IMG/VR virus record: IMGVR_UViG_3300019378_000951
Span: 32,001 to 96,000 of that record
Origin: a virus
Lineage: Duplodnaviria; Caudoviricetes
DNA length: 64,000 nucleotides
Strand: one strand, 5' to 3'
The notes beneath the pieces are model-generated. The model was not told the origin of the DNA and did no database searches. It saw only the letters and a program-made list of their open reading frames with translations. The position numbers and the translations under genes are program-made. Positions 1 through 64,000 of this stretch are shown here, piece by piece. Position 1 is the stretch's first letter, and each line of letters opens with the position of its first letter.

Positions 1-34
1 CTGTCATAACATATGTTTCTGAGTCAGATATTCT
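1..34 (-). CDS. RNA polymerase beta C-terminal subunit, exon 2 (runs off the window)
   Basis: Follows the intron-terminal G at 35 and reads RISDSETYVMT, in frame with exon 1 (...DDKIA|RISDSET). Equivalent to the beta GQRFGEME motif. Confidence 0.85.
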
Positions 35-1262
35 CATAAATGTTTTAATATGATTCGCTACATCATATCACACTATATATTTCTATATAGATCAGACTAT
101 ATCTTAACTATTTCTAGTTTGCCATATTTCCATTCGCTTGAATGTACTCTACTCCCTTATTAACGGTTTCGATAGTCGTTGAACTACTTACTATTTTTTC
201 TATATATGATTCAAGATTTTTAAAACAATCATGGTGAATTCTAAAAAGTTTTATATTATTAACTTCACAATATTCATTTTTCATTTTGTCATGTAATTTC
301 AATCTCTCAAATGATTCGTCTGTATAATAAGAATCTTTTTCAAAATGCTGCTTTCCATCATACTCTATTAAATATTTTAATGAGTCGTTTTCGTTTAATA
401 TTGCAAAGTCATATCTAAGCTTATAATTGCTATTAACGGAACTTACTAAATTATCAAAAGTATATTCTCTTTGATACTTTATACACATATCCTCTAATTT
501 TTTGGCTATTCGTGTCTCTGCGATACTATTATCTTTGCAATAAGGACACCTTCTTCCTCTCCTAAACATATTAGGTGTCACTAAATATGTGTTATTACAT
601 ATTTTATGAGTTACTTCCATTTTTTCATCGATTCCAATATAATCTCCTAATATATAATCATTTAAATCTGAAAAATGTGATATTGTTTCCATATATTCTT
701 CTTTAGTATTACGTTTTTTATCCCCTCGTATATCATTAGCACATTTAGGGCATCTTTTACCATTTTTGAAATTATTATAAGTTACAGGATATTCAGTTCC
801 ACACTTATTGTGTTTTATATTAATATGTGTATCTTCATTTTTATATATTTCATTTGGTAAAACTGTATAGCCTTTTGATTCTATATCTTTAAATACTTCT
901 ACTTGATCTAACTTTAATTTTTCAGCGATGGCATTTTTAGCACATTCATGACATTTGTGCTTAGATTTTTTAAAATTATATGGAGTAGTCTTCCATCTAT
1001 AATTACAAGGTTTGTGTATAAACTCAGTTTTTGTATTTTGCCCTTTATACTCACCAATCATTTCAAAATCTTTCAATTCTTTCATATAGTTTTCAAATTC
1101 TTTACGGCTTTTTTCTTTTCTTGATTCATATATTTTCATATAACATAAACACTCCTATCTCATTATCGTATATAAGAATGTTTATTAAAAATAATAAATA
1201 GCTGCTGATTGTCCAAATTGGAGTTTCCAGCAATTAATGGCATTTTACATCACCAAAAGTCT
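35..1262 (-). mobile_element. Group I intron (phage IA-like) in the RNAP beta-C gene, carrying an endonuclease ORF
   Basis: P1 AUCGCU/GGUGAU with a U.G splice pair; core AAUUGCUGGAAA...AAUCAGCAGC...UUCAACGACUA...AAGAUAUAGUCU; ends in G; splicing restores the frame. Confidence 0.93.
114..1139 (-). CDS. Intron-encoded homing endonuclease (repeated HxxC...CxxC Zn fingers plus Vsr/EDxHD-like PD-(D/E)xK domain)
   Basis: HKPC/CHEC, HNKC/CPKC and HKIC/CPYC repeats; LRYDF...LIEYDGKQHF...HD motif; located in the intron P6 loop and reading into the core. Confidence 0.85.
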   Translation of the reverse strand: MKIYESRKEKSRKEFENYMKELKDFEMIGEYKGQNTKTEFIHKPCNYRWKTTPYNFKKSKHKCHECAKNAIAEKLKLDQVEVFKDIESKGYTVLPNEIYKNEDTHINIKHNKCGTEYPVTYNNFKNGKRCPKCANDIRGDKKRNTKEEYMETISHFSDLNDYILGDYIGIDEKMEVTHKICNNTYLVTPNMFRRGRRCPYCKDNSIAETRIAKKLEDMCIKYQREYTFDNLVSSVNSNYKLRYDFAILNENDSLKYLIEYDGKQHFEKDSYYTDESFERLKLHDKMKNEYCEVNNIKLFRIHHDCFKNLESYIEKIVSSSTTIETVNKGVEYIQANGNMAN

Positions 1263-2234
1263 AGCGATTTTATCATCTCCGGATACTTGTCCTGTTTTCA
1301 TGTTTCTAGATTTTATACTTGTAGAATATGTATTCTTTTTAGATAGTATTTGTTGTAAACGTTTTACTTGTATATATCCTACCGATACGGGATATCTAGT
1401 TCTTAATTCTTTACCATTTTCATCATGTCTGAAATATACATATTCATTAGTAGGTACTTTTAAATAGTCTAATCCATCTTTAATGTCTTTAAGAGTAGGC
1501 TCGTTCTTATATGGCAATATTTCCATATATAGATTTTCTTCTGGGTCGTCTATTAACTTTCTTACCCATTTATCAAATTGTTGGTCTGTCATCTCTTTAA
1601 ATGCATTTTTATAGAATTCAGTATTTGTTCCAGTTTTATCTAACTTACTCATTGTAGTAAGTATATGACTTTCTATTTTCTTTCTCTTAGAATTAGAAGA
1701 ATTATTAGCAGCTTCGGTAAATATCATTAATTCTCCTGTATCTTCATTTAATCCTAAGTCCAATCCGTATCTTTTACTAGCTTCTTTTAATGAATTTATT
1801 AAAGTTAGTTTATCTTTCATATTAGTTATATCTTCTAATGATTCATTGGCAATTATTACATCTGAAACATTGCGTAATCTAAATAATCTTTTATCAGGTA
1901 TTCCATAAAATCTTTCATTATATGATTTAATACCTTCCTGAAGCGTTCTTAATCTTATAGATGAATCTGGTTTCATTATAAGTTCTTCACCAGGTAATAT
2001 ATTCTTACATGCTTCTAACATCATCATAGTACTCATTCCAACACCCGGAACTTTAACTAAATGACAATTATAATTAATACTATCTTCTGTTATAAACTCA
2101 CCTAATCTTTCATTAGGAGTTATAAATACTTGAGATGCATCTTTTTGAAATGGAGTACATATATAACTACCTTCAGTTATTAATTCAGTAGCTTCTATAT
2201 ACTCATTATAATAATCTATTTTATACATATTCAA
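1263..2234 (-). CDS. RNA polymerase beta C-terminal subunit (probably virion RNAP), exon 1, with an N-terminal propeptide-like extension
   Basis: PVSVGYIQVKRLQQILSKK...KTGQV resembles beta VTVGYMYMLKL-H-VDDK...TQQP; GGAGG RBS. Confidence 0.8.
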
Positions 2235-2238
2235 CCTC

Positions 2239-3408
2239 CTATGCTTTAACTGATCTTTGCATTATTAATACTATATAAAAATATAATGCTTTACGATAAT
2301 TAATTTTTGTAGCTTCTCTATTAGTCTCTTGATAGTTTTTACTGTTAGATTCTAATAATTCATCAAGTATTCGTTTTATTTCCATTATTGATTTCTGTTT
2401 AGTATTTGATTTACTATATATTTTAATACATCTTACCACAAATGCAGAAGTGCCTAATGAAGCTTCTGTATTTTCAGGGTCGCTTAAATAAGTTATTAAT
2501 ATATTTCTCATTAATTCATTTATTTCTTCGGTCTTACTATTTTTAACATTAGATATTGCATCCACTAAAACATTATAATCTGCTTGTGACGCTTTAGCTG
2601 CTAAATGTGCATCTTTTTCACTAACTCTAGTTGTAAAAAAATCAGCGGCTGCATTTCTAGTTTTATTCTCTATCGTACCAGATAGATTTGTAGTTAATAT
2701 AAAATTATCATTGTCATAATTATCAGACTGACTAAATATTGCATTTTTTTGTTCATAATCTGTATAATATTCTTTTGAGAAAGTTTGCATTAAACTATTT
2801 AAACGTGAATTCATTGAAACTAAGTAGTCTAAAGCACCAGTATCACCATTTTTTAATAATGCATCTTTCATCGCATCATGATTTACATCTGCCATATGCA
2901 TTAATACTTTCATTAATACCCCATATTGTTTAAATAAGAATTTATTACTTATTCTATTTATTGTAAATTCCATTATATCAGGATTTGGTAAGAATTTAAA
3001 GTATTTAGGATGTATTATACTATAAAAATGGAATATTAAATGTAACGTAAGTGCTTTTACAGCTTCTTTATCTTTTTTCTTTTCATAGTATTTAATTAGT
3101 TCTATTACTAAATAATTATGAGGAGTACTTACCATAGTATACATTATGGGTTTTCTTACAGCTTTATCCGAATCTATTGCAAGTTTAGCGTCATTAACTA
3201 ATTTTTTATCTATTTTCCATATATCAAATACTTTATCTCTTTGACTTTCGTTAAATAATAAACGATAAGCTGGAATACTTGCTGAAAGAACTTCATTATT
3301 ACGATCTATATATGCATTAAGTTCTCTACGGAATTTATTTTTCACGATCACTGAATCGTTAGCTTTAATCATTTCTAATAATTGACTATCTAACGTATTA
3401 TTTCCCAT
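2239..3408 (-). CDS. Hypothetical protein co-transcribed with the RNAP beta-C gene
   Basis: 389-aa ORF, GGAGG RBS, late promoter motif at 3447-3458. Confidence 0.6.
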   Translation of the reverse strand: MGNNTLDSQLLEMIKANDSVIVKNKFRRELNAYIDRNNEVLSASIPAYRLLFNESQRDKVFDIWKIDKKLVNDAKLAIDSDKAVRKPIMYTMVSTPHNYLVIELIKYYEKKKDKEAVKALTLHLIFHFYSIIHPKYFKFLPNPDIMEFTINRISNKFLFKQYGVLMKVLMHMADVNHDAMKDALLKNGDTGALDYLVSMNSRLNSLMQTFSKEYYTDYEQKNAIFSQSDNYDNDNFILTTNLSGTIENKTRNAAADFFTTRVSEKDAHLAAKASQADYNVLVDAISNVKNSKTEEINELMRNILITYLSDPENTEASLGTSAFVVRCIKIYSKSNTKQKSIMEIKRILDELLESNSKNYQETNREATKINYRKALYFYIVLIMQRSVKA

Positions 3409-3485
3409 TATCTAACCTCCTTTATAGTAGTTCAAATTATTACGAATAATCGTATGTTTTTTATTCTTTATCAAGAGACAAAAAA

Positions 3486-3505
3486 ATAAACCCTTAAGGG
3501 TTTAT
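3486..3505. terminator. Palindromic hairpin terminator
   Basis: ATAAACCC-TTAA-GGGTTTAT with a flanking A/T tract. Confidence 0.6.
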
Positions 3506-3939
3506 AATGCTAAATCTACAATATATTGAAACATAAATTTTTTATATTCGCTGTAGTTTTCTTCTATCCAAGGAACAATATAATTGACATAGTCTTTAAA
3601 AGTTTCAGCTCTACATCCATCTAATGATTTATGACTTAACGCAATTATTCCTCCTCCGACTTTAAACTCAATAACTGGTTTTTTAAAACTTGAGTTGTAT
3701 GAGTTTAGATTCCTAGTAGTCCACCAATATCCATACTTTCCAGTTTCTATATCAAATAATACAGAAACCTCAGCAAAATTCTTTTCTAGGTCAGTACAAC
3801 TATAACAACGTATGACATGATCTATATAACGATTATCTATTACTTCATCAATTTCTATATCAATAATTTTTTCATTATCAATTTTAACTTTAAACCAACC
3901 ATGTTTTAGATTCATTTCTGGCTTTCCTATTATACTCAC
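3502..3939 (-). CDS. Hypothetical early protein (paralog family A)
   Basis: 145 aa; VLFDIETGKYG motif and C-terminal tag shared with 3989, 6876 and 19864. Confidence 0.6.
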   Translation of the reverse strand: MSIIGKPEMNLKHGWFKVKIDNEKIIDIEIDEVIDNRYIDHVIRCYSCTDLEKNFAEVSVLFDIETGKYGYWWTTRNLNSYNSSFKKPVIEFKVGGGIIALSHKSLDGCRAETFKDYVNYIVPWIEENYSEYKKFMFQYIVDLAL

Positions 3940-3962
3940 ATTATGACCTCCTAAAAATAAAA

Positions 3963-3992
3963 ATAAAGGAATGTCTTAAGACATTCCTTTAT
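3963..3992. terminator. Palindromic hairpin terminator
   Basis: ATAAAGGAATGTC-TTAA-GACATTCCTTTAT perfect inverted repeat. Confidence 0.65.
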
Positions 3993-4378
3993 ATCATAAA
4001 ATTTATATATGCTTTCTTTAATTCTTTATTGTCATCTTTTGATAGCCATGGGTGTATTCTATTAATATATTCGTTATAAAGATATTCTGTACTAAATATA
4101 TAATCGTCGTCGCAATCTTGATTTAGTATACAGTTTTCGTCCAATGCAAATATAGTATCATCATGATATTCAAATTTAAAATAATAAGAAATTTTTTTAA
4201 AATAATCATCATTGTCAATAGTTTGATTTTCAAATACACGCCATGCAAAACCAAATTCGTTACTATCAGTATCATATAGTATAGTTATAGCGCAATCATT
4301 TTCATTTTCGTTAAAACCTTTTATTAATATATAATACTTGTCTTTGTTGTCACATCTTTCGAAACTATCTATATGCAT
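3989..4378 (-). CDS. Hypothetical early protein (paralog family A)
   Basis: 129 aa; ILYDTDSNEFG motif; GGAGG RBS. Confidence 0.6.
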   Translation of the reverse strand: MHIDSFERCDNKDKYYILIKGFNENENDCAITILYDTDSNEFGFAWRVFENQTIDNDDYFKKISYYFKFEYHDDTIFALDENCILNQDCDDDYIFSTEYLYNEYINRIHPWLSKDDNKELKKAYINFMI

Positions 4379-4391
4379 AGACGAACCCTCC

Positions 4392-6842
4392 TTATGGTAT
4401 TGTTACATCTATCACTTCATCATTTCCATTTAAATTCATTATTCCAGCACCAAATGTAGGACGCTTATAAACTGGTATATCTGATATTGGTATACTTATA
4501 ATATTACTAGAACTAATTAGAGTTACTCTTTCTTCCATATTACAAGGTTTTATAGATACTAAATAATTATCTTTTAACTTAGTCGCCATAACACCTTTAA
4601 CTCCTCTATTCATTAGCTGTTTACTTCCATCGGCTTTAGTGCTATAGAATTCTTCAGTTTCAACAAGTTTTCCCATACCATTGCTAGTTACTACTAACAT
4701 ATGGGTTGTATCTTCTCTTATATAGTCCATACTTACTATAACATTGCCTTCTTTTATAACATCTGTGTTAAATGCTATAACACCCATACTTACCCTACCA
4801 ACAGTAGGAACTTGATCACTACTCATTACTATTGCATTTCCACCGCTATGACCTAGTACTACTTGTTTTGGTTCTCTAGAATCAATTAACATAGCCCCTA
4901 CAACTTCATCATCATCTGCTAACTTAATTGCTATAAGACCACTACTAAATATATTAGTGTATTCTGTCAGCGGAGATTGTTTAATACGGTTCTGCTTAGT
5001 AACTATAAGAATATTAGTGTTCTCCATATCTATATCTTTAGGTACACATATTACATTACTAATTCCTTCATTGTTTATAGCACTCCTTATACTAGTTCCT
5101 AAGTTTTGTCCACTTTCAGGGAACTCATGCACTGGGAACTTATAAACTTTTCCAACTTTAGTAATTACCCACATATCATCTCTTTCATTCATGTTGTTTA
5201 TTGATACTGGATAATCCCCATCTTTAAGTTTCCCTAGTTTAATTCCTTTACCATTACGTTTTTGTGTTTTAAGTGGAGCAATTTTCTTAACAAATCCTTC
5301 GTGAGTTGCTATTATTCCACGTTGAACATCTGGTACGTCCATTTCATCTAAATCTAATGATAATGAACTAACTATCTTAGTCTTACGTTCTTGTATTATC
5401 TTTTTATCTTTTAACGCTTCTAATAATTCATCTTTTATTAGTAATTCTATCTTACGACTATCTTTAAAGAATTGCTCTTCTTCTTTTACTTTTTGTTGTA
5501 AACTGGCTCTTTCATTCTTGTTATCTGTTAAAGATGTATTAGATATACGATAAAGTTCCATTCCAGCTATAGCTTCTGCTTGTTTATGAGAGAAACTGTA
5601 ATCGTCTTCAAGCATTCCTATAACTTCAGTTTTACCTTTACAAGCTTTTATCTTAGTTATTACTTCATCTAATATATCTTCTTCAACTAATTTTATCAAT
5701 GCGTCTAAAATGTGTATTCTATAATTCCATTTTTTAACATTATTAAGTTTAATACGTCTTATAGTAAATACTCTGAAATTAAGCCATTCATCAAACACTT
5801 GTTTGATATGAGTATATATCTTAAATTTACCATTAACAACACCTAATATTATAAATGGTATAGTGTTTTGTAGATTAGTGTATCTGTATAATTTTTGCTC
5901 AATTTCTTGTAAATCATAATCTTTCTTTACATAAAGTATTAATTTAATATCATCTTTTGCTGACGCGTCTTTAACTTTACTTATACCTTCTATTATAGGT
6001 GGTAAATCTTTTTTACCTTTAGGGTCTTTACGTTTTTCTATTATTGTTGATAATTGTTTCTTATAAGATATTAAGTTAGTCATCCAAGGTAATGAAGTTA
6101 TTATTACTGCATGTTGTTTTTCATCTAATGTAACTTCACCTCTCATAGTATACTTAGATCTACCAGTTGTATATGCATTTCTTAATGTTTCATCATTTGC
6201 TATTATTCCACCTGTTGGTAAATCTGGAACTAAGTTTATCTCATGGTTTTCATCATCAATATACTTAATCATTTCTTCTAATACTTCTTTTGTATTATGA
6301 GCTGGAACATTTACACTATATCCACCAGCTATACCAAATGCTCCATTTATTAAATAGAATGGAAGTTTAGCTGGCATTACTTTTGGTTCTTTGCCACTAT
6401 CATCAAATGTGTTTATATAGTCTACAGTTTCTTGATTTAAATTGTCTACCATATATCTTTCAGCATTTTTATGCATACGTGCTTCAAGATAACGAGGTTT
6501 CGCTGGTTCATCACCATATATTGAACCGTTAGAACCATTTGTGTCATACAATGTAATATTATTAGACCACCATTGGCTCATATTAACCATACATTGATAT
6601 AAACTTGCGTCGCCGTGCGCATGATAGCTCATACTTTCACTAATTATCTTTGTAGATTTAACGTGAGCTTTATCTGATGTGTACTTTCTATTCGTTGATC
6701 CAAATAATAATCTTCTTTGAGCTTCTATTAAACCATCACGAGTATCAGGAATACCCCTATGAAGTATAATTTCTTCATAATAATCCTTCATATAATCTAC
6801 TAATAGTTCTCTTATCTCAATTGGAATTATGTTTTGTGCCAT
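4392..6842 (-). CDS. gyrA: DNA gyrase subunit A
   Basis: IPDTRDGL, YHAHGDAS, AKPRY (catalytic Tyr) and GIAGG motifs; C-terminal beta-pinwheel repeats with the GyrA-box QKRNGKG. Confidence 0.93.
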   Translation of the reverse strand: MAQNIIPIEIRELLVDYMKDYYEEIILHRGIPDTRDGLIEAQRRLLFGSTNRKYTSDKAHVKSTKIISESMSYHAHGDASLYQCMVNMSQWWSNNITLYDTNGSNGSIYGDEPAKPRYLEARMHKNAERYMVDNLNQETVDYINTFDDSGKEPKVMPAKLPFYLINGAFGIAGGYSVNVPAHNTKEVLEEMIKYIDDENHEINLVPDLPTGGIIANDETLRNAYTTGRSKYTMRGEVTLDEKQHAVIITSLPWMTNLISYKKQLSTIIEKRKDPKGKKDLPPIIEGISKVKDASAKDDIKLILYVKKDYDLQEIEQKLYRYTNLQNTIPFIILGVVNGKFKIYTHIKQVFDEWLNFRVFTIRRIKLNNVKKWNYRIHILDALIKLVEEDILDEVITKIKACKGKTEVIGMLEDDYSFSHKQAEAIAGMELYRISNTSLTDNKNERASLQQKVKEEEQFFKDSRKIELLIKDELLEALKDKKIIQERKTKIVSSLSLDLDEMDVPDVQRGIIATHEGFVKKIAPLKTQKRNGKGIKLGKLKDGDYPVSINNMNERDDMWVITKVGKVYKFPVHEFPESGQNLGTSIRSAINNEGISNVICVPKDIDMENTNILIVTKQNRIKQSPLTEYTNIFSSGLIAIKLADDDEVVGAMLIDSREPKQVVLGHSGGNAIVMSSDQVPTVGRVSMGVIAFNTDVIKEGNVIVSMDYIREDTTHMLVVTSNGMGKLVETEEFYSTKADGSKQLMNRGVKGVMATKLKDNYLVSIKPCNMEERVTLISSSNIISIPISDIPVYKRPTFGAGIMNLNGNDEVIDVTIP

Positions 6843-6875
6843 AATATCACCCTCCTAATTTAACTTATTATAATT

Positions 6876-7310
6876 TTAAATCATTGAATCAATTATTGCT
6901 TTTTCTACATGTTCATGGAATTTTTCTGGGTCTTCTGCAATTTCATTTTTAATTTTTTCTAAAAATCTAACATCCGCATCGTACATTACTTTATTAACTG
7001 CAAATAGTCCAGGAACTTTTGAAATTGCGAGCTGCCATACTGTCGGTTTTTGCATATTGTGAAATGTTACGTTGTAGACCCAATCATTTAATATTGCCTC
7101 ATTTGTGTATAACATTTCTTTTATTGTAGCTTCGAAATCTATTGTGAATTCTCTCGTAGATATGTTATATAAAAATACTAAATATAAAAAATGTTTAGAG
7201 TCGTCTTCATACGCTTTTATTGAAATCCAGCCTTCTAGACCCTCCTCTGAAGTTTCTACGTCAACAGAATATTTTCTGTCTTTAAATATAAACGGATTCA
7301 ATTTTGTCAT
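6876..7310 (-). CDS. Hypothetical early protein (paralog family A)
   Basis: 144 aa; FLYNISTREF motif; downstream of the early promoter at 7356-7369. Confidence 0.6.
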   Translation of the reverse strand: MTKLNPFIFKDRKYSVDVETSEEGLEGWISIKAYEDDSKHFLYLVFLYNISTREFTIDFEATIKEMLYTNEAILNDWVYNVTFHNMQKPTVWQLAISKVPGLFAVNKVMYDADVRFLEKIKNEIAEDPEKFHEHVEKAIIDSMI

Positions 7311-7355
7311 CTCCTAAAAAATATGAGATGACAGGATTTATCCTATCATCTCACA

Positions 7356-7369
7356 CTATAATATAATAT
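7356..7369 (-). promoter_or_regulatory. Putative early promoter ATATTAT-N6-G followed by a 16-bp 5' hairpin
   Basis: Motif recurs before non-structural gene clusters; hairpin at 7321-7356. Confidence 0.6.
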
Positions 7370-7385
7370 ATGTTCGTAATAAGTA

Positions 7386-7994
7386 TTAATCTTCATATAA
7401 AAGTTTACATTTCTCATCATTTGCAAGTATATCATATTTTAATTTATCGGGATTTCTTTCTATAAATAAATCTTTAAAACTATAATTTTTATAAAGTCCT
7501 ATGCAAGTAAATCCTCCAATATCATCGCCTATTATTCTAAGTTTTCCAGCTTCATCATTCATTTCACATAAAATATAGTCGTCTATATCTTTTTCGCTTT
7601 CAATACCTATGTTATCCATTATCTGATCGTACATTTTTTCATATGTTTCATCTAAATTTTCATCGCTTTCGTTAAGAGTTACTATTATTGTTTTTGGTGA
7701 AGCATATGTTATCATAGATACTTTAAAATCTTTGTCATGCTCTACAAAATTTTTTATACATTCACGAAGTTCATCGTTCATTTCATTTAATGGTAATATT
7801 TTAGAAATATGTATTCCTTTTTTAGCTTTATCTGGGTACATTATTTCATTAACCATATAAATACTATTATTATATTTATACGCTAATACATCTATATCTG
7901 ATAGGAAATTTATAGTTTCTCCCATAAAACCGTCATAATTTACATCTAAATTATAATGTATTTTAAAAAGAGCTTCCTTATTATTTTTTGCCAT
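7386..7994 (-). CDS. Hypothetical protein
   Basis: 202-aa ORF with AGGAGG RBS. Confidence 0.6.
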   Translation of the reverse strand: MAKNNKEALFKIHYNLDVNYDGFMGETINFLSDIDVLAYKYNNSIYMVNEIMYPDKAKKGIHISKILPLNEMNDELRECIKNFVEHDKDFKVSMITYASPKTIIVTLNESDENLDETYEKMYDQIMDNIGIESEKDIDDYILCEMNDEAGKLRIIGDDIGGFTCIGLYKNYSFKDLFIERNPDKLKYDILANDEKCKLLYED

Positions 7995-8048
7995 ACTTAT
8001 ATCCTCCTAAGTAATAATATTAAAAAAAATTAGATCCACATAGTGGAT

Positions 8049-8603
8049 CTATTCTACTACAAAATAAGATTGCTCAAAGTAAGTTTGGTCTTCTATTCTA
8101 AATATCTTTTCTTTAGGATTAGATAACGCAACTTTACCATTATATTCATATAACCATACCCAGTCTTTAAATTTTCCATCAACTGCATCTAGTTTTGAAT
8201 ATACTTTAGGTTTGTTTCCATTTAATATAACATTTAACAATGACATGTTTATAAATTCTTTACTACTTATCTTATTAAAATCTAATCCAGTATATTCGCA
8301 TATTCTTAAATATATAGTGTCTATAGTACAAAATGTACCTCCTTCTGCTAAACTTGTTTCATATCTTACAAGTTTATCATTTGATATAACTAATTTTACA
8401 TTTATCCCCCAGTCCATCGCTAAAAATGCCATTGATTTTTCTAAAAATATAAAGTGTCTAAACATTTCGTTACTTGATTTATTGTTTTTTGAATAATTGT
8501 TTATTGTTTTTACGTTGCTCCAAAAATTATTAAGTGTTGTTTCTATATTCTCTTTAATTTTCACTCTATCACTATGTCTTTTATTGTTTAAGTTCATCAT
8601 CAT
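8049..8603 (-). CDS. Hypothetical protein
   Basis: 184-aa ORF with RBS; followed by a hairpin at 8031-8050. Confidence 0.6.
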   Translation of the reverse strand: MMMNLNNKRHSDRVKIKENIETTLNNFWSNVKTINNYSKNNKSSNEMFRHFIFLEKSMAFLAMDWGINVKLVISNDKLVRYETSLAEGGTFCTIDTIYLRICEYTGLDFNKISSKEFINMSLLNVILNGNKPKVYSKLDAVDGKFKDWVWLYEYNGKVALSNPKEKIFRIEDQTYFEQSYFVVE

Positions 8604-8623
8604 ATTAAATACCCCCTCTAATT

Positions 8624-9262
8624 TTAATTAGGTACTATTAAATTTTTGTTACTATCTTCTAAAAAATTGTAAAAATTTTTTACTTCATTCATGAATGTTT
8701 TAGTAAATTTTGCGGCTACATGCCTAATATCTTCAACTCTATACCACTCATTACTTCTTTCTATGTTTGTTATAGTTTTAATATCAAATTTATAACCAAC
8801 TGGTAGAATTATAGAAAAGTCTCCAACTTCTGTTATATGTTTATTAACTCCAGCTCCGGGTTTTACTCCGCCAGTTCTAAATTTAAGTTTAAGCATTTCA
8901 ATATTATTATCAAATGCCAATGCCGCATCAAATGCAATTATTAAATCATGGTTGTTTCTTTTTATCTCGTTTATAACATCTTCAGCATTTATGCCATTGA
9001 ACCAGTATAAATGTTTTTCAGTTATACCTTCTTTTAAAAATTCATCATATATTATTGGACCAAATATGTCAAAATTAACTTTTCTGCTTCCAACACAAAC
9101 CAATGCCGGATTTTTAGTATACTTGAATTTTACGGCAATTGTTTTAGCTAGATTAGTTAAATGATCGTCACAATTACTAGTAAACATTATATCTTTTAAA
9201 TAATCAGCTAGTTCATTTCCATTTCTAAAAATTTCACCATTAAATTTAATTCTTTTTTCCAT
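8624..9262 (-). CDS. yyaC: Spore protease YyaC / DUF1256 (GPR-like) family protein
   Basis: LVCVGS...D-FGP, IIAFDAAL and GVKPGAGVNK...VGDFSI match YyaC signatures. Confidence 0.8.
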   Translation of the reverse strand: MEKRIKFNGEIFRNGNELADYLKDIMFTSNCDDHLTNLAKTIAVKFKYTKNPALVCVGSRKVNFDIFGPIIYDEFLKEGITEKHLYWFNGINAEDVINEIKRNNHDLIIAFDAALAFDNNIEMLKLKFRTGGVKPGAGVNKHITEVGDFSIILPVGYKFDIKTITNIERSNEWYRVEDIRHVAAKFTKTFMNEVKNFYNFLEDSNKNLIVPN

Positions 9263-9319
9263 AAACGTACCTCCAATTTAATTTAATAATGTGATAAAAC
9301 GATTTTATTATCGTTTTAT

Positions 9320-9333
9320 CACATTTATAATAT
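9320..9333 (-). promoter_or_regulatory. Putative early promoter with 5' hairpin (9291-9322)
   Basis: ATATTAT-AAATGT-G, then a GATAAAACGAT/ATCGTTTTATC stem. Confidence 0.55.
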
Positions 9334-9346
9334 ATATTTAAAATCA

Positions 9347-10159
9347 TTAACGTCCTACATATCTATAAGCTTTTTCTACATAATCTCTATCAAAATCAAC
9401 TATTCTAGCAGTATTACAAGTTTCTAATATAGCATAATCTATAGTTGCTTGTATCATTGAAGTCATTGTTAAATTTTCTTTAACATCTTCATTAAGCATT
9501 GCTAATTGATCCTCTTCTCCTGATATATTTGATTTATAATTAGTTTCTATTAACATTCTAAACATTGATTTTTTGTCATGTTTTCTTAAACTTCCATCTT
9601 CTTTTAATGTAACATTGAAATTTTCTAATTTTATAGCTTTAGTAACTTTTTCATTTACCATTGAAGTAAGTTCATTAAGTATAAGTTTACATTCATCTAC
9701 TGTTTCGTTAAAACATTTGTCGCAGCTATTAGCTGAAACCCTTGCATATTTAGCTGCCACTTTAGTTATTGTATCCCAAGCTCCCCCATCAGGCATATTT
9801 TTTATTATACCAGATTCTAACATTGCATCGTACATATCTCCGATTTGAGTTTCTATTTCAGCTTCATTTAATCTTATTATATTTTTTTCTATAGGACACG
9901 CCTCAACAACAGCGCTTATAAATAAGTCTCTAGTTACTTCTTGTAACTTTTCTTGGTACTCTTCAAATAATAATTCTTTAGAATTATCTTTGTCCCCCCA
10001 ATTAAATGATTGTCTTGCACTTTCAGTATATATATTTAAATTATCATTAGGGTCAAACTCATTTTCTTTAGCAAGATCTAAAGATTCTTGAAACATTTCA
10101 GCCATACGATTTTGCATGTTAAATTGTCTCTCTCTATATTTCATATCTCTTTCTTTCAT
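9347..10159 (-). CDS. Probable virion/head protein
   Basis: Late promoter at 10201-10212; xxE|S motifs (FQES, YTES) typical of head-protease-processed proteins. Confidence 0.5.
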   Translation of the reverse strand: MKERDMKYRERQFNMQNRMAEMFQESLDLAKENEFDPNDNLNIYTESARQSFNWGDKDNSKELLFEEYQEKLQEVTRDLFISAVVEACPIEKNIIRLNEAEIETQIGDMYDAMLESGIIKNMPDGGAWDTITKVAAKYARVSANSCDKCFNETVDECKLILNELTSMVNEKVTKAIKLENFNVTLKEDGSLRKHDKKSMFRMLIETNYKSNISGEEDQLAMLNEDVKENLTMTSMIQATIDYAILETCNTARIVDFDRDYVEKAYRYVGR

Positions 10160-10222
10160 TAGTTTTAAACCTCCGCATCTTAATTATTCTTAATACAACA
10201 TATGGATTTGTTCAATATAATT

Positions 10223-13200
10223 TTATTTGTAAACTACATTTATATTATAATCATATTTTAAATATAGATTTATTCCGTCGTCTTGGCTATCATCATATTT
10301 TAATATTTTTTCGATATTTAAATATTCTGGTACATAATCATTTATTTCATCTGATGTCATATTATTAAAACCTTCAAATGCATTGAATATTTTTTGTGTA
10401 TCTTCACCTGCGACCTTTCCAAATTCAACATATTGAATTGAATCGAAATTAATTTCTAGCTCTCTTAAAAGATTTGATATTGCAAATAAACCAGTATGGT
10501 TACTCGCCTCAACAAAATCACTAATGAATTCTTTAATTATACTATCCTCATTATTGTCGATTATACGATTTGTATAAATAGTAAAATTTAAAGGAATTGA
10601 TGTAACATCAACGTAATCAAAATTTTCATATTTAAAATCTAAATTATTTGTATCCGTTACCCAATATTTTGAATATCCATATGTATTAGTAAATTTTAAA
10701 TCTAATGAATTATTATTTTCTAAAGTGTTAATTAAATCATAAGAAACCGTATCATATGCATCTAAAATATCTAAAATTTCATCATATTTTTGTTGAAAAT
10801 ATGAATACTCTATTAATGGCACCTGTTTAAGATCATAATATTCAGAAATCACATCTCCATCGCCATTTCTTAATTTAACAGGTAATATATCGCTATATGT
10901 ATAATTTTCTAAATTTTTAAATAATGATATTTCTTTAACATTGCTATATACACATGCTGTTGCGTAATCATGTACATCACTCATATAATCAAAATTTCCA
11001 TATTTAGTAATATCTGCATTGTCTTTATATAAAACCGCTATTTCTATATTTATATTGTCTGTTAAGAAAACTGCTGCAGTTTCGCCGCCTTCTAAATTTT
11101 TTGGATTCTCAAGCTCATATAATGACCCAACTGTCATAATCTCTTCATTTTTATTTATAATATCTCGATAAGTTACAATATCAGCTGCATATTTAAAAGA
11201 GTCATCAATACGTTCCATTTCTAAACAACCTTGAACTTCACCATGTTTATCATATACTATCATTCTGACTTTACATTTTGCATCTAACTCATCGATAGTT
11301 AAATTTGTATTAAGGTCTACAGTTATATCGTATATTTCGGAATTTATATCAACATTTGGTTTTTTGTCTATTTGAATATTACCAAATGTAAAATTTCGGT
11401 CTACAAAATTATTAACATGAACTAGTTGTAGTTTATATAGTTCATACATTGAAGTAATATAATAATTACATTTAAGTATAGGAGAATCTATTATTTTCAA
11501 TGTATATGGTATGGCATAAATTATAAATCTTTTATCTAAAAGATAATCATCTGAATTGCATATAAAAGAATATTTATTTGCTTCACATATAACTGCATCT
11601 TCTATATTAATATTATTATTTAATCCTAAATTTAAATTTGAATTTTTTATATAAATTGTATACTCATTTTTGTTACATTTTATAATAGGCCATTCTAATA
11701 AAAAATCATCTTTTATTAGATCAACTTGGTTTGATATTGTATCGTGTAATAATATTCGACGATTTATTCTTGTTCCGTCTATAGTTATTTTATATTGAGT
11801 TTCAACTAACATATCATCTTTATTTTTTTCATAATACTTATAGACGCCTTCTACAAAATCATACATAAAATCTAAATTTTGAGATGTTTTTTCTATTATA
11901 AATTTATTGTCTAAATCAACGCTTATCATATTATTTTCAAATAACATAAATTTGTCATTTACTCTGTCATATAATACTTTAGAATTATCTCTAATCATAC
12001 CTTTAGCATGATCTTTTAAAATATTTGCAAATCTGTCATCCATATTTTCATGTATTTTAATTGGTTCGTCTAAATATTTTTTACTAATTAACAAATGAGG
12101 GGCTGTATTTGTAGGTATTATTTTACCTCCTCTTTCTCTCATAGTAATATAACCTGTAAATATGCGTCTTAATATATCATTTCTTTTTTTAAAAAATTCA
12201 ACATTAGAACCATTGACTGATGTATTTGTATTAAAATTTGTAAAATAATAATTTAAGTCTGTATCGGTTATTATATTTTTACGGGTAAGCATAGCTTCTG
12301 TAATTTTATTTTTTAGTTCTGTAGTTGTATACCTATTTTTACCACCTGCAGAGTTTGTTATTGGAGTTACTTGCACGCCCATATTTGAAAATTCATTAGT
12401 ACTTGAAAAATTTACGTCTACAGTTCCAGTGTATGTAAAGTTACCAGCTTCTCCATATGTAGTATACATTACTATTTCAACTTCACTATTTTTACGAGGT
12501 CTAAATGAGTTGCTATCAGCTCCAAAAGATATTTCTAAAGTAGACCCCATAATAGCATAATGACAAAATGGTAATCCGCTAGAATCAGAATACTGATTAT
12601 TTTGATAACTCTTAATTTTAGTTTTTACTCCATTATATATGTAATAAACCTCGATATATGCAATTTGTCCAGTAAATGAAGTAGTTAAGAATAAGTTATC
12701 TAAATAATTATTGCTAGTTATTGAAAACGTTGTAGATTTTTTATATAGTTGATATAGATCTATACCTATAAAAATATAATCCCCATCAGTTGTAGATTCG
12801 TTCCAAGTTTTTAAATAAGGATTATTTGTGACTTTTAAAAATGGGAATACGTCTTTATCAGTATCATATTTTACAGATATAGAATACGATCCAGTTATTT
12901 CATTTTCTTTTATTATAAATTGTAAATCATATGGTAATCTAAATGGTATTTGTTCTATTGAAAATACGTAATCTTTACTTATTGTTAATATATAAACTTT
13001 TCTAGCAAAACCTTCAAGTGTTGTATCTATTGATTGTATTGGCTTTTTTAATGGTGAATTTATAATATCATCTCTACGAATTGCAAGAGTTGCTCTCATT
13101 TTTGCAGGAATAGCTAATTCCATATCAACATTTGTTAATTTAGCAAAATTTGCAATAGATTCAGGAAATGATGCGGTATTTAAAAAATGTTCATCATATA

Positions 13201-13390
13201 ACACATTTCTATGATAAACATTATTTTTAATTTCGTTGCTTTGTATTTCATTATTGTAACCGAATAAACCAGCTTTAAGCATATTAACTGCTACTTCATT
13301 TTCAGGATCTATTCTGAAATATTTAAGTGCTATTTTAAACCATTCATCTTGAATGGGATAGCTGGAAGCCCCTACTTTAATATTTGCCAT
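10223..13390 (-). CDS. Baseplate wedge protein (T4 gp6-like)
   Basis: FLNTASFPESI, ISFG...RP, YTTYGEAGN and SAGGKN...IITDTD pattern of gp6/baseplate-J proteins. Confidence 0.7.
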   Translation of the reverse strand: MANIKVGASSYPIQDEWFKIALKYFRIDPENEVAVNMLKAGLFGYNNEIQSNEIKNNVYHRNVLYDEHFLNTASFPESIANFAKLTNVDMELAIPAKMRATLAIRRDDIINSPLKKPIQSIDTTLEGFARKVYILTISKDYVFSIEQIPFRLPYDLQFIIKENEITGSYSISVKYDTDKDVFPFLKVTNNPYLKTWNESTTDGDYIFIGIDLYQLYKKSTTFSITSNNYLDNLFLTTSFTGQIAYIEVYYIYNGVKTKIKSYQNNQYSDSSGLPFCHYAIMGSTLEISFGADSNSFRPRKNSEVEIVMYTTYGEAGNFTYTGTVDVNFSSTNEFSNMGVQVTPITNSAGGKNRYTTTELKNKITEAMLTRKNIITDTDLNYYFTNFNTNTSVNGSNVEFFKKRNDILRRIFTGYITMRERGGKIIPTNTAPHLLISKKYLDEPIKIHENMDDRFANILKDHAKGMIRDNSKVLYDRVNDKFMLFENNMISVDLDNKFIIEKTSQNLDFMYDFVEGVYKYYEKNKDDMLVETQYKITIDGTRINRRILLHDTISNQVDLIKDDFLLEWPIIKCNKNEYTIYIKNSNLNLGLNNNINIEDAVICEANKYSFICNSDDYLLDKRFIIYAIPYTLKIIDSPILKCNYYITSMYELYKLQLVHVNNFVDRNFTFGNIQIDKKPNVDINSEIYDITVDLNTNLTIDELDAKCKVRMIVYDKHGEVQGCLEMERIDDSFKYAADIVTYRDIINKNEEIMTVGSLYELENPKNLEGGETAAVFLTDNINIEIAVLYKDNADITKYGNFDYMSDVHDYATACVYSNVKEISLFKNLENYTYSDILPVKLRNGDGDVISEYYDLKQVPLIEYSYFQQKYDEILDILDAYDTVSYDLINTLENNNSLDLKFTNTYGYSKYWVTDTNNLDFKYENFDYVDVTSIPLNFTIYTNRIIDNNEDSIIKEFISDFVEASNHTGLFAISNLLRELEINFDSIQYVEFGKVAGEDTQKIFNAFEGFNNMTSDEINDYVPEYLNIEKILKYDDSQDDGINLYLKYDYNINVVYK

Positions 13391-13436
13391 AATACTCCCT
13401 CCTTTTTATTATTCAAAATTAAGTTATTAATTATAT

Positions 13437-14735
13437 TTACATTTGCCACAATGAGATATTAGGTGGTAACACATCGCCTGTAACTATTTCATTTTTATTA
13501 TCTTGAACATTAGGTATAACTGTCACATCATTAATTGTTGCATTATTCCCATATAAATATTCTTGAGTAGAATTTGATGATATACTTGAACTACTATCGC
13601 TGTAATTACTTTTTGTAGGCTCTGAAATAGTTCTATCTGTATCAAACACCAATTTAAACCCATAGCCACCAGTTTCAGGTTGATAAGAGATTACTGTTGG
13701 ACATACTGAACTTTTAAGACTGCCAGATATTAAATCATCCGCTTTTTCATTCATACCGTTTTCATCCCAATCCATAGTTATTGGAACTGAACCGACTATT
13801 CTATTGAAATCTCTTAATATAGCTACAGACATATCTTCTTTATAACAATATGAGTAATTTATAGTTATATCAGGAACTTCATGACTAGTAAGATCTCCTC
13901 CTAAAGAACTATATGGCACATTTAATGGTGCTACACCTGTATACTTAGCCCAGTATTTAATAGTTTCACCATCAAAATCACAAAGGATATAATAAATACT
14001 AGCCATATAATCAATAAATCCATCGTCTAATGCATTTCGACTAGGTATAAATTGACCCCTTCTTACTTTTTCAATATAATCTTGCCATGCTTTATGCATT
14101 TTTAATATTGGAAGATTTGTCATTTCTAAATATTTAATACTAATTTCATCTCCAACAATACTATCTACTAAACTACCTGGATGTACTTGTTTGTAACCGT
14201 AAAATGTTTCTCCTACTTCTTTAGTTCTTGCAACAGTGTCCTTAATATCAATACTAAGTGCAGTATTTGTTATGAGAGGTATTAAATCGCAATTCTTACC
14301 TCCAAGATCACCAAATAATGTATCAGTATAATTTTCATTTGTAAGATGTCTTAATATTTCTTTATTTTCGTTAGTGGATGTTGCCATATAAGTTAAAAAA
14401 CTGTCTGTCGATACATTAGCTTCACACAAATTTAACACAGGACCTGTCATAAAAACATATGGTATGCCTTTAACAAAAAAGTTTATATTATCATTTTGTA
14501 ACCTTTGAAAGTTAAAATTTGTTATAAATGCAACCTCGTCTATATCAAAATTTCCTACTGACTCTCTTAAACCAATTAAATCGTCATCAGTAATTTCATC
14601 TTCACCATTTCTTTCACCTAATGGTTGTTTAGTTGTAGTGCCAGGATGTTTATAATTAAGTTCGTTATTAATTGGAGCTTTTCCAGCCCCATTATTATCA
14701 ATATCGTTCAAAAAAATCACCCCCAAAAATTTCAT
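13437..14735 (-). CDS. Tail-tube-like baseplate protein (tube initiator); start may be TTG at 14711
   Basis: ILKMHKAWQDYI...YMASIYY...KYTGVAP...ITINYSY tube-fold pattern; adjacent to the wedge gene. Confidence 0.55.
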   Translation of the reverse strand: MKFLGVIFLNDIDNNGAGKAPINNELNYKHPGTTTKQPLGERNGEDEITDDDLIGLRESVGNFDIDEVAFITNFNFQRLQNDNINFFVKGIPYVFMTGPVLNLCEANVSTDSFLTYMATSTNENKEILRHLTNENYTDTLFGDLGGKNCDLIPLITNTALSIDIKDTVARTKEVGETFYGYKQVHPGSLVDSIVGDEISIKYLEMTNLPILKMHKAWQDYIEKVRRGQFIPSRNALDDGFIDYMASIYYILCDFDGETIKYWAKYTGVAPLNVPYSSLGGDLTSHEVPDITINYSYCYKEDMSVAILRDFNRIVGSVPITMDWDENGMNEKADDLISGSLKSSVCPTVISYQPETGGYGFKLVFDTDRTISEPTKSNYSDSSSSISSNSTQEYLYGNNATINDVTVIPNVQDNKNEIVTGDVLPPNISLWQM

Positions 14736-14830
14736 TAATAATGTTGTTGTATAATATTAGATTGTTACGATATATTTTACAAATTTAAGGTTTATTAACA
14801 TACTAATAATTTTTTAAGGAGACAATAATT

Positions 14831-14983
14831 ATGGATAAAAAAGTAAGATTTGTAAATATTATTAATATAGAAAAATTAAAAGAAGAATTAAAAAATGAAA
14901 TTAAAAATGAATTAATATTAGAATTTTGGAATATTTTTAAGAAAGAAGATATAATTGATCTAACGGATGATACTAAAGAATAA
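14831..14983 (+). CDS. Small hypothetical protein (50 aa, not in ORF track)
   Basis: AAGGAG RBS and late promoter motif at 14797-14808. Confidence 0.45.
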   Translation: MDKKVRFVNIINIEKLKEELKNEIKNELILEFWNIFKKEDIIDLTDDTKE

Positions 14984-15064
14984 ATTAGTAATATTAAAAG
15001 TGATAGTATAACAAACAATCTAATATTGAAAATTTTTTATAAAGTAATGGAGGTTAAAGAAACT

Positions 15065-16345
15065 ATGAATATAGACGGCTTTTTAGATTTACTATTACAT
15101 GGTAAAGAAATAAAAGATGACATAAAGTCTTTTAAAGATATGAATAAAGTTACTAACGGTATAAAAGCAAGAGCTAGAGATTTAATTCTTCAATACCCAG
15201 TTTTAGTTTCAAATACATTATCTCAAGAAACAGTATCAGCTGTAACAAGAGCATTAGAACATGATTACGCAAACCATATGGTATTATTAATAAGCGACCA
15301 AAATTTAGATGGAGGCCCATCTACTAGTGATTATCTTAAAGGATTCCATAATAACGTATTAGAGTCTGGAAATTTACCATCTTCAGTTCTTAATAAAGTT
15401 AATGGAGAAATACTTAACGAAACAAATCAAAATCTATTTAATGAAATGTCATTAAATGATTTAACAGTTAATAGCGTTAAAATGAAATTATTTAACGAAG
15501 ATACTAATCAAGATTCAAAAGGTAGATCAGCTGAAGCTATTGCTAAAATGAATATTAAAAAAGCTGATAATTATGATAAAGAATTTGAAGCTAAAATGAA
15601 AAAAATGGAATTAGAAATAAATGACAAAAAAACAGCACAATTAGTAAATTCAGATGTCAGAAAATTAAACGATATGTCTCCAACATTTGTAAAAGGTAAT
15701 ATAAGTGTTATGTTACCAGGTGCATCTGTTGCTGTTGAAAAACCTATACATTTCGCTGTTAAAGCAGTAGCTCATTTACTAGATTCAGATGAAATAGTAT
15801 TAAATTTATCTAATAATCTTAATGATCCATCATTATTAGTTAAATTTATAGAATGGACTACAGGTGAAAAACGTTTATTTACAGATTTAATAATGCAAAA
15901 AGATGATATGAAAAGATTAGCTACGTCTAAAGGAAAAGGCGCTCACTGGTTTAGAAAATTATCTCTTATGGCAAATAACGCTAAAATGAGAAAATCTTGG
16001 GCACATATAGCTAGTAAAATGCCATGGGGTAAAAAAGCAGTTCAATTAATAAATGATAGAGTACCAATACCTACTATGTCATTAGTTATAAGTAAATCAG
16101 AAGTAGATCAAATAAGAGCTAAAACTGGTATAGACTTACTTCGTAAAGAAGGAGATATAAGAGCGCTTATGGATAGATTTTATTTATTAACATTTATGAT
16201 AGTAGATGATGCAACTGAAATGGTATATTTATATGATGAAGTATCTAAGAGATATGTAACTTATAGTATAAAACAATTAAAAGGTTTTGCTAAAGATGAT
16301 TTATTAACACCAGAACAAGCTATGAAACGTTCATTAATGAGATAG
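15065..16345 (+). CDS. Probable virion structural protein
   Basis: Late promoter at 15014-15025; GGAGG RBS before ATG 15065; xxE motifs. Confidence 0.55.
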   Translation: MNIDGFLDLLLHGKEIKDDIKSFKDMNKVTNGIKARARDLILQYPVLVSNTLSQETVSAVTRALEHDYANHMVLLISDQNLDGGPSTSDYLKGFHNNVLESGNLPSSVLNKVNGEILNETNQNLFNEMSLNDLTVNSVKMKLFNEDTNQDSKGRSAEAIAKMNIKKADNYDKEFEAKMKKMELEINDKKTAQLVNSDVRKLNDMSPTFVKGNISVMLPGASVAVEKPIHFAVKAVAHLLDSDEIVLNLSNNLNDPSLLVKFIEWTTGEKRLFTDLIMQKDDMKRLATSKGKGAHWFRKLSLMANNAKMRKSWAHIASKMPWGKKAVQLINDRVPIPTMSLVISKSEVDQIRAKTGIDLLRKEGDIRALMDRFYLLTFMIVDDATEMVYLYDEVSKRYVTYSIKQLKGFAKDDLLTPEQAMKRSLMR

Positions 16346-16360
16346 GGAGGTTAACGAATT

Positions 16361-17326
16361 ATGTATGATAATAGATCGGAACATGATATATTACTTGAAA
16401 GTATGGTAACTACTTATTATGCAGATATTAAATATGACGTATTAACTGAAAGTGAAAAATTAAAAGCTGCAGATCAATTAATTACTAAACTTTTCAAAGA
16501 TATTAAAAATAAAACTTTAAAAATGAATGATAAAGATATAGAAAAAACTAAAGGAGATTTTTCTAAGCACCCAAACTATAAAGAATTATGCAGAGCTTTA
16601 AGATTTCTTGAAGAATCTGCAAACTCACAAAATAATGCAGGGTTAAGTGAAAAAGTTAAAGTATTAAGAGAAACTGAAGGGTTATTAATATCTAATAAAG
16701 ATGTATTTAAAAATGCATTCCAATATGGTAATGATGTTTTAGTAATATCATATTTTAATATATGTGCAGGACTTATAATTGGTATAAGTGAATGTATATC
16801 TCTAAATACACAAATAATACAATCTAAAAAATATGGAGCTGATTCTGTAGGTAATAGATCGTTTGGTGGAAAATCTAACTATATTGAAGGACTAAAAAGT
16901 GCTAATGCTGTAATGAAAAGTAATAAATTACGTATGATAAACGATACAATAGTTGTTAAAAATGAATCATTTACAAATAGCGTAAAAAATATTTGGAACT
17001 CTACTAAAATTCCTAGAAGAATAGGATTAGGAGTTGCTGGTGTTTATCTTTTATTAAGTGCAGTTAAAAGAATATGTTTTACATACTTCCATCAAAGAGT
17101 AAAACTAGCTGACCATTTAAGAAATACTGCAGAATACGTTCAATTAAAATCTGATGGGGTATCAGATAATAATATTAAAGCTAAACAACAAAAATGGATA
17201 GATAAATTATTAGCATTTGCTGAAAAAGTTGATGTTGACAGTACTAATGCTAATGCTAAAGCTGATGCAGATATAAAATCGTCAGATCAAGAAATGTCTG
17301 AATTACCAACTACTTGGATTATGTAA
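16361..17326 (+). CDS. Probable virion (internal head) protein
   Basis: LLES/LTES/KNES putative processing motifs; one hydrophobic segment. Confidence 0.5.
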   Translation: MYDNRSEHDILLESMVTTYYADIKYDVLTESEKLKAADQLITKLFKDIKNKTLKMNDKDIEKTKGDFSKHPNYKELCRALRFLEESANSQNNAGLSEKVKVLRETEGLLISNKDVFKNAFQYGNDVLVISYFNICAGLIIGISECISLNTQIIQSKKYGADSVGNRSFGGKSNYIEGLKSANAVMKSNKLRMINDTIVVKNESFTNSVKNIWNSTKIPRRIGLGVAGVYLLLSAVKRICFTYFHQRVKLADHLRNTAEYVQLKSDGVSDNNIKAKQQKWIDKLLAFAEKVDVDSTNANAKADADIKSSDQEMSELPTTWIM

Positions 17327-17338
17327 GGAGGTAATTGT

Positions 17339-18118
17339 ATGACCATTCAGGAAATATTAAACGAATCATTTTATATAGAAATGAGTCTTTCAAATCTTGG
17401 TATATATAATGAAGGAATTGGTGATGTTGCAAGTTCAGTATACAACGCTGTAGTTAGAATGATTGAGAAATTTATAGGTTGGGTTAGAAATACAGTTATA
17501 CCTTTTTTCCAACGTATAGGAAAAATTATTGCAAACCTTCTTAGAAAAACTAAGTTGGGAAGAAAATTGCTTAAAAAACATGATGATAAAGTGGCAGCAG
17601 CTAAAGCTACAGAAGAAAAAATACAGGCTGAACAAGAATATGACAATAAAGATGCTGAAATGATGAATAATTTAAAAATAAAAGTAATGCAGTATCCTAC
17701 TTGGTTAAATTATATAGCTAATAGTTTAATAAACCCGAATGCAATATTAAAGCTTGCTAATTCTACAGAAGATAGATCTGCTGATATAAATGATTTAGAA
17801 GAAAAAATTTCTAAACATATAGAAGATGGTCATGAAGTGAAAATAATAGTAGGTTTTGATAATGCGAAACCTGAAGTTATAAAACAATTAGAAATTATGG
17901 AAAAATCAGTTCAGACGTTTGAATCAAATTCAAAAGCAATAATTACAAGATGTGAAGAATTGAAAAGAAAACTAGAAGGTAAACAAGACAATGGATCTGT
18001 AATGAGAGCTAAAAATACTTCAGCTGTAATACAAGTTATCACTCAAAAAACAGCAGAATCTGTAAAACTATCAGCTGAAATTATTAAAAAACTTAAGTTT
18101 GCATCTGATCCTTTCTAA
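17339..18118 (+). CDS. Probable internal head protein
   Basis: LNES/YNEG motifs followed by an amphipathic IEKFIGWV helix, typical of jumbo-phage internal proteins. Confidence 0.5.
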   Translation: MTIQEILNESFYIEMSLSNLGIYNEGIGDVASSVYNAVVRMIEKFIGWVRNTVIPFFQRIGKIIANLLRKTKLGRKLLKKHDDKVAAAKATEEKIQAEQEYDNKDAEMMNNLKIKVMQYPTWLNYIANSLINPNAILKLANSTEDRSADINDLEEKISKHIEDGHEVKIIVGFDNAKPEVIKQLEIMEKSVQTFESNSKAIITRCEELKRKLEGKQDNGSVMRAKNTSAVIQVITQKTAESVKLSAEIIKKLKFASDPF

Positions 18119-18125
18119 AAAAAAA

Positions 18126-18155
18126 ATAGAGAATAACCATAAGGTTATTCTCTAT
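18126..18155. terminator. Bidirectional terminator between convergent genes
   Basis: ATAGAGAATAACC-ATAA-GGTTATTCTCTAT; near-identical copy at 20860-20885. Confidence 0.75.
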
Positions 18156-18913
18156 ATTAATACTGACAGCAATCCTAATATAAGATTAAGATTATTATTG
18201 TGTATACAATACTTCATCATTGATTCATCAATACTGTCAATTTCCATTAAATTGTCATTATAAGTATTGATTATATAACTATTAAATACTAAATCTTTAT
18301 AGTACCCTACAGGCAATTCAAATTCAGTAAATTCACTTTTCAAATATATTAAATCGTCTATATAATCATCTACACTGTTTAATATCTTACTAAATATCTT
18401 TTTACAATCTTTCATTAAGTAATTCATATGATGTTCAACTGCATCCTTATTATAACCTTTAACATCTAATATATCCTTTATCGGATCATAGTAAAATTCT
18501 TTACCTAATATATTCGCATAAAATATATATGAGTTTTTAGGTCTAAATTCAATATAATCTCCGAATTTAGTTTCTTTACAAGTTTTAGTTGTAAATATTG
18601 CATCTTTCTTTATACTTATAATATCTCCATCTTGTATATCGTTATATTCAAAGAATGCTTGTCTAGCTTCTATAAAACCATTCATTAATTGCCTACCTAG
18701 TTGTGGTTTATCTTTTATCATTTTACCTATTGTAATAGTTCTATCTTTCTTACTCATTGATTCTAATAACTGTAATTCAGAATTACTTAAATACTTTCCT
18801 TCTCGTAGTATACTGTATCCACCTTCTTTCATGTCGTATTCAGTAATTCTAATATTACGTACTAATGTTACAGGTGCTGTATAATTGTGTTTATGATACA
18901 GTACACTCGCCAT
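18152..18913 (-). CDS. Stand-alone divergent family-B DNA polymerase palm-like protein
   Basis: Motif A-like EYDMKEGGYS and motif C-like SIKKDAIF; no exonuclease domain. Confidence 0.55.
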   Translation of the reverse strand: MASVLYHKHNYTAPVTLVRNIRITEYDMKEGGYSILREGKYLSNSELQLLESMSKKDRTITIGKMIKDKPQLGRQLMNGFIEARQAFFEYNDIQDGDIISIKKDAIFTTKTCKETKFGDYIEFRPKNSYIFYANILGKEFYYDPIKDILDVKGYNKDAVEHHMNYLMKDCKKIFSKILNSVDDYIDDLIYLKSEFTEFELPVGYYKDLVFNSYIINTYNDNLMEIDSIDESMMKYCIHNNNLNLILGLLSVLI

Positions 18914-18923
18914 TTTATACCTC

Positions 18924-19217
18924 CTAATCTAATATAATTTCAGCAGCTAAACGTTTTTTTAATTTGTCACTTATTAGTTCTAGTGGTATCTCCCTACCAG
19001 TTATCTGTTCTATCCATTTTTCTCTACCATTAAATGCGTTATATGTGATATGAGATAACATAACAGCTTTACCTTCACAAACTATTACCATAAATGGTTT
19101 AAACATTATTAAATAATTGTCCTCATATTCCCCCTTATCAAAATGATAAAATTTCATATCGATTGTTATAGGTTCATCATTAAGTAAGTACGTATACTTA
19201 CTTTCTTTTATTATCAA
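18924..19217 (-). CDS. Hypothetical protein
   Basis: 97-aa ORF in an operon. Confidence 0.5.
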   Translation of the reverse strand: MIIKESKYTYLLNDEPITIDMKFYHFDKGEYEDNYLIMFKPFMVIVCEGKAVMLSHITYNAFNGREKWIEQITGREIPLELISDKLKKRLAAEIILD

Positions 19218-19251
19218 TGGAATCAGTCCTCTTTCTGTCTGTAATTATTAG

Positions 19252-19800
19252 TTAGTTTTTGTTTATACTTTTAAAATATCTATTGAAGAATGTTATAATT
19301 TTATCTCTGACTTCTTCAACAGTTTTATACTCAGGTGGGTTATGGACAAAACATAAATTCATTACTTCCATTATATTCCATCTTTCATTCATAATATATG
19401 AGATATCTCTGTTCTGTCTTTCAACTAATTGTCTACTATCTATCATTACAATTATATAATCAATTCCACACTTGTCTAATGGGAATTGATTTATAAAATC
19501 ATCAATTCCCATTTTGTTAAGAATTATAGTATTATACTTACCATCAACCAAATCAAATATAGTACCGTATCTTTCTCCATTTATATTAGTGCGACCTATT
19601 AAATTATCTTTAATTTCATCATATTCATCTTGTGTAACGAATTTATACGGATCTCCTTGTTTTTCTCCTTCTCTCATAGGCCTAGTGCTTACTTGTTGCA
19701 ACTTATGAAATTCATTTGGAAATTTTTCTGATAATAATTTTTCTATCATCGATTTACCACTTCCTGATGGACCAGCCACTATTATAACCTTTTTATTCAT
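19252..19800 (-). CDS. gmk: Guanylate kinase-like nucleotide kinase
   Basis: P-loop GPSGSGKS; STRPMREGE..G.PY.FV; YGT. Confidence 0.88.
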   Translation of the reverse strand: MNKKVIIVAGPSGSGKSMIEKLLSEKFPNEFHKLQQVSTRPMREGEKQGDPYKFVTQDEYDEIKDNLIGRTNINGERYGTIFDLVDGKYNTIILNKMGIDDFINQFPLDKCGIDYIIVMIDSRQLVERQNRDISYIMNERWNIMEVMNLCFVHNPPEYKTVEEVRDKIITFFNRYFKSINKN

Positions 19801-19863
19801 AATTATTACCTCCCATTGATTTAATTATAATCATGGGTTAATTTAAAAATTATCTTTAGTTAA

Positions 19864-20241
19864 TTATAATTGATAATCTATTATAACTCTATCAAATAAT
19901 TTTGGTATGTCATCTACAGAATTAATAAATTCAGTATAACTTTTAAATAAAGATGTTTGCATCGATAATTCTCTGGCTATAGAATCAGTTACTTCTATAT
20001 TATTCCTAACAATTCCTAACATTCCATTTCCCATAGTGTCAGTAGTATATTCATAACAAAATAATTCATCGTTTTCAGTTAGATAAGTTTCTAATCCATA
20101 TATCTTAGATTCAGGGACATATGCTATATATCCATTACATAAAGCACATCCATTTTCACTAAGTTTAACATACTTTATTACAAATACTGTTTTATCATTA
20201 TTGCAATCTTCAACTACCAAATCATAATTTCCAAATCTCAT
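19864..20241 (-). CDS. Hypothetical early protein (paralog family A)
   Basis: IAYVPESKIYG motif and the shared C-terminal tag. Confidence 0.55.
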   Translation of the reverse strand: MRFGNYDLVVEDCNNDKTVFVIKYVKLSENGCALCNGYIAYVPESKIYGLETYLTENDELFCYEYTTDTMGNGMLGIVRNNIEVTDSIARELSMQTSLFKSYTEFINSVDDIPKLFDRVIIDYQL

Positions 20242-20260
20242 AAAATACCTCCTAATTTAA

Positions 20261-20623
20261 TTAAAAATTATTGTTACATCTGTAAGGTTCGTATAAACTA
20301 ATTTCTTTTTTACCATTTTTATATTCTTTGATTAGTATATCATGTTTTACAAATATATTATCATTAGGGAATTCAACATTTTGTAGATGTTCTAGATAAA
20401 ATTTCTTTTGATCTGATATAACATATTCTTCACCATCGTATTCAAAAGTTATATCACATATTGAAGGTATCATTGCAGTTTTATATATGTCGCCTATTAG
20501 TAAATCTGGAATTAATACTGTTTCAGATGGTACATAATACACATCTACTATTCTTAAATTTGCATCTTTTACTATCTCTTTTTTAACAACTCTATTAAAC
20601 CATCCAAATAATTTCATATTCAT
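20261..20623 (-). CDS. Hypothetical protein
   Basis: ORF with GGAGG RBS. Confidence 0.55.
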   Translation of the reverse strand: MNMKLFGWFNRVVKKEIVKDANLRIVDVYYVPSETVLIPDLLIGDIYKTAMIPSICDITFEYDGEEYVISDQKKFYLEHLQNVEFPNDNIFVKHDILIKEYKNGKKEISLYEPYRCNNNF

Positions 20624-20629
20624 ACCCTC

Positions 20630-20836
20630 CTAATAATTATTATATATTAATTCTATAACTCTTCTAGCATCATCTTCGTTTTTAAATTTAAATGTTACGC
20701 TAGAATTACAATGTCTAAAATGTATACATACATTTGAAAATTTTTTCGTAGTTACATCTGTTACTAATATAGCCGACAATACTTCTTTAGCATTAATAAC
20801 CATTAAATTATCATTAATATCTTTAAATTTAAACAT
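20630..20836 (-). CDS. Hypothetical protein
   Basis: ORF with GGAGG RBS. Confidence 0.55.
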   Translation of the reverse strand: MFKFKDINDNLMVINAKEVLSAILVTDVTTKKFSNVCIHFRHCNSSVTFKFKNEDDARRVIELIYNNY

Positions 20837-20876
20837 AATATACCTCCTAATTTAATTTAAGAGAATAACCTTAAGG

Positions 20877-21290
20877 TTATTCTCTGTTAGGTTTAACTAA
20901 TTTAAATTCTGCAGCTTCTTGAGCTTCCTCTTCTTCTAAATCTTTAAGCATATCTACTTCAGTCATAGCATTCATATATTCTTCCATATGTTCTTTATCA
21001 TAATCATCTGCTATAACTCCAACGTATCTTCCTAAATATTCTCTTCTATAATAATTATAATTCATTATCTGTTGTATTATCTGTTCTTTAGTAAGACCTT
21101 TTTGAAATAATGTTTCTATTATTGATCCTTCTAATGTAAATGCAGCTTGCATTAAATCCCAGTCATTAAATTGGCTATCTGCAACTATATTAGATTGCAT
21201 TGGGTGACCGTTTATTCCTAGTCCTATACTAAAATAAATAGGTTTGTTGACATCCATACTTTGAGCTTCATTCATTTTGTTTTCTTCCAT
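20877..21290 (-). CDS. Hypothetical early protein
   Basis: First gene after the early promoter at 21322-21335; GGAGG RBS. Confidence 0.6.
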   Translation of the reverse strand: MEENKMNEAQSMDVNKPIYFSIGLGINGHPMQSNIVADSQFNDWDLMQAAFTLEGSIIETLFQKGLTKEQIIQQIMNYNYYRREYLGRYVGVIADDYDKEHMEEYMNAMTEVDMLKDLEEEEAQEAAEFKLVKPNRE

Positions 21291-21321
21291 AATAAATACC
21301 TCCTAAATTTAATTTTAATAC

Positions 21322-21335
21322 CAAATTAATAATAT
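21322..21335 (-). promoter_or_regulatory. Putative early promoter
   Basis: ATATTAT-TAATTT-G. Confidence 0.6.
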
Positions 21336-21339
21336 ATAG

Positions 21340-22062
21340 TTAAATATTATTTACAATTTTTAAAATAAAATTGTAAAAATCATCGTATTTTTTATCAAAT
21401 ACTTTAAAATAATTAAAATTAGATTTTTCTAATAGTTTATCCTTAACAGTTTCTATAGCTATATCTCTTGCTCTATAATGTTTATTATCTGAACTTTTAA
21501 TTTCTATAATTAGATTAAGCGAAGGAATATATACATCTGGAATGTAAAAATGCTCTTTTCCTTCATATTCATATTTAAATACTTGAGGAGCTGGAGATAT
21601 TATATCTTTACTACTCCACTGCATAAATATATCCATAAATTCTAGGAACTCATGTTCATACGTTCCAGTATAAGTAAATATAGTTCCATCAGACCATTTA
21701 TATTTACCACTTATTTTGCGATTTTCTAACATTTTCTTTTGTTGATCAGGATCATTAAGCAAATGAGTTTTACCGTAAGTTTTCATCATACGTTCTCTGA
21801 ACTGTTTTTTGTAAACTTCTTTACATTTTTCCGAACATAATCTATCATATCGACATACTGCGTCATTCCATTTAGTTTCTTTTTTACATATAACACATTG
21901 ACCACTAGATTTATGATTAACTGTATTAAAATAAAATTGTTGAACTGACATACCTTGAGGTATTAATTCTGTATGTTCTTTTAATATATGGTTATATAAT
22001 AATTCTTTTTTTATATATTTTGATTTACAAAAAGGGCATTTAAATATTTTATTTCCATTCAT
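21340..22062 (-). CDS. Zn-finger plus TnsA-like PD-(D/E)xK nuclease (head-completion-nuclease-like or free-standing endonuclease)
   Basis: C2H2 finger CPFC...H...H; CVIC/C..C; YIPDVYI...IIEIKS. Confidence 0.7.
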   Translation of the reverse strand: MNGNKIFKCPFCKSKYIKKELLYNHILKEHTELIPQGMSVQQFYFNTVNHKSSGQCVICKKETKWNDAVCRYDRLCSEKCKEVYKKQFRERMMKTYGKTHLLNDPDQQKKMLENRKISGKYKWSDGTIFTYTGTYEHEFLEFMDIFMQWSSKDIISPAPQVFKYEYEGKEHFYIPDVYIPSLNLIIEIKSSDNKHYRARDIAIETVKDKLLEKSNFNYFKVFDKKYDDFYNFILKIVNNI

Positions 22063-22083
22063 TTCATTATTTCACTCCTTTTT

Positions 22084-22105
22084 AACATATTCATATTAGA
22101 TTGTT
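22084..22105. promoter_or_regulatory. Overlapping divergent late promoters
   Basis: AACA-TATTCA-TA-TTAGAT-TGTT contains an AACA-N6-TA on each strand, sharing the central TA, between divergent genes. Confidence 0.6.
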
Positions 22106-22120
22106 AGGGGGTTAAAAAAT

Positions 22121-22927
22121 ATGAAATATTTATTTGAAGACTCAGATAACTCATTCCAATCAATTAATAATCTCGATTTATTAATTGAAGAGGAAGAAGT
22201 TTTATCTGCTAAAGTGCAAAGATGGGCACAAGAATCCGCAAATACGGCTAAATTTAGTTTAAAACAGAAATTAGGACAAATAATTGTAAGAATTAAATCT
22301 TTATTTGGTATAAGAACTTTCGGCGGAGGTAAAGGAAATGTAAAAATTTTAGAGGACATTTCTGGATTTAATAGACTGATTAGGTTTATACAAAGTACAA
22401 CAACATACAAAGTTGCACATTTTGGCCCGAATAATGTTGTATCATATTCAGGAAATATAAATTTAGTAAATACTTATTTAATTAATAAAGGAAATATACA
22501 TGCTAAAAAATTGCATGCATTATATGAAACTATGAAAGGGGAAATGAATTCTAAAGAAGCTAAGCTTGCAAGACACGCTGCCAGCAATACGAAATCAATA
22601 CGTGTAACTAATGAAAAAACATTTAGAATCTATATAGTTCCTTTTATACGTAATATGTTAATAGCTACTAAAAAATTAAATGTTATGATAACAAAAATGT
22701 ATAAATCTTTTGAAAATTTAGTTTCTCATTATAGTACTATAATGAGAAAAAATAAGATGGACAGATCATCAACTACAACATATCATCAAAAAAATGATTT
22801 AACTGCTAGATGTATCACATATGTGGCGTATGCTAATAAATTATTAATTACTACGTGTGAAAATTTATTAGACAAAATCAATAGAATAATAGAGCATTAT
22901 TATAATGCATTTGCAGAAAATAATTAA
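22121..22927 (+). CDS. Probable virion protein (acidic leader, basic body)
   Basis: LFED/IEEE/AQES leader; late promoter upstream. Confidence 0.5.
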   Translation: MKYLFEDSDNSFQSINNLDLLIEEEEVLSAKVQRWAQESANTAKFSLKQKLGQIIVRIKSLFGIRTFGGGKGNVKILEDISGFNRLIRFIQSTTTYKVAHFGPNNVVSYSGNINLVNTYLINKGNIHAKKLHALYETMKGEMNSKEAKLARHAASNTKSIRVTNEKTFRIYIVPFIRNMLIATKKLNVMITKMYKSFENLVSHYSTIMRKNKMDRSSTTTYHQKNDLTARCITYVAYANKLLITTCENLLDKINRIIEHYYNAFAENN

Positions 22928-22981
22928 TTTAATTATTTAAAAAATTTAAAAAGTAAACTAATCAATATAGGAGAGATATAA

Positions 22982-23434
22982 ATGAAGGCCATTCCAAATT
23001 CAAATATGAATAAACGCAAATTTGGATACGAATATCGTCTTAATTTTACTAATTTTGAACAACAGGAAATAGTTTCAGATATGGATGCGTTAGCTGTAAT
23101 ATTTCAAAGAATTATATTTTTTCGTAAAGGCGATTTTCCTAATCAACCCGAATTAGGGGTAGGAATTGAAGATTATGTATTTGAGTTAATGGATCCTGAT
23201 ACTCTTAATAAAATACAAAGTGAAATTAAGAAACAATGTGCTAAATTCGCTCCAACTAGTTATTCATATGATATTAAAGTAGAACAAATGTTAGTTAATG
23301 GTAAAAAAACAGCATTGGCTGTATTTGTTTATCTATCTAAATATAATGAAATAGATACAAATGAACCTAGTTTTGCAATATTATTTAATAAAAGCCGTAA
23401 AGACGGCAAAATACTATCTACAATTTATATATAA
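22982..23434 (+). CDS. Baseplate wedge protein (T4 gp25-like)
   Basis: RKGDFPNQPELGVGIEDYVFE matches the gp25/GPW signature. Confidence 0.75.
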   Translation: MKAIPNSNMNKRKFGYEYRLNFTNFEQQEIVSDMDALAVIFQRIIFFRKGDFPNQPELGVGIEDYVFELMDPDTLNKIQSEIKKQCAKFAPTSYSYDIKVEQMLVNGKKTALAVFVYLSKYNEIDTNEPSFAILFNKSRKDGKILSTIYI

Positions 23435-23464
23435 CAATAAAAATAATTGGGAGGTTATTTTGTT

Positions 23465-24760
23465 ATGAATGAAAAAGATATAAAAAATAAAATGATGGAT
23501 GATATGGATACATTACATGAAATGTTAGGTATAGAATACGATCCAGAAATACCAGTAAACGATGAGGAAGATGAAGCAGCTCAATTTGCTAAATGGAAAG
23601 CTGAACAAGCAGCTAAGAAAAAAGTTAAAAAACAAGAAATACAAGAACTTCCAAGTTTTAAAGAATCATTACAGCCTATGACTGTTCATGAAGAAAAAAA
23701 ACCTAAAGACGAAGTTGTAAAAAAAGAAGAAAAGAAAGTCGAAAAACAAAAAACAGCTGCAGAGCAATTAGAAGAAAAAAATAGAAATGTTAAAAATAAA
23801 TTAGCTAATATAGAAATAAATGTAGATGAAATAGAAATAGTTGAGCACCCTAAAGGTTTAACTCAATTCGATGATTATAATATATCTCTTGGAATGGGTT
23901 CCACTGCAAATCCTACATATCAAGTTGTATGTAACCAAAGTTGTTACGTAGCTAATATGAAGGCTATAAATTATGGAGATGCTATAGCTATAGCTAACTC
24001 TTCAGCGTCTGCATACCAAGAAAGAAGTAGAATATATAAATTATTATATGATAAATGTGAAGCTTTTTCAGTAGGAAGAATAAGTTTTGATGATTTCTTA
24101 AGAATAACTTCATTTTATGATGCAGAAACATTAATGTTTGGTATATATCAACAATCATTTCCAGGCACTACTGAATTCCAAGTTCAATGTGGTTCTTGCG
24201 GAATGCAACATAATATGAAATTTCAAAATGAAGAATTTATCGCTGTGAAAGATGAAGAAGTTTATAAAAATATACAAGATACTATAGCTTCATGCTCTAA
24301 TCCAGAAACTGCATTAGCAAATTCTATTGTTAATAAAACTACTAGAAAAATACTGCCAGATAGTAAAGTTATAGTAGACGTGGCTATACCTAGTTTAAAA
24401 GACAATTTAGATTTACTAGGTAGAGTTAATCCTAAATTACTAGAAGCTAATAAAGAAGTCATATCTTTAATGATGTTTATTAAAAATATATACATGTTAG
24501 ACACTAATAAAACTGTAACACTGGGTAAACCATGCTATTACAAAATGGAAAAGGATTTATCATCAGTAAGTAAACTGATAAAAGATTTAACTATAAATGA
24601 CGCTAGAGAATTAGGAAAAGTTATACAAGATAAATCAGATAAACATGGTATAGTATATCAATTAAAAAATCATAAATGTCCTAATCCAGAATGTGGTAAA
24701 GATCTTGGAGAAATACCTGTAGATATTGAAAAATTACTTTTTTTCAACATGCTTCAGTAG
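23465..24760 (+). CDS. Baseplate hub assembly protein (T4 gp26/gp51-like)
   Basis: D-E-LMFGIY..SF, CGSC and CPNPEC Zn ribbons, IP...LFF C-terminus; GGAGG RBS before ATG 23465. Confidence 0.6.
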   Translation: MNEKDIKNKMMDDMDTLHEMLGIEYDPEIPVNDEEDEAAQFAKWKAEQAAKKKVKKQEIQELPSFKESLQPMTVHEEKKPKDEVVKKEEKKVEKQKTAAEQLEEKNRNVKNKLANIEINVDEIEIVEHPKGLTQFDDYNISLGMGSTANPTYQVVCNQSCYVANMKAINYGDAIAIANSSASAYQERSRIYKLLYDKCEAFSVGRISFDDFLRITSFYDAETLMFGIYQQSFPGTTEFQVQCGSCGMQHNMKFQNEEFIAVKDEEVYKNIQDTIASCSNPETALANSIVNKTTRKILPDSKVIVDVAIPSLKDNLDLLGRVNPKLLEANKEVISLMMFIKNIYMLDTNKTVTLGKPCYYKMEKDLSSVSKLIKDLTINDARELGKVIQDKSDKHGIVYQLKNHKCPNPECGKDLGEIPVDIEKLLFFNMLQ

Positions 24761-24768
24761 ATGGACAA

Positions 24769-25023
24769 ATGGACTTAAAAATGAAAAACAAGCTAGATGC
24801 TACGCATATAGTTTATCTGCTTGAATTATTTGAAGGTCGAATATCTACTACTGAAATACTTGATAGAATACCTATAAATTTACTACTAGAAATGCAAAAA
24901 ATAAAAGAGGAACAAATCGAAAAACAAAACAGAGAAATTGCTAAACAACGAGAAGTTGCGGCGCAACGCAATAATAATAAAGGTGGTATAATTACAAATA
25001 CTGGAAAACGCCGTTTTGATTAA
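24769..25023 (+). CDS. Small tail/baseplate assembly chaperone-like protein
   Basis: STTEILD.IP...QIEKQNRE; directly follows the gp26-like gene. Confidence 0.45.
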   Translation: MDLKMKNKLDATHIVYLLELFEGRISTTEILDRIPINLLLEMQKIKEEQIEKQNREIAKQREVAAQRNNNKGGIITNTGKRRFD

Positions 25024-25041
25024 ATAAACATCTAATCTGTA

Positions 25042-25069
25042 ATAAGGATTGCTATATAGCAATCCTTAT
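25042..25069. terminator. Palindromic hairpin terminator
   Basis: ATAAGGATTGCT-ATAT-AGCAATCCTTAT. Confidence 0.6.
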
Positions 25070-25100
25070 CAAACAGATTATTAAGATAGACTGGAGAGAT

Positions 25101-25409
25101 TTGATGCGAGATATAGTTGATATAGTTAATGAACTTACAAAACATAATACTAATTCGACAGAAAATTTCCTCAAATCCCTAAAATTCATCGATAATGCAT
25201 TAACTATGGCTAATTTTTTCAAAAAATTAGCTAATTCTGATATAGAATACCATATAATTAAAGGATTCGATTATAAAGAAAATAACAACAATTTTTCAGA
25301 ATTTAAAGTAGTATATTTTGTTTGTGAGAGTAATAATATTGAAGATTTCATTAACAGCACTTTAAAATTAACTAAAATATCGAATTTTTATGTGTTAACC
25401 ATAATATAA
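25101..25409 (+). CDS. Hypothetical protein
   Basis: RBS; late promoter at 25072-25083. Confidence 0.5.
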   Translation: MMRDIVDIVNELTKHNTNSTENFLKSLKFIDNALTMANFFKKLANSDIEYHIIKGFDYKENNNNFSEFKVVYFVCESNNIEDFINSTLKLTKISNFYVLTII

Positions 25410-25449
25410 ATTACCGAGTCTATCAATATTACATGGAGAGTGATTAAAT

Positions 25450-25767
25450 ATGGCAAAACAAATTTGGAAATCCGGGTATATGAGCAAAGTGAAAGATGAG
25501 TTTTTAATAATGGAAACTATTTATAATAATAAAAAGAAATATCTTATAGTAAATAGACGAGGAGATTTTGAATGCTCACATACACATGTTTCTAGTTTTA
25601 ACATAGCGAAGGATATGGTAAATATAGTAGCGAAAAAATTAAAACCAGAGTCTAAATCAATATACTTCGTGGAATCACTTATGAGAATAAATAAAGACAA
25701 AAAATATGCAATTACGTTATCACTATATAAAAACAAGTTACAAGAAGAACAAAATAGATCGAATTAA
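25450..25767 (+). CDS. Hypothetical protein
   Basis: 105-aa ORF with RBS; HTH tripeptide in SHTHV. Confidence 0.55.
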   Translation: MAKQIWKSGYMSKVKDEFLIMETIYNNKKKYLIVNRRGDFECSHTHVSSFNIAKDMVNIVAKKLKPESKSIYFVESLMRINKDKKYAITLSLYKNKLQEEQNRSN

Positions 25768-25803
25768 GATGAATTTAAAGGGAAAATAATAGGAGGTAAC
25801 ATT

Positions 25804-27501
25804 ATGAAGGAAAACATAATGTGCAATGTTTATAATGAAAAAGATACAAATGAGATGATAGATGCTACATTGGAACACATAACAAAAGTATTAAAAAACA
25901 CACTTGGTCCTTATGGAACTAATAGTATATTAACTAATAAATTAGCCGGGCCAACATTATGTAAAGATGGCTATACAGTTCTTGGAAAAATATCTTATAA
26001 TAATGAGTTTAGTACTACTATATTAAATTTAATAAAAGCAATAAGTAAAACTTTAGTAAAGGAAGTTGGAGACGGTTCTACCTCTTCAATAATTGTAGCA
26101 TCGGCTTTATATAAAGAAATATTAAATATTAAAAATGAGTTTAAAATTGCACCTAAAGAAATAATAGATACACTTACATATTTAGCAGAATTGTTAGAAA
26201 CTGATATACTTAAAAAAGCAACACCAATAACAGATGAAAATTTTAAGGTTTTAAAGTCAATAGCTGCAATATCTAATAACAACGATGATGCAGCCGGGGA
26301 TATAATATATGAATTATATAAAAAAGTCGGAGTAGAAGGATTTATATCGTTAGAAATAAATGAAAAAGCAACAGAAGACAGAGTAGATATACAAAATGGA
26401 ATAGAATTTAAAGGCGGTTATTTAGCTAGAGAATTCGCAACAGAAAAAAATCGTATTACAGCAGTATATGAAGATGCAATGGTATTATTATGTAATGACA
26501 CTATTGATGGAGCGGATATGGAATCAATAGGTAATTTATATGCACAAGTTTGTACGGGGATGGGAAAACCTTTAATAATTATAGCTAAAAATTATGATCA
26601 TGAAATGTATAATTTCTTTAAAATAAACAGAACTCAACCAAGTGGTAAAAATTTCATATGTCTTCCATTAATGTTTCCATTACCTTCAATGGAATGGGAA
26701 GATAGATTTGAAGACATGGCTATATATTTAGGTGCTAAAATATATAGTAAAGTTGCTGGAATGTCTCCTAAAGATATCACTAAAGATATATTAGGGAGTT
26801 GTGATAGGATAACAGCTGATGATACTAAAACAGTTATAGTTAAAGAAAATTTACCATTAGAGGTCGATAATAGAATATGTGAACTTGAAGAATACTTAGA
26901 CGAATTTGACGGAGATTTATCTAATAGCAAAGTTTATGATCTTAAAAAACGTATTGCTATATTAAAAGCAAAAACAGCAGTTTTATATGTTGGGGGACAA
27001 TCTTATACGGAAAAAGAAACTAGAAAATTCTTAATGGAAGACGCTGTATATGCATGTAAATCTACTATAGAAAACGGATATATTTGTGGCGGTAACTTAA
27101 TTATACCTAGCTGCATACACAAAAAATATAAAACTTATAAACGATTATTAAATAAAAATAAAAAGATATGCAAATCGCTTAAAGGGGAAGAAAGGGAAAG
27201 ATTTATAGAAACGCTACTAGATTCGGTTACGACTTCATTTAAGCAATCGTATTATACGGTTCTTAATAATAAAATACAAGATTCGGAAGAAATAAATGAA
27301 ATATTAGAAAAGTGTGTTAATAACAATAAAATTTTTAATTTAATTGAACATAGATTTGAAGATATGAGAAAAACAAGAATAATAAACTCTGCAATGACAG
27401 ATATACAGATAATGAAAGCGTGTTTCTCAATGATATCATTATTAGCTACTTCAAATCAATTTATCGGAGAAGTTCAAGCATTAAAAATAACTTATAATTA
27501 A
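25804..27501 (+). CDS. groEL: Phage GroEL-like chaperonin
   Basis: TLGPYG, KDGYTVL, EVGDGSTS, AVLYVGG and EDAVYACK motifs. Confidence 0.92.
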   Translation: MKENIMCNVYNEKDTNEMIDATLEHITKVLKNTLGPYGTNSILTNKLAGPTLCKDGYTVLGKISYNNEFSTTILNLIKAISKTLVKEVGDGSTSSIIVASALYKEILNIKNEFKIAPKEIIDTLTYLAELLETDILKKATPITDENFKVLKSIAAISNNNDDAAGDIIYELYKKVGVEGFISLEINEKATEDRVDIQNGIEFKGGYLAREFATEKNRITAVYEDAMVLLCNDTIDGADMESIGNLYAQVCTGMGKPLIIIAKNYDHEMYNFFKINRTQPSGKNFICLPLMFPLPSMEWEDRFEDMAIYLGAKIYSKVAGMSPKDITKDILGSCDRITADDTKTVIVKENLPLEVDNRICELEEYLDEFDGDLSNSKVYDLKKRIAILKAKTAVLYVGGQSYTEKETRKFLMEDAVYACKSTIENGYICGGNLIIPSCIHKKYKTYKRLLNKNKKICKSLKGEERERFIETLLDSVTTSFKQSYYTVLNNKIQDSEEINEILEKCVNNNKIFNLIEHRFEDMRKTRIINSAMTDIQIMKACFSMISLLATSNQFIGEVQALKITYN

Positions 27502-27566
27502 AATTTTTAGGTAAGGTGTCATATAGTTGATACCTTGCCTTTAATCTAATGAAAGGAGAATAAATA

Positions 27567-28295
27567 TTGGCAAAAGTAAGTAAGTTCATGACGATAAAAA
27601 ACTTTTTACAAAATCCTACTGGTGCATATTCAGCCGGATTCGCCAGAAGAGATCTAATTATTCAAGGTATGAAATGGAGGTACCAAGAATTAATTAAAAA
27701 AAATGGTCATCCTAAAATGATTGTATGGGAAGAAAATGATCATATTTATTTTTATTTTAAAATACCTAGTGAAAAATTCGGTAAAAAATGCCTATATGAT
27801 GTAGTAATAAAATTTGTATGTTCCAACCCAACTTTGATGAAAACAAGTACTACATTAAATGGTTATGGAATTAACGTGTTTAGTAACTCTCCGAATTTTA
27901 TGTATACGTATGCATACGTATATAACCAAGATGGAATTTTGATTCCTGAGAGTATAACTAAACTACCTGAAAAGTGCTTAACTGATAAACCTGAAATTAA
28001 AAATCCTAACGAAAGTTATGGTTTTGAAAAAAGTGTATATTTTGCATTATTGTATATAGTGGATCAAGGATATACTATGAAATCTAAAGCAAAAGGACGA
28101 TACCATAAAAATATGGATATTGAAAAATGTATGATACCTATAAAAACTTCTGAAAGCAAATTAAATGAATATAATCGCTATAAAAAACAAGAGCAACTTG
28201 AGAAGAAAGCTAAAAAGGCAGCTGATAAACGTAAGAAAGAAATTGAAAAGAAAAAAGTAGAATCTAAAAAACCTAAAAGACGCAAAACTCCATAA
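27567..28295 (+). CDS. Conserved hypothetical protein with basic C-terminus
   Basis: 242-aa ORF, AAGGAG RBS. Confidence 0.6.
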   Translation: MAKVSKFMTIKNFLQNPTGAYSAGFARRDLIIQGMKWRYQELIKKNGHPKMIVWEENDHIYFYFKIPSEKFGKKCLYDVVIKFVCSNPTLMKTSTTLNGYGINVFSNSPNFMYTYAYVYNQDGILIPESITKLPEKCLTDKPEIKNPNESYGFEKSVYFALLYIVDQGYTMKSKAKGRYHKNMDIEKCMIPIKTSESKLNEYNRYKKQEQLEKKAKKAADKRKKEIEKKKVESKKPKRRKTP

Positions 28296-28373
28296 ACAAT
28301 TAAATTAACGTTCATTTGCATATTATTATAATGTAAGATCAAAAAATATTTGTTTTATAGGGAGGTAATTGAA

Positions 28374-29789
28374 TTGAAAGATGAGTCAGTATTAAAATCT
28401 GATAATAAAGAAGTTGAAGCATGCTTTATTACAGGTGATGAAAGAGGTATAAACGTACCATTTGATAGAATTTTTAAAAGAGATGATGTGAAATTATTCA
28501 ACTCATTACCGTTAATTAAACGTATACAAATCAATCAAACAGATTTAATTGTTGAAGATTGGCAAATTGTTATGAGTAATGATGTCGAACTTTATTATAA
28601 GTTATTAGCTCTAATATATGATATAAGAATTGAAAACAAAGGAGCTAATATTGAAAATGTAATAATGTCATTTATTGATGAAAATCCAATAATAATGAAA
28701 CGTATAAGCGACAATATTGATAAAAACTATACAATTACATTGGACAAAGGTGCAAGTGCAAATGTTAATATCGAGTTACAAGTAACTGATGAACTTAATA
28801 AAACGTTTTTAAAAGCAATATCATTAATGCGTTTTATAACGCCTCTTGTTTGTCTATATGAATTTGAAAATGGTGAAAATTATGATTATTATAATATTTA
28901 TTGTGAATGTCTTATTAAATTCAATGGAGGAAGTTCATCGATTATCAATAAATTGCATAAGATAGTATTTAGTAGATTAGTCCGTACTAAGTATAGTAAT
29001 CGTGTTATATGGAGTTATATAAGACAGAAATCAGATGATGTATCAATAACATCATTAGCTATAACAAAAAACATAGTTAATACAGTCTTAATTAAAACTA
29101 AAAACAATACAAGTTTAATAGCATTTTTAGATGTTGTTATTCGTAATAAAATTAAATTCTTATTTGAATACGATTATAGTGTATCTTATAAATCAATTAA
29201 AGTTAACTCTAATAAAGAATTAGAAGATAAAGAAAAATTGGAAATTCATCATTTAAAGTACGATAAAGGAGTTCAAAAATTAAATGAAATGGCAATAATA
29301 CAAGAATGTAAAAAAATTTATGAACGCTATGGTAAAAAATTAATAAATGAAAGAATCGAACAGCTTGAAGCTGTATGTCAAGGAGAAGTTAATTCAATTC
29401 AATTATTTTTGCTAGAACAAAAGTATCATAATTTTAAAATTAAATCACTAAACATAAAACGTAAGTATATATTAATGGCTGGTTTAGGAGAAGAATTTTT
29501 AGAGAATAATCTTGATATATTTAATAGAATATTGTATAGTCGCATAAACACATCTAGTAGACGTATTAATATTCGTAAGCGTACAGTTGAAAAGATATCA
29601 ATAACGCCATTATATATGGATGCCATGTTACAGTATAGTGATGTTTCTACAATATTTGAAAACAATAATATGATACGCTCGTTAATTGATTTAAAAAGTA
29701 ATGTTTTCGAAGACAGAAATGGTAACATATTAGATATAAACGCAAATGATTTCATAGTAGAAGTTTTAACATTTATAAAAGTAGTATAA
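28374..29789 (+). CDS. Probable sigma-like promoter-specificity subunit of the non-virion RNAP (AR9 gp226-like)
   Basis: About 470 aa and helical; two genes from GroEL, as AR9 gp226 is from chaperonin gp228; early promoter at 28320-28333. Synteny-based inference only. Confidence 0.45.
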   Translation: MKDESVLKSDNKEVEACFITGDERGINVPFDRIFKRDDVKLFNSLPLIKRIQINQTDLIVEDWQIVMSNDVELYYKLLALIYDIRIENKGANIENVIMSFIDENPIIMKRISDNIDKNYTITLDKGASANVNIELQVTDELNKTFLKAISLMRFITPLVCLYEFENGENYDYYNIYCECLIKFNGGSSSIINKLHKIVFSRLVRTKYSNRVIWSYIRQKSDDVSITSLAITKNIVNTVLIKTKNNTSLIAFLDVVIRNKIKFLFEYDYSVSYKSIKVNSNKELEDKEKLEIHHLKYDKGVQKLNEMAIIQECKKIYERYGKKLINERIEQLEAVCQGEVNSIQLFLLEQKYHNFKIKSLNIKRKYILMAGLGEEFLENNLDIFNRILYSRINTSSRRINIRKRTVEKISITPLYMDAMLQYSDVSTIFENNNMIRSLIDLKSNVFEDRNGNILDINANDFIVEVLTFIKVV

Positions 29790-29840
29790 CATTTTTGTTA
29801 TACTACTTATTTTTTATATTTTTTGAGAAAGGGTGATATA

Positions 29841-30898
29841 ATGTACGATTTTTCTATTTATAATGAACTTAAAAAGCAATTAAAAGTGTGTAGACTTACT
29901 TCGTCTAAAGATGAGACTATAGTCCGGTAAGATGTCCTTATTGTGGAGATTCTGTAAAAGATAAATCTCATGCACACTTCTATATATCTAATAAACCACC
30001 GTTCAAGTATTATTGCCAACGTTGTAACGCGAAAGGCGTATTTAATAATAATGTTGCTATGAAATTAAAGATAACAGATATGTCGGTATTAACTTATATC
30101 AATAAATGTAATATTGAATATAAGAAACAGCAAAATTACAAGTATACAACTGACGTACAATTCTTATCCAATAAACGATATAATTATTCTGTCAATGAAT
30201 TAACTGATAGTCATGTTGATAAACTATTATATTTTAGAGATAGGCTTGGATTAGATATTACAGATGATAATTATAATGAAGTACTGAATAGATATAAAAT
30301 TGTGTTAAACCTTACAGAGTTCCTTAATAACAATAAAATGTCTCATTTAATATCTACCCGTTTTAAGTATGAGTCTCAAAAACAGATATTGAATGACGTA
30401 GATAAACGTTTTATAGGATTTATGGCATTAGATAATAATTTTATCACATTTAGAAATGTTTATAATGATGAACCTCGTTATAGAAATGTAAGATTAATAC
30501 TTGATGATGCGGATAGTAATAAAAAGATATATGTAATATCAAATGATATAGATTTGAAAGAACCAATATTCAACGTGTATATAACTGAAGGAGTATTTGA
30601 TATAATAGGAGTATACAACAATGTAGTTCCTAACAATCATTCTAACACTGATATATTTGTTGCAGCTAATGGTAAATCTCATTTATTAATATTTAATACA
30701 CTACTATCAATGGGTATAGTTAATTGCAATTTCCATATTTATAGTGACAGAGATGTTGATGTTGAATTCTATAGAAAGATAAAACAGAATAACAGGTTAT
30801 TGAATCTAAATGGAGCATCAATATATTATAATGAATTAAGTAAAGATACAGGTACAACTAAAGATAAAATTAAGATAAGTAAACCAATAATAATTTGA
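29841..30898 (+). CDS. DNA primase (T4 gp61-like, Zn finger plus TOPRIM), frame broken at ~29922-29930
   Basis: An RBS-led ORF at 29841-29930 stops. RCPYCGDS...HFY...YYCQRC lies in another frame continuous with ORF 30059-30898 (ITEGVFD, YSDRD TOPRIM). Confidence 0.82.
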
Positions 30899-30912
30899 GA
30901 GGGGGATTTTCT

Positions 30913-31995
30913 ATGAATTATGAGTATCAAATGTCTTCACTTGAAATTTCATTACATTCAACAAAAATTAAGTATGATTATTTAAACACTGCACTTAATA
31001 CATTAATTCATACTGACAGATTATTAAATGGTAAAGACACTGTCAATGTTTATATTGACTTAACTACTGTTTTGAAGAAACTATATCACGAAGAATTATC
31101 TGGATTAAGTTTAGTAGATAGATATATGATTATTAGCGAGATTATTAATATAGCTGCTCATTATAGACATTATTTTGCTTCCAGATTGAAAAAGTATACT
31201 AATATAATAATGTACTATAGTGATAAAGAAGCAGAATATTGTAAGTCGATTAATGCAAATTACAATGATGAATATTATAATAAGTATATGAGAACTAATG
31301 AAGAAAAACCTGCTATAAAAATTATAATGAATTCCATTGAAATGGTTAAAGCATTCATGGAATATATTCCGAATGCATACGTTATTAATACTAACAATAT
31401 TGATCCGCGTGCATTTGTACGATTATCTATTGATAATTGTAATAATAACGAATATAATTTAATAATAACTAATAATATTTTATATTATGATATGTTAGGA
31501 TATAGAACTGACGTGTCTATTTTAGAGAATAAAGGACCATACAGTAAGAATATTTATAAAGGTAATTGGTTTAGTGAATTAACTCATAAATTAAAAAAAG
31601 AAAGAGTCCAACCAGACAATAAATTAATTTCGGTATTATTTTCAATGATGAATCATCCTAAGTATAACATAACATATTCAGGAAGAAAAGGAATAGCAGC
31701 AGCTGTAGATACTGTAAATGAAATGATTCTTAAAGGAACATTAGAACCAGGAATAGAATATAATGCGGAAACGCTTAAAATGTTAACATCAGATATTCAA
31801 TTATATGATAATTATAGAATAATAAGTAGCAAAAATCTAGTACAACAGTCAATAAATGATATTAATAAAATTAATTTAGAAAATCAATATATTAATAAAC
31901 CTGGGATATCGATAGTTAAAGATACATGTAATAAGTATTTTCGTAAAAATGAAGTAATACTTGAATATTTATATGAAGGGGAAGAAATTGTATGA
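30913..31995 (+). CDS. Hypothetical protein, possibly PIN/5'-3' exonuclease-like
   Basis: VNVYIDL start and helical pattern; adjacent to primase; catalytic residues unclear. Confidence 0.4.
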   Translation: MNYEYQMSSLEISLHSTKIKYDYLNTALNTLIHTDRLLNGKDTVNVYIDLTTVLKKLYHEELSGLSLVDRYMIISEIINIAAHYRHYFASRLKKYTNIIMYYSDKEAEYCKSINANYNDEYYNKYMRTNEEKPAIKIIMNSIEMVKAFMEYIPNAYVINTNNIDPRAFVRLSIDNCNNNEYNLIITNNILYYDMLGYRTDVSILENKGPYSKNIYKGNWFSELTHKLKKERVQPDNKLISVLFSMMNHPKYNITYSGRKGIAAAVDTVNEMILKGTLEPGIEYNAETLKMLTSDIQLYDNYRIISSKNLVQQSINDINKINLENQYINKPGISIVKDTCNKYFRKNEVILEYLYEGEEIV

Positions 31996-33269
31996 TTAAT
32001 TATAAGTATAATATCAATTTTATGATAAAAGATATAGATAACGTAATATATCAGTATAGTGAACGTATAACATTTGTAACAATATTAGATGACTACTTTA
32101 ATAGCGTGAATAGTGCCATTAAAGTAGGGTTTTTTGTAAACCCCGATATGCATAATAAATTAGAACTAAGGGCATCTAAAATGACTTACTCAATATCAAT
32201 AACTAGTAATGAGACTAGTCCAAGACAAAATGTAACTACTAGTTACAAAGACTATTATTTAGAAAATTTTAAAATTAAACCAGTTAACGTTCCGGTAACC
32301 GTATATAAATCCGATAATGCTAGTGAAAATGCTAATAGAAACGACTATATACAGGTTATTATGGATTTTATTCCTGAGACTGTATTAACTTATAATAGAT
32401 ATATGTGTAATGGAATATATAATAATGCTACGGTAAATGATGTATTATTATATTTATTGAATAAGATGGAAATTCCAGTTATATATGAAGAACCGCATAA
32501 TAATACCAAGTACTCACAAATTATACTACCCCCCAATAATTTATTTATGTCATTGAAATTTTTGCATCAACAATATGGAATATATAACAATGGAGTTTCA
32601 ATGTGGTTTAAAGGAAATTTATTTTGTTTTAAAAATCGTTATAATAGCATTAATACACCAAAAATTAATAATCGTAATATAAACAATGTTAGAATATTTG
32701 TGGATAAAAACATATCAGAAAATTTTAATCTGTATGGAGAAGGAACAAAATTGAACTCACAATTGAATATATATGAGTACTATACTAGATTGGAAAAAGT
32801 TTTAATAGACGATAATAAAATTGCATTAGAAGAATTATATGGGAATAAGTATATGGTTTATAGCAAAAATTTAGACGGTACCTATAATATGACTAATGAT
32901 TTAATTAATAAATCAAATGAAGATAAATTAAAAATTTATTGGAATGGAATAGAAAATCCAACAGTGGTAAACCAATATTTTAATGAAATTAAAAATCCAG
33001 TTACATTAACCATTGATTATAATAGTGCAAATTTAAGTATGTGGAGCCCGCTAAATCGTTTTAGATTTCATATAAAAACTGAAAACATACTGTTTGACAG
33101 ATATGTTAATAGCTACTTTCAAGTTAGTAAAAATGAAATGTTTTTTACAACAAATGGAGCTGAAGCAACTTTGCAAGGTAAAGTTACATTAGTTGAAATT
33201 GGAAGTATTGTAGATGATAACAAACATTATCAGTATACTAGCACGGGAATTAATATTACTAATATATAA
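31992..33269 (+). CDS. Probable baseplate hub/virion protein
   Basis: GIYNNATVNDVLLYLL...QIILPP...LKFLHQQYGIY hub-like pattern. Confidence 0.45.
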   Translation: MINYKYNINFMIKDIDNVIYQYSERITFVTILDDYFNSVNSAIKVGFFVNPDMHNKLELRASKMTYSISITSNETSPRQNVTTSYKDYYLENFKIKPVNVPVTVYKSDNASENANRNDYIQVIMDFIPETVLTYNRYMCNGIYNNATVNDVLLYLLNKMEIPVIYEEPHNNTKYSQIILPPNNLFMSLKFLHQQYGIYNNGVSMWFKGNLFCFKNRYNSINTPKINNRNINNVRIFVDKNISENFNLYGEGTKLNSQLNIYEYYTRLEKVLIDDNKIALEELYGNKYMVYSKNLDGTYNMTNDLINKSNEDKLKIYWNGIENPTVVNQYFNEIKNPVTLTIDYNSANLSMWSPLNRFRFHIKTENILFDRYVNSYFQVSKNEMFFTTNGAEATLQGKVTLVEIGSIVDDNKHYQYTSTGINITNI

Positions 33270-33279
33270 GGGGGCTGCT

Positions 33280-33801
33280 ATGTCAATTAAAGTATTTAGT
33301 GATTGTGGAAGTTATAATAATGGTTATAGGGATAAGTCTAAACCAATGTTTGGATCTATTGCAGTAATTGTAATTAATGAAAATGATGAAATTTTATATA
33401 AAAATGTAAAAGTTTTTGAAGACAAAACTAATAATTATTGTGAACTTCTTGGAATGCTTGATGGACTAATATTTGCAGTTAATAATTATCCAAATGAACA
33501 GATAAACGTTTATTCTGATAGTGAGTATGTTATTAAAGGTGCCAGTCAAAGAGTTAATAAATGGAAAAGAATGGGCTGGAAAAATTCGAGCGGACCTGTT
33601 AAGAATAAAGAATTATGGGAAGTCGTATGCAAAATTAATGAATCAAACTATGATATACAATATAATTGGGTGCGAGGACACCAAGGTAAATCAACAACAA
33701 AAGAAGATAATTATTTAGTTTATTATCAAGAAATGTGCGACAGTATGGCGGTTGATATTATTGAGAAAAAAGTAAAAATTTGGAATAAAAAAAGAGAATA
33801 G
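33280..33801 (+). CDS. rnhA: Ribonuclease HI
   Basis: VFSDCGS, TNNYCEL, VYSDSEYV, VKNKELW, WVRGH and CDSMA motifs. Confidence 0.92.
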   Translation: MSIKVFSDCGSYNNGYRDKSKPMFGSIAVIVINENDEILYKNVKVFEDKTNNYCELLGMLDGLIFAVNNYPNEQINVYSDSEYVIKGASQRVNKWKRMGWKNSSGPVKNKELWEVVCKINESNYDIQYNWVRGHQGKSTTKEDNYLVYYQEMCDSMAVDIIEKKVKIWNKKRE

Positions 33802-33824
33802 TCATATGACTATTCTCTTTTTTT
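33787..33824. terminator. Bidirectional terminator
   Basis: A7-GAGAATAGTC-ATAT-GACTATTCTC-T8 between convergent genes. Confidence 0.8.
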
Positions 33825-33828
33825 TGTA

Positions 33829-34446
33829 TTATACTAAAACTATATTATCCCCATCAGGTAAACGTATTATTGGGGTATATATGTTATACATTTCTGCTTT
33901 AAGTTGATTTTCACTACCTACAAAATGTACCATTAAATTATAATTAGGAGCCATTCCTAAACCTTTTGTATAGCTATAGCCAATATAATCATCTACACCA
34001 TCATACATATAAAACCAATCCTGCATTACCATAGCGCCTGCCGAAGCTCCCATTACAATACCATCAAAATTTTTAATAATTTCTTTGATTTCATCAGGAC
34101 ACGTACTCATAAACATCTGAGGGTCTCCGCCGCTTAAAAAAATGATACTAGATTTATTTATTAAATCTTTAATAAGTTCTATACTATCTTCATGTGGATT
34201 AACTATATAAATATTATTTTTTGGTATTCCATATTGAGCATAAGCTTTTGCTATATCCGAAAATTCAGTTCCTACATGTTTATCAAATAACTTATAGTAA
34301 TTATTAAAATCTTTTAAATGCTCATAGTTTGAATATGGTAAAACTGTTACTGACATATCATATTTAATAAATTCTTTCAAACCTTTCATTGAATAATCAC
34401 TCATTAATATTCTGATAGGCATTCTTAAATCACCTTCCATATTCAT
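33829..34446 (-). CDS. Peptidase E / S51 (class I GATase-like) family
   Basis: IFLSGGD, GASAGAM nucleophile elbow, GLG...VH. Confidence 0.82.
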   Translation of the reverse strand: MNMEGDLRMPIRILMSDYSMKGLKEFIKYDMSVTVLPYSNYEHLKDFNNYYKLFDKHVGTEFSDIAKAYAQYGIPKNNIYIVNPHEDSIELIKDLINKSSIIFLSGGDPQMFMSTCPDEIKEIIKNFDGIVMGASAGAMVMQDWFYMYDGVDDYIGYSYTKGLGMAPNYNLMVHFVGSENQLKAEMYNIYTPIIRLPDGDNIVLV

Positions 34447-34547
34447 ATGTTTGGTTATTTTTTTGTTTGTATTTTCTACAATATTTAAATTAAATAGTCA
34501 AACATAATATTATAGTATAGTATTTGTATAATAAGGGAGGATAAATA

Positions 34548-35252
34548 ATGAAATTGCCTAAAAATCAATTTACAGAATTAAAAGTTATAAATAAAGAAAT
34601 ATTAGAAGTTGACTCATCAAATAAAGTTTCAATGATAGTACCTGATTTAAATAATGCTATTATAAAAACTAATTTTATTAAAAATGTAGAAAAAATGATT
34701 AGAGGAAGTTTAGAATATAGAAAGTATATAGGATTTTTAAAAACTAATTTAAATTTAACTAAGTGCAAATTTTTAGAAAATGTTGATATATCAAATTTAA
34801 AGAAAACACATATAGAGATGCATCATTATCCATTTACTTTATATGATATAGTTGAAATAGTTACAGATAAAATAGATGCTGAAGGCGGAATATTAAATGA
34901 ATTAGTAGTAGCTGAAGAGGTTATGAAACTTCATTTTGAAAATAAGATTGGATTAGTTCCTTTAACAATAACAGTACATCAGTTAGTTCACGAAGGGCAA
35001 TTATTTATACCTAGTACATTCGTCCATGGTGAATATAAAAAATTTATGAAAGAATATGATGAATATATAATAGATCTTCATCGAAATTACATACAAAGTA
35101 TAGAAACTAATACTAGACGAATGATGGAAGGAACTCTTAAATTTAATACAGATATATTAAACAGTAAGACTATTGAAATAAAAGATTCTCAAAGAGATTA
35201 TGATAAGGAACTTTATATATTAGATGGTTTAGATGAAGACCAAATAGTTTAA
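34548..35252 (+). CDS. HNH-like conserved jumbo-phage protein
   Basis: IEMHH...LVPLTITVHQLVH; late promoter at 34502-34513. Confidence 0.55.
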   Translation: MKLPKNQFTELKVINKEILEVDSSNKVSMIVPDLNNAIIKTNFIKNVEKMIRGSLEYRKYIGFLKTNLNLTKCKFLENVDISNLKKTHIEMHHYPFTLYDIVEIVTDKIDAEGGILNELVVAEEVMKLHFENKIGLVPLTITVHQLVHEGQLFIPSTFVHGEYKKFMKEYDEYIIDLHRNYIQSIETNTRRMMEGTLKFNTDILNSKTIEIKDSQRDYDKELYILDGLDEDQIV

Positions 35253-35256
35253 AAAT

Positions 35257-35294
35257 TTGTAGAATGACCTAACATATAATGGTCATTCTACAAT
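35257..35294 (+). terminator. Hairpin terminator
   Basis: TGTAGAATGACC...GGTCATTCTACA. Confidence 0.6.
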
Positions 35295-35314
35295 TTAATA
35301 TTATTTTTAATGAC

Positions 35315-35328
35315 ATATTATTTATTAG
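35315..35328 (+). promoter_or_regulatory. Putative early promoter
   Basis: ATATTAT-TTATTA-G. Confidence 0.55.
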
Positions 35329-35362
35329 GTAATAGAATATATAATGTTGGGAGGAATGTATT

Positions 35363-35602
35363 ATGGCTGAAGATTTAAAAGAGAATATAAGATTTCTAAA
35401 AAGAAGCGGTTCAGTCGTAACAGTATTTAGTACAGGAATCAATACATTGTATGCAATATCGCAGGGGAATACTAATAATATACTTTTTGAACTTTATGAT
35501 AATGAAAACGAAAAAACACTTATCAGCAAATTAGTAAGACTTGATGATCTTACTGAACAAGTAATAATTGATTTAGAATCAAAAGCAAGATATTATTGTT
35601 AA
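35363..35602 (+). CDS. Hypothetical early protein
   Basis: GGAGG RBS. Confidence 0.55.
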   Translation: MAEDLKENIRFLKRSGSVVTVFSTGINTLYAISQGNTNNILFELYDNENEKTLISKLVRLDDLTEQVIIDLESKARYYC

Positions 35603-35642
35603 GATTATTAAAAATTAAATTAAATTTTAGGGAGGTAATTAT

Positions 35643-37181
35643 ATGAAATTTATAGGGTTATCAAGATCTAATAGTGGATGGAGAAATGCTACAGTTTATG
35701 AATTAGCTACAGAAAGATATGGAAGTTCATACGGTAATTTTAGTCAATATAGTATAAACAATAATCTTTGTAAACAAGTTACAGAAGCTCCTGATAGAAA
35801 AGATATATATGAATATGTAAAAAATTCTTATATTAGCGATAAACCTGAAGTTTCAGTATATAATGACTTTGATGTACCTAAAAATTCAGGTAAAAAACAT
35901 GAAAATGCTATTTATAAAGATATACATGCATATGAGATTAAAGATATAATGAAATTATTTAACATAATAGACAAAGGTTTACCAGATAATAAAAAATTGG
36001 TTGTATCAGACGGATTGTCATTATATAGAATATTAACATCTTCTGAAGAAGAGTTAGGTGATATACATGCTGATAATATTATACTTGTAGGTACAAACGT
36101 ATACAATAAAGAATCTAAAGAAATCAAAGCAACTTCAACTTGGTACTCATCTGACACTATGTCAAAATTATTCTTATTTATGTGTAGAACTGCTGACGAT
36201 GAAGAAAAAGAAACATTACGTAATAATAGATTATTTAAAGAATTATTAGAAAAACGTCATTTATTAGTTAAAAATCCTTATTTATTAGCTGCAATGGCAT
36301 CTTATTCTGGTAATAAAGAATCTGCCAAATCAATTTTAGGATATATATGGCGAAATGTTGATAAAGATCATATAGATTATTATTTACTAAGTAATATTAC
36401 AGAAAGTATAGCAAATGGAATATTAGATGAGCATAATGTAAATGAAATTTTATATTCTTCTAAGAGTATTTTAAATCATAATAAACTTGAAAAACTTCAT
36501 AGAATGCATAGATATTCAAATTCTAATCATGTAATGAGATATGAATTAAATGATAGTATATATAAAAATTATATACTAAACAACAAAGTCTATTTAGGGC
36601 TTGAAAAATTTGCAAATGATTTAACAAATGAAGAATTAAAAAGATTAGATGTAAACGTATTAGATAAAGCTGTTAGCAATAGTTATATAAGAAAAGATAC
36701 AGCACAAAGATGGATTGATCAATTAAACAAACTTGATGATAAAACACCAGATCAAGTTCAATGGGAAAAACGTTTAACTTATGTATCAAGTGGAATGAAT
36801 AAATCTTCTAACAATGAAGGATACAAAGCATTATTTGCATTTATAGATATGGCAGATAAAGAAAAACTAGAAAAAGACAAAGTAAGAATAGCAAACATAG
36901 TAGTTGAATGGATGTTAAGAAGCAATAATTATTATTCTTCTAGAACTATAATGTATACAAATCCTGAAAATCATGAGATAATTGCAAAAGAGGTGTTTAA
37001 CATATTAAACACTCAAAACATTAGATCTATTAAAAACTATCTTAATTCTATGGACAGTAGACATAGATATCCAGATCACAATTATAATGCATTTTCTAAT
37101 ACATGCTATTTTGATATGAGTTTATGTGATGCAAGTAATAAAAAATTATTTAAAGCATATACGGAAATGACTTTAAGTTAA
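35643..37181 (+). CDS. Hypothetical early protein (paralog of 37219-38820)
   Basis: Shares EELG.I..DN.I, R.IM.TN..N.EIIA.E.F and DM..C.A motifs with the next gene. Confidence 0.65.
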   Translation: MKFIGLSRSNSGWRNATVYELATERYGSSYGNFSQYSINNNLCKQVTEAPDRKDIYEYVKNSYISDKPEVSVYNDFDVPKNSGKKHENAIYKDIHAYEIKDIMKLFNIIDKGLPDNKKLVVSDGLSLYRILTSSEEELGDIHADNIILVGTNVYNKESKEIKATSTWYSSDTMSKLFLFMCRTADDEEKETLRNNRLFKELLEKRHLLVKNPYLLAAMASYSGNKESAKSILGYIWRNVDKDHIDYYLLSNITESIANGILDEHNVNEILYSSKSILNHNKLEKLHRMHRYSNSNHVMRYELNDSIYKNYILNNKVYLGLEKFANDLTNEELKRLDVNVLDKAVSNSYIRKDTAQRWIDQLNKLDDKTPDQVQWEKRLTYVSSGMNKSSNNEGYKALFAFIDMADKEKLEKDKVRIANIVVEWMLRSNNYYSSRTIMYTNPENHEIIAKEVFNILNTQNIRSIKNYLNSMDSRHRYPDHNYNAFSNTCYFDMSLCDASNKKLFKAYTEMTLS

Positions 37182-37218
37182 AAACAAGTAAAAATTAAAT
37201 TAAATTTTAGGGAGGTAA

Positions 37219-38820
37219 TTGTATATGAAAAAATTATTAATGTATAATATGGATAGAATAACTAGCAATTCTTTATGGTCTAATGGAGAATGTACAGTGA
37301 ATTTCTTTTCAAGTTTAACTAGAAAAGCATATACACCTAATAGAAAAACTATTGAAGATTATCTAGCTACAATACCTTATCATAGAACAACTAATAATTC
37401 ATGGTGTTCTGAAAGAGGTGTAAAAGATATAAGAGTATCAGTAGCTAGTATGCAACTTGTTGAAGAAACTACAAGTTGGTACCCATATAAGTACAAAAAA
37501 ATTCTAGTTAAAGATTATGCAGATGAAGTCAGTATCGAGCTATTTGATACTGATGGCTATTTTAATTATTTCAATGAACATAAAGAAATTGATTATTTAG
37601 TAATTCAAGATATGTATACATTTGTACAATTAATAAACAAAACTGATGAAGAATTAGGAAGAATTACAATAGACAATACAATAATTGCATGTTATGATGC
37701 TTTTGAAGTAACTTATAATGGTGACATCAAATTTATAGATAAAGATCTTTGTGATTATAATTATGAAACTAGACCTATTAATATATATTACGAAATTATT
37801 AGAGACCTTGATAAAGAGTACGGAATTAAATTAGTAAACACTACTAATAGAATATTCAAAGCGTTAGCCTACGGTTATAATAAAGCTTTAAAGAAAAATG
37901 TATCTCAACTTAATACATTTTCATTAGTATTATTACCTCTTTTAGATGATAAAGATTATATATTGAAAACTATAGAAAATTATTATAAAACTCTTACAAA
38001 AACGAAAGTTGACTCTTCAACATATAATTTATTATTAGATCTTATTAATAATAAAAAACTAGATATTGAAGATTTTGCTAAAATTATATTTAAGTCAAAA
38101 TCTAAAAAGAATTATGAAGTATTAGCTGAATTATTCGATTTACATTCTCATACTTCAAAATCTTTATTTAGTATTACTAATGCAGAAGATTTAAAAACAT
38201 TAGTAACTCAATATAAAGATTATATAATGTCAGGTAATTATATGATAGGTATTGAAACTGTAATTGATTATTTAACAAAAGAAGATCTTAAAAAGATTAA
38301 TAAATCTGAAGTGGCACTTATGGCTAAAACATCAGTTTTTAAGTATTCGCATAAAAAAGAATTTAAAAAGTTACTAGATCTTTTAAGTGATACAACAGAA
38401 TTAGATACTCCTGGTATCAGAAGATTTAAACAAATGAAAACTAATTTATACCCACAAATGTCAATGCTAAGTATAGCAATAGACGCTATGACAATGGAAG
38501 AAGTTGAAAACGTAAAAACTGAAGTGGCTTCTATGATCCTGTCTCAAGTATTCACACAAAATGATAGTTTTAGTTATCAAAGAATAATAATGACTAATGT
38601 TAAAAATTTTGAGATAATAGCGACTGAATTATTTGATCAACTTGCTACAGATACCAACAAAAGACATATTGAAAAGTATTTAAACAATGTAGTTCATCAA
38701 TATAAAGAACTAAAACCAGGCAGTATTATTACTGTTGCACATTCACCTTTAGCCGATATGACTTTTTGTAACGCAAATCATAAAGTAATTCAAAAACTTT
38801 ATGTTAATAAAACTTTATAG
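37219..38820 (+). CDS. Hypothetical early protein (paralog of 35643-37181)
   Basis: Same shared motifs; identical upstream AAAATTAAATTAAATTTTAGGGAGGTAATT leader. Confidence 0.65.
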   Translation: MYMKKLLMYNMDRITSNSLWSNGECTVNFFSSLTRKAYTPNRKTIEDYLATIPYHRTTNNSWCSERGVKDIRVSVASMQLVEETTSWYPYKYKKILVKDYADEVSIELFDTDGYFNYFNEHKEIDYLVIQDMYTFVQLINKTDEELGRITIDNTIIACYDAFEVTYNGDIKFIDKDLCDYNYETRPINIYYEIIRDLDKEYGIKLVNTTNRIFKALAYGYNKALKKNVSQLNTFSLVLLPLLDDKDYILKTIENYYKTLTKTKVDSSTYNLLLDLINNKKLDIEDFAKIIFKSKSKKNYEVLAELFDLHSHTSKSLFSITNAEDLKTLVTQYKDYIMSGNYMIGIETVIDYLTKEDLKKINKSEVALMAKTSVFKYSHKKEFKKLLDLLSDTTELDTPGIRRFKQMKTNLYPQMSMLSIAIDAMTMEEVENVKTEVASMILSQVFTQNDSFSYQRIIMTNVKNFEIIATELFDQLATDTNKRHIEKYLNNVVHQYKELKPGSIITVAHSPLADMTFCNANHKVIQKLYVNKTL

Positions 38821-38830
38821 GAGGTATTAT

Positions 38831-38974
38831 ATGACTAAAGTATTTGAAATTAGTGGATGTATAGAAGTGCCTGAAGATGTAACAGATGAAGTATTCTTTA
38901 ATAAGTTTATAGAATTTGTAGAAAGTAATGGATGGTCATTTGGTGGTGGAATAGAAGAGACTGCTGAAAATTAA
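38831..38974 (+). CDS. Small protein resembling the YggL/DUF469 C-terminal region (47 aa, not in ORF track)
   Basis: GGAGG RBS; FIEFVESNGWSFGGG. Confidence 0.45.
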   Translation: MTKVFEISGCIEVPEDVTDEVFFNKFIEFVESNGWSFGGGIEETAEN

Positions 38975-38990
38975 AAAGAATTTTAGATAT

Positions 38991-39004
38991 ATATTATTAA
39001 TATG
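38991..39004 (+). promoter_or_regulatory. Putative early promoter with hairpin at 39009-39036
   Basis: ATATTAT-TAATAT-G, then TAGAGAAATATC-ATAT-GATATTTCTCTA. Confidence 0.6.
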
Positions 39005-39075
39005 GTAATAGAGAAATATCATATGATATTTCTCTATCAATAAAAAAATTAAAATTAAATTGGAGGTATGGTATT

Positions 39076-41454
39076 ATGGCAAATTTCAAAGATGTTAAGG
39101 ATGTAGTAGTTTTAACTATATTAGCAGGTAGAGTTCCAGTTATAAAAGGTGCTCACGGGCTTGGTAAGTCTCAAATGATGGAAACTATAGTACGAGATTT
39201 AGGAATGAAACTAATAACTATAGAGGGAGGTCTTCTAAAAGAAGGAGAAATCGGGGGTCAAATGTAGGCTCGTTCACAAAGTGATTTGTGTTCCAATCTC
39301 TCTAATTGCTGGGACGTCCTTAGAGCCTATTCAACTACAACGTGATCCGCAAGGATGAGCGTGAATGTTTAAAAATGGATAGGATTGGATAATCAGCAGC
39401 GAAGCATATATACCATTATAAACCAATTAATTGCAATGGAGGTTATAATATGGCAAAGAATAAAAATGCTATTAATTGGGACGTTGATTTTATTAAAGAA
39501 AATTATAATACAATGAAGTTAGTTGAGATGGCTGAAATTCTAAGCAAAAAAGATAGTCGAATAAATGCTAAAAATCTTTCAAGACAATGTAAGAAAATGA
39601 ATCTTAGTAAACTTACAATGATTAATGATATAAAATTGAAAGATGATGAAGAATTTAAGCCAATACCAGGATTTAAAAATTATGAAGTTTCACAATATGG
39701 AAATGTTCATTGTTTAATAACAGGTTCAATTGTAGCCGATATTATTGATGGAAAAGGATATCATATAAGAAAAATTACAGATAGCAGTAATATTAAACGT
39801 GATATGCCTTTACATCGACTAATTGCACTTGCATGGATTTATAATGATGATCCTGTTAATAAAACACAAGTTGATCATATAGATGGTAATAAAGATAATA
39901 ACTCATTAAAAAATCTTGAATGGGTAACGCCTCAAGAGAATATTAATCGAGCTAGACAGAATAAATTGAATAACTCCAAACCATCAGATCATACTAGAAT
40001 GGACAAAGACACTGTTAAAAAATTGTATCTATATTGTAAAAACAATCCTGGATATACAACTAAAGACGTAAGTAAAATGTTTAAATGTAGTCAAGCAACT
40101 GTTCGCAATATAATGTCTGGTAAAAGACATGCGGACGTTACAAGAGGTTTATAATGGTATATATGAACGTTCAACGACTAGCCCGAGGGTGGTGAGACTC
40201 CACAATAGGCGTAGGGCCCAAGCTAATGGGGTGGGTGAAAATCCCTTAAATCGAAATGGGAGACTCTCATTTATATGAGATGAAGATATAGTCTACTCTA
40301 TACAGAAATGTATAGCACTTTTTAAAGTGGAATGAGTGTTGCGAACTCATTTTAATATATGGCTACCAATAGTTAAAGAAAGAAAATTCAAAAACAACAC
40401 AGGAAAAGAAGATACAACATATGTAACAGAATATGCAATACACAATAAGATGAGATTAATGAATCAGTATCTTGATGACGGAGAAGCTGTACTACTATTC
40501 ATAGACGAACTTAACAGAACTGATAATGCAGTTATGCAAGAGCTAATGAATATCATACTAAACAGAGAGATAAATGGTATAGTATTACCAGAAGGAGTAT
40601 ATGTATGTGGCGCTATGAACCCATCAGCTAATGACGGAGTTAATAACTATAGTACAAATGAACTTGACCCAGCTCAATTAGACCGTCTAACTATAATAGA
40701 AATGGATCCAGACACAACTAGTTGGTTAGATTGGGCTTTAGCAAAACCAGGCAGCTCAAGATCAGAAGACGAAATCCCTCAATATAAACGTCTTAATAAA
40801 TCTCTATATAAAACTAATATAGACGATTCAATAATAGAATTCTTATCAATGAACTCTGACTTCTTAGTAAAACAATCAGTATCATCATTAATAGGAGTAT
40901 CACCACGTTCTTGGGAAATGGCATCTGATTTAATAAGAACTTATAAGTTAAATCAAAATGCATTTAGACCTAATATACTTCAACATGCACTAGTAGGTAC
41001 TATATCACCAGAGGTTTATCAAAAGTATATCCACTTCACAGAAAGTAATAAATCTAAGTTAGTAACAGGAGACGAATTCTTATTTAGTGACAAAGTTAAG
41101 AAAGATGCAACAACTAAGAAGTATAGAAATGACCCAGAATTAGTTAAGAGATTCTTAGATGAACCAGCTAACAGACAATCTATAATGGTTAAATCAACAC
41201 TTAACATGTTAGTTGAGATAATGAACGGAAATGTAAGAGATAAAAAAGATTCATCTAAAACACTTAAATTCAATGCTAAGTTTAAAGAACTATACATTGA
41301 ATTAATGGAATATCTTCCAGCAGATAGAGTAGTTGAAGTAATGAGATATTGTAAACAAGAACATAATAAGATGCATCAAAAACTAATGGATGATGAAGCA
41401 TACTACAAAAAATTCGTAACAGAAACTCAAAGAATTAAAAAGTCAGCTAGATAA
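39076..41454 (+). CDS. MoxR/dynein-related AAA+ ATPase, spliced: exon 1 39076-39258, exon 2 40363-41454 (424 aa)
   Basis: Walker A GAHGLGKS, junction EIGG|LP, Walker B LLFIDELNR, GAMNP, LDPAQLDR, SPRSWE. Confidence 0.88.
39259..40362 (+). mobile_element. Group I intron in the AAA+ ATPase gene
   Basis: P1 GGGU/GCUC; P10 GUAG/CUAC; core AAUUGCUGGGA, AAUCAGCAGCG, UUCAACGACUA, AAGAUAUAGUCU; terminal G; splicing restores the frame. Confidence 0.92.
39450..40154 (+). CDS. Intron-encoded NUMOD4-HNH homing endonuclease
   Basis: FKPIPGF..YEVSQYG (NUMOD4); HRLIA...VDHIDGNKDNN..NLEW (HNH); C-terminal HTH. Confidence 0.9.
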   Translation: MAKNKNAINWDVDFIKENYNTMKLVEMAEILSKKDSRINAKNLSRQCKKMNLSKLTMINDIKLKDDEEFKPIPGFKNYEVSQYGNVHCLITGSIVADIIDGKGYHIRKITDSSNIKRDMPLHRLIALAWIYNDDPVNKTQVDHIDGNKDNNSLKNLEWVTPQENINRARQNKLNNSKPSDHTRMDKDTVKKLYLYCKNNPGYTTKDVSKMFKCSQATVRNIMSGKRHADVTRGL

Positions 41455-41532
41455 AGCATAATATTAAAGGTGTAGATTAAAATTCTACACCTTAATTTTT
41501 TGAATTAATTAAAATTTAAAGGAGGTAATATT

Positions 41533-41715
41533 ATGTATATATTTGATAAAGGAATGAAAGTTGAAGTTGTAGGACTAATAGGTGTTATTGAAGATGTTAT
41601 TGTAAACGTAGATAATAATACAGAATATGTGGTTAAATTTTCAGGTGTTGACGAACCAATAAATTATCTAGGAATTAATTTAAAATTAGTAGAAGATGAA
41701 TCAATAATTAAGTAA
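41533..41715 (+). CDS. Small hypothetical protein (SH3-like)
   Basis: GGAGG RBS. Confidence 0.5.
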   Translation: MYIFDKGMKVEVVGLIGVIEDVIVNVDNNTEYVVKFSGVDEPINYLGINLKLVEDESIIK

Positions 41716-41732
41716 AGGAGGTTTCTTCTCTT

Positions 41733-41885
41733 ATGTTTACATTAAATGAGCTAGAAGCAATGTTTGATATATTATCTTGGTGTTGCACTGAACATCCTAA
41801 CTTTGCAGAAGACGAAAGAGAAAGAGAAGAAGCTTTAATAAAAAAAGTATATGATTTAATTAAATCTATGGAGGTAAATGAATAA
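41733..41885 (+). CDS. Small hypothetical protein (50 aa, not in ORF track)
   Basis: AAGGAGG RBS; in operon. Confidence 0.45.
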   Translation: MFTLNELEAMFDILSWCCTEHPNFAEDEREREEALIKKVYDLIKSMEVNE

Positions 41886-42193
41886 TGAAAAGTATAGATA
41901 TAATGAAAAAAGTTTCAACAGCATTAAATGGAAAGTATAAACTACCAGAAGACTTTGCAGAAGGTTTTAGTTTTGAAAAAGAAGAGATAATAAATCCTGA
42001 CGTAATAGAAGAAGATGACTTAAGAGGATTTGGAGAGAATCTATTAGCATATGATACTACATTTGATCATAATGAAGATGAACTAACACTATTTACAATA
42101 ATAAGTGAAGATAACAAAAAATGTATGTTCCTGGTATCATCAGGAGATTTAAATCCAGAAGAGATATTGGAAAAAGGATATATTCAGTTATAA
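41885..42193 (+). CDS. Hypothetical acidic protein
   Basis: GGAGG RBS. Confidence 0.55.
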   Translation: MKSIDIMKKVSTALNGKYKLPEDFAEGFSFEKEEIINPDVIEEDDLRGFGENLLAYDTTFDHNEDELTLFTIISEDNKKCMFLVSSGDLNPEEILEKGYIQL

Positions 42194-42209
42194 GAAAGGT
42201 GGGGACATT

Positions 42210-42356
42210 ATGTTTAAAAGAATAAAAGAAAAATTAATAAAATGGTTTAAAGAATATTGTGAAGTTATAGAAGAAAATCACATTATATTTTCAGAGCATG
42301 ATGTCTACAATATAATACAAGAAGAATTAACTAAGAGTAAACAAGAAGAAAAGTAG
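42210..42356 (+). CDS. Small hypothetical protein (48 aa, not in ORF track)
   Basis: AAGGTGGGG RBS. Confidence 0.4.
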   Translation: MFKRIKEKLIKWFKEYCEVIEENHIIFSEHDVYNIIQEELTKSKQEEK

Positions 42357-42382
42357 AATAATAAAAAAATTAAAATTAAATT

Positions 42383-43183
42383 ATGGAGGTAATGTATATG
42401 ATGAATAAAGTTAATAAATTATTTGGTGAAATGTATGATTTATTTAAAGAAGTATTATTAAACGATGAAGAATTTATAGCAGAATTTAAAGCTAAATTAG
42501 AAGAAAAAGAAGAACATCAGTGTGAAGGTAACTGTGGGTGTGACGGAAACTGTGGTGATGATTGTAAATGCAAAAAAGAAAAAGAATCAATAGAAACATT
42601 TGATGATTATACAGCATTCTGTGAAAGATTTGTAATGACTAATGATAAAGGCGAAGAACTTATAGACGCTAATGATTTAGATGTACCTGTAGAAGACGAA
42701 AAAATTGAAGATTATGCAAAAAATGTTACGCCGTTAATACAAGAATGGGTTAAAGAGATACAAGATGATATGCCAGAAGAAAAAGAAGATGTAAAAACAG
42801 ATGTGATAGAAGAAGTTGAAGAGAACAATGCTCTTAAAAAATTTGGAATAGCACAAGCTACTGTAGAAGATTTAGAAGATAGTAATATGAATAATATAAA
42901 AGAAGAAATCGAATTATCTGAAGAAGATATAAAAGATGCGCTTGAGCAAGTACAAGAATTAACTGAAGAGGAATTAATGGAAGTAATTAAACAGAAGCAA
43001 GAGAATGGGGAAATTGATTTAGACATTGATTTAGGAGCATTATTGGGACAACTTAAACTAATAGCTCAACAAAAAAATTCTTATAAATTTATGGAAAGAG
43101 ATGTACAAGAATACGACGATATAATAGAAAAATCTTTCGGTATATTCCCAACTGATTTAGGAGGAAATGACGAGATATTCTAA
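42383..43183 (+). CDS. Very acidic protein with a Cys-rich metallothionein-like motif
   Basis: HQCEGNCGCDGNCGDDCKCK; true start probably a few codons in (after GGAGG). Confidence 0.6.
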   Translation: MEVMYMMNKVNKLFGEMYDLFKEVLLNDEEFIAEFKAKLEEKEEHQCEGNCGCDGNCGDDCKCKKEKESIETFDDYTAFCERFVMTNDKGEELIDANDLDVPVEDEKIEDYAKNVTPLIQEWVKEIQDDMPEEKEDVKTDVIEEVEENNALKKFGIAQATVEDLEDSNMNNIKEEIELSEEDIKDALEQVQELTEEELMEVIKQKQENGEIDLDIDLGALLGQLKLIAQQKNSYKFMERDVQEYDDIIEKSFGIFPTDLGGNDEIF

Positions 43184-43221
43184 TATCTCGTCTTAAAAAT
43201 TTTAAATTAGGAGGTAATAAT

Positions 43222-43401
43222 ATGACAAGAGCTGAGATAAAAGATATGCATAATGCAATAACTCATTCAGGTCTTTGGGTAATTCATATTTATGACGAAT
43301 ATATGGAAGTAAGATTTTTAGACGATGATAAAGATGATAGGTTATACAAAGTATATCCGAATGATATATGTCCAAATTGTGGATATATCAGAATATATTA
43401 A
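43222..43401 (+). CDS. Small hypothetical protein (59 aa)
   Basis: AGGAGG RBS; CPNC motif. Confidence 0.45.
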   Translation: MTRAEIKDMHNAITHSGLWVIHIYDEYMEVRFLDDDKDDRLYKVYPNDICPNCGYIRIY

Positions 43402-43422
43402 AATTAAAAGGAGAATATTTTT

Positions 43423-43551
43423 ATGATAACAAGCTTAATAGCAAGTTTAGGTATGATTGTAGCAGCAATTGCGATATATGGTATTATGATAATAATTCCT
43501 AGTAAAATTTCAAAACATTTAAAGAAAAAAGCAAGATTAAAATTAAAGTAA
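43423..43551 (+). CDS. Small membrane protein (42 aa)
   Basis: AAGGAG RBS; hydrophobic helix followed by a Lys-rich tail. Confidence 0.45.
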   Translation: MITSLIASLGMIVAAIAIYGIMIIIPSKISKHLKKKARLKLK

Positions 43552-43562
43552 AAATTAATAAT

Positions 43563-43576
43563 ATATTATTTATTTG
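43563..43576 (+). promoter_or_regulatory. Putative early promoter
   Basis: ATATTAT-TTATTT-G. Confidence 0.6.
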
Positions 43577-43623
43577 GTAGTGTAATAAAAAAATTAAATT
43601 TAAATTAGTGGAGGTATGTATAT

Positions 43624-44943
43624 ATGATGGATATAAGTATGATGAGTTTTGATGAGATAAGAAAAGTTATGGTAGAATTAAGAGACGAAAAACAAATTTT
43701 AGAACAAGGTGTTGAACATCCAGACTATCCTTTATTCAAGAAATGTTCAGAAGAATTAATTTCAATGTGTTCTATGTCCCTATTAACAAATGCTTCAACA
43801 AATGGTTCTAGATTCTTTGGTACGTTCCTGAATAAAGGTGAACGTTATGCTTCTTATACAATAAAAAGACCTATAGCACATCAAGTTAGAAACACAGGAG
43901 TTGTAATATTATACAACCCGGCATTAATATGTGATTATGGAATTCAAAAACTAACTATAATGATGATAAAAGAAGCAATACATTTAATTAAAAAGCACTT
44001 CACATTACAAATTGAATGCAGAGATTTACATCCTTGGCCTGTAACAAAACTAGCTTGTGAGTTAGAATGTAGTGATGTAATGGAAGAAAGTAGAATACAG
44101 TTAATAGATGAGTTAAACACAAGGGCTAAGATAAATGGAATGTTTGGTTGTAAGTTAGAAAAGAAAGAAGCTAGAGAGTTAGCAACTGATTTACATGAAC
44201 TTTATAATACAAATGATGATTTCAGAACTTTCATAGACAATACAGAAAAAACTGCAATGACAGATGGAGAAACAGATCCATTATTAATAGGAGAAATTAT
44301 AGATTACATCATAATAGAAACAGCAAGTGAAGAAAGAGGAAATTTACCATCAGGATTAGCAGGCTTAATAGAAAAATTAACAACACCTCCAGTAATAACT
44401 TGGCAACAAGAATTAGCACAAGCAATAGGTTCATTAACAGCAGGTAGAAAAAGAACTATAATGAGAAGAAACAGAAGACAACAAGATAGACTAGATTTAC
44501 GTGGAGAATTAAGAGATAAAGAAGTAGATTTAGTTATAGCAATAGATACATCAGGCTCTATGTCAGATGATGTTATAGCAAAATGTATGGTTGAGATAGA
44601 AGCGATAACTAAACACATGAAAACTAAATTTACAATAGTAGAATGTGACTGTGAAATTGGTAGAGTTTATGAAGTAGATAAAGTTAGTGATATAAAAGCA
44701 GAAGTATCAGGAAGAGGTGGTACTTACTTCTCACCTGTATTTAGATGGATGCAAGAACATAATAAAAGAGACGCAATGCTTATATATCTGACTGACGGAT
44801 ATGGTGAATATCAATTAGCAGGAGACATAATAAACAATCATCAATGTACACTTTGGGTATTGACTGAAAAGAAAGAAGATTTATCATTAAAAGGTGATAG
44901 ACTTCCATTAAGATCTAGAGTAATATCATTTACTAATAAGTAA
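43624..44943 (+). CDS. DUF2201-type metallopeptidase-like plus VWA protein (MoxR partner)
   Basis: YNP...KEAIH (degenerate HExxH), W..EL...RRNRR, MIDAS DTSGS, GRGGT, YLTDG. Confidence 0.85.
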   Translation: MMDISMMSFDEIRKVMVELRDEKQILEQGVEHPDYPLFKKCSEELISMCSMSLLTNASTNGSRFFGTFLNKGERYASYTIKRPIAHQVRNTGVVILYNPALICDYGIQKLTIMMIKEAIHLIKKHFTLQIECRDLHPWPVTKLACELECSDVMEESRIQLIDELNTRAKINGMFGCKLEKKEARELATDLHELYNTNDDFRTFIDNTEKTAMTDGETDPLLIGEIIDYIIIETASEERGNLPSGLAGLIEKLTTPPVITWQQELAQAIGSLTAGRKRTIMRRNRRQQDRLDLRGELRDKEVDLVIAIDTSGSMSDDVIAKCMVEIEAITKHMKTKFTIVECDCEIGRVYEVDKVSDIKAEVSGRGGTYFSPVFRWMQEHNKRDAMLIYLTDGYGEYQLAGDIINNHQCTLWVLTEKKEDLSLKGDRLPLRSRVISFTNK

Positions 44944-44950
44944 ATGATAT

Positions 44951-44982
44951 AAGAGATAACCTAAAAGGTTATCTCTTTTTTT
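44951..44982. terminator. Bidirectional terminator
   Basis: AAGAGATAACC-TAAAA-GGTTATCTCTT followed by a T run. Confidence 0.75.
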
Positions 44983-44990
44983 GTGTGTTC

Positions 44991-47900
44991 CTAACAATAT
45001 AAATTTAAATCACTAATAGATACACTATTTAAATTTATAAACGTAAATCCACATAATCCATTTATATATACTTTTTCATAGTCATGCCATATTGCTACAT
45101 ATTCATCATCTATTTGTAAACTAATAAAATTTTTTTTCTTTTTAATTTTAATATGGTGTTTTGTATTTTTATAGATTACAAATTTCTTTAATGATTTAAA
45201 ATGATTTGCTGAAAGTACATTTTTATATATTGGAACTTCTTCGTATTTGTGTTTATAAAAATCTATACCTCTGTCGATGTTTGATAATTCTTTTAAAGTG
45301 TTTGAAGTGTTGGTATACAGTCCATTATGCAATTCAAAAATAGGATTATCTGAATATGATGTTTTATAATTAAATAGCATGCTATATTTTTTGCCATCAG
45401 TCTGCCTATCTAAGTTAATTATAAATTGCCCATTTTGATCTGAATTGATGCTTATATCAAATTCTAAAACATAGTTAGTGCATTCTCTATTAGATATTTT
45501 TTCTTCAAATGTAATAATACCAGGTTTAAATACTGATAACTGTTTTTTATAAACATTATTATCTATTGTAATGGTATCTTTTTTATGATTCTCTTCTAAT
45601 AATAAATTGTGCAAATTAAATTTATTAGATTCAATATCTTCTGAGTTTATAATTCCAATATCATCTTCAAGATTAATACAATTAAAAGATAAATTTGAAT
45701 ATGTAAACAGATGTTGAGGTCGTACTATAAAAAAATCATCATTTAACTCTTGAAATACATTTCGTTCGCTCATTGATAGTTTTACTTTAATATTTTTATT
45801 TTTAGTATTTTTTATATAAATTTCAAGATTGCCTAATCTATAACCTTTATTTTTTATTTCCATTTCATTTGTGTTATTATTTATTGGTGTAAAATAAAAA
45901 ACTGAGCCCGTGCCTTTGATTAACGGAGTTATATTGTTATCTAAATAAATTTCAACATCTTCTTCTTGTTCTAATTGAAGTTTGTATTTAGATTTATTAT
46001 TTTCAATAAGTAAACACGTTTTAAAAGACACTGTTGATTCTTCTTCGCTATAAACTATTACTTCTTTATTTATATTATGTTGTAAAAAACAAGCTTCTCT
46101 ATTGTATTTATCACTAATTGTAACAAGTACCGATTCATTAAATGAATTTTCACCAGCAAATGGAACTATTGCTATTTGGTCTCTGGCGATATATTCATAT
46201 GGACTTATCAAATAAAATGTATCATCATGAAAATCAATATCACCTGATTTTAGAACTATAATATCTTTATTTTCATTATGTATTAAATCTTCTAATGTAT
46301 TTTTTGGATTTTCTAACTCATTTTTATCTATTTCATCATTAAATATTTTAAGCCAATTTCTTCTAAATGTATATTTTTTATTTTCATCATCAGACATTCC
46401 AATTTTGTAAATTATTTTATTTGAAGCTTTACTGGAAATTATATTTTTTTCTTTATCAATAATGTATCGACCACTATCGATTTTTATTCGCATTCTTCGT
46501 TTAATATAAAACATTTTTAGTATATTTCCATTATATTTATATGAACACACAAATGGTAACCATTTTCCTTTATTATTTTCATCTATAACACAAGATACTA
46601 TATCAAATTCAGTTAAATTTATTGAAACCTGATTTATAGACAAATCAGCATGACAATCGTCATATATATTTCTTTTTTCACAAAAAATTCCAAATTCAAC
46701 TGTTGACACTTTTTTATCTTTATCTTTATTTATTGATACTATTAATGTCTCATATTCGTTAGTAGTCCACAAAGCTCCAATATTATAATGATTTAATATT
46801 GAATTTTCACTACTTCCATCAGTATAATTAATTTTTATATATGGTTGAATTTCAACATTACTAACATCAATAGCTAACATTTCACACGTAAAAACTATTT
46901 TTCCATCATTTCCATTATTATAAGGTTCCAAATCTATATTTAAATCTTCAGCGTACATCTTATTATAAAATAATAAATTATGGCTTTCAGTTTTATATGT
47001 TATAAAATTAGTTTCACCATCTGTATAGATTTTTTCAATAATATTATCTCTGTCAGGATTTGTAACTATATTATGAGCATCATCAAAGAAATCATTATTT
47101 ATAATTGTTTTTGCAACAGGTTTACGTTTATTTATATCCGTAAGTAATCTTAATTTATCATTGTGATAAGTCCAACCATTCCAATTACGTTTTTTAAAAT
47201 CGGAATTTTTCGTTTTCAATTCAAAAAAATCAAATTTTTTATCAACTTCTGAAAGTTTTATAATAGTTTCATTATTAGAACTGGTGCAATAATCATTTCC
47301 TACTATTAAATATGCAGAACCGTTTATACCATTGAACTGAAAATCATAAATTCCACTATATGGAAAATACATATATCCTGTAAATTTGTATTCTCTTATC
47401 TCTCCAGTATTATCAAATATAGGATCATATGTTGTATTTGAAATCTGTATTCCGTCCATATATCTTAATGATAATTCTTTATAGCTATTAGTAAATACAT
47501 TTTCTTTAGTTTCAATCATTTTAGATTTTCCATGATAATATTCATTTGGATTATGTACATAGAACATATTATCTAAAAAATTAAGATCTTGATAAGTAAC
47601 AAATCCACAGTCATAAATTTTTTCATTATATGAATCTGGAAGTAATTTAGTGCTTGGCAATTTGGGATGCTTTATATAATGTTTTTGTATAGGTTTTGGA
47701 TTATAAACATTATATACGTATGAACGCGCACGATCTAAAACTTTTTGAAGTTCAGACATTTTATTTGCAGCAACAACATATATTTCATTTTTAATAAATT
47801 CATTAGGATTTTTCATGTCGTTAAGCCATAATAATAAATACCATAAATCAGTAGTTCCATATAATGAATAACTTACATATTCAGGCCTCATAAAATATTC

Positions 47901-48119
47901 ATTACCAATTCTAACTTTAGTAACCATTTGAAAGATAGTATTTTTATATTTATCTAAATAATCAAGCCCCATTAATAAATTATTTTCAAAAATATACCAG
48001 TTCATATTGTTATCTAAAAGAACTCTATTTCTTTTAGCATCTCGTATACTAGTATTTGTATTTTCTGATCTAGCTGAATAAATATCATCATAATCTCTGT
48101 ACTCTTCATTATTGGCCAC
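44991..48119 (-). CDS. Baseplate wedge protein (gp53/LysM-like N-terminus) with PA14/lectin-like beta domains
   Basis: RPEYVSYSLYGTTDLWYLLLWLN; FTGYMYFPYSGIYDF (PA14-like). Confidence 0.65.
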   Translation of the reverse strand: MANNEEYRDYDDIYSARSENTNTSIRDAKRNRVLLDNNMNWYIFENNLLMGLDYLDKYKNTIFQMVTKVRIGNEYFMRPEYVSYSLYGTTDLWYLLLWLNDMKNPNEFIKNEIYVVAANKMSELQKVLDRARSYVYNVYNPKPIQKHYIKHPKLPSTKLLPDSYNEKIYDCGFVTYQDLNFLDNMFYVHNPNEYYHGKSKMIETKENVFTNSYKELSLRYMDGIQISNTTYDPIFDNTGEIREYKFTGYMYFPYSGIYDFQFNGINGSAYLIVGNDYCTSSNNETIIKLSEVDKKFDFFELKTKNSDFKKRNWNGWTYHNDKLRLLTDINKRKPVAKTIINNDFFDDAHNIVTNPDRDNIIEKIYTDGETNFITYKTESHNLLFYNKMYAEDLNIDLEPYNNGNDGKIVFTCEMLAIDVSNVEIQPYIKINYTDGSSENSILNHYNIGALWTTNEYETLIVSINKDKDKKVSTVEFGIFCEKRNIYDDCHADLSINQVSINLTEFDIVSCVIDENNKGKWLPFVCSYKYNGNILKMFYIKRRMRIKIDSGRYIIDKEKNIISSKASNKIIYKIGMSDDENKKYTFRRNWLKIFNDEIDKNELENPKNTLEDLIHNENKDIIVLKSGDIDFHDDTFYLISPYEYIARDQIAIVPFAGENSFNESVLVTISDKYNREACFLQHNINKEVIVYSEEESTVSFKTCLLIENNKSKYKLQLEQEEDVEIYLDNNITPLIKGTGSVFYFTPINNNTNEMEIKNKGYRLGNLEIYIKNTKNKNIKVKLSMSERNVFQELNDDFFIVRPQHLFTYSNLSFNCINLEDDIGIINSEDIESNKFNLHNLLLEENHKKDTITIDNNVYKKQLSVFKPGIITFEEKISNRECTNYVLEFDISINSDQNGQFIINLDRQTDGKKYSMLFNYKTSYSDNPIFELHNGLYTNTSNTLKELSNIDRGIDFYKHKYEEVPIYKNVLSANHFKSLKKFVIYKNTKHHIKIKKKKNFISLQIDDEYVAIWHDYEKVYINGLCGFTFINLNSVSISDLNLYC

Positions 48120-48135
48120 TATTCATCACACTCCT

Positions 48136-48714
48136 TTAGTTATGCTTATAGTAATCTAAAAATTGTCTAAGTATAACTCTATCAAAATTTGACGTAGTTT
48201 CAATATCATAAGTTAGATCTGACTGTTTAAGCATAACTTGCCAATTAGGATCTAGTATTTCATCAAAATAAATAATTCTTTCTTGATTAAGTTTATATCG
48301 TCTCATTAAACTACATATACATTTACTACACAGTTGTTCATACATTCTAAATTCAGGTATATCTAAATTATAGTTTTCTCCTATAGTTATTAATATCGAA
48401 TTTTTATATTCTGATTTTACCACTCCAGCCTCAACTAATTCTCTTATAAAATAACTAGGATACTCTTCTGATAATCCTTGAAATATTACATAGTCTTTGT
48501 CCAAATATTCTACATAATAATGACAAGGTAATTTTCTTCGTTTTAAATCTTCCATATAATATTCTTGCCAATAACCCCATGTATACTGCATTGTACTCTT
48601 TATTAAAAGAGGATTAAAATGAGCAAACCTGGTTTCTCTAGTATTTTTAGCTTGACATAGTATCACATATTCCGTCTTTGGCCTAAATTCTTTATTCTTC
48701 CATATTTGATACAA
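48136..48714 (-). CDS. Degenerate N-acetylmuramoyl-L-alanine amidase (Amidase_2/PGRP)-like protein
   Basis: HYYV, SILITIGEN, L...LMRRYKL..RII layout; Zn ligands not evident. Confidence 0.4.
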   Translation of the reverse strand: MYQIWKNKEFRPKTEYVILCQAKNTRETRFAHFNPLLIKSTMQYTWGYWQEYYMEDLKRRKLPCHYYVEYLDKDYVIFQGLSEEYPSYFIRELVEAGVVKSEYKNSILITIGENYNLDIPEFRMYEQLCSKCICSLMRRYKLNQERIIYFDEILDPNWQVMLKQSDLTYDIETTSNFDRVILRQFLDYYKHN

Positions 48715-49172
48715 TTACAACGCCCCCTTTTTAATTTAGCAACTTTAGATTTAATTGTTCTAACATCGTATTCTTCATTATCTTCATTATTTATAATTTC
48801 AATATCTTCGTTATATGTATATGACATATTATAAAATATTGGTTTTTTAACATCATTATCAATAAAAACTACTACTACAGTATCTCCTATTTTAGGTTTT
48901 ACTAGTTGATTGTTAATTGACATTTGTTTACATAAAATTCCCGCGTCAATAGTCATTTCTATTTTTGTATTAGAATATCTGCTATTTTTAATATCCGAAT
49001 TATATATTGTTTCTTTTATAGGTTTTTTAAACGAAACTGATGGCATTAATTCTTTAATATAAATTTTAGCCATGTAATTTTTATTCCAATCTTCTAAATC
49101 AATTATAGTTCCAATAAATTGATTATTTAATTGAGCATGTCCTATAATAATATTTCCATATATATCTTTCAT
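48663..49172 (-). CDS. Baseplate spike gp5/gpV OB-fold-like protein
   Basis: KPKIGDTVVVVFIDNDVKKP motif; late promoter at 49190-49201. Confidence 0.6.
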   Translation of the reverse strand: MKDIYGNIIIGHAQLNNQFIGTIIDLEDWNKNYMAKIYIKELMPSVSFKKPIKETIYNSDIKNSRYSNTKIEMTIDAGILCKQMSINNQLVKPKIGDTVVVVFIDNDVKKPIFYNMSYTYNEDIEIINNEDNEEYDVRTIKSKVAKLKRGRCNCIKYGRIKNLGQRRNM

Positions 49173-49242
49173 AAAATCACCTCATTTAATATTTGTCTGT
49201 TTTTAAGTTTTTTGACAAATAAATAAAAAATAATACAAATAC

Positions 49243-49256
49243 ATATTATTAAATTG
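49243..49256 (+). promoter_or_regulatory. Putative early promoter
   Basis: ATATTAT-TAAATT-G followed by a long AT stem. Confidence 0.55.
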
Positions 49257-49344
49257 GTATAGATTGTTATTTATATTTTTTATATTTTTATAAAATAAAT
49301 AACATTCTAATGTAAAAAATTAAATTTAAATTTATTGGAGGTAT

Positions 49345-50334
49345 GTGTATATGAGTAATATAAAAATGGTTGAAAAAGCAAGAAGAATAATAATGGAATC
49401 TGGAAATTTTACAATGAGTATATTAACATTATGGAATAATAAAAACAAAGATTCGTTCAAACTAGACCCCGTAACAAGAAGAGACTATGATAGTAATAAG
49501 TATCAACAAGGTTCTAATACAGTTACAACAGTTGATTTTAGATCCAGCGATTATTTAGCATTCGAATATAAAGATTGGGAAAGAAAAGCTAATATGTCAG
49601 TATTTGCATCGTATCCTAATATGTTTAACTGTAAAGCATTTTTCCAAGAAGTAATGGGTGTATTAGAAAGTACTCAGATATTTGGTAAGAATGGAGAATT
49701 AACAGCAGAAGGAAATGAGATATTTATACAATCAGAACCATTAGCTGGTGGAAAGAAATTAGGAGCTTATTTTAGTGTTATAAACAGAAATGATTCATTA
49801 GTAAATTGTGTAACATTGGTTATAGGTAGTGACGATTGTATAGCAGATTTAGATCTTAATACATTTGCAGGGTTAGCAGATATAGTTCAATCTATAGACT
49901 TATTAACACAAGCAACATTATTAATGCAAATGACAATGATAACTATGGGAGCTGGAAATGCGCCGGTATCTAATGCATCAGGCGGATTTAATACATCTTC
50001 AACTCCTAGAAGACAAACTGGATTGGGTAATAATTCTAATAGTGGAAGAAGTGGTGGAGGTTTAGGGTTAAACAGAAGACAATCTCCTACACTATCAGGC
50101 GGCAGTAGAAAAGGACAAACGACTATGACAAACATAGAAGTAGATAATAATGATGATATTTCATTTACAATGGGGGAAGAAGAAAATTCACAATCTTCTA
50201 CATTAAGTAGAAGAAACAATAATAATCAACAAAATCAAAACACTAATATATTATTCGATATAAACGCTCAAATGGCAGCTGGAGAAGGTTTAGATGATCT
50301 AAATCTAGATGTTGATGGCGATATAGAATTTTAA
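49345..50334 (+). CDS. Putative ssDNA-binding/replication protein
   Basis: Folded N-terminal domain, G/S/N-rich linker and acidic-aromatic tail DVDGDIEF. Confidence 0.4.
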   Translation: MYMSNIKMVEKARRIIMESGNFTMSILTLWNNKNKDSFKLDPVTRRDYDSNKYQQGSNTVTTVDFRSSDYLAFEYKDWERKANMSVFASYPNMFNCKAFFQEVMGVLESTQIFGKNGELTAEGNEIFIQSEPLAGGKKLGAYFSVINRNDSLVNCVTLVIGSDDCIADLDLNTFAGLADIVQSIDLLTQATLLMQMTMITMGAGNAPVSNASGGFNTSSTPRRQTGLGNNSNSGRSGGGLGLNRRQSPTLSGGSRKGQTTMTNIEVDNNDDISFTMGEEENSQSSTLSRRNNNNQQNQNTNILFDINAQMAAGEGLDDLNLDVDGDIEF

Positions 50335-50468
50335 TATAATCATAGGACAATCTAAATGATTGTCCTATTTTTTTATTATTTTTAAAAAATCTTATTTGTT
50401 TAGTATTATTTATATTATTAAAATAAATAAAAAATTAAAACACAAAATTAGCATATAAAAAGAGAGGG

Positions 50469-50894
50469 ATGTATATGATGGAACAAAAAGATGATCTTTT
50501 TAAAAAAATTGAAAGATTAGATGATTTAAAGATAAATGCTCTTAAAGAAAAAAATCGTGTAATGACTAATAGAGGGCGTAAATTTGAAGAAGAAGTACTA
50601 AATTTACCAATAAACCCAGAAGTTGACAGCGAATTAGTTTTATTCATCAAAAAAATTATAAATGAAGCTAATATAACTAATAAAGAAGTTTATGATCATT
50701 TCGGACAAAGTTTAGGTTATAATATGATATATTCTCTTATAAAGAAAAAACCGGCAATATCGTGGGAAAGAGTTAGACAATGGATAGATTTCTTAGGATA
50801 TAATTTAGAATTAGTATTAGTTAAAAAGCAGCCAAATCAACAATGTGATGATGGCTTATCTATAATTGAAAGGGATCCAAATCTGGGAGAGTAA
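50469..50894 (+). CDS. Putative HTH DNA-binding protein
   Basis: XRE-like pattern ISWERVRQWIDFLGYNLEL. Confidence 0.45.
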   Translation: MYMMEQKDDLFKKIERLDDLKINALKEKNRVMTNRGRKFEEEVLNLPINPEVDSELVLFIKKIINEANITNKEVYDHFGQSLGYNMIYSLIKKKPAISWERVRQWIDFLGYNLELVLVKKQPNQQCDDGLSIIERDPNLGE

Positions 50895-50970
50895 TCTCCT
50901 TTTTTTTGGCAATTTATTAACAACTTTATATTGATAATTATTAAAATCTCTATAATAAGGTGGTGAGAAA

Positions 50971-52509
50971 GTGGGAGAATTTAAAAAACAACCGTCGCAA
51001 GATAAAAAGAAAACTTATGAGCAAAATAAAGACTTTATAATAGATCCACAAACGGGAGATCTGATTTCATATAATTGTGGAAACCCTAATTATGGATGCG
51101 ATGGAGGCAATCAAGATAGCGGTGGAGACATAGGAGGTTTAGAAGACACTAAATTACCACTTAATTCAGAAGATATAACTAATAAAGATTTAGCAGGCAT
51201 ATCTATATTAAAACCTGGGACAAATAATATGGATATAAGAGACGATAAAATCTCTATAATTAATTATGAGGGTTTACTTAGTGGTTTGAGTGATAATGCG
51301 AGTGGTGCTGATATTGATAATGATGGAACGTCAGGAGTTCAATCATCAATAGATAATACTGTAAAAGATTATACTGATAGTATTAAAGATTATAGCGAAT
51401 ACTTAGAAGGTTCACCAACATTTGTCACATATTTTAGAATTAATAGAAAAAAATCAACAATTGATACTTCTTTAGGAGGAATAGTTGAAGTTGTAGGTGC
51501 TGATTCGCCATTAGTATATGATAAAATTATGAATGTCCCTATATGGAATTTGGAAGAAATGATAGCAACATATAGCTATGATGAATTTACAGGATTAGAT
51601 ACTGAAATACAAACAACCGGTATTATACTTCCTAATACGATTAAACCTAGACCTGATGAATTTGTGTATATAGAATATGGTTCTAAAAAAATAATGTTGA
51701 AAGTTGATAACGTTGAAACTACTAACATTCTTAGTGCTGTATTTTATAAAATAAATATGAGCAATACTTCAACCAGCCTTGATGCATTAAACGCACAATC
51801 TGGTAATACTTTATATTACGACTATGACCAAAATATAATAGTTGATGGAGCTACAAATGAGATAGCTAATGCATTGAATGCTATCTTAAATGATATAGAA
51901 GTATCATATATAAATATATTTTTTAATAAGCAATATAATAGTTTTATATTTAATAACTGTTACGATAAATTTTTACATAGATTTATACATGATACACATT
52001 TATTTATACATGAAAAATCTTTTATGAAAAATATACATGTAGAACCTATAATTCCTTTTAATATTAGTGAAGCTACAATGTACGATAACAGTGTATATGA
52101 AAGAATAATTAGTCGTAGAGATAAAGAGTTTATACAAAGAGTACATATTCATCCTATGAATGATATTGGAAATAGTAGACATCGTTGCGGATGTAGAGGT
52201 GATGTTAATATATTTAATGTATTTAGTATGGGAAGAAATCATATGAGAGAAATAGATCATGTACCTAATGGCAAATTTCCAATATTTAGCGAATTCGCAT
52301 TTACAACGACAAATATTAAATCACTATCTTATTCTGAAAGAATTATTAATGTATATATGAAAACTGGAAGTACGGATTATACAAGTTATTTAGAAGATTT
52401 AAAAATGCTTCAGGTAGAATATTATCTTAAAGACTATATTCAAATACCTTTGATAATTTATATATTAAAACAAATTGTATCAGGTATAAAGAAAACACAA
52501 AATAATTAA
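50971..52509 (+). CDS. Probable neck/virion structural protein
   Basis: PTFVTYF...SPLVYDKI...ILPNTIKPRPDEF; late promoter at 50919-50930. Confidence 0.5.
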   Translation: MGEFKKQPSQDKKKTYEQNKDFIIDPQTGDLISYNCGNPNYGCDGGNQDSGGDIGGLEDTKLPLNSEDITNKDLAGISILKPGTNNMDIRDDKISIINYEGLLSGLSDNASGADIDNDGTSGVQSSIDNTVKDYTDSIKDYSEYLEGSPTFVTYFRINRKKSTIDTSLGGIVEVVGADSPLVYDKIMNVPIWNLEEMIATYSYDEFTGLDTEIQTTGIILPNTIKPRPDEFVYIEYGSKKIMLKVDNVETTNILSAVFYKINMSNTSTSLDALNAQSGNTLYYDYDQNIIVDGATNEIANALNAILNDIEVSYINIFFNKQYNSFIFNNCYDKFLHRFIHDTHLFIHEKSFMKNIHVEPIIPFNISEATMYDNSVYERIISRRDKEFIQRVHIHPMNDIGNSRHRCGCRGDVNIFNVFSMGRNHMREIDHVPNGKFPIFSEFAFTTTNIKSLSYSERIINVYMKTGSTDYTSYLEDLKMLQVEYYLKDYIQIPLIIYILKQIVSGIKKTQNN

Positions 52510-52584
52510 ATTAATTACTTAAAAATAATTAACAATTACTTATGATACAAAATCGAAAATATTATATAGATAGGAGACTGAAAA

Positions 52585-54606
52585 ATGAAAGGATTATTCG
52601 ATTGTTTGAGAAATAGAATATATAGAGAAGATGAAGATATACTAAAACAAATAGCAGCTAATGCTCCTGTTGATGATTCTGAAATAGAAGCTTTTGAGGC
52701 TGATGACGAAGACGATGAAGATGAATGGGGTTTAGGCGGAATAAATATAGACGAAATTGATGACGCTGACATAGAAAGAGTAACAAATGAATTCAATATG
52801 GATGAAGGAAATAGAGCTGCTTGTAGATTAAAAACTATAGATCTTAAAGAAGACGTATTCGAAGAAGATAACGTTGAATTACAACCAGAAACTAAATTAA
52901 ATAAAAAAGTATCTGCTGATGATGATATGAGAGATTTCGTTGGTGCTGGTGATGGTTCTGGACATGATATGAAAACTGAATCTTTCGATTTAATAATGGA
53001 AGAAGTTATGGAAGAAATAGAACTAATGGATGAAGGCTTAATGGCTAACATGCGTGAAAAAAGATTAGACAAAAAATTAAATAAAATGGAACTTAAAGAC
53101 GCTAAAAGAGATCGTAAAGAAGGAATAAAACAAGCTAAAGATAAAGCTAAAGATGCTAAAAATGACGCTTTCCTTAATAAAAGAGCTGACAGAAGACAAG
53201 CCCATGCTGAATTATCCGCTGAAAGAAAAGCCGCTTACAATAAATTTGCTAAAGGCGCAGACGAAAGATTATTTGGTGGAGGAAAAGTAAGAAGAGGCAT
53301 AGCTGCTGATAAACGTGCTGGTATTAATGCTGCCAAAGCTGAATATAGAAACATTAAAAGAGATCAAATATTAAGAAAAAAAGCCAGACAAGTTGCAGTC
53401 GAAGAAGGTGTTTCTTTAGATGAAGCATTAAATTTTGTATTAGAATGTGAACAAGATTTATTAGACGAAGGATATGATTACGAAGAAATATATGGAGAAG
53501 ATAATGTAGAATATCAACCAGAAACTAAACTTAATAAAAAAGTATCTCAAGACCCTGATATGAGAGACTTTGTAGGCGCTGGTGATGGTTCTGGACATGA
53601 TATGAAAACTGAAGAGACAGATGAATTATATGATGAAGGATTATTTGCTAAAGTTGGAGAAACTGTAGATAACCGAAGAAGAAAAAAAATGGAACTAAGA
53701 GATGCAAAATATAATAAATTAAATGCTAAAGATGATGAATGGCTAAGAAAAAGAGATGCTGTAAGAGATATAAAAAGAGATTCACGCCATGCGGTAGATG
53801 CTGAACGTCGTAATTACAAAGTTAATAAAAGAGGTATTGAAAGAGATTATAAAAATGATAGAGTTAATATAAAATTAGATTCTAATGCTAGAAGAAGAGA
53901 TATTTGGAGAACTAAAAAAGCTAGACAAGTTGCAGTCGAAGAAGGTGTTTCTTTAGATGAAGCATTAAATTTTGTATTAGAATGTGAACAAGATTTATTA
54001 GATGAAGGTTTTGGATATGAAGAAATATATGGAGAAGATATATTTGAAGAAGATAATGTAGAATTACAACCTGAAACTAAACTTAATAAAAAAGTATCTC
54101 AAGATCCTGATATGAGAGATTTCGTTGGTGCTGGTGATGGTTCTGGACATGATATGAAAACTGAAGCTGCTATATTAGCTTATGAAGAAGGAATATCTTT
54201 AGAAGAAGCTATGGAATGGTTAATGGAAGATGAAGAAATATATGATGAAGGATTAAGAGATAATATAAGAGCTACAAGAGCTGCTAAAAGAGCTTATAAA
54301 GCTAAAAAGAAAGAAATATGGAAAGGTACACAAGAAGACGTAGTTGATGATGCTATAGCTAAACTTGGAAGAGATGGAAATGACAATGGAGTATTCCCTA
54401 CAAGAGTAGACCTTCAAGATGAAGTATATGATGAAGGTGGAGATCCAGATGAATGTGCACCAAAAAGACAACATCAAAAACCAGTAGGAAATGTTGATGC
54501 TGTATCAGTAGACGGAATAGACACTGATGATGAATTAATATTAGGTGTTGAAGCTGTTATAAAAGAAATAGAAGAAAGTTTAGACTTAGACGATTTTGAT
54601 TGTTAA
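52585..54606 (+). CDS. Repeat-containing acid/basic head polyprotein
   Basis: Three copies of a 39-aa module; alternating D/E-rich and K/R-rich blocks; late promoter at 52531-52542. Confidence 0.65.
   Translation: MKGLFDCLRNRIYREDEDILKQIAANAPVDDSEIEAFEADDEDDEDEWGLGGINIDEIDDADIERVTNEFNMDEGNRAACRLKTIDLKEDVFEEDNVELQPETKLNKKVSADDDMRDFVGAGDGSGHDMKTESFDLIMEEVMEEIELMDEGLMANMREKRLDKKLNKMELKDAKRDRKEGIKQAKDKAKDAKNDAFLNKRADRRQAHAELSAERKAAYNKFAKGADERLFGGGKVRRGIAADKRAGINAAKAEYRNIKRDQILRKKARQVAVEEGVSLDEALNFVLECEQDLLDEGYDYEEIYGEDNVEYQPETKLNKKVSQDPDMRDFVGAGDGSGHDMKTEETDELYDEGLFAKVGETVDNRRRKKMELRDAKYNKLNAKDDEWLRKRDAVRDIKRDSRHAVDAERRNYKVNKRGIERDYKNDRVNIKLDSNARRRDIWRTKKARQVAVEEGVSLDEALNFVLECEQDLLDEGFGYEEIYGEDIFEEDNVELQPETKLNKKVSQDPDMRDFVGAGDGSGHDMKTEAAILAYEEGISLEEAMEWLMEDEEIYDEGLRDNIRATRAAKRAYKAKKKEIWKGTQEDVVDDAIAKLGRDGNDNGVFPTRVDLQDEVYDEGGDPDECAPKRQHQKPVGNVDAVSVDGIDTDDELILGVEAVIKEIEESLDLDDFDC
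52864..54165 (+). repeat. Intragenic direct repeats: three ~117-nt copies (52864-52980, 53497-53613, 54049-54165) plus a ~240-nt duplication (~53377-53613 and ~53914-54165)
   Basis: EDNVExQPETKLNKKVSxDxDMRDFVGAGDGSGHDMKTE occurs three times; KKARQVAVEEGVSLDEALNFVLECEQDLLDEG occurs twice. Confidence 0.9.
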
Positions 54607-54657
54607 TTAGAAGGGGAATATTGTCCTCTTCTTTATTTTTAAATAAGGAGGTTTTGT

Positions 54658-55218
54658 ATGATGTTTAATGATATATTTATACACAAGGGCGAAGTATGGG
54701 CCAAAGCTAAATATAGTTGCAAATTGCCATTAGTGGGCTTTGTAAAATCCAATATTCCTGTACGTATGAGTGAAGAAAATTTCAAGACATTGGTAAGAAA
54801 CGGGCATCCTATAGTTAAAATACCTATATCTGAATTATACGTAATGCCTTTAGGAAAATATTATAATCCAGCTCCTCTTGTTTATCAAAAAGTTGTTAAT
54901 AAAGAATTTAGAGTAGACCATGTTGAAAAAATAAATATGATTGAAGAAAGAATTGAAGAACCTACAATAGAATCAGTTATGCCAGATAATTGTATAGCTG
55001 ATATAAGTTCTGTAGGTGATATGTTGATGCAACAGGCAATAAATGACGAAGAGCCTGATAATATAGATGAAGACGATGAACCGATAACTAGAAATGAAAT
55101 AAATAGAATGAAAAAAGCAGATTTACAAAAATTGCTTGATTATTTAGAAATACCATATACAGAAGAAATGGTTGTTAAAGATTTAAGAGAATTAGCGTTA
55201 GAAGCGCTTGATTTATAA
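54658..55218 (+). CDS. Protein with C-terminal HeH/Rho-N-like domain
   Basis: RMKKADLQKLLDYLEIPY..EMVVKDLRELAL. Confidence 0.55.
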   Translation: MMFNDIFIHKGEVWAKAKYSCKLPLVGFVKSNIPVRMSEENFKTLVRNGHPIVKIPISELYVMPLGKYYNPAPLVYQKVVNKEFRVDHVEKINMIEERIEEPTIESVMPDNCIADISSVGDMLMQQAINDEEPDNIDEDDEPITRNEINRMKKADLQKLLDYLEIPYTEEMVVKDLRELALEALDL

Positions 55219-55221
55219 GAT

Positions 55222-55266
55222 TAAGGATTACACTATGCTAATACCGTAGTGTAATCCTTATTTTTT
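55222..55266 (+). terminator. Rho-independent terminator
   Basis: TAAGGATTACACTA...TAGTGTAATCCTTA followed by a T run. Confidence 0.7.
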
Positions 55267-55278
55267 GAAAATTACAGT

Positions 55279-55290
55279 AACAAACTAGTA
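55279..55290 (+). promoter_or_regulatory. Late promoter AACA-N6-TA of the RNAP beta-N gene
   Basis: AACA-AACTAG-TA, one of at least 14 similarly placed copies. Confidence 0.65.
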
Positions 55291-55317
55291 TTGATTTGTA
55301 CGAGAAAGGAGAAAATA

Positions 55318-58300
55318 ATGTTTTATTTGGATAAATTAAAAGAGAATAAGCTTTATAATAAATTTCCAATTTCGGGAATAAATGCTTCAGCTCAAGATAA
55401 GCGTAATGGAACATGTTTAATGGTTTTAGGTAAAAATCAAAATGAAACAGTTGAAGTCCTTAATGCCGGACTAGTAAGTCCTATGAATTTTAGATCTTTT
55501 TATATACCACGTAAAATAAAAACAGTTCACGCAAATAAAGTAACATTAGTTAAGCAAAAAGATTATTATGATGTTATAAAATCCAAAGCTGCAAATATAA
55601 GTTTTACATTGACAACTATAGAAGCTTATAAAGGTAAAAACTTAATATATGATATGTCTCAAGAAATTGAATTTACAAATTCTATAATAAAAGTTTCAGG
55701 AAAACGTAAATACGAGATAATGTCAAAAATGATAATGACTCGTTTATATGAACTTAAAGCTCATTATCAAAATGTAATAATATTATGTCCGATGAGTATA
55801 AACGAAGAATCATATACTAATATAAATGCTGCAAATTCAATGAGTCAATATATTTATCACATGTTACAATCTGGAATTCTTGAGGATGAAATGGTTATAA
55901 TGTTTGCACCAGCTTCAAGAATATACACATTATTTAAAGGTAATGAAAATACAGCTAATGAATCAATGAAAATAATAAGACGTTTACAAAACCGTATTAA
56001 TGGTGTTGACGAAGATTCTGAAGAAAATGCTGAAATTAAAACTGTTAATGATGATGAAGTAGTTCAAGATGTATCAGAAACTGTAGTTAATAAAGAACTT
56101 AAGCCTATATTAAATAAAATAGGCATGAAAGTTGATAAGGTTCCATCAGATTTACACCCAATGGTATCTGCTTTACAAGATATGGTACAAGAAGTAATTA
56201 AAACTAAATCAGAAGAAGAAATGGTGGAAGAGGTTCTTAATAAATCACCTGAATTCTTAGAAATGTTTAGTGAATTAGTTGAAATTAAAAAGGTTGGTAT
56301 GAACAATGCCGAAGCTATTAAGAAAACAGAACGTATACAAAAACTTAAAGAAAAACAAGGGCTGGTTCAAGTTACAGATAATTTAACAATAGCAGATATA
56401 CTAGCGGATTTTGAAGAAATTAAATTAGAACCAATAATACTTCCTGCTAGAACTATTAACAAAGAAATACAGCAATCATCAGTTAAAAACTTTGATAGTT
56501 CTTATCAAAAGAAAGTGTTAGAAAAAGATATAGCAAGTATATTTACAGCATTTAACAATGATACAGATATTAAAATATTTACAACAAGAGTTCAAAAAAC
56601 TGATAGTTCTGATGATTTATCTAATAAAGAAACATACAGTCTTACAATGGAAGACGACAGAGGTAATAAACATAATGTAACATTTGATTTGCCTAAAGTT
56701 AAAGAAGGTAAATTTATGTACTTAAACTCAGGTAAAAAACTTATACAAAAACAAATAATGCTTTTACCTATAATAAAAACGCATCCAGATAAAGTACAAG
56801 TTACATCAAATGCTAATAAATTCTTCGTTGAACGTTTTGGACAAAAAATGTCATCAAGATTAGATGCATTAAAGAGATTATGCATATCTGATGCTTTAAG
56901 AGGTTCTAATATAGAAGTTAAAAAAGGTAATGCTAAAGGAGTTAACTCTAAACTTCAAACAAACCTTGAATATTTAGACTTCTCTGATAGTGTTTCTGAA
57001 ATAAACTTTGGAGACCTTAAATTACAATTTAACTATAATTTAATAATGAATATGCTTAATCCTAATAAACCAGATTTCAATGAAAAAGTATATAATGAAT
57101 TCGGAGATAAAGATAAAGATTTTATGTTATTTGGATATTCGCGTAAAGAACTTATAATGTTCGATAGAATATCTGGAGAAGTATATAGCCAAATAAATGG
57201 TAAAAATGATAAAGTTGCAGATTCTTTATTTGATTATGTATTAGGCTTAATAAATAAATCTAACGTAGATAAAAAAGTTGTAGCTTCTATACTTAATAAA
57301 AAACCTGGTAAATCATACGCGTACAGTAGAATAGCTATAAATAGTAAACGCATGCCATTAATATGTATACTTGGTTATGAACTAGGATTATCAAAAGTTC
57401 TTGAAAGATATGAAATAAAATATAAGTTCTCTCAAGAAGTACCTAAGTATGCAGCAACTAACAAACAAGAAATAATTAGATTCTTAGATGGATATTTAAC
57501 ATATGATTCTAGCCTATTACGTAATTCATTATTATTAAATGGACTTTCTGCAGTAGGTTGTGAAGAATATAGTTTTGAAGATATGGATACTATAGAACCA
57601 TATTTAGACATGTTCTATCAATTAACTGGTTCTAGAAATGCTGGTAAAGGTATACATAATAACCTTAGTTTAATGATAGACCCGTTAACACTAGATGTAT
57701 TAAGAAAACTACATTTACCAGAAAATATATATGATATATTACTTTATTCTAATACATTACTTGAAGATGTTACATTTAAGAAAATGAATGATATGAGTAC
57801 TTATCGTATAAGGGGAGCAGAACAAATACCAGCATTAGCTTATAACTGTTTAGCTAACTATGTAAGAGAATATAAAGACAAAATACGTGCAGGAAATAAT
57901 AATGCTAGAATAAGTATGCCTAGAGATATAGTAATTAAAAAGATACTTGAGCTAGCAACAGTAGATGAATATTCTACACTTAATCCATCACTTGAAATAG
58001 AACGTAGTTCAGGTGCAACATATAAAGGTTTAAGTGGTAAAATAATGCCACCTCGCATATGTGAGTAAAACTTCTTTAATTGCTGGAAACTCCTATATGG
58101 ACAATCAGCAACCAAGCTCGAAAGAGAAGGTTCAACGACTATCGAAACCGTTAATAAGGGAGTAGAGTACCGAAAGGGAAATGGGAAGCATCAGAGATGA
58201 TGAAGATATAGTCTGAACTATATAGAAATATATAGGTAACATAATGATTAACCTTGATAGTGCATATACACCTGCTATACGTAGTTATGATAAATCAATG

Positions 58301-61300
58301 AATGGATTATTTAGTTATAGTACTCCTAAAATGGGAATTTTATTATAAACACTATTGGGAGTGTAAAACTTCTTTAATTGCTGGGAACTCCTATATGGAC
58401 AATCAGCAGCCAAGCATCTATAAGATGAAGGTTCAACGACTATCGAAACCGTTAATAAGGGAGTAGAGTACACTCAGAATGAGTGGAAATGGGAAGCACT
58501 AGAGATAGTGAAGATATAGTCTGAACTATGCAGAAATGTATAGTTAACATAAATGGATAGTGACAAAGTTGGGGTTAGAAAGACAATCTAATGGCTCCAA
58601 CTATAAAAAAGCTCTTTAATTGCTGGGACATCCCATGAGGACAATCAGCAGCTTAATTAATCTTACTTTTATTTTATAACAAATATGTATAAATAAAAGT
58701 AGGAGTGGTGAATATAAATGAATCTTAAATTAGAATTAAATGGCAGTACATATAATATAAATACTGAAAGTTATCCAGAAGGATATGGATTAAAACTATA
58801 TGAACAAGCACAGAAATTCGGATATATGTGTTATAATTATTATGAATGCATAGATGACAATACTTCATATTTGCTTATGTTTTCAAAAGCATATGGCATA
58901 ATAAAAGCTAAAGTAGATAATGAAGATATTCCTAAACTATCTAAATGTACATGGAGACCTAATTATTCTAAACGATCTCAAAAATATTACGTAGAGAATA
59001 CAGATAAAGGTAAAATGCATAGATATATAATGGGGTTTAACAAAAAAGAAGATGTAGATATAAAAATTGATCATATAGATAGAGATCCTTTAAATAATTG
59101 CAAAACTAATTTACGTAAAGTAACTCAAGCTGAAAATTGTAAAAATTCTTCATTGAGAAGTGACAATACATCTGGTATAAAAGGTATACGATATGAAAAA
59201 AGTAGAAACAGATGGTCAGCTGAAATACATGTAGATGGTAAAAAATATACTAAATGTTTTGCAGTTAGTAAGTATGGATATCAGGAGGCATTAAATTTAG
59301 CTATTGAATTTAGAAGAAAGATTGCTGAAGAAAATGGATTCATAAACCCATTTAATTAAGTTCAACGACTATCGAAACCGTTAATAAGGGAGTAGAGTAC
59401 ACGAAAGCACGTGGAAACAAGAGCCACTAGAAATAGTGAAGATATAGTCTGATCTGTATAGCAATATACAGTTAACATAAATGCGTTAGACAATTAACTT
59501 ATAACCCTAATATACTTAATACAAGAGGATTCGTAGACACAGATAGATCAGAAAATCCGGCTATAGATTATTTCGGTCCAGCTGAGCTACTTAACCCATT
59601 CACTAAATTAATTGGTGAATTAAAACTTCTTTAATTGCTGGAACCTCCTATATGGACAATCAGCAGCCAAGATAAAATAATCATCTAACAATATAAAAAT
59701 CATTTTAACAAATCTCTATTAAAAATTATTGAGAGGAGTTAACAAATGCCTAAAAAATTAACAGAACAAGAAGTTCGAGATAATATTAGTAAGATAGATA
59801 ATGGAGAATATGAATTAATAGGACATTATATAAATAGTAAAACTCCAATTAAAATAAAACATAAATGTGGACGAATAATGGAAATTCAATATGGAAAATT
59901 TACTGGAAAAAGAGCTCAAAGATGCAGATGTTTATTTGAACATCATAATAAAATGAGTCTGGATGAATTTAAAAAACGTTTATTTGAAAAACATGGGAAC
60001 AATTATGAAATTGTAAACGAAAATGAGTATGTTGATTATAATACTCCTATATATTTTATACATAAACCGTGTGGTAATAAATATAAAAGAAAACCAGATA
60101 ATGTTATTAGATGTAATACATGTGTAGAATGTAGTTATACGCAAAAATTAAGAGCTTCTAATAACACTACAAAAACATTGTCTCAAATAAAGAATGAGAT
60201 TGATAAAATAACTGAGGGATCATGCAAATTAGCATACGATATAAACTATATAAATAATAAACAAGAATTGCCAATACTTCATAAGGAATGTGGTAAAATT
60301 AGCATGATTAGTTTTAATGATATTTCAGTTAAAAATACTAGATGTAGATATTGTAGTGGAAGTAAAGGAGAACTTATAATACAAGATTATCTTGATACTA
60401 ATAATATCAAATATGAACGAGAAAAAATTTTTGATAATTTAATTGATGAAAAACATCTTAGGTTTGATTTTTATATAGAAAATTACAATCACAATCTTTT
60501 AATAGAATTTGATGGAATTCAACATTTTGAACCAACATTTGGAAAAGATGATGTTGAAAAACAAAATAGATTTGAACTAACTCAAAAGCATGATAATATG
60601 AAAAATGAATATAGCAGAATACATGATATTAATCTTTTGAGAATTCGATATGATGAAATTGACAAAATAAATAAAATATTAGATGACTATTTTTATAAGG
60701 TTCAACGACTATCGAAACCGTTAATAAGGGAGTAGAGTACACTTAACTGTGGAAATGGGAAGCACTAGAGATAGTGAAGATATAGTCTGAGCTATGCAGA
60801 AATGTATAGATTAACATAACTGAATCAACACGCAGACCCACCGAGAATTAATAACCTGGTTCTCGTTAAACTTCTTTAATTGCTGGAACACCCTACAAGG
60901 ACAATCAGCAGCCAATCCTGAAAAGGAAGGTTCAACGACTATCGAAACCATTAATAAGGGAGTAGAGTACACCAACAATGGTGGAAATGGGAAGCACTAG
61001 AAATAGTGAAGATATAGTCTGATCTGTATAGTAATATACAGCTTAACATAATGCGGAATGCAGACAACTTAATTGTTGGGTTGTCTATAAAACCCTTTTA
61101 ATTGCTGGAACACCCTATATGGACAATCAGCAGCCAATCCTGAAAAGGAAGGTTCAACGACTATCGAAACCATTAATAAGGGAGTAGAGTACCGAAAGGG
61201 AAATGGAGGGCACTAGAGATAGTGAAGATATAGTCTGAACTATGCAGAAATGTATAGATTAACATATGCAACAAAAACATATAATCCCTATAAAGAAAGC

Positions 61301-62910
61301 ATCTCGTCCATTATTTGGATCAGGGGCTGAAAAAACTTTACCGTACCTACTATCAGATGACTTCGTAGATAAAGCAGAAAAAGCAGGAGTTGTAGAAAGA
61401 ATAGATAAGAAAATTAACTTAGCTGTTCTTAAATATGATGATGGTACTAGAGGAGTAATAGATCTAGCACCAGTAATGTCTAAAAACTCAAACGGTGGGT
61501 TAAAGAAATAGCTCACATTAAACGCTTTTAATTGCTGGGATATCCTATATGGACAATCAGCAGCCAAGCTCGAAAGAGAAGGTTCAACGACTATCGAAAC
61601 CGTTAATAAGGAAGTAGAGTAAATTTCACTTTGTTATGATATTTTTGAAAAGGAGCGCATCAGAGATGATGAAGATATAGTCTGATCTATACAGCAATGT
61701 ATAGTTAACACAAATGTTTTCTTAAAAAATGAAAAGAGATTTATGCTTAATGAAGGAGATAAATTTAAGCAAGGACAAATTATAGCTAAGAATGATCAAT
61801 ATTTCTTAGGAGATAATGCTGATAATGTAACTTATTCTACAGGGCGTATGACTAAAGTTGCCGTTACAAGTGCAGATTATACCTTAATATAGGGCTTTAT
61901 ATTAGAAATAATATATCGAAATACTTTTAATTGCTGGGAAATCCTACATGGACAATCAGCAGCGAAGATATAATATCTTTAACATGTATAATTTAATAAA
62001 CAAAAAGAAAATGATATTATATAACGTTCAACGACTATCCCGATAGGGAGTAGAACCAAGCGGTTCGAAATGGAGTACATCATATATGATGTTGATATAG
62101 TCTGGTCTATATAGAAATATATAGAAGGTATGATGTAGCGAATCATATCGCAACATAAACGATGAAGATAGTTCTATGGTTACTGATGCATTAGCTGAAG
62201 ACCTTACTTCTAAAATAACTATGAAGAAAACTATCAATCTAGGAGTAAATGCAAATATAGAACAGATGGTTAAAGTTGGAGATAAGATTAAAACAGGACA
62301 ATCTTTAATGATATTCGAAGAATCATTTGAAGATGAAAGTATAAATGCATTACTTGCTACTTTAGGTGATGAGTTTAATGAGCATGTAAGAGAAAACTCT
62401 AAAAATAAACTTAAATCTAAGTATACAGGAGAAATAGTTGATATAGTTATTTATTATAATAGAGATATAAGCGAATATCAACCTTCAGTACAAAAAATAT
62501 TAAAAGATTATATTAAAGCTGAAAAACTTAAAAAGCAATTTGTTAAAACTGCAACTGGGTCTAACGATGTTAGTTCTATACGTATGAAACCAATTAACAA
62601 ACAAAAACCTGGTAAAATAAAAGGTGAAGACGTTGATGGTTTATTAATAGAAATCTATATAGAATATATGGATAAAGCTGGTGTCGGAGACAAAATTACT
62701 TTCTACACAGCATTAAAGACTATCATATCAGATGTTATACCTAAAGGACAAGAACCATATAGTGAGTATAGACCTAATGAAGACATAGATGCAGTATTTT
62801 CTCCACTATCTATAAACTCGCGTATGACTACAGATGTTTTCAATGCGATGTTTTTAGGTAAGGCACTTATAGAATTAAAAAGACAAATAAAAGATATATA
62901 TGAAAAATAA
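55318..62910 (+). CDS. RNA polymerase beta N-terminal subunit (virion-RNAP/phiKZ gp178-like), 9 exons: 55318-58038, 58247-58327, 58556-58575, 59484-59604, 60823-60848, 61054-61069, 61269-61500, 61717-61884, 62162-62910; 1377 aa
   Basis: Spliced frame is open (4134 nt). It restores the beta motifs KGLSG|IN, IRSYD..STP|DSDKVG, NPFT|NQHADPPRIGMQTT|QQKH, DYTYEDSS, GDK...K, SPLSINSRM. Confidence 0.92.
58039..58246 (+). mobile_element. Group I intron 1 (208 nt, ORF-less)
   Basis: P1 GUGGU/GCCAC; full P/Q/R/S core; terminal G. Confidence 0.93.
58328..58555 (+). mobile_element. Group I intron 2 (228 nt, ORF-less)
   Basis: P1 ACUCCU/GGGAGU; P10 CACUAUU/GAUAGUG. Confidence 0.93.
58576..59483 (+). mobile_element. 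Group I intron 3 (908 nt) with HNH-AP2 ORF
   Basis: P1 GUUGGGGU/GCUCCAAC; P10 UCUAAUG/CGUUAGA. Confidence 0.93.
58718..59359 (+). CDS. Intron-encoded HNH-AP2 homing endonuclease
   Basis: MHRYIM...IDHIDRDPLNN..NLR (HNH); NTSGIKGI...WSAEI (AP2). Confidence 0.9.
   Translation: MNLKLELNGSTYNINTESYPEGYGLKLYEQAQKFGYMCYNYYECIDDNTSYLLMFSKAYGIIKAKVDNEDIPKLSKCTWRPNYSKRSQKYYVENTDKGKMHRYIMGFNKKEDVDIKIDHIDRDPLNNCKTNLRKVTQAENCKNSSLRSDNTSGIKGIRYEKSRNRWSAEIHVDGKKYTKCFAVSKYGYQEALNLAIEFRRKIAEENGFINPFN
59605..60822 (+). mobile_element. Group I intron 4 (1218 nt) with Zn-finger/Vsr-like ORF
   Basis: P1 AUUCACU/GGUGAAU; conserved core; terminal G. Confidence 0.92.
59746..60735 (+). CDS. Intron-encoded homing endonuclease (Zn fingers plus Vsr/EDxHD-like), paralog of 114-1139
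   Basis: HKC/HKPC/HKEC...CxxC repeats; SKGE, LRFDF, IEFDGIQHF, HD motifs. Confidence 0.86.
   Translation: MPKKLTEQEVRDNISKIDNGEYELIGHYINSKTPIKIKHKCGRIMEIQYGKFTGKRAQRCRCLFEHHNKMSLDEFKKRLFEKHGNNYEIVNENEYVDYNTPIYFIHKPCGNKYKRKPDNVIRCNTCVECSYTQKLRASNNTTKTLSQIKNEIDKITEGSCKLAYDINYINNKQELPILHKECGKISMISFNDISVKNTRCRYCSGSKGELIIQDYLDTNNIKYEREKIFDNLIDEKHLRFDFYIENYNHNLLIEFDGIQHFEPTFGKDDVEKQNRFELTQKHDNMKNEYSRIHDINLLRIRYDEIDKINKILDDYFYKVQRLSKPLIRE
60849..61053 (+). mobile_element. Group I intron 5 (205 nt, ORF-less)
   Basis: P1 CGAGAAU/GUUCUCG; conserved core. Confidence 0.9.
61070..61268 (+). mobile_element. Group I intron 6 (199 nt, ORF-less)
   Basis: P1 AGACAACU/GGUUGUCU; P10 UUGUUG/CAACAA. Confidence 0.93.
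61501..61716 (+). mobile_element. Group I intron 7 (216 nt, ORF-less)
   Basis: P1 GUGGGU/GCUCAC; conserved core. Confidence 0.92.
61885..62161 (+). mobile_element. Group I intron 8 (277 nt, ORF-less, AT-rich P6 remnant)
   Basis: Short P1 CCU/GGG; conserved core; splicing gives T|YEDSS. Confidence 0.85.
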
Positions 62911-62941
62911 AGATATAACCCTTTTATAAGGGTTATATCTT
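62910..62941. terminator. Hairpin terminator after the RNAP gene
   Basis: AAGATATAACCCTT-TTAT-AAGGGTTATATCTT. Confidence 0.7.
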
Positions 62942-62959
62942 AAAAAATATTTTAAATAC

Positions 62960-62973
62960 ATATTATTATTATG
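62960..62973 (+). promoter_or_regulatory. Putative early promoter with 5' hairpin
   Basis: ATATTAT-TATTAT-G, then GATAGAAA...TTTTTATC. Confidence 0.55.
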
Positions 62974-63046
62974 ATAGAAATATAATTTTTATCATTTAAG
63001 TTAAAAAAATGTGAAAAAAATTAAATTAAAATGGAGGTAATTTAAT

Positions 63047-63223
63047 ATGATGGAAACTAAATATGCTATGGAGATAACTAAAGAAAATGAAACTATGTTA
63101 AGAATTGAATCTCATGATAGAGATTCGTTATTACAAAGAGCTAGATTATATCATAAAAAACATCCAGATGCCATAGTAATGGTATATGAAGTTTCATGTA
63201 TATTTGCAAGAGAAACAATATAA
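63047..63223 (+). CDS. Small hypothetical early protein (58 aa, not in ORF track)
   Basis: GGAGG RBS after the AAATTAAATT leader. Confidence 0.5.
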   Translation: MMETKYAMEITKENETMLRIESHDRDSLLQRARLYHKKHPDAIVMVYEVSCIFARETI

Positions 63224-63304
63224 ATTAATAATTAGTAAACGATGATATATTAAAAAACTTTTCCGGTAACTTATTTTTATAATTAACTTAAGGGGTGTGT
63301 TCAA

Positions 63305-63937
63305 ATGGACTTAAAGAAAAATGTAACTATAATAGCAACTACAATGATAGGTACTGCTGTGGGAACAACTTTATTAATTAATGGTGTTAAAACAAAAGCA
63401 CCTGAATTAAACAATGAAATTAATGAAAACCCAGTAATATTAAAGTCTGAACGCAAAGAAACACAATCATCATATAATAAAGTAAAAGAGATAAATGAAG
63501 ATAATATTAAACTTTTAGTGTATGAATCTTCAGAAGCTAAGTATGAAAGAACTTTAAGAACAAACGACTGGATAAATGTGACTAGTAAATTATCTACTAC
63601 TTACTCATATAATGCAACTATTGATTTAAGTAAAGCTGCTAAAGTTTGTGAAGTACGTGGAATAACATTTGTAGATATTGACACAAGTAAAATTAAATTA
63701 AATTGTATCAATATAGCAGAACCAATTGTTAAGACAGATGTTAACTTCTTTAACCAATTCAAAGGCAGATCTATAGAGGAAAACATGAATCAACTAGTTA
63801 TATTAACATATGAAGACATTGAAGAGATAGTCAACAAACAATTTGACGAAAATCATGATAAAATGGTTAAAAATGTTAAAGAAAAAGTACGTAGTCTATA
63901 TGATGGATTAGACAACGTAAAAGTTAGATTTAATTAA
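63305..63937 (+). CDS. Membrane-anchored DUF4230-like protein
   Basis: N-terminal TM segment; YSYNATIDLSK motif. Confidence 0.5.
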   Translation: MDLKKNVTIIATTMIGTAVGTTLLINGVKTKAPELNNEINENPVILKSERKETQSSYNKVKEINEDNIKLLVYESSEAKYERTLRTNDWINVTSKLSTTYSYNATIDLSKAAKVCEVRGITFVDIDTSKIKLNCINIAEPIVKTDVNFFNQFKGRSIEENMNQLVILTYEDIEEIVNKQFDENHDKMVKNVKEKVRSLYDGLDNVKVRFN

Positions 63938-64000
63938 TTTTATATAATAACCATAAAAAAGTTGAATAACTAAAGTTAAATATTATAAGACGCAATTCAA

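Follow-up and report, generated by a model that had tools for sequence, protein, structure and literature searches.

Eight group I introns in the predicted virion RNA polymerase beta-subunit gene of a jumbo phage

Introduction

Can a phage gene that is broken into nine exons, some of them as short as 16 nt, still yield a complete protein, and does such crowding of introns serve the phage or merely reflect the accumulation of mobile elements? These questions are raised by a locus of a jumbo phage known from a metagenome assembly, in which the beta-subunit gene of the virion RNA polymerase is interrupted by eight group I introns on the + strand, between positions 58039 and 62161 of the window (the whole 64,000-nt stretch of DNA analysed, IMGVR_UViG_3300019378_000951:32001-96000). 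A preliminary description of this DNA had located the introns and proposed that their density implied ordered or coupled splicing. In our reading, to which we give a probability of about 0.88, this is an AR9/PBS1-type single-copy beta gene colonised by eight group I introns, probably of the IA type, which accumulated as selfish elements at a hot spot.

Results

Joining the nine exons in silico (2721, 81, 20, 121, 26, 16, 232, 168 and 749 nt; 4134 nt in total) gave a single frame, 1377 codons long and ending in its only stop, with all exons in frame and no frameshifts. The exon coordinates and frame given in the preliminary description were exact, and its figure of around 660 nt of internal exon corresponds to the 664 nt computed here for exons 2 to 8. 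Its statement that open reading frame calling misses five exons is roughly right, although the count depends on the length cut-off and rises to six at 60 aa.

All exons lie on the + strand. Exon 1 (55318-58038, 2721 nt) matches phrog_38251, 'RNA polymerase beta subunit' (E = 2e-199), shows 38% identity with AR9 g189 and PBS1 gp80 across all its 907 aa, and has an ATG start in agreement with the N-terminus of the homologue P0004. Exon 2 (58247-58327, 81 nt) codes for INLDSAYTPAIRSYDKSMNGLFSYSTP and can be aligned to all homologues, as can exon 4 (59484-59604, 121 nt), starting VRQLTYNPNIL, to homologues. Between them lies the first of three micro-exons, exon 3 (58556-58575, 20 nt), which encodes DSDKVG plus 2 nt. 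The other two are exon 5 (60823-60848, 26 nt), encoding NQHADPPR plus 2 nt within a DDANR-like motif, and exon 6 (61054-61069, 16 nt), which completes the codons for IGMQTT. Exon 7 (61269-61500, 232 nt), starting QQKHIIPIKK, shows 45-49% identity to intron-less homologues, and exon 8 (61717-61884, 168 nt) aligns with homologues through KVAVTSADYT. Exon 9 (62162-62910, 749 nt including the stop codon) matches Pfam RNA_pol_Rpb2_6 (4e-8) and positions 1152-1392 of the 1393 of the phrog_14872 profile, and shares 52% identity with P0004 and 61% with AR9.

Alignment of the spliced frame with six intron-less homologues (26-40% identity) was gap-free at all eight junctions, which bears out the colinearity with intron-less beta proteins that the preliminary description had expected. 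The residues invariant among the homologues are retained in the spliced product, and the similarity to the family is full-length and colinear, exons 1 and 9 matching opposite ends of both phrog_14872 and phrog_3148. The profile of the homologues matches the structures of bacterial beta and of the AR9 polymerase. Profile alignment to bacterial beta, in which the beta-subunit motifs are restored as previously proposed, shows the GPGG fork-loop region interrupted by intron 1, the ETPEGPNIG-like motif by introns 2 and 3, and the DDANRALMGANMQRQ-like motif by introns 4 to 6; intron 8 adjoins the YEDS motif. All eight introns are concentrated in a 230-codon stretch holding the most conserved motifs of the enzyme. 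A search of the 216-kb contig, a metagenome assembly estimated to be 84% complete, returned no second copy of the gene, although the missing 16% may hold one. Judged by its sequence, the gene is the orthologue of AR9 g189, virion RNA polymerase beta. Given the annotation of g189 as a virion RNA polymerase subunit, the product would be present in the virion and have a role in early transcription, and the gene is probably essential.

The eight intron cores described earlier were recovered with the Rfam group I model RF00028 (gathering score, 50 bits). Six introns exceeded this score with full-length matches at 58028-58235, 58315-58543, 60839-61041, 61060-61257, 61480-61704 and 61875-62124 (73-83 bits, E-values 1e-17 to 1e-21), while the two introns split by an open reading frame were detected through their 3' halves, at 59344-59471 (38 bits) and 60676-60809 (30 bits). 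The scores of the latter, introns 3 and 4, are low only because homing-endonuclease genes occupy their P6 loops, and the family model R1 recovers both halves of each. The Rfam 3' ends differ from the splice sites: introns 1-7 extend 9-13 nt beyond them in a conserved AACAYA-type tail, mostly AACATAA(A)TG, and end in G, and intron 8 extends 37 nt beyond, via an extra hairpin, to the terminus AACATAAACG.

The ORF-less introns are short. Intron 1 (58039-58246, 208 nt, 83.4 bits) has the P1 GUGGU/GCCAC and a terminal G; intron 2 (58328-58555, 228 nt, 83.3 bits) an 8-bp P1, GUACUCCU/GGGAGUGU; intron 5 (60849-61053, 205 nt, 79.8 bits) the P1 CGAGAAU/GUUCUCG; intron 6 (61070-61268, 199 nt, 82.4 bits) an 8-bp P1, AGACAACU/GGUUGUCU; and intron 7 (61501-61716, 216 nt, 79.8 bits) the P1 GUGGGU/GCUCAC. 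Intron 3 (58576-59483, 908 nt) carries in its P6 loop a gene for a 213-aa protein (58718-59359, + strand) with matches to Pfam AP2 (1.9e-13) and phrog_99, 'HNH endonuclease' (1e-29), and an HNH_3 match just under the cut-off (1e-4). It is a homing endonuclease of the HNH-AP2 type of AR9 g190, with predicted cleavage activity. The P6 loop of intron 4 (59605-60822, 1218 nt) holds a second putative homing endonuclease gene (59746-60735, + strand, 329 aa) that matches phrog_559 (1.5e-62) and phrog_9084, 'homing endonuclease' (2.8e-24), and had no match in Pfam. The gene extends by its last codons into the ribozyme core, and its product has repeated modules in common with AR9 g188.

Introns 1-7 form one family, 74-91% identical and differing mainly in the guide sequence, with about a dozen further copies elsewhere in the 216-kb genome. 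The U.G-ending P1 and terminal G ascribed to every intron in the preliminary description hold in that the 5' splice site is preceded by U and the intron ends in G (omega) at all eight sites; introns 1-7 have 5-9 exon base pairs and a U.G closing pair in P1, but P1 of intron 8 is weak. Except in intron 8, guide sequences pair best with their own exon (5-9 bp, versus at most 5 bp off-target). Compensatory changes keep P3, P6, P8 and the P9 hairpin, 10 of 41 pairs covarying among six copies. All eight introns have, as placed by the Rfam alignment, a conserved insertion of 38-55 nt between P7 and P3'. An insertion at this position, forming the extra P7.1/P7.2 helices, is typical of IA introns. A core stretch of 35 nt is identical to introns of Twort/K-like phages. 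The eight elements are thus assigned to group I (RF00028), and the ability to self-splice is predicted for them.

That 4 kb of a metagenome contig should hold seven copies of a roughly 200-nt repeat, which are 74-91% identical, could point to an artefact in which near-identical introns from different places or strains were stitched together by short-read assembly. We consider this extremely unlikely, given that each copy has a guide sequence matching the exon directly upstream, that the exons are colinear and follow one another in the right order and phase, and that a similar architecture, at the same or adjacent sites, is found in three independent assemblies of relatives (L004, L003 and L002) and in the cultured phage AR9.

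Intron 8 (61885-62161, 277 nt, ORF-less, 73.4 bits), which splits the region adjoining the YEDS motif, is divergent, with only 53-61% identity to introns 1-7 and an additional 3' hairpin similar to the tails of AR9 introns. Its P1 is marginal (3 exon and 2 intron base pairs; fold z-score -0.5), and it may need a cofactor. These features, together with the fact that splicing of the array is deduced from the sequence, could suggest that at least one intron no longer splices and that the gene is a decaying pseudogene, the phage genome being defective or poorly assembled. Against such decay, the frame is open across 4134 nt, homologue-invariant residues are kept, the cores show compensatory changes, and this is the contig's only copy of a subunit annotated as belonging to the virion RNA polymerase in the AR9 record. 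Loss of function therefore seems very unlikely.

Occupancy of the intron sites varies among relatives. Intron 1 is missing from L004, L003 and L002, intron 2 from L004 and L002, and intron 4 from L004 and AR9. The nucleotide sequence of L004, an 85%-identical metagenomic relative naturally devoid of introns 1, 2 and 4, is continuous across these three junctions, and AR9 genomic DNA is continuous across junctions 1, 2, 4, 5, 6 and 8. In LPJP1 and SA1 the gene is present as an intact 4.3-kb open reading frame. In a census covering 44 IMG/VR loci together with 7 cultured phages, the gene was free of insertions in 28 of the 44 loci, and the eight introns described here make it the most intron-dense phage gene, the next highest number being five. 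Eight may also be a record for group I introns in a single protein-coding gene of a phage or bacterium.

These intron-less alleles, and the micro-exons, bear on the proposal that the crowding is functional, i.e. that exons of 16-26 nt force ordered or cooperative splicing, with the array serving as a timer or checkpoint for the production of the virion polymerase. The P1 of the following intron lies, on all three micro-exons, within 8-19 nt of the upstream 3' splice site, and two folded cores of about 200 nt could clash at this distance, steric coupling of neighbouring introns being possible. In addition, introns 1-7 have a near-identical 3' tail, so that the choice of 3' splice site would not be sequence-specific, and exon skipping has been reported for three similar introns of phage Twort (Landthaler and Shub, 1999, as cited in PMC3073962). 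The preliminary description had reasoned that order follows from P10 and P1 helices forming on the same micro-exon. This did not hold: P1 takes the last 9 nt of exon 3 (P1 of intron 3, z -3.6), the last 7 nt of exon 5 (P1 of intron 5) and the last 8 nt of exon 6 (P1 of intron 6, z -2.65), the micro-exon P1s being minimum-free-energy hairpins (z -2.6 to -3.6), while the candidate P10 segments (1-5 bp, at chance level) occupy 2-5 nt near the 5' end of the exon. The two segments overlap on none of the three micro-exons, and base pairing therefore forces no splicing order. Moreover, AR9 tolerates an exon of 11 nt, 5'-to-3' transcription by itself supplies a default order that makes a special mechanism unneeded, and the existence of relatives with fewer introns, and of a majority of homologues with none, indicates that the array is dispensable. 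A regulatory role thus appears improbable, and the pile-up is best seen as a build-up of selfish elements at a hot spot.

Discussion

Each intron would fold on the pre-mRNA, and its guide sequence would pair with the 3-9 nt at the end of the preceding exon to form the U.G-closed P1; an external guanosine would then make the cut, and the terminal G of the intron would serve exon joining. Eight independent events of this kind would produce the 4134-nt message and, from it, a protein of 1377 aa.

Several signs of mobility accompany the accumulation: intron 3 is 98.9% identical to its copy in L004, as opposed to 85-92% for the flanking exons; AR9 has g190 at the matching site; occupancy is polymorphic; and copies are found genome-wide. 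Spread most likely occurred between co-infecting phages, through endonucleases of the HNH-AP2 and phrog_559 types and co-conversion of neighbouring DNA. Copies lacking an open reading frame could have reached new sites by reverse splicing, co-conversion or loss of an endonuclease. A more tentative scenario, which we consider rather doubtful, is that the family of minimal (about 200-nt) ORF-less introns, which has some 20 copies in this genome and seven in this one gene, arose in a burst of endonuclease-independent guide retargeting of the reverse-splicing type. Secondary invasion by endonucleases would be in line with introns 2 and 4, which are 91% identical in their cores while only intron 4 carries a gene. 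Were this the case, the genome would constitute a natural record of such group I spread in a virus, and would lend itself to testing how as many as eight near-identical ribozymes fold and choose the correct splice sites on one transcript.

Whatever the route of spread, the locus offers a compact natural construct of 4.9 kb in which to explore the co-transcriptional folding of several near-identical ribozymes without mispairing, the possible occurrence of ordered removal or of exon skipping where exons measure 16-26 nt, and the way in which an ORF-less intron family gains new target sites. There is a practical aspect as well: this gene is fragmented by gene callers, which miss its micro-exons, and in uncultured jumbo phages the RNA polymerase subunits are consequently bound to be systematically mis-annotated.

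With respect to known systems, the 'eukaryote-like' density invoked in the preliminary description was an overstatement, and a better comparison is with fungal mitochondrial cox1. In Agaricus bisporus this gene has exons down to 3 nt and 19 introns, all longer than 1 kb and mostly ORF-carrying, of which 18 belong to group I (PMC2987802). Both cases combine very short exons with group I introns crowded into the conserved motifs of an essential (in the phage, probably essential) gene, and the fungal gene is the denser in introns; however, its introns are organellar and long, whereas those of the phage are mostly minimal (about 200 nt), ORF-less and of one family. Among jumbo phages, an HNH endonuclease (gp210) resides in a group I intron of a PhiPA3 RNA polymerase gene, and interference with intron-less competitors has been tested as the rationale for such targeting (PMC11620839). 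PhiPA3 is a nucleus-forming Pseudomonas phage with a single intron there, as compared with the eight known here from sequence alone. The Twort gene, too, contains several closely related introns, of the IA type to which those described here probably belong, but they are three rather than eight and lie in another host gene, and there splicing and exon skipping have been demonstrated experimentally.

The closest system is the orthologous g189 of AR9 (KU878088; Lavysh et al., 2016), along with its counterparts in PBS1, Internexus and BpSp, which has common upstream synteny, with 38% amino acid identity in exon 1 and some 61-64% in the 3' exons. It likewise contains several group I introns, probably also of the IA type, in the matching 230-codon hot spot, and is annotated as a join of six pieces, with in-silico exons of 2796, 78, 11, 178, 220 and 911 nt; the 11-nt micro-exon is the counterpart of the 20-nt exon 3. 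Two sites are common to both genes, namely those of AR9-C and intron 3, whose HNH-AP2 endonucleases are 51% identical, and those of AR9-E and intron 7, whose P1 is identical. The other three AR9 introns are offset by 9-12 nt from the sites of introns 1, 2 and 6, introns 4, 5 and 8 lack an AR9 counterpart, and the AR9 introns are only 58-72% identical to introns 1-7. The preliminary description was right that introns are known in phage RNA polymerase genes, but in allowing for usually only one or a few per gene it understated the precedent, which amounts to five in AR9, at least five in Internexus and at least four in BpSp, and so overstated the novelty of the locus. With eight introns and three micro-exons, against five and one in AR9, the gene described here is an extreme case of an intron habit already known from that phage.

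Gene identity and intron cores

The window spans positions 32001-96000 of an IMG/VR viral contig that is 216 kb long and has an estimated completeness of 84%. The first exon of the gene at 55318-62910 (+) matched phrog_38251 'RNA polymerase beta subunit' (2e-199), exons 1 and 9 matched the two ends of phrog_14872 and phrog_3148, and a Pfam match to RNA_pol_Rpb2_6 was found in exon 9. Neither exon 1 nor the 329-aa intron ORF nor the protein homologue P0004 had a Pfam match; all three were identified by PHROGs. The nearest cultured relatives are the Bacillus phages Internexus, Goe21, PBS1 and AR9, with around 38% identity across exon 1, and their orthologue in AR9, g189, carries the annotation of virion RNA polymerase beta subunit. 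When the profile of homologues was aligned to bacterial beta, the introns were located in or beside the most conserved motifs, named here in the E. coli manner: intron 1 in the GPGG fork-loop region, introns 2 and 3 in the ETPEGPNIG-like motif, introns 4, 5 and 6 in the DDANRALMGANMQRQ-like motif, and intron 8 next to the YEDS motif.

The preliminary description had proposed eight group I introns in this gene, and its coordinates and numbers turned out to be exact. The Rfam group I intron model RF00028 gave six full-length matches above the gathering score on the + strand (73-83 bits, E 1e-17 to 1e-21), and a sensitive search recovered the 3' halves of the other two, with 38 and 30 bits. These two are split by one ORF each (58718-59359 and 59746-60735), placed in both cases between the P6 strands; the end of the second, of 329 aa, falls within the ribozyme core. 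The Rfam 3' ends were rejected as splice sites, since they left 17 stop codons in the joined frame, and the G closing a conserved AACAYA-type tail was adopted instead. Introns 1-7 thus reach 9-13 nt beyond the Rfam end, through this tail (mostly AACATAA(A)TG), while intron 8 continues for 37 nt, through an additional hairpin, to the terminus AACATAAACG. A U precedes all eight 5' splice sites and G is the last base of every intron. Late promoters of the AR9 type have the form AACA-N6-TW; the AACA of the intron tails was considered as such a promoter and discarded as a general reading, its spacing being suitable in intron 1 and not in intron 2.

Splice junctions

Splicing in silico with the exon lengths first proposed (exons 1 to 9, all on the + strand: 55318-58038, 58247-58327, 58556-58575, 59484-59604, 60823-60848, 61054-61069, 61269-61500, 61717-61884 and 62162-62910) yielded 4134 nt, that is, 1377 codons with a sole, terminal stop. 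The product aligned colinearly with six uninterrupted homologues of 1362-1546 aa (26-40% identity), every one of the eight junctions being gap-free, with invariant residues restored across it. A natural intron-less allele of junctions 1, 2 and 4 exists in locus L004, whose exon 1 has 83% DNA identity to that of the window; there the reading continues at the nucleotide level and all differences are synonymous. Junctions 1, 2, 4, 5, 6 and 8 are likewise uninterrupted in AR9 genomic DNA, and in Listeria phage LPJP1 and Staphylococcus phage SA1 the gene is an intact 4.3-kb ORF. Taken together, these comparisons with homologues confirm, at the sequence level, all eight junctions. No second copy of the beta-subunit gene was found in the 216-kb contig, so a functional beta subunit, which we infer to be essential, would need the removal of all eight introns.

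Ribozyme features and micro-exons

In introns 1-7 P1 comprises 5-9 exon base pairs and is closed by U.G. On the three micro-exons it is the predicted minimum-free-energy hairpin (z -2.6 to -3.6), and, intron 8 excepted, the best pairing partner of every guide sequence is its own exon. A scan of the exons for cryptic P1 helices was set aside, as its output consisted largely of matches that were A/U-rich or used G.U pairs. Double changes among the six ORF-less copies maintain the pairing of P3, P6, P8 and the P9 hairpin, at 10 of 41 consensus pairs. The weakest candidate is intron 8, with 53-61% identity to the other introns and a P1 of only 3 exon pairs. Its additional 3' hairpin (62125-62161), with a GTAGCGAA loop, resembles the AR9 intron tails and sets it apart from introns 1-7; by eye, the 5' arm is complementary to the end of exon 8 over 9 nt, which could represent an alternative pairing or chance. 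In intron 4, the final ~12 codons of the endonuclease ORF (60694-60735) are at the same time conserved ribozyme core (GGTTCAACGACTATCGAAACC...), and for this reason ribosomes reading the ORF should compete with ribozyme folding.

It had also been argued that crowding of P1 and P10 on such short exons implies ordered or coupled splicing, a claim that the sequence does not support. On each micro-exon the last 7-9 nt belong to the P1 of the intron that follows, and the best P10 candidate of the preceding intron covers 2-5 nt close to the start; these segments overlap on none of the three. The best P10 candidates have 1-5 bp, roughly as expected by chance with the offsets allowed, and carry no evidential weight. 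From relatives that lack some of these introns, and from AR9 with its 11-nt exon, the crowded arrangement can be seen to be neither necessary nor prohibitive. Steric interference could occur, and so could exon skipping, though neither is implied by the sequence; skipping has been reported for Twort, as cited in PMC3073962, and the joint loss of exons 5 and 6 would remove 42 nt and keep the frame. As a functional isoform, this last product was discarded, given that the core of the DDANR-like motif would be lost.

Intron family and mobility

Introns 1-7 form a family with 74-91% mutual identity, varying chiefly in P1 and the guide, P2 and loops. Intron 3 and its counterpart in L004 share 98.9% identity, against 85-92% for the exons on either side, a difference that indicates a probable recent horizontal movement; the block of high identity (L004:4123-5173 versus 58556-59606 in the window) barely exceeds the intron, and the pattern looks like that expected from recent homing with a short co-conversion tract. 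Introns 2 and 4 share 91% identity in the core and only intron 4 has an endonuclease gene, so the gain or loss of this gene is recent as well.

About a dozen additional copies of the family are found elsewhere in the contig (~16.7k, 103.0k, 103.4k, 132.9k, 135.6-136.8k, 137.8k, 150.6k, 191.1k and 206.8-208.0k), which brings the genome to a total of about 20 group I introns, an unusually high number. Within the window, another group I intron is present at 39259-40327 (+), with 46 bits for RF00028, slightly below the gathering score, and both halves matched by R1, the model built from the window's intron family. Inside it lies a 234-aa ORF (39450-40154), and the ORFs 37219-38820, 39076-39267 and 40336-41454 appear to be parts of one gene that it interrupts. 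Two halves of a same-family intron lie at 61-255 and 1114-1283 (-), and the ~860 nt between them presumably hold an endonuclease gene.

Intron load in homologous loci and comparison with known systems

With the exon-1 protein alone as query no related loci were obtained from IMG/VR, while an alignment query gave 44, in which cores were located with the family-built model and insertions by tblastn chaining. No insertion was present in 28 of these 44 loci, and most of the others had one or two. The eight introns of the window gene are the census maximum; L051 and AR9 have ~5 each and L046 ~4, although the model is family-specific and other loci are perhaps undercounted. Of the cultured phages, Internexus carries at least five, BpSp at least four, MarsHill one, and LPJP1 and SA1 none. 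Rfam searches of L002-L004 with E up to 0.01 returned no intron, although blastn and tblastn do reveal intron 3 and further insertions there. These contigs stop within introns or have the ORF-split form.

Insertion positions are shared by distant phages near residues 893, 904-911, 933-942, 979-982, 995-999, 1068-1073 and 1304-1309, and the region is a hot spot whose occupancy varies. L003, a 94%-identical relative, lacks intron 1 and instead carries another insertion, with an ORF, 12 nt further downstream, following ...TTGGAT (L003:3575 onward), which is the site of AR9 intron A (L001 8797), and in L002 another insertion follows residue 892; adjoining sites seem to be used as alternatives. Many distant relatives (L034-L038, L040, L046, L049, L051 and L053) have a 340-1670 nt insertion in the last exon near GVGDKIT (residue ~1309), a hot spot that is unoccupied in the window (equivalent to ~62700).

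The closest precedent is AR9 g189, annotated as a six-piece join, with five introns detected by Rfam. Its exons, when spliced in silico (2796, 78, 11, 178, 220 and 911 nt), form one frame of 1397 codons, so group I introns and a micro-exon, of 11 nt in this case, occupy the same hot spot as in the window. The site of AR9-C is that of intron 3, with an HNH-AP2 endonuclease 51% identical, and AR9-E shares the site of intron 7 and an identical P1; the three remaining AR9 introns are 9-12 nt away from introns 1, 2 and 6. In view of this gene, the novelty initially attributed to the array was too generous. In Bastille-type phages a single gene holds as many as three introns (PMC11878797), and fungal cox1 has 19, along with an exon of 3 nt (PMC2987802). 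The window gene is an extreme case of an already known phenomenon.

Follow-up and report, generated by a model that had tools for sequence, protein, structure and literature searches.

Structure of the virion RNA polymerase beta gene

The window, i.e. the whole stretch of 64,000 nucleotides that was analyzed, originates from an uncultivated AR9/PBS1-like jumbo phage (216 kb, 27% GC; record 84% complete). Its virion RNA polymerase beta gene is orthologous to g189 of AR9/PBS1 (37–63% amino acid identity) and contains eight group I introns (I1–I8), seven within 58039–61716 and the eighth at 61885–62161. All exons and introns of this gene are located on the plus strand. Exon 1 (55291–58038; 916 codons, the listed ORF starting with TTG) was assigned by tblastn to the beta subunits of AR9, PBS1, and LPJP1, while exon 9 (62162–62910) was assigned by its Rpb2 domain 6 (Pfam PF00562, 4.3e-8) and 63% identity to AR9. 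Exon 2 (58247–58327, 81 nt) is colinear with LPJP1 residues 964–990. Also, colinearity with LPJP1 and relatives supports exon 4 (59484–59604, 121 nt), exon 7 (61269–61500, 232 nt), and exon 8 (61717–61884, 168 nt). For the micro-exons, the reading frame and the spacing of DSDKVGV fit LPJP1 and relatives in exon 3 (58556–58575, 20 nt), HADPPRI agrees with LPJP1 in exon 5 (60823–60848, 26 nt), and GMQTT/QQKH is restored in frame by exon 6 (61054–61069, 16 nt). The spliced exons comprise 4161 nt encoding 1386 amino acids with no internal stop, and this product is colinear with the orthologue of Listeria phage LPJP1, which is uninterrupted. All eight intron sites fall into 664 nt of coding sequence; the part split by I1–I8 is the catalytic-centre region of the gene.

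ORF-less introns of type A are I1 (58039–58246, 208 nt, Rfam 83.4 bits), in which the guide GCCAC pairs with the exon sequence GTGGT and P10 is TAAT/ATTA, I2 (58328–58555, 228 nt, 83.3 bits, guide GGGAGTGT), I5 (60849–61053, 205 nt, 79.8 bits, guide GTTCTCG), I6 (61070–61268, 199 nt, 82.4 bits, guide GGTTGTCT), and I7 (61501–61716, 216 nt, 79.8 bits, guide GCTCAC); I2 and I5 are additionally supported by guide pairing. These coordinates bear out the five ORF-less introns of 199–228 nt described in an earlier note on this DNA. Two type A introns of the gene bear an ORF, namely I3 (58576–59483, 908 nt), assigned by core motifs and its endonuclease ORF, and I4 (59605–60822, 1218 nt), assigned by core motifs and ORF similarity. 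An AP2-HNH homing endonuclease ORF (58718–59359; Pfam AP2 1.9e-13, HNH_3 weak and under the cut-off) sits in the P6 loop of I3, and the I4 ORF (59746–60735, 329 aa) belongs to a zinc-finger/CapR-like endonuclease group.

I8 (61885–62161, 277 nt, 73.4 bits) is ORF-less and of type C with a P9 extension. Situated in the same gene, past the span covered by the earlier note, it differs in subtype from I1–I7.

A further type A intron, the beta-C intron (35–1262, minus strand, 1228 nt), was recognized by core motifs, Pfam, and its splice site, with bounds identical to those given before. Its ORF (114–1139) encodes a CapR/DUF4379-type endonuclease of 341 aa with Pfam matches to CapR and DUF4379. Identity between the I4 ORF and its counterparts in the beta-C, g206, and g135 introns is 28–34%, and the upstream exon of the beta-C intron resembles AR9 DNA adjoining an AR9 intron. 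Rfam matches, the stop-free colinear product, P1/P10 pairing, and compensatory changes together indicate at the sequence level that the beta-gene introns are genuine and their bounds correct.

Shared core and site-specific guides

Against Rfam RF00028 (group I intron; cut-off 50 bits), the ORF-less introns I1, I2, I5, I6, I7, and I8 scored 73–83 bits. The sequence GAAGATATAGTCTGA has seven exact occurrences from 58202 to 61685 (0.39 expected by chance) and is found with one mismatch inside the beta-C intron (92–106, minus strand); each of the eight beta-gene introns, like the beta-C intron, contains an exact copy of GTTCAACGACTATC. Every beta-gene intron is preceded by U and ends with G. Guides are distinct for each intron and share a 5′ GCY core. 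As the earlier note had stated, each pairs with its own 5′ exon (5–9 bp), and P10 with the own 3′ exon comprises 3–7 bp in all introns but I7 (1 bp). Motifs, Rfam, and the splice map confirm introns 1–7 and the beta-C intron as real and as sharing a compact core, and the picture of one compact chassis at many sites with site-specific guides is upheld. The cores had been called nearly identical, which is true of a block of ~42 nt and of P7′ but not of P3–P9, where copies are only 72–94% identical. With differences of 6–28% and compensatory changes at ten pairs in P3, P5, P8, and P9, the copies do not deserve the term "cloned".

In the 216-kb record, core motifs were detected at about 20 places, 15 of them with the type A architecture, which across sites has a minimal P5 and a TTAACAnnnTG 3′ end. 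These ~15 copies are spread over at least six genes of the phage genome. Outside this genome, related metagenome contigs have type A introns, as does one phage contig that is otherwise unrelated, there in different genes.

Comparison with known intron families

AR9 g189 is annotated as a six-piece join and therefore has five introns, compared with eight in this phage. Exactly at the I3 site, AR9 has g190, an AP2-HNH endonuclease 51% identical to the I3 ORF; I3 and AR9 A2b share site and endonuclease, whereas their ribozyme types differ. AR9 A4 has the same site and guide as I7, but most sites are offset by 2–12 nt or unique (I2, I4, I5, I6, I8). Intron bodies have 199–228 nt here and 260–380 nt in AR9, whose P7–P3′ insert is absent from this phage. 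As read from its sequence, AR9 has an 11-nt exon between A2a and A2b. Its introns, at least ~15, are more alike among themselves than to same-site introns elsewhere.

Related IA-type introns at different sites are known from phage T4 (td, nrdB, nrdD) and Staphylococcus phage Twort (three in orf142, two in nrdE). In these families, some introns share one gene, endonuclease ORFs are present in some introns and not in others, and exon skipping is possible with tandem introns. This phage has far more copies (~15–20 per genome, eight per gene), exons down to 16 nt, and smaller bodies. In the Azoarcus pre-tRNA-Ile intron (~205 nt), the catalytic core is complete and peripheral elements are few; its likeness concerns size only, the host gene being a tRNA there and a phage mRNA here. 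The core of the present introns appears to be phage IA-like, as in AR9 and partly in Staphylococcus and Lactococcus phage records. PMC11878797 mentions Twort orf142 with its exon skipping, and tandem introns are the subject of PMC10136302.

Intron turnover, endonuclease loss, and mosaic bodies

Intron content differs between closely related phages. The 98% relative L032 has I6 but neither I7 nor I8. I1 is missing in the 93% relative, where an intron with an ORF sits 12 nt downstream, and the 85% relative is devoid of I1, I2, and I4 while a near-identical I3 is kept. I2 is also missing in the 53% and 34% relatives, and I4 in L006 and L036, whose intron at the I3 site has core blocks 99–100% identical to those of I3 and an ORF with 99% amino acid identity. 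In place of I5, relatives, among them the 85% relative, have a type-B intron whose site lies 2 nt further upstream, and L034 has an intron of I8 architecture at the I8 site. Neighboring sites 2–12 nt apart are used alternatively among phages.

L045 and L049 contain a counterpart of I7 (97% identical) with a 340-aa CapR/DUF4379/DUF559-like ORF inserted in the P7.1 region, and both flanks of this insert remain in the I7 of the window. Judged from these alleles, I7 arose by deletion from an endonuclease-bearing allele. At the g132 site, a relative likewise has an ORF-bearing allele, with the same P1–P3 module and a P5-extended body that is only 76% identical. These two sites speak against the claim that the family spread without its own endonuclease. 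In I1, I2, I5, and I6 no endonuclease remnants were seen, so these introns may be originally ORF-less. PMC3984707 describes a gain-loss cycle, in which homing endonuclease genes invade introns and then decay out, and collaborative (trans) homing, by which endonucleases encoded elsewhere mobilize ORF-less introns. That I7 occurs as two alleles, one bearing the ORF and one lacking it, fits this picture.

Synonymous differences (Ser AGT/TCA and others) are concentrated right at the I1 and I2 sites within a surrounding stretch that is ~95–100% identical. In this one pairwise comparison, the patches probably represent what DNA-level co-conversion would leave; the same differences also give better P1/P10 pairing, and therefore post-insertion selection could explain part of them. 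The body of I6 is mosaic, its 5′ two-thirds resembling I5 and its P8–P9 part I2/I4 (max-chi-square p 0.004, a significance overstated by counting paired stem positions as independent). The same peripheral hairpins recur in differing combinations among copies, and 5′ guide modules are kept at the I7/A4, g191/L037, and g132/L042 sites, where the bodies differ. The plateau of ~80–88% identity could be due partly to saturation at few variable sites rather than exchange.

Origin of the intron family

In the tree, type A introns of this genome, of contig G001, and of r85 form a clade (support 96/82) which leaves out all AR9, r53, and r34 introns and in which members of different genomes are intermixed. 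AU tests rejected grouping by site at I3 (p 8e-9) and at I7 (p 0.03), whereas at I1 (p 0.078) a same-site clade was not rejected. The phylogenetic check of genome versus site suggested earlier thus yielded clustering by lineage relative to AR9, r53, and r34. Gene conversion between copies would produce such lineage clustering just as well.

The reading that we consider probable is that type A introns are ordinary, endonuclease-driven mobile introns acting at the DNA level, which lose their endonucleases and recombine while the guide stays put. The earlier note had instead proposed that a minimal ribozyme was copied inside the genome to new sites without its own endonuclease, by reverse splicing or recombination together with guide replacement; in such a model, reverse splicing into RNAs or illegitimate recombination would be followed by replacement of the guide. 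According to PMC1299323 and PMC3984707, reverse splicing produces related introns at different sites and needs only short guide-target complementarity; in this phage, by difference, the targets are protein-coding. Related introns at many non-homologous sites with differing guides, clustering by lineage and not by site, and the four introns devoid of endonuclease remnants would agree with this proposal. The same applies to the bias toward targets ending in GGT (8 of 13 type A 5′ exons; background 2%) and to guides that are shared or nearly so: I1 and g150 are identical in target and guide, the guides of I5 and I6 are one base apart, and ACTCGGT/GCTGAGT is common to g137b and an intron of another phage. 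We nevertheless regard such copying as unlikely. No reverse transcriptase was found in the phage record (84% complete), the many synonymous changes in the exons flanking I1 and I2 look co-converted, unlike RNA-level insertion, and introns with similar targets do not have more similar bodies (Mantel r −0.23, p 0.99). With 72–94% identity the copies are not recent clones, and I7 once had an endonuclease. Since type A is common to other phages, donors need not be in this genome, and the claim of a spread within it is not supported.

Pure concerted evolution, with ancient stable sites, gene conversion alone, and no colonization since the split from the AR9 lineage, is quite unlikely. It would account for bodies resembling genome-mates at the I3 and I7 sites, which are common with AR9, for mosaic bodies, and for conserved guide modules with differing bodies, but not for the absence of I1, I2, I4, I7, and I8 from 85–98% identical relatives, the alternative occupancy of closely spaced sites, and the occurrence of type A introns, in different genes, on a phage contig that is otherwise unrelated. 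Old independent site-specific lineages without exchange, alike only by functional constraint on a common phage core, are very improbable: GTTCAACGACTA and GATATAGTC are also conserved in AR9, r53, and r34 introns, a P7′–P9 stretch of 35–40 nt is 95–100% identical in Staphylococcus and Lactococcus phage records, and identity among this genome's four CapR-like endonucleases is just 28–34%, but architecture and tails are lineage-specific across sites (minimal P5 and TTAACAnnnTG here, GCAGTTCATAAGAG in AR9), the type A clade is supported with same-site clades rejected, and identical hairpins occur in different combinations.

According to the preferred model of endonuclease-driven mobility, I1–I7 would constitute a lineage-specific compact family with a common P3–P9 body, in which the 5′ guide forming P1 and P10 sets the site. 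Some copies would be mobilized by the homing endonuclease genes they carry (AP2-HNH in I3, zinc-finger/Vsr-like in I4 and beta-C), copies would be gained and lost between closely related phages, and endonuclease genes would be deleted from copies, as exemplified by I7. All eight sites lie close together, and ORF-less copies were probably carried along within co-conversion range of endonuclease-bearing neighbors. The likeness of the chassis may result from common descent, strong constraint on the ~42-nt core, and recombination between copies, which would exchange body modules and leave the site-specific 5′ guide in place. Colonization of new sites must have occurred in the history of the family, seemingly with a preference for exons that end in GGU. 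Such events cannot be assigned to this genome, and no result points to an endonuclease-free route or one via RNA. Overall, the interpretation given in the earlier note is only partly supported. The phage would represent a very dense case of the intron crowding of the AR9 type, endonuclease loss and recombination being known for phage AR9.

Splice map and identity of the introns

The viral record from which the window was taken comprises 216,390 bp with a G+C content of 27.5% and is estimated to be 84% complete. The virion RNA polymerase beta subunit gene begins with exon 1 at window positions 55291–58038 (37% identity to the AR9/PBS1 protein; AR9 is a Bacillus jumbo phage) and ends with a last exon at 62162–62910, which shows 63% identity to the AR9/PBS1 protein and matches Pfam Rpb2 domain 6. 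Exon bounds were set with the orthologue of Listeria phage LPJP1, which is uninterrupted, as the reference, resulting in a splice map of nine exons and eight introns (I1 to I8; 58039–62161). The joined exons give 4161 nt encoding 1386 amino acids with zero internal stops, and this product is colinear with the LPJP1 protein and with those of relatives where they lack introns. Three exons are very short (20, 26, and 16 nt), and complete ribozymes in the gene are as small as 199–208 nt. The splice map supports the predicted group I introns in this gene, five of which have 199–228 nt, as stated in the earlier note. To our knowledge, eight group I introns in about 4 kb may be one of the tightest clusters reported from a phage gene.

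Introns I1, I2, I5, I6, I7, and I8 matched the Rfam group I model RF00028 with 73–83 bits (cut-off 50). Of the two introns split by an ORF, I3 matched with its 3′ half alone at a sub-threshold 38 bits and I4 gave no match in the RF00028 search; both contain the 5′ and 3′ blocks of the compact intron family termed type A here. The 5′ splice site follows U in each of I1–I7, and G is the last base of all eight introns. As had been claimed, I1–I7 each pair with their own 5′ exon through a guide of their own, forming a P1 of 5–9 bp with a U·G pair, while P1 of I8 has 3 bp only. P10 with the 3′ exon comprises 3–7 bp in I1–I6 and 1 bp in I7. The two core motifs quoted in the earlier note were present as stated and far more often than expected by chance. 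Thus the cores are indeed shared, but the copies are not nearly identical: identity among type A copies over P3–P9 is 72–94%, and the differences are often compensatory, since double changes were found at ten pairs in P3, P5, P8, and P9 among the 15 family members.

Family size and host genes

Some 20 places in the record contain core motifs; these were sorted by architecture into three types. Type A has 15 copies, i.e., I1–I7, the beta-C intron (window 35–1262, minus strand), and copies at about 16.8, 103.1, 132.9, 137.8, 150.6, 191.1, and 207 kb of the record. Type B, marked by a long insert following P3′, has three copies, and type C, marked by a P9 extension, has two, one of them I8. Among the host genes are a second RNA polymerase beta paralogue and a beta′ gene (Rpb1 domain 2). 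The second, non-virion beta paralogue, recognized by tblastn to AR9 and without a blastp match to the virion beta protein, carries the type A intron g150 (locus L050; G000:C1:150549–150770 of the whole record, minus strand), whose target AAGTGGT (7 nt, intron after the final T) and guide GCCAC are both as in I1. By reading of motifs, g150 occupies roughly the protein position of I1 (after SG), and the shared target and position could mean movement between paralogous sites.

At window positions 40100–40361, the 3′ half of a type B group I intron (GTTCAACGACTAGC ... GATATAGTCTA) follows the end of an ORF with a helix-turn-helix look. A pattern search for the matching 5′ half found none; in all likelihood this is one more intron with an ORF, its 5′ part having diverged.

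Comparison with introns at the same sites in AR9

In the annotation of AR9, the orthologous gene is a join of six pieces, with an AP2-HNH endonuclease encoded in one of the introns. AR9 intron A2b is located exactly at the site of I3, and A4 is located exactly at the site of I7 and has the I7 guide, GCTCAC, whereas the remaining AR9 intron sites are 9–12 nt away from those of the record. In our own reading, A2a and A2b are separated by an 11-nt exon (AAAGTTGGGGT; reverse-complement positions 4330–4340 of L001, which is AR9 148500–156500), which is shorter than the 16 nt of the record's shortest exon.

The earlier note had suggested asking whether the introns cluster by genome or by site. At long range, the answer is by lineage, as indicated by tree topology, AU tests, and the mutual likeness of the AR9 introns. 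In a maximum-likelihood tree of P3–P9, the record's type A introns, four introns of G001 (a contig otherwise unrelated to the record's phage), and I3 of the 85% identical relative form one group (support 96/82), and every intron of AR9 and of the 53% and 34% identical relatives (r53, r34) falls outside. AR9 introns are most alike one another and have AR9-specific features such as AACTGCTGG and a GCAGTTCATAAGAG tail, and introns at the same site in distant phages share only 55–69% identity. The AU test rejected a same-site clade at the sites of I3 (p = 8e-9) and I7 (p = 0.03); at the site of I1 it did not (p = 0.078). The lineage-level clustering shows that sequence information has passed from site to site after divergence from the AR9 lineage.

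Intron I8 (window 61885–62161) belongs to a different subtype with a P9 extension, and its architecture is like that of the same-site intron of an approximately 77% identical relative (L034:1804–2062). Unlike I1–I7, it looks to have been inherited by site.

Occupancy and flanking exons in close relatives

Fragments of relatives (72–98% identical) were recovered by protein searches and by scanning metagenomes for patterns; a search of the viral collection with exon 1 found none. The 98% identical relative has I6 and lacks I7 and I8. In the 93% identical relative, I1 is missing, and an intron with an ORF lies 12 nt downstream, where AR9 has intron A1. In the 85% identical relative (r85), I1, I2, and I4 are absent, I3 is retained at 99–100% identity, and a type B intron is inserted 2 nt upstream of the record's I5 site. 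Introns are thus present or absent at the same site among close relatives, as is characteristic of homing introns. Three different sites within 8 nt of the codons for HADPPRI hold different introns in different phages (L036:2470–2814, L033:272–560, L008:13182–13530), and alternative sites 12 nt apart are used in different phages around GLSG/INLD/ (slashes mark intron sites). An insertion may destroy the homing site of its neighbour, so that the two would be mutually exclusive. In beta′, relatives (L041:210–427 and L040) contain a type A intron inside the catalytic motif DFDG/D; this site is empty in the record (about 206395), and L041 is without the record's intron at 206785–207988.

Compared with r85, 9 of 18 positions at the I1 site and 7 of 15 at the I2 site differ synonymously, including three serine AGT/TCA codons, while the sequence between the two sites is almost identical. 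Co-conversion with a divergent donor would leave such patches; P1/P10 pairing also gains from some of the changes, so that part of them could instead have been selected for pairing.

Endonuclease genes and modular intron bodies

The ORF of I3 has an AP2 domain and a weak HNH_3 match, the ORF of I4 is a paralogue of CapR/DUF4379-type ORFs, and I1, I2, I5, and I6 contain no endonuclease ORF. The view that the family has spread without its own endonuclease is not supported by I7: in the relatives' contigs L045 (319–1480) and L049, I7 carries a 340-aa ORF with a DUF4379/CapR zinc finger and a weak DUF559 match, and its ribozyme parts are 97% identical to those of the window. The last codons of this zinc-finger/Vsr-like ORF extend through P8 into P7′. 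Since the odd P7.1 region of I7 in the window consists of both flanks of the relatives' insert, including these last codons, the window's I7 is a deletion derivative. The ORF seems to have been lost by deletion between short repeats, TTCACnTTAT.

Peripheral hairpins are shared among copies in changing combinations: I1 has a P6 like those of I7 and g150, I5 a P6 like that of I6, I2 a P8–P9 like those of I4 and I6, and I3 a P9 like those of I5 and g206, another copy in the record. As far as P7.1, I6 is similar to I5, and from P8 on it is similar to I4 (p = 0.004 by max-chi-square permutation, a significance inflated by paired positions). Same-site introns at moderate divergence (g137b and g191 sites) are 88–89% identical and no closer than paralogues. 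At the g132 site, a relative has the same P1–P3 module, but its body, which bears an ORF and an extended P5, is only 76% identical. Between the I3 endonuclease and its AR9 counterpart at this site, identity is 51%, although the ribozymes around them differ in type, and the record's four CapR-like endonucleases are 28–34% identical with ribozymes 78–84% identical. Body and guide/ORF modules thus have partly separate histories.

Occurrence in an otherwise unrelated contig

The same intron family was found in contig IMGVR_UViG_3300019378_000028 (L003:5870–6065, L004:620–835, L035:7623–7827), where a family-B-like DNA polymerase gene and a beta′ gene are the hosts. One copy lies just before the GDYDGD (DxDGD) motif of beta′ and has the target ACTCGGT (intron after the final T) and the guide GCTGAGT, the same as the record's 137.8-kb intron. 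An Rfam scan of L003 and L004 gave nothing despite visible introns, which are found by the genome-wide search; this was not counted as absence. G001 shares an exact 40-nt core with the record and was considered as a close relative, but tblastn of its ORFs against the record at 1e-8 gave only intron and endonuclease sequences, next to one weak beta′ match (7e-6); it is not a close relative. As the family also occurs among otherwise unrelated genes, its spread has not been confined to the record's genome, in contrast to the spread within the genome supposed in the earlier note.

Target sites and routes of spread

For target statistics, g016, g103a, g103b, g135, g137a, and g072 were left out, as their splice sites were not fixed confidently. 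In 8 of the 13 confidently mapped type A members, the exon ends with GGT and the guide begins with GCY; the guides therefore differ, as proposed, but are not unrelated. GG precedes T at 2% of positions in the record (binomial p about 3e-11). The pairs I5/I6 (guides differing in one base), I1/g150, g132/g191, and g137b/G1_107k had suggested that the closest introns share targets. This idea was rejected by Mantel tests (r = −0.23, p = 0.99 for 19 introns; r = −0.24 for the 13 own copies).

Known processes account best for the data: introns would spread by endonuclease-driven homing, endonuclease genes would be lost from them, close-neighbour introns would hitch-hike, and intron copies would recombine. 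A further reading is possible but rather doubtful, namely that type A is a recombining pool in which a body of about 150 nt is converted among about 15 copies and co-infecting phages, the 5′ guide module (P1-P2-P3) stays fixed at its site, and new sites are seeded preferentially at exons ending in GGU. Transposition by reverse splicing, proposed but unproven according to reviews (PMC3984707, PMC1299323), would place related introns at targets matching the guide over 4–6 nt and leave flanking exons unchanged, and is disfavoured here because relatedness does not follow target similarity despite the enrichment of GGT, the flanks of I1 and I2 differ from empty alleles, and the record (84% complete) has no PF00078 reverse transcriptase match, though a host enzyme may be available.

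Judged by sequence comparison, the compact chassis and its many guides are real. Ectopic colonisation is a step in the history of the family, to which this locus adds circumstantial material, not proof. Current views are not overturned: AR9 shows the same gene already riddled with five introns, and the locus is therefore an unusually dense example of something already known. If the recombining-pool reading were true, it would represent natural modular retargeting of a ribozyme of about 200 nt and, for protein-coding genes, the densest instance to date of ectopic spread that depends on the guide. RNA engineering could draw on these compact ribozymes, whose guides vary naturally, as material. 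The metagenome relatives provide a natural allele series in which each intron, and likewise the endonuclease gene, is either present or absent, which makes it testable how ORF-less introns persist and move, whether guide pairing bears on which new sites are chosen, and how tandem ribozymes avoid exon skipping.
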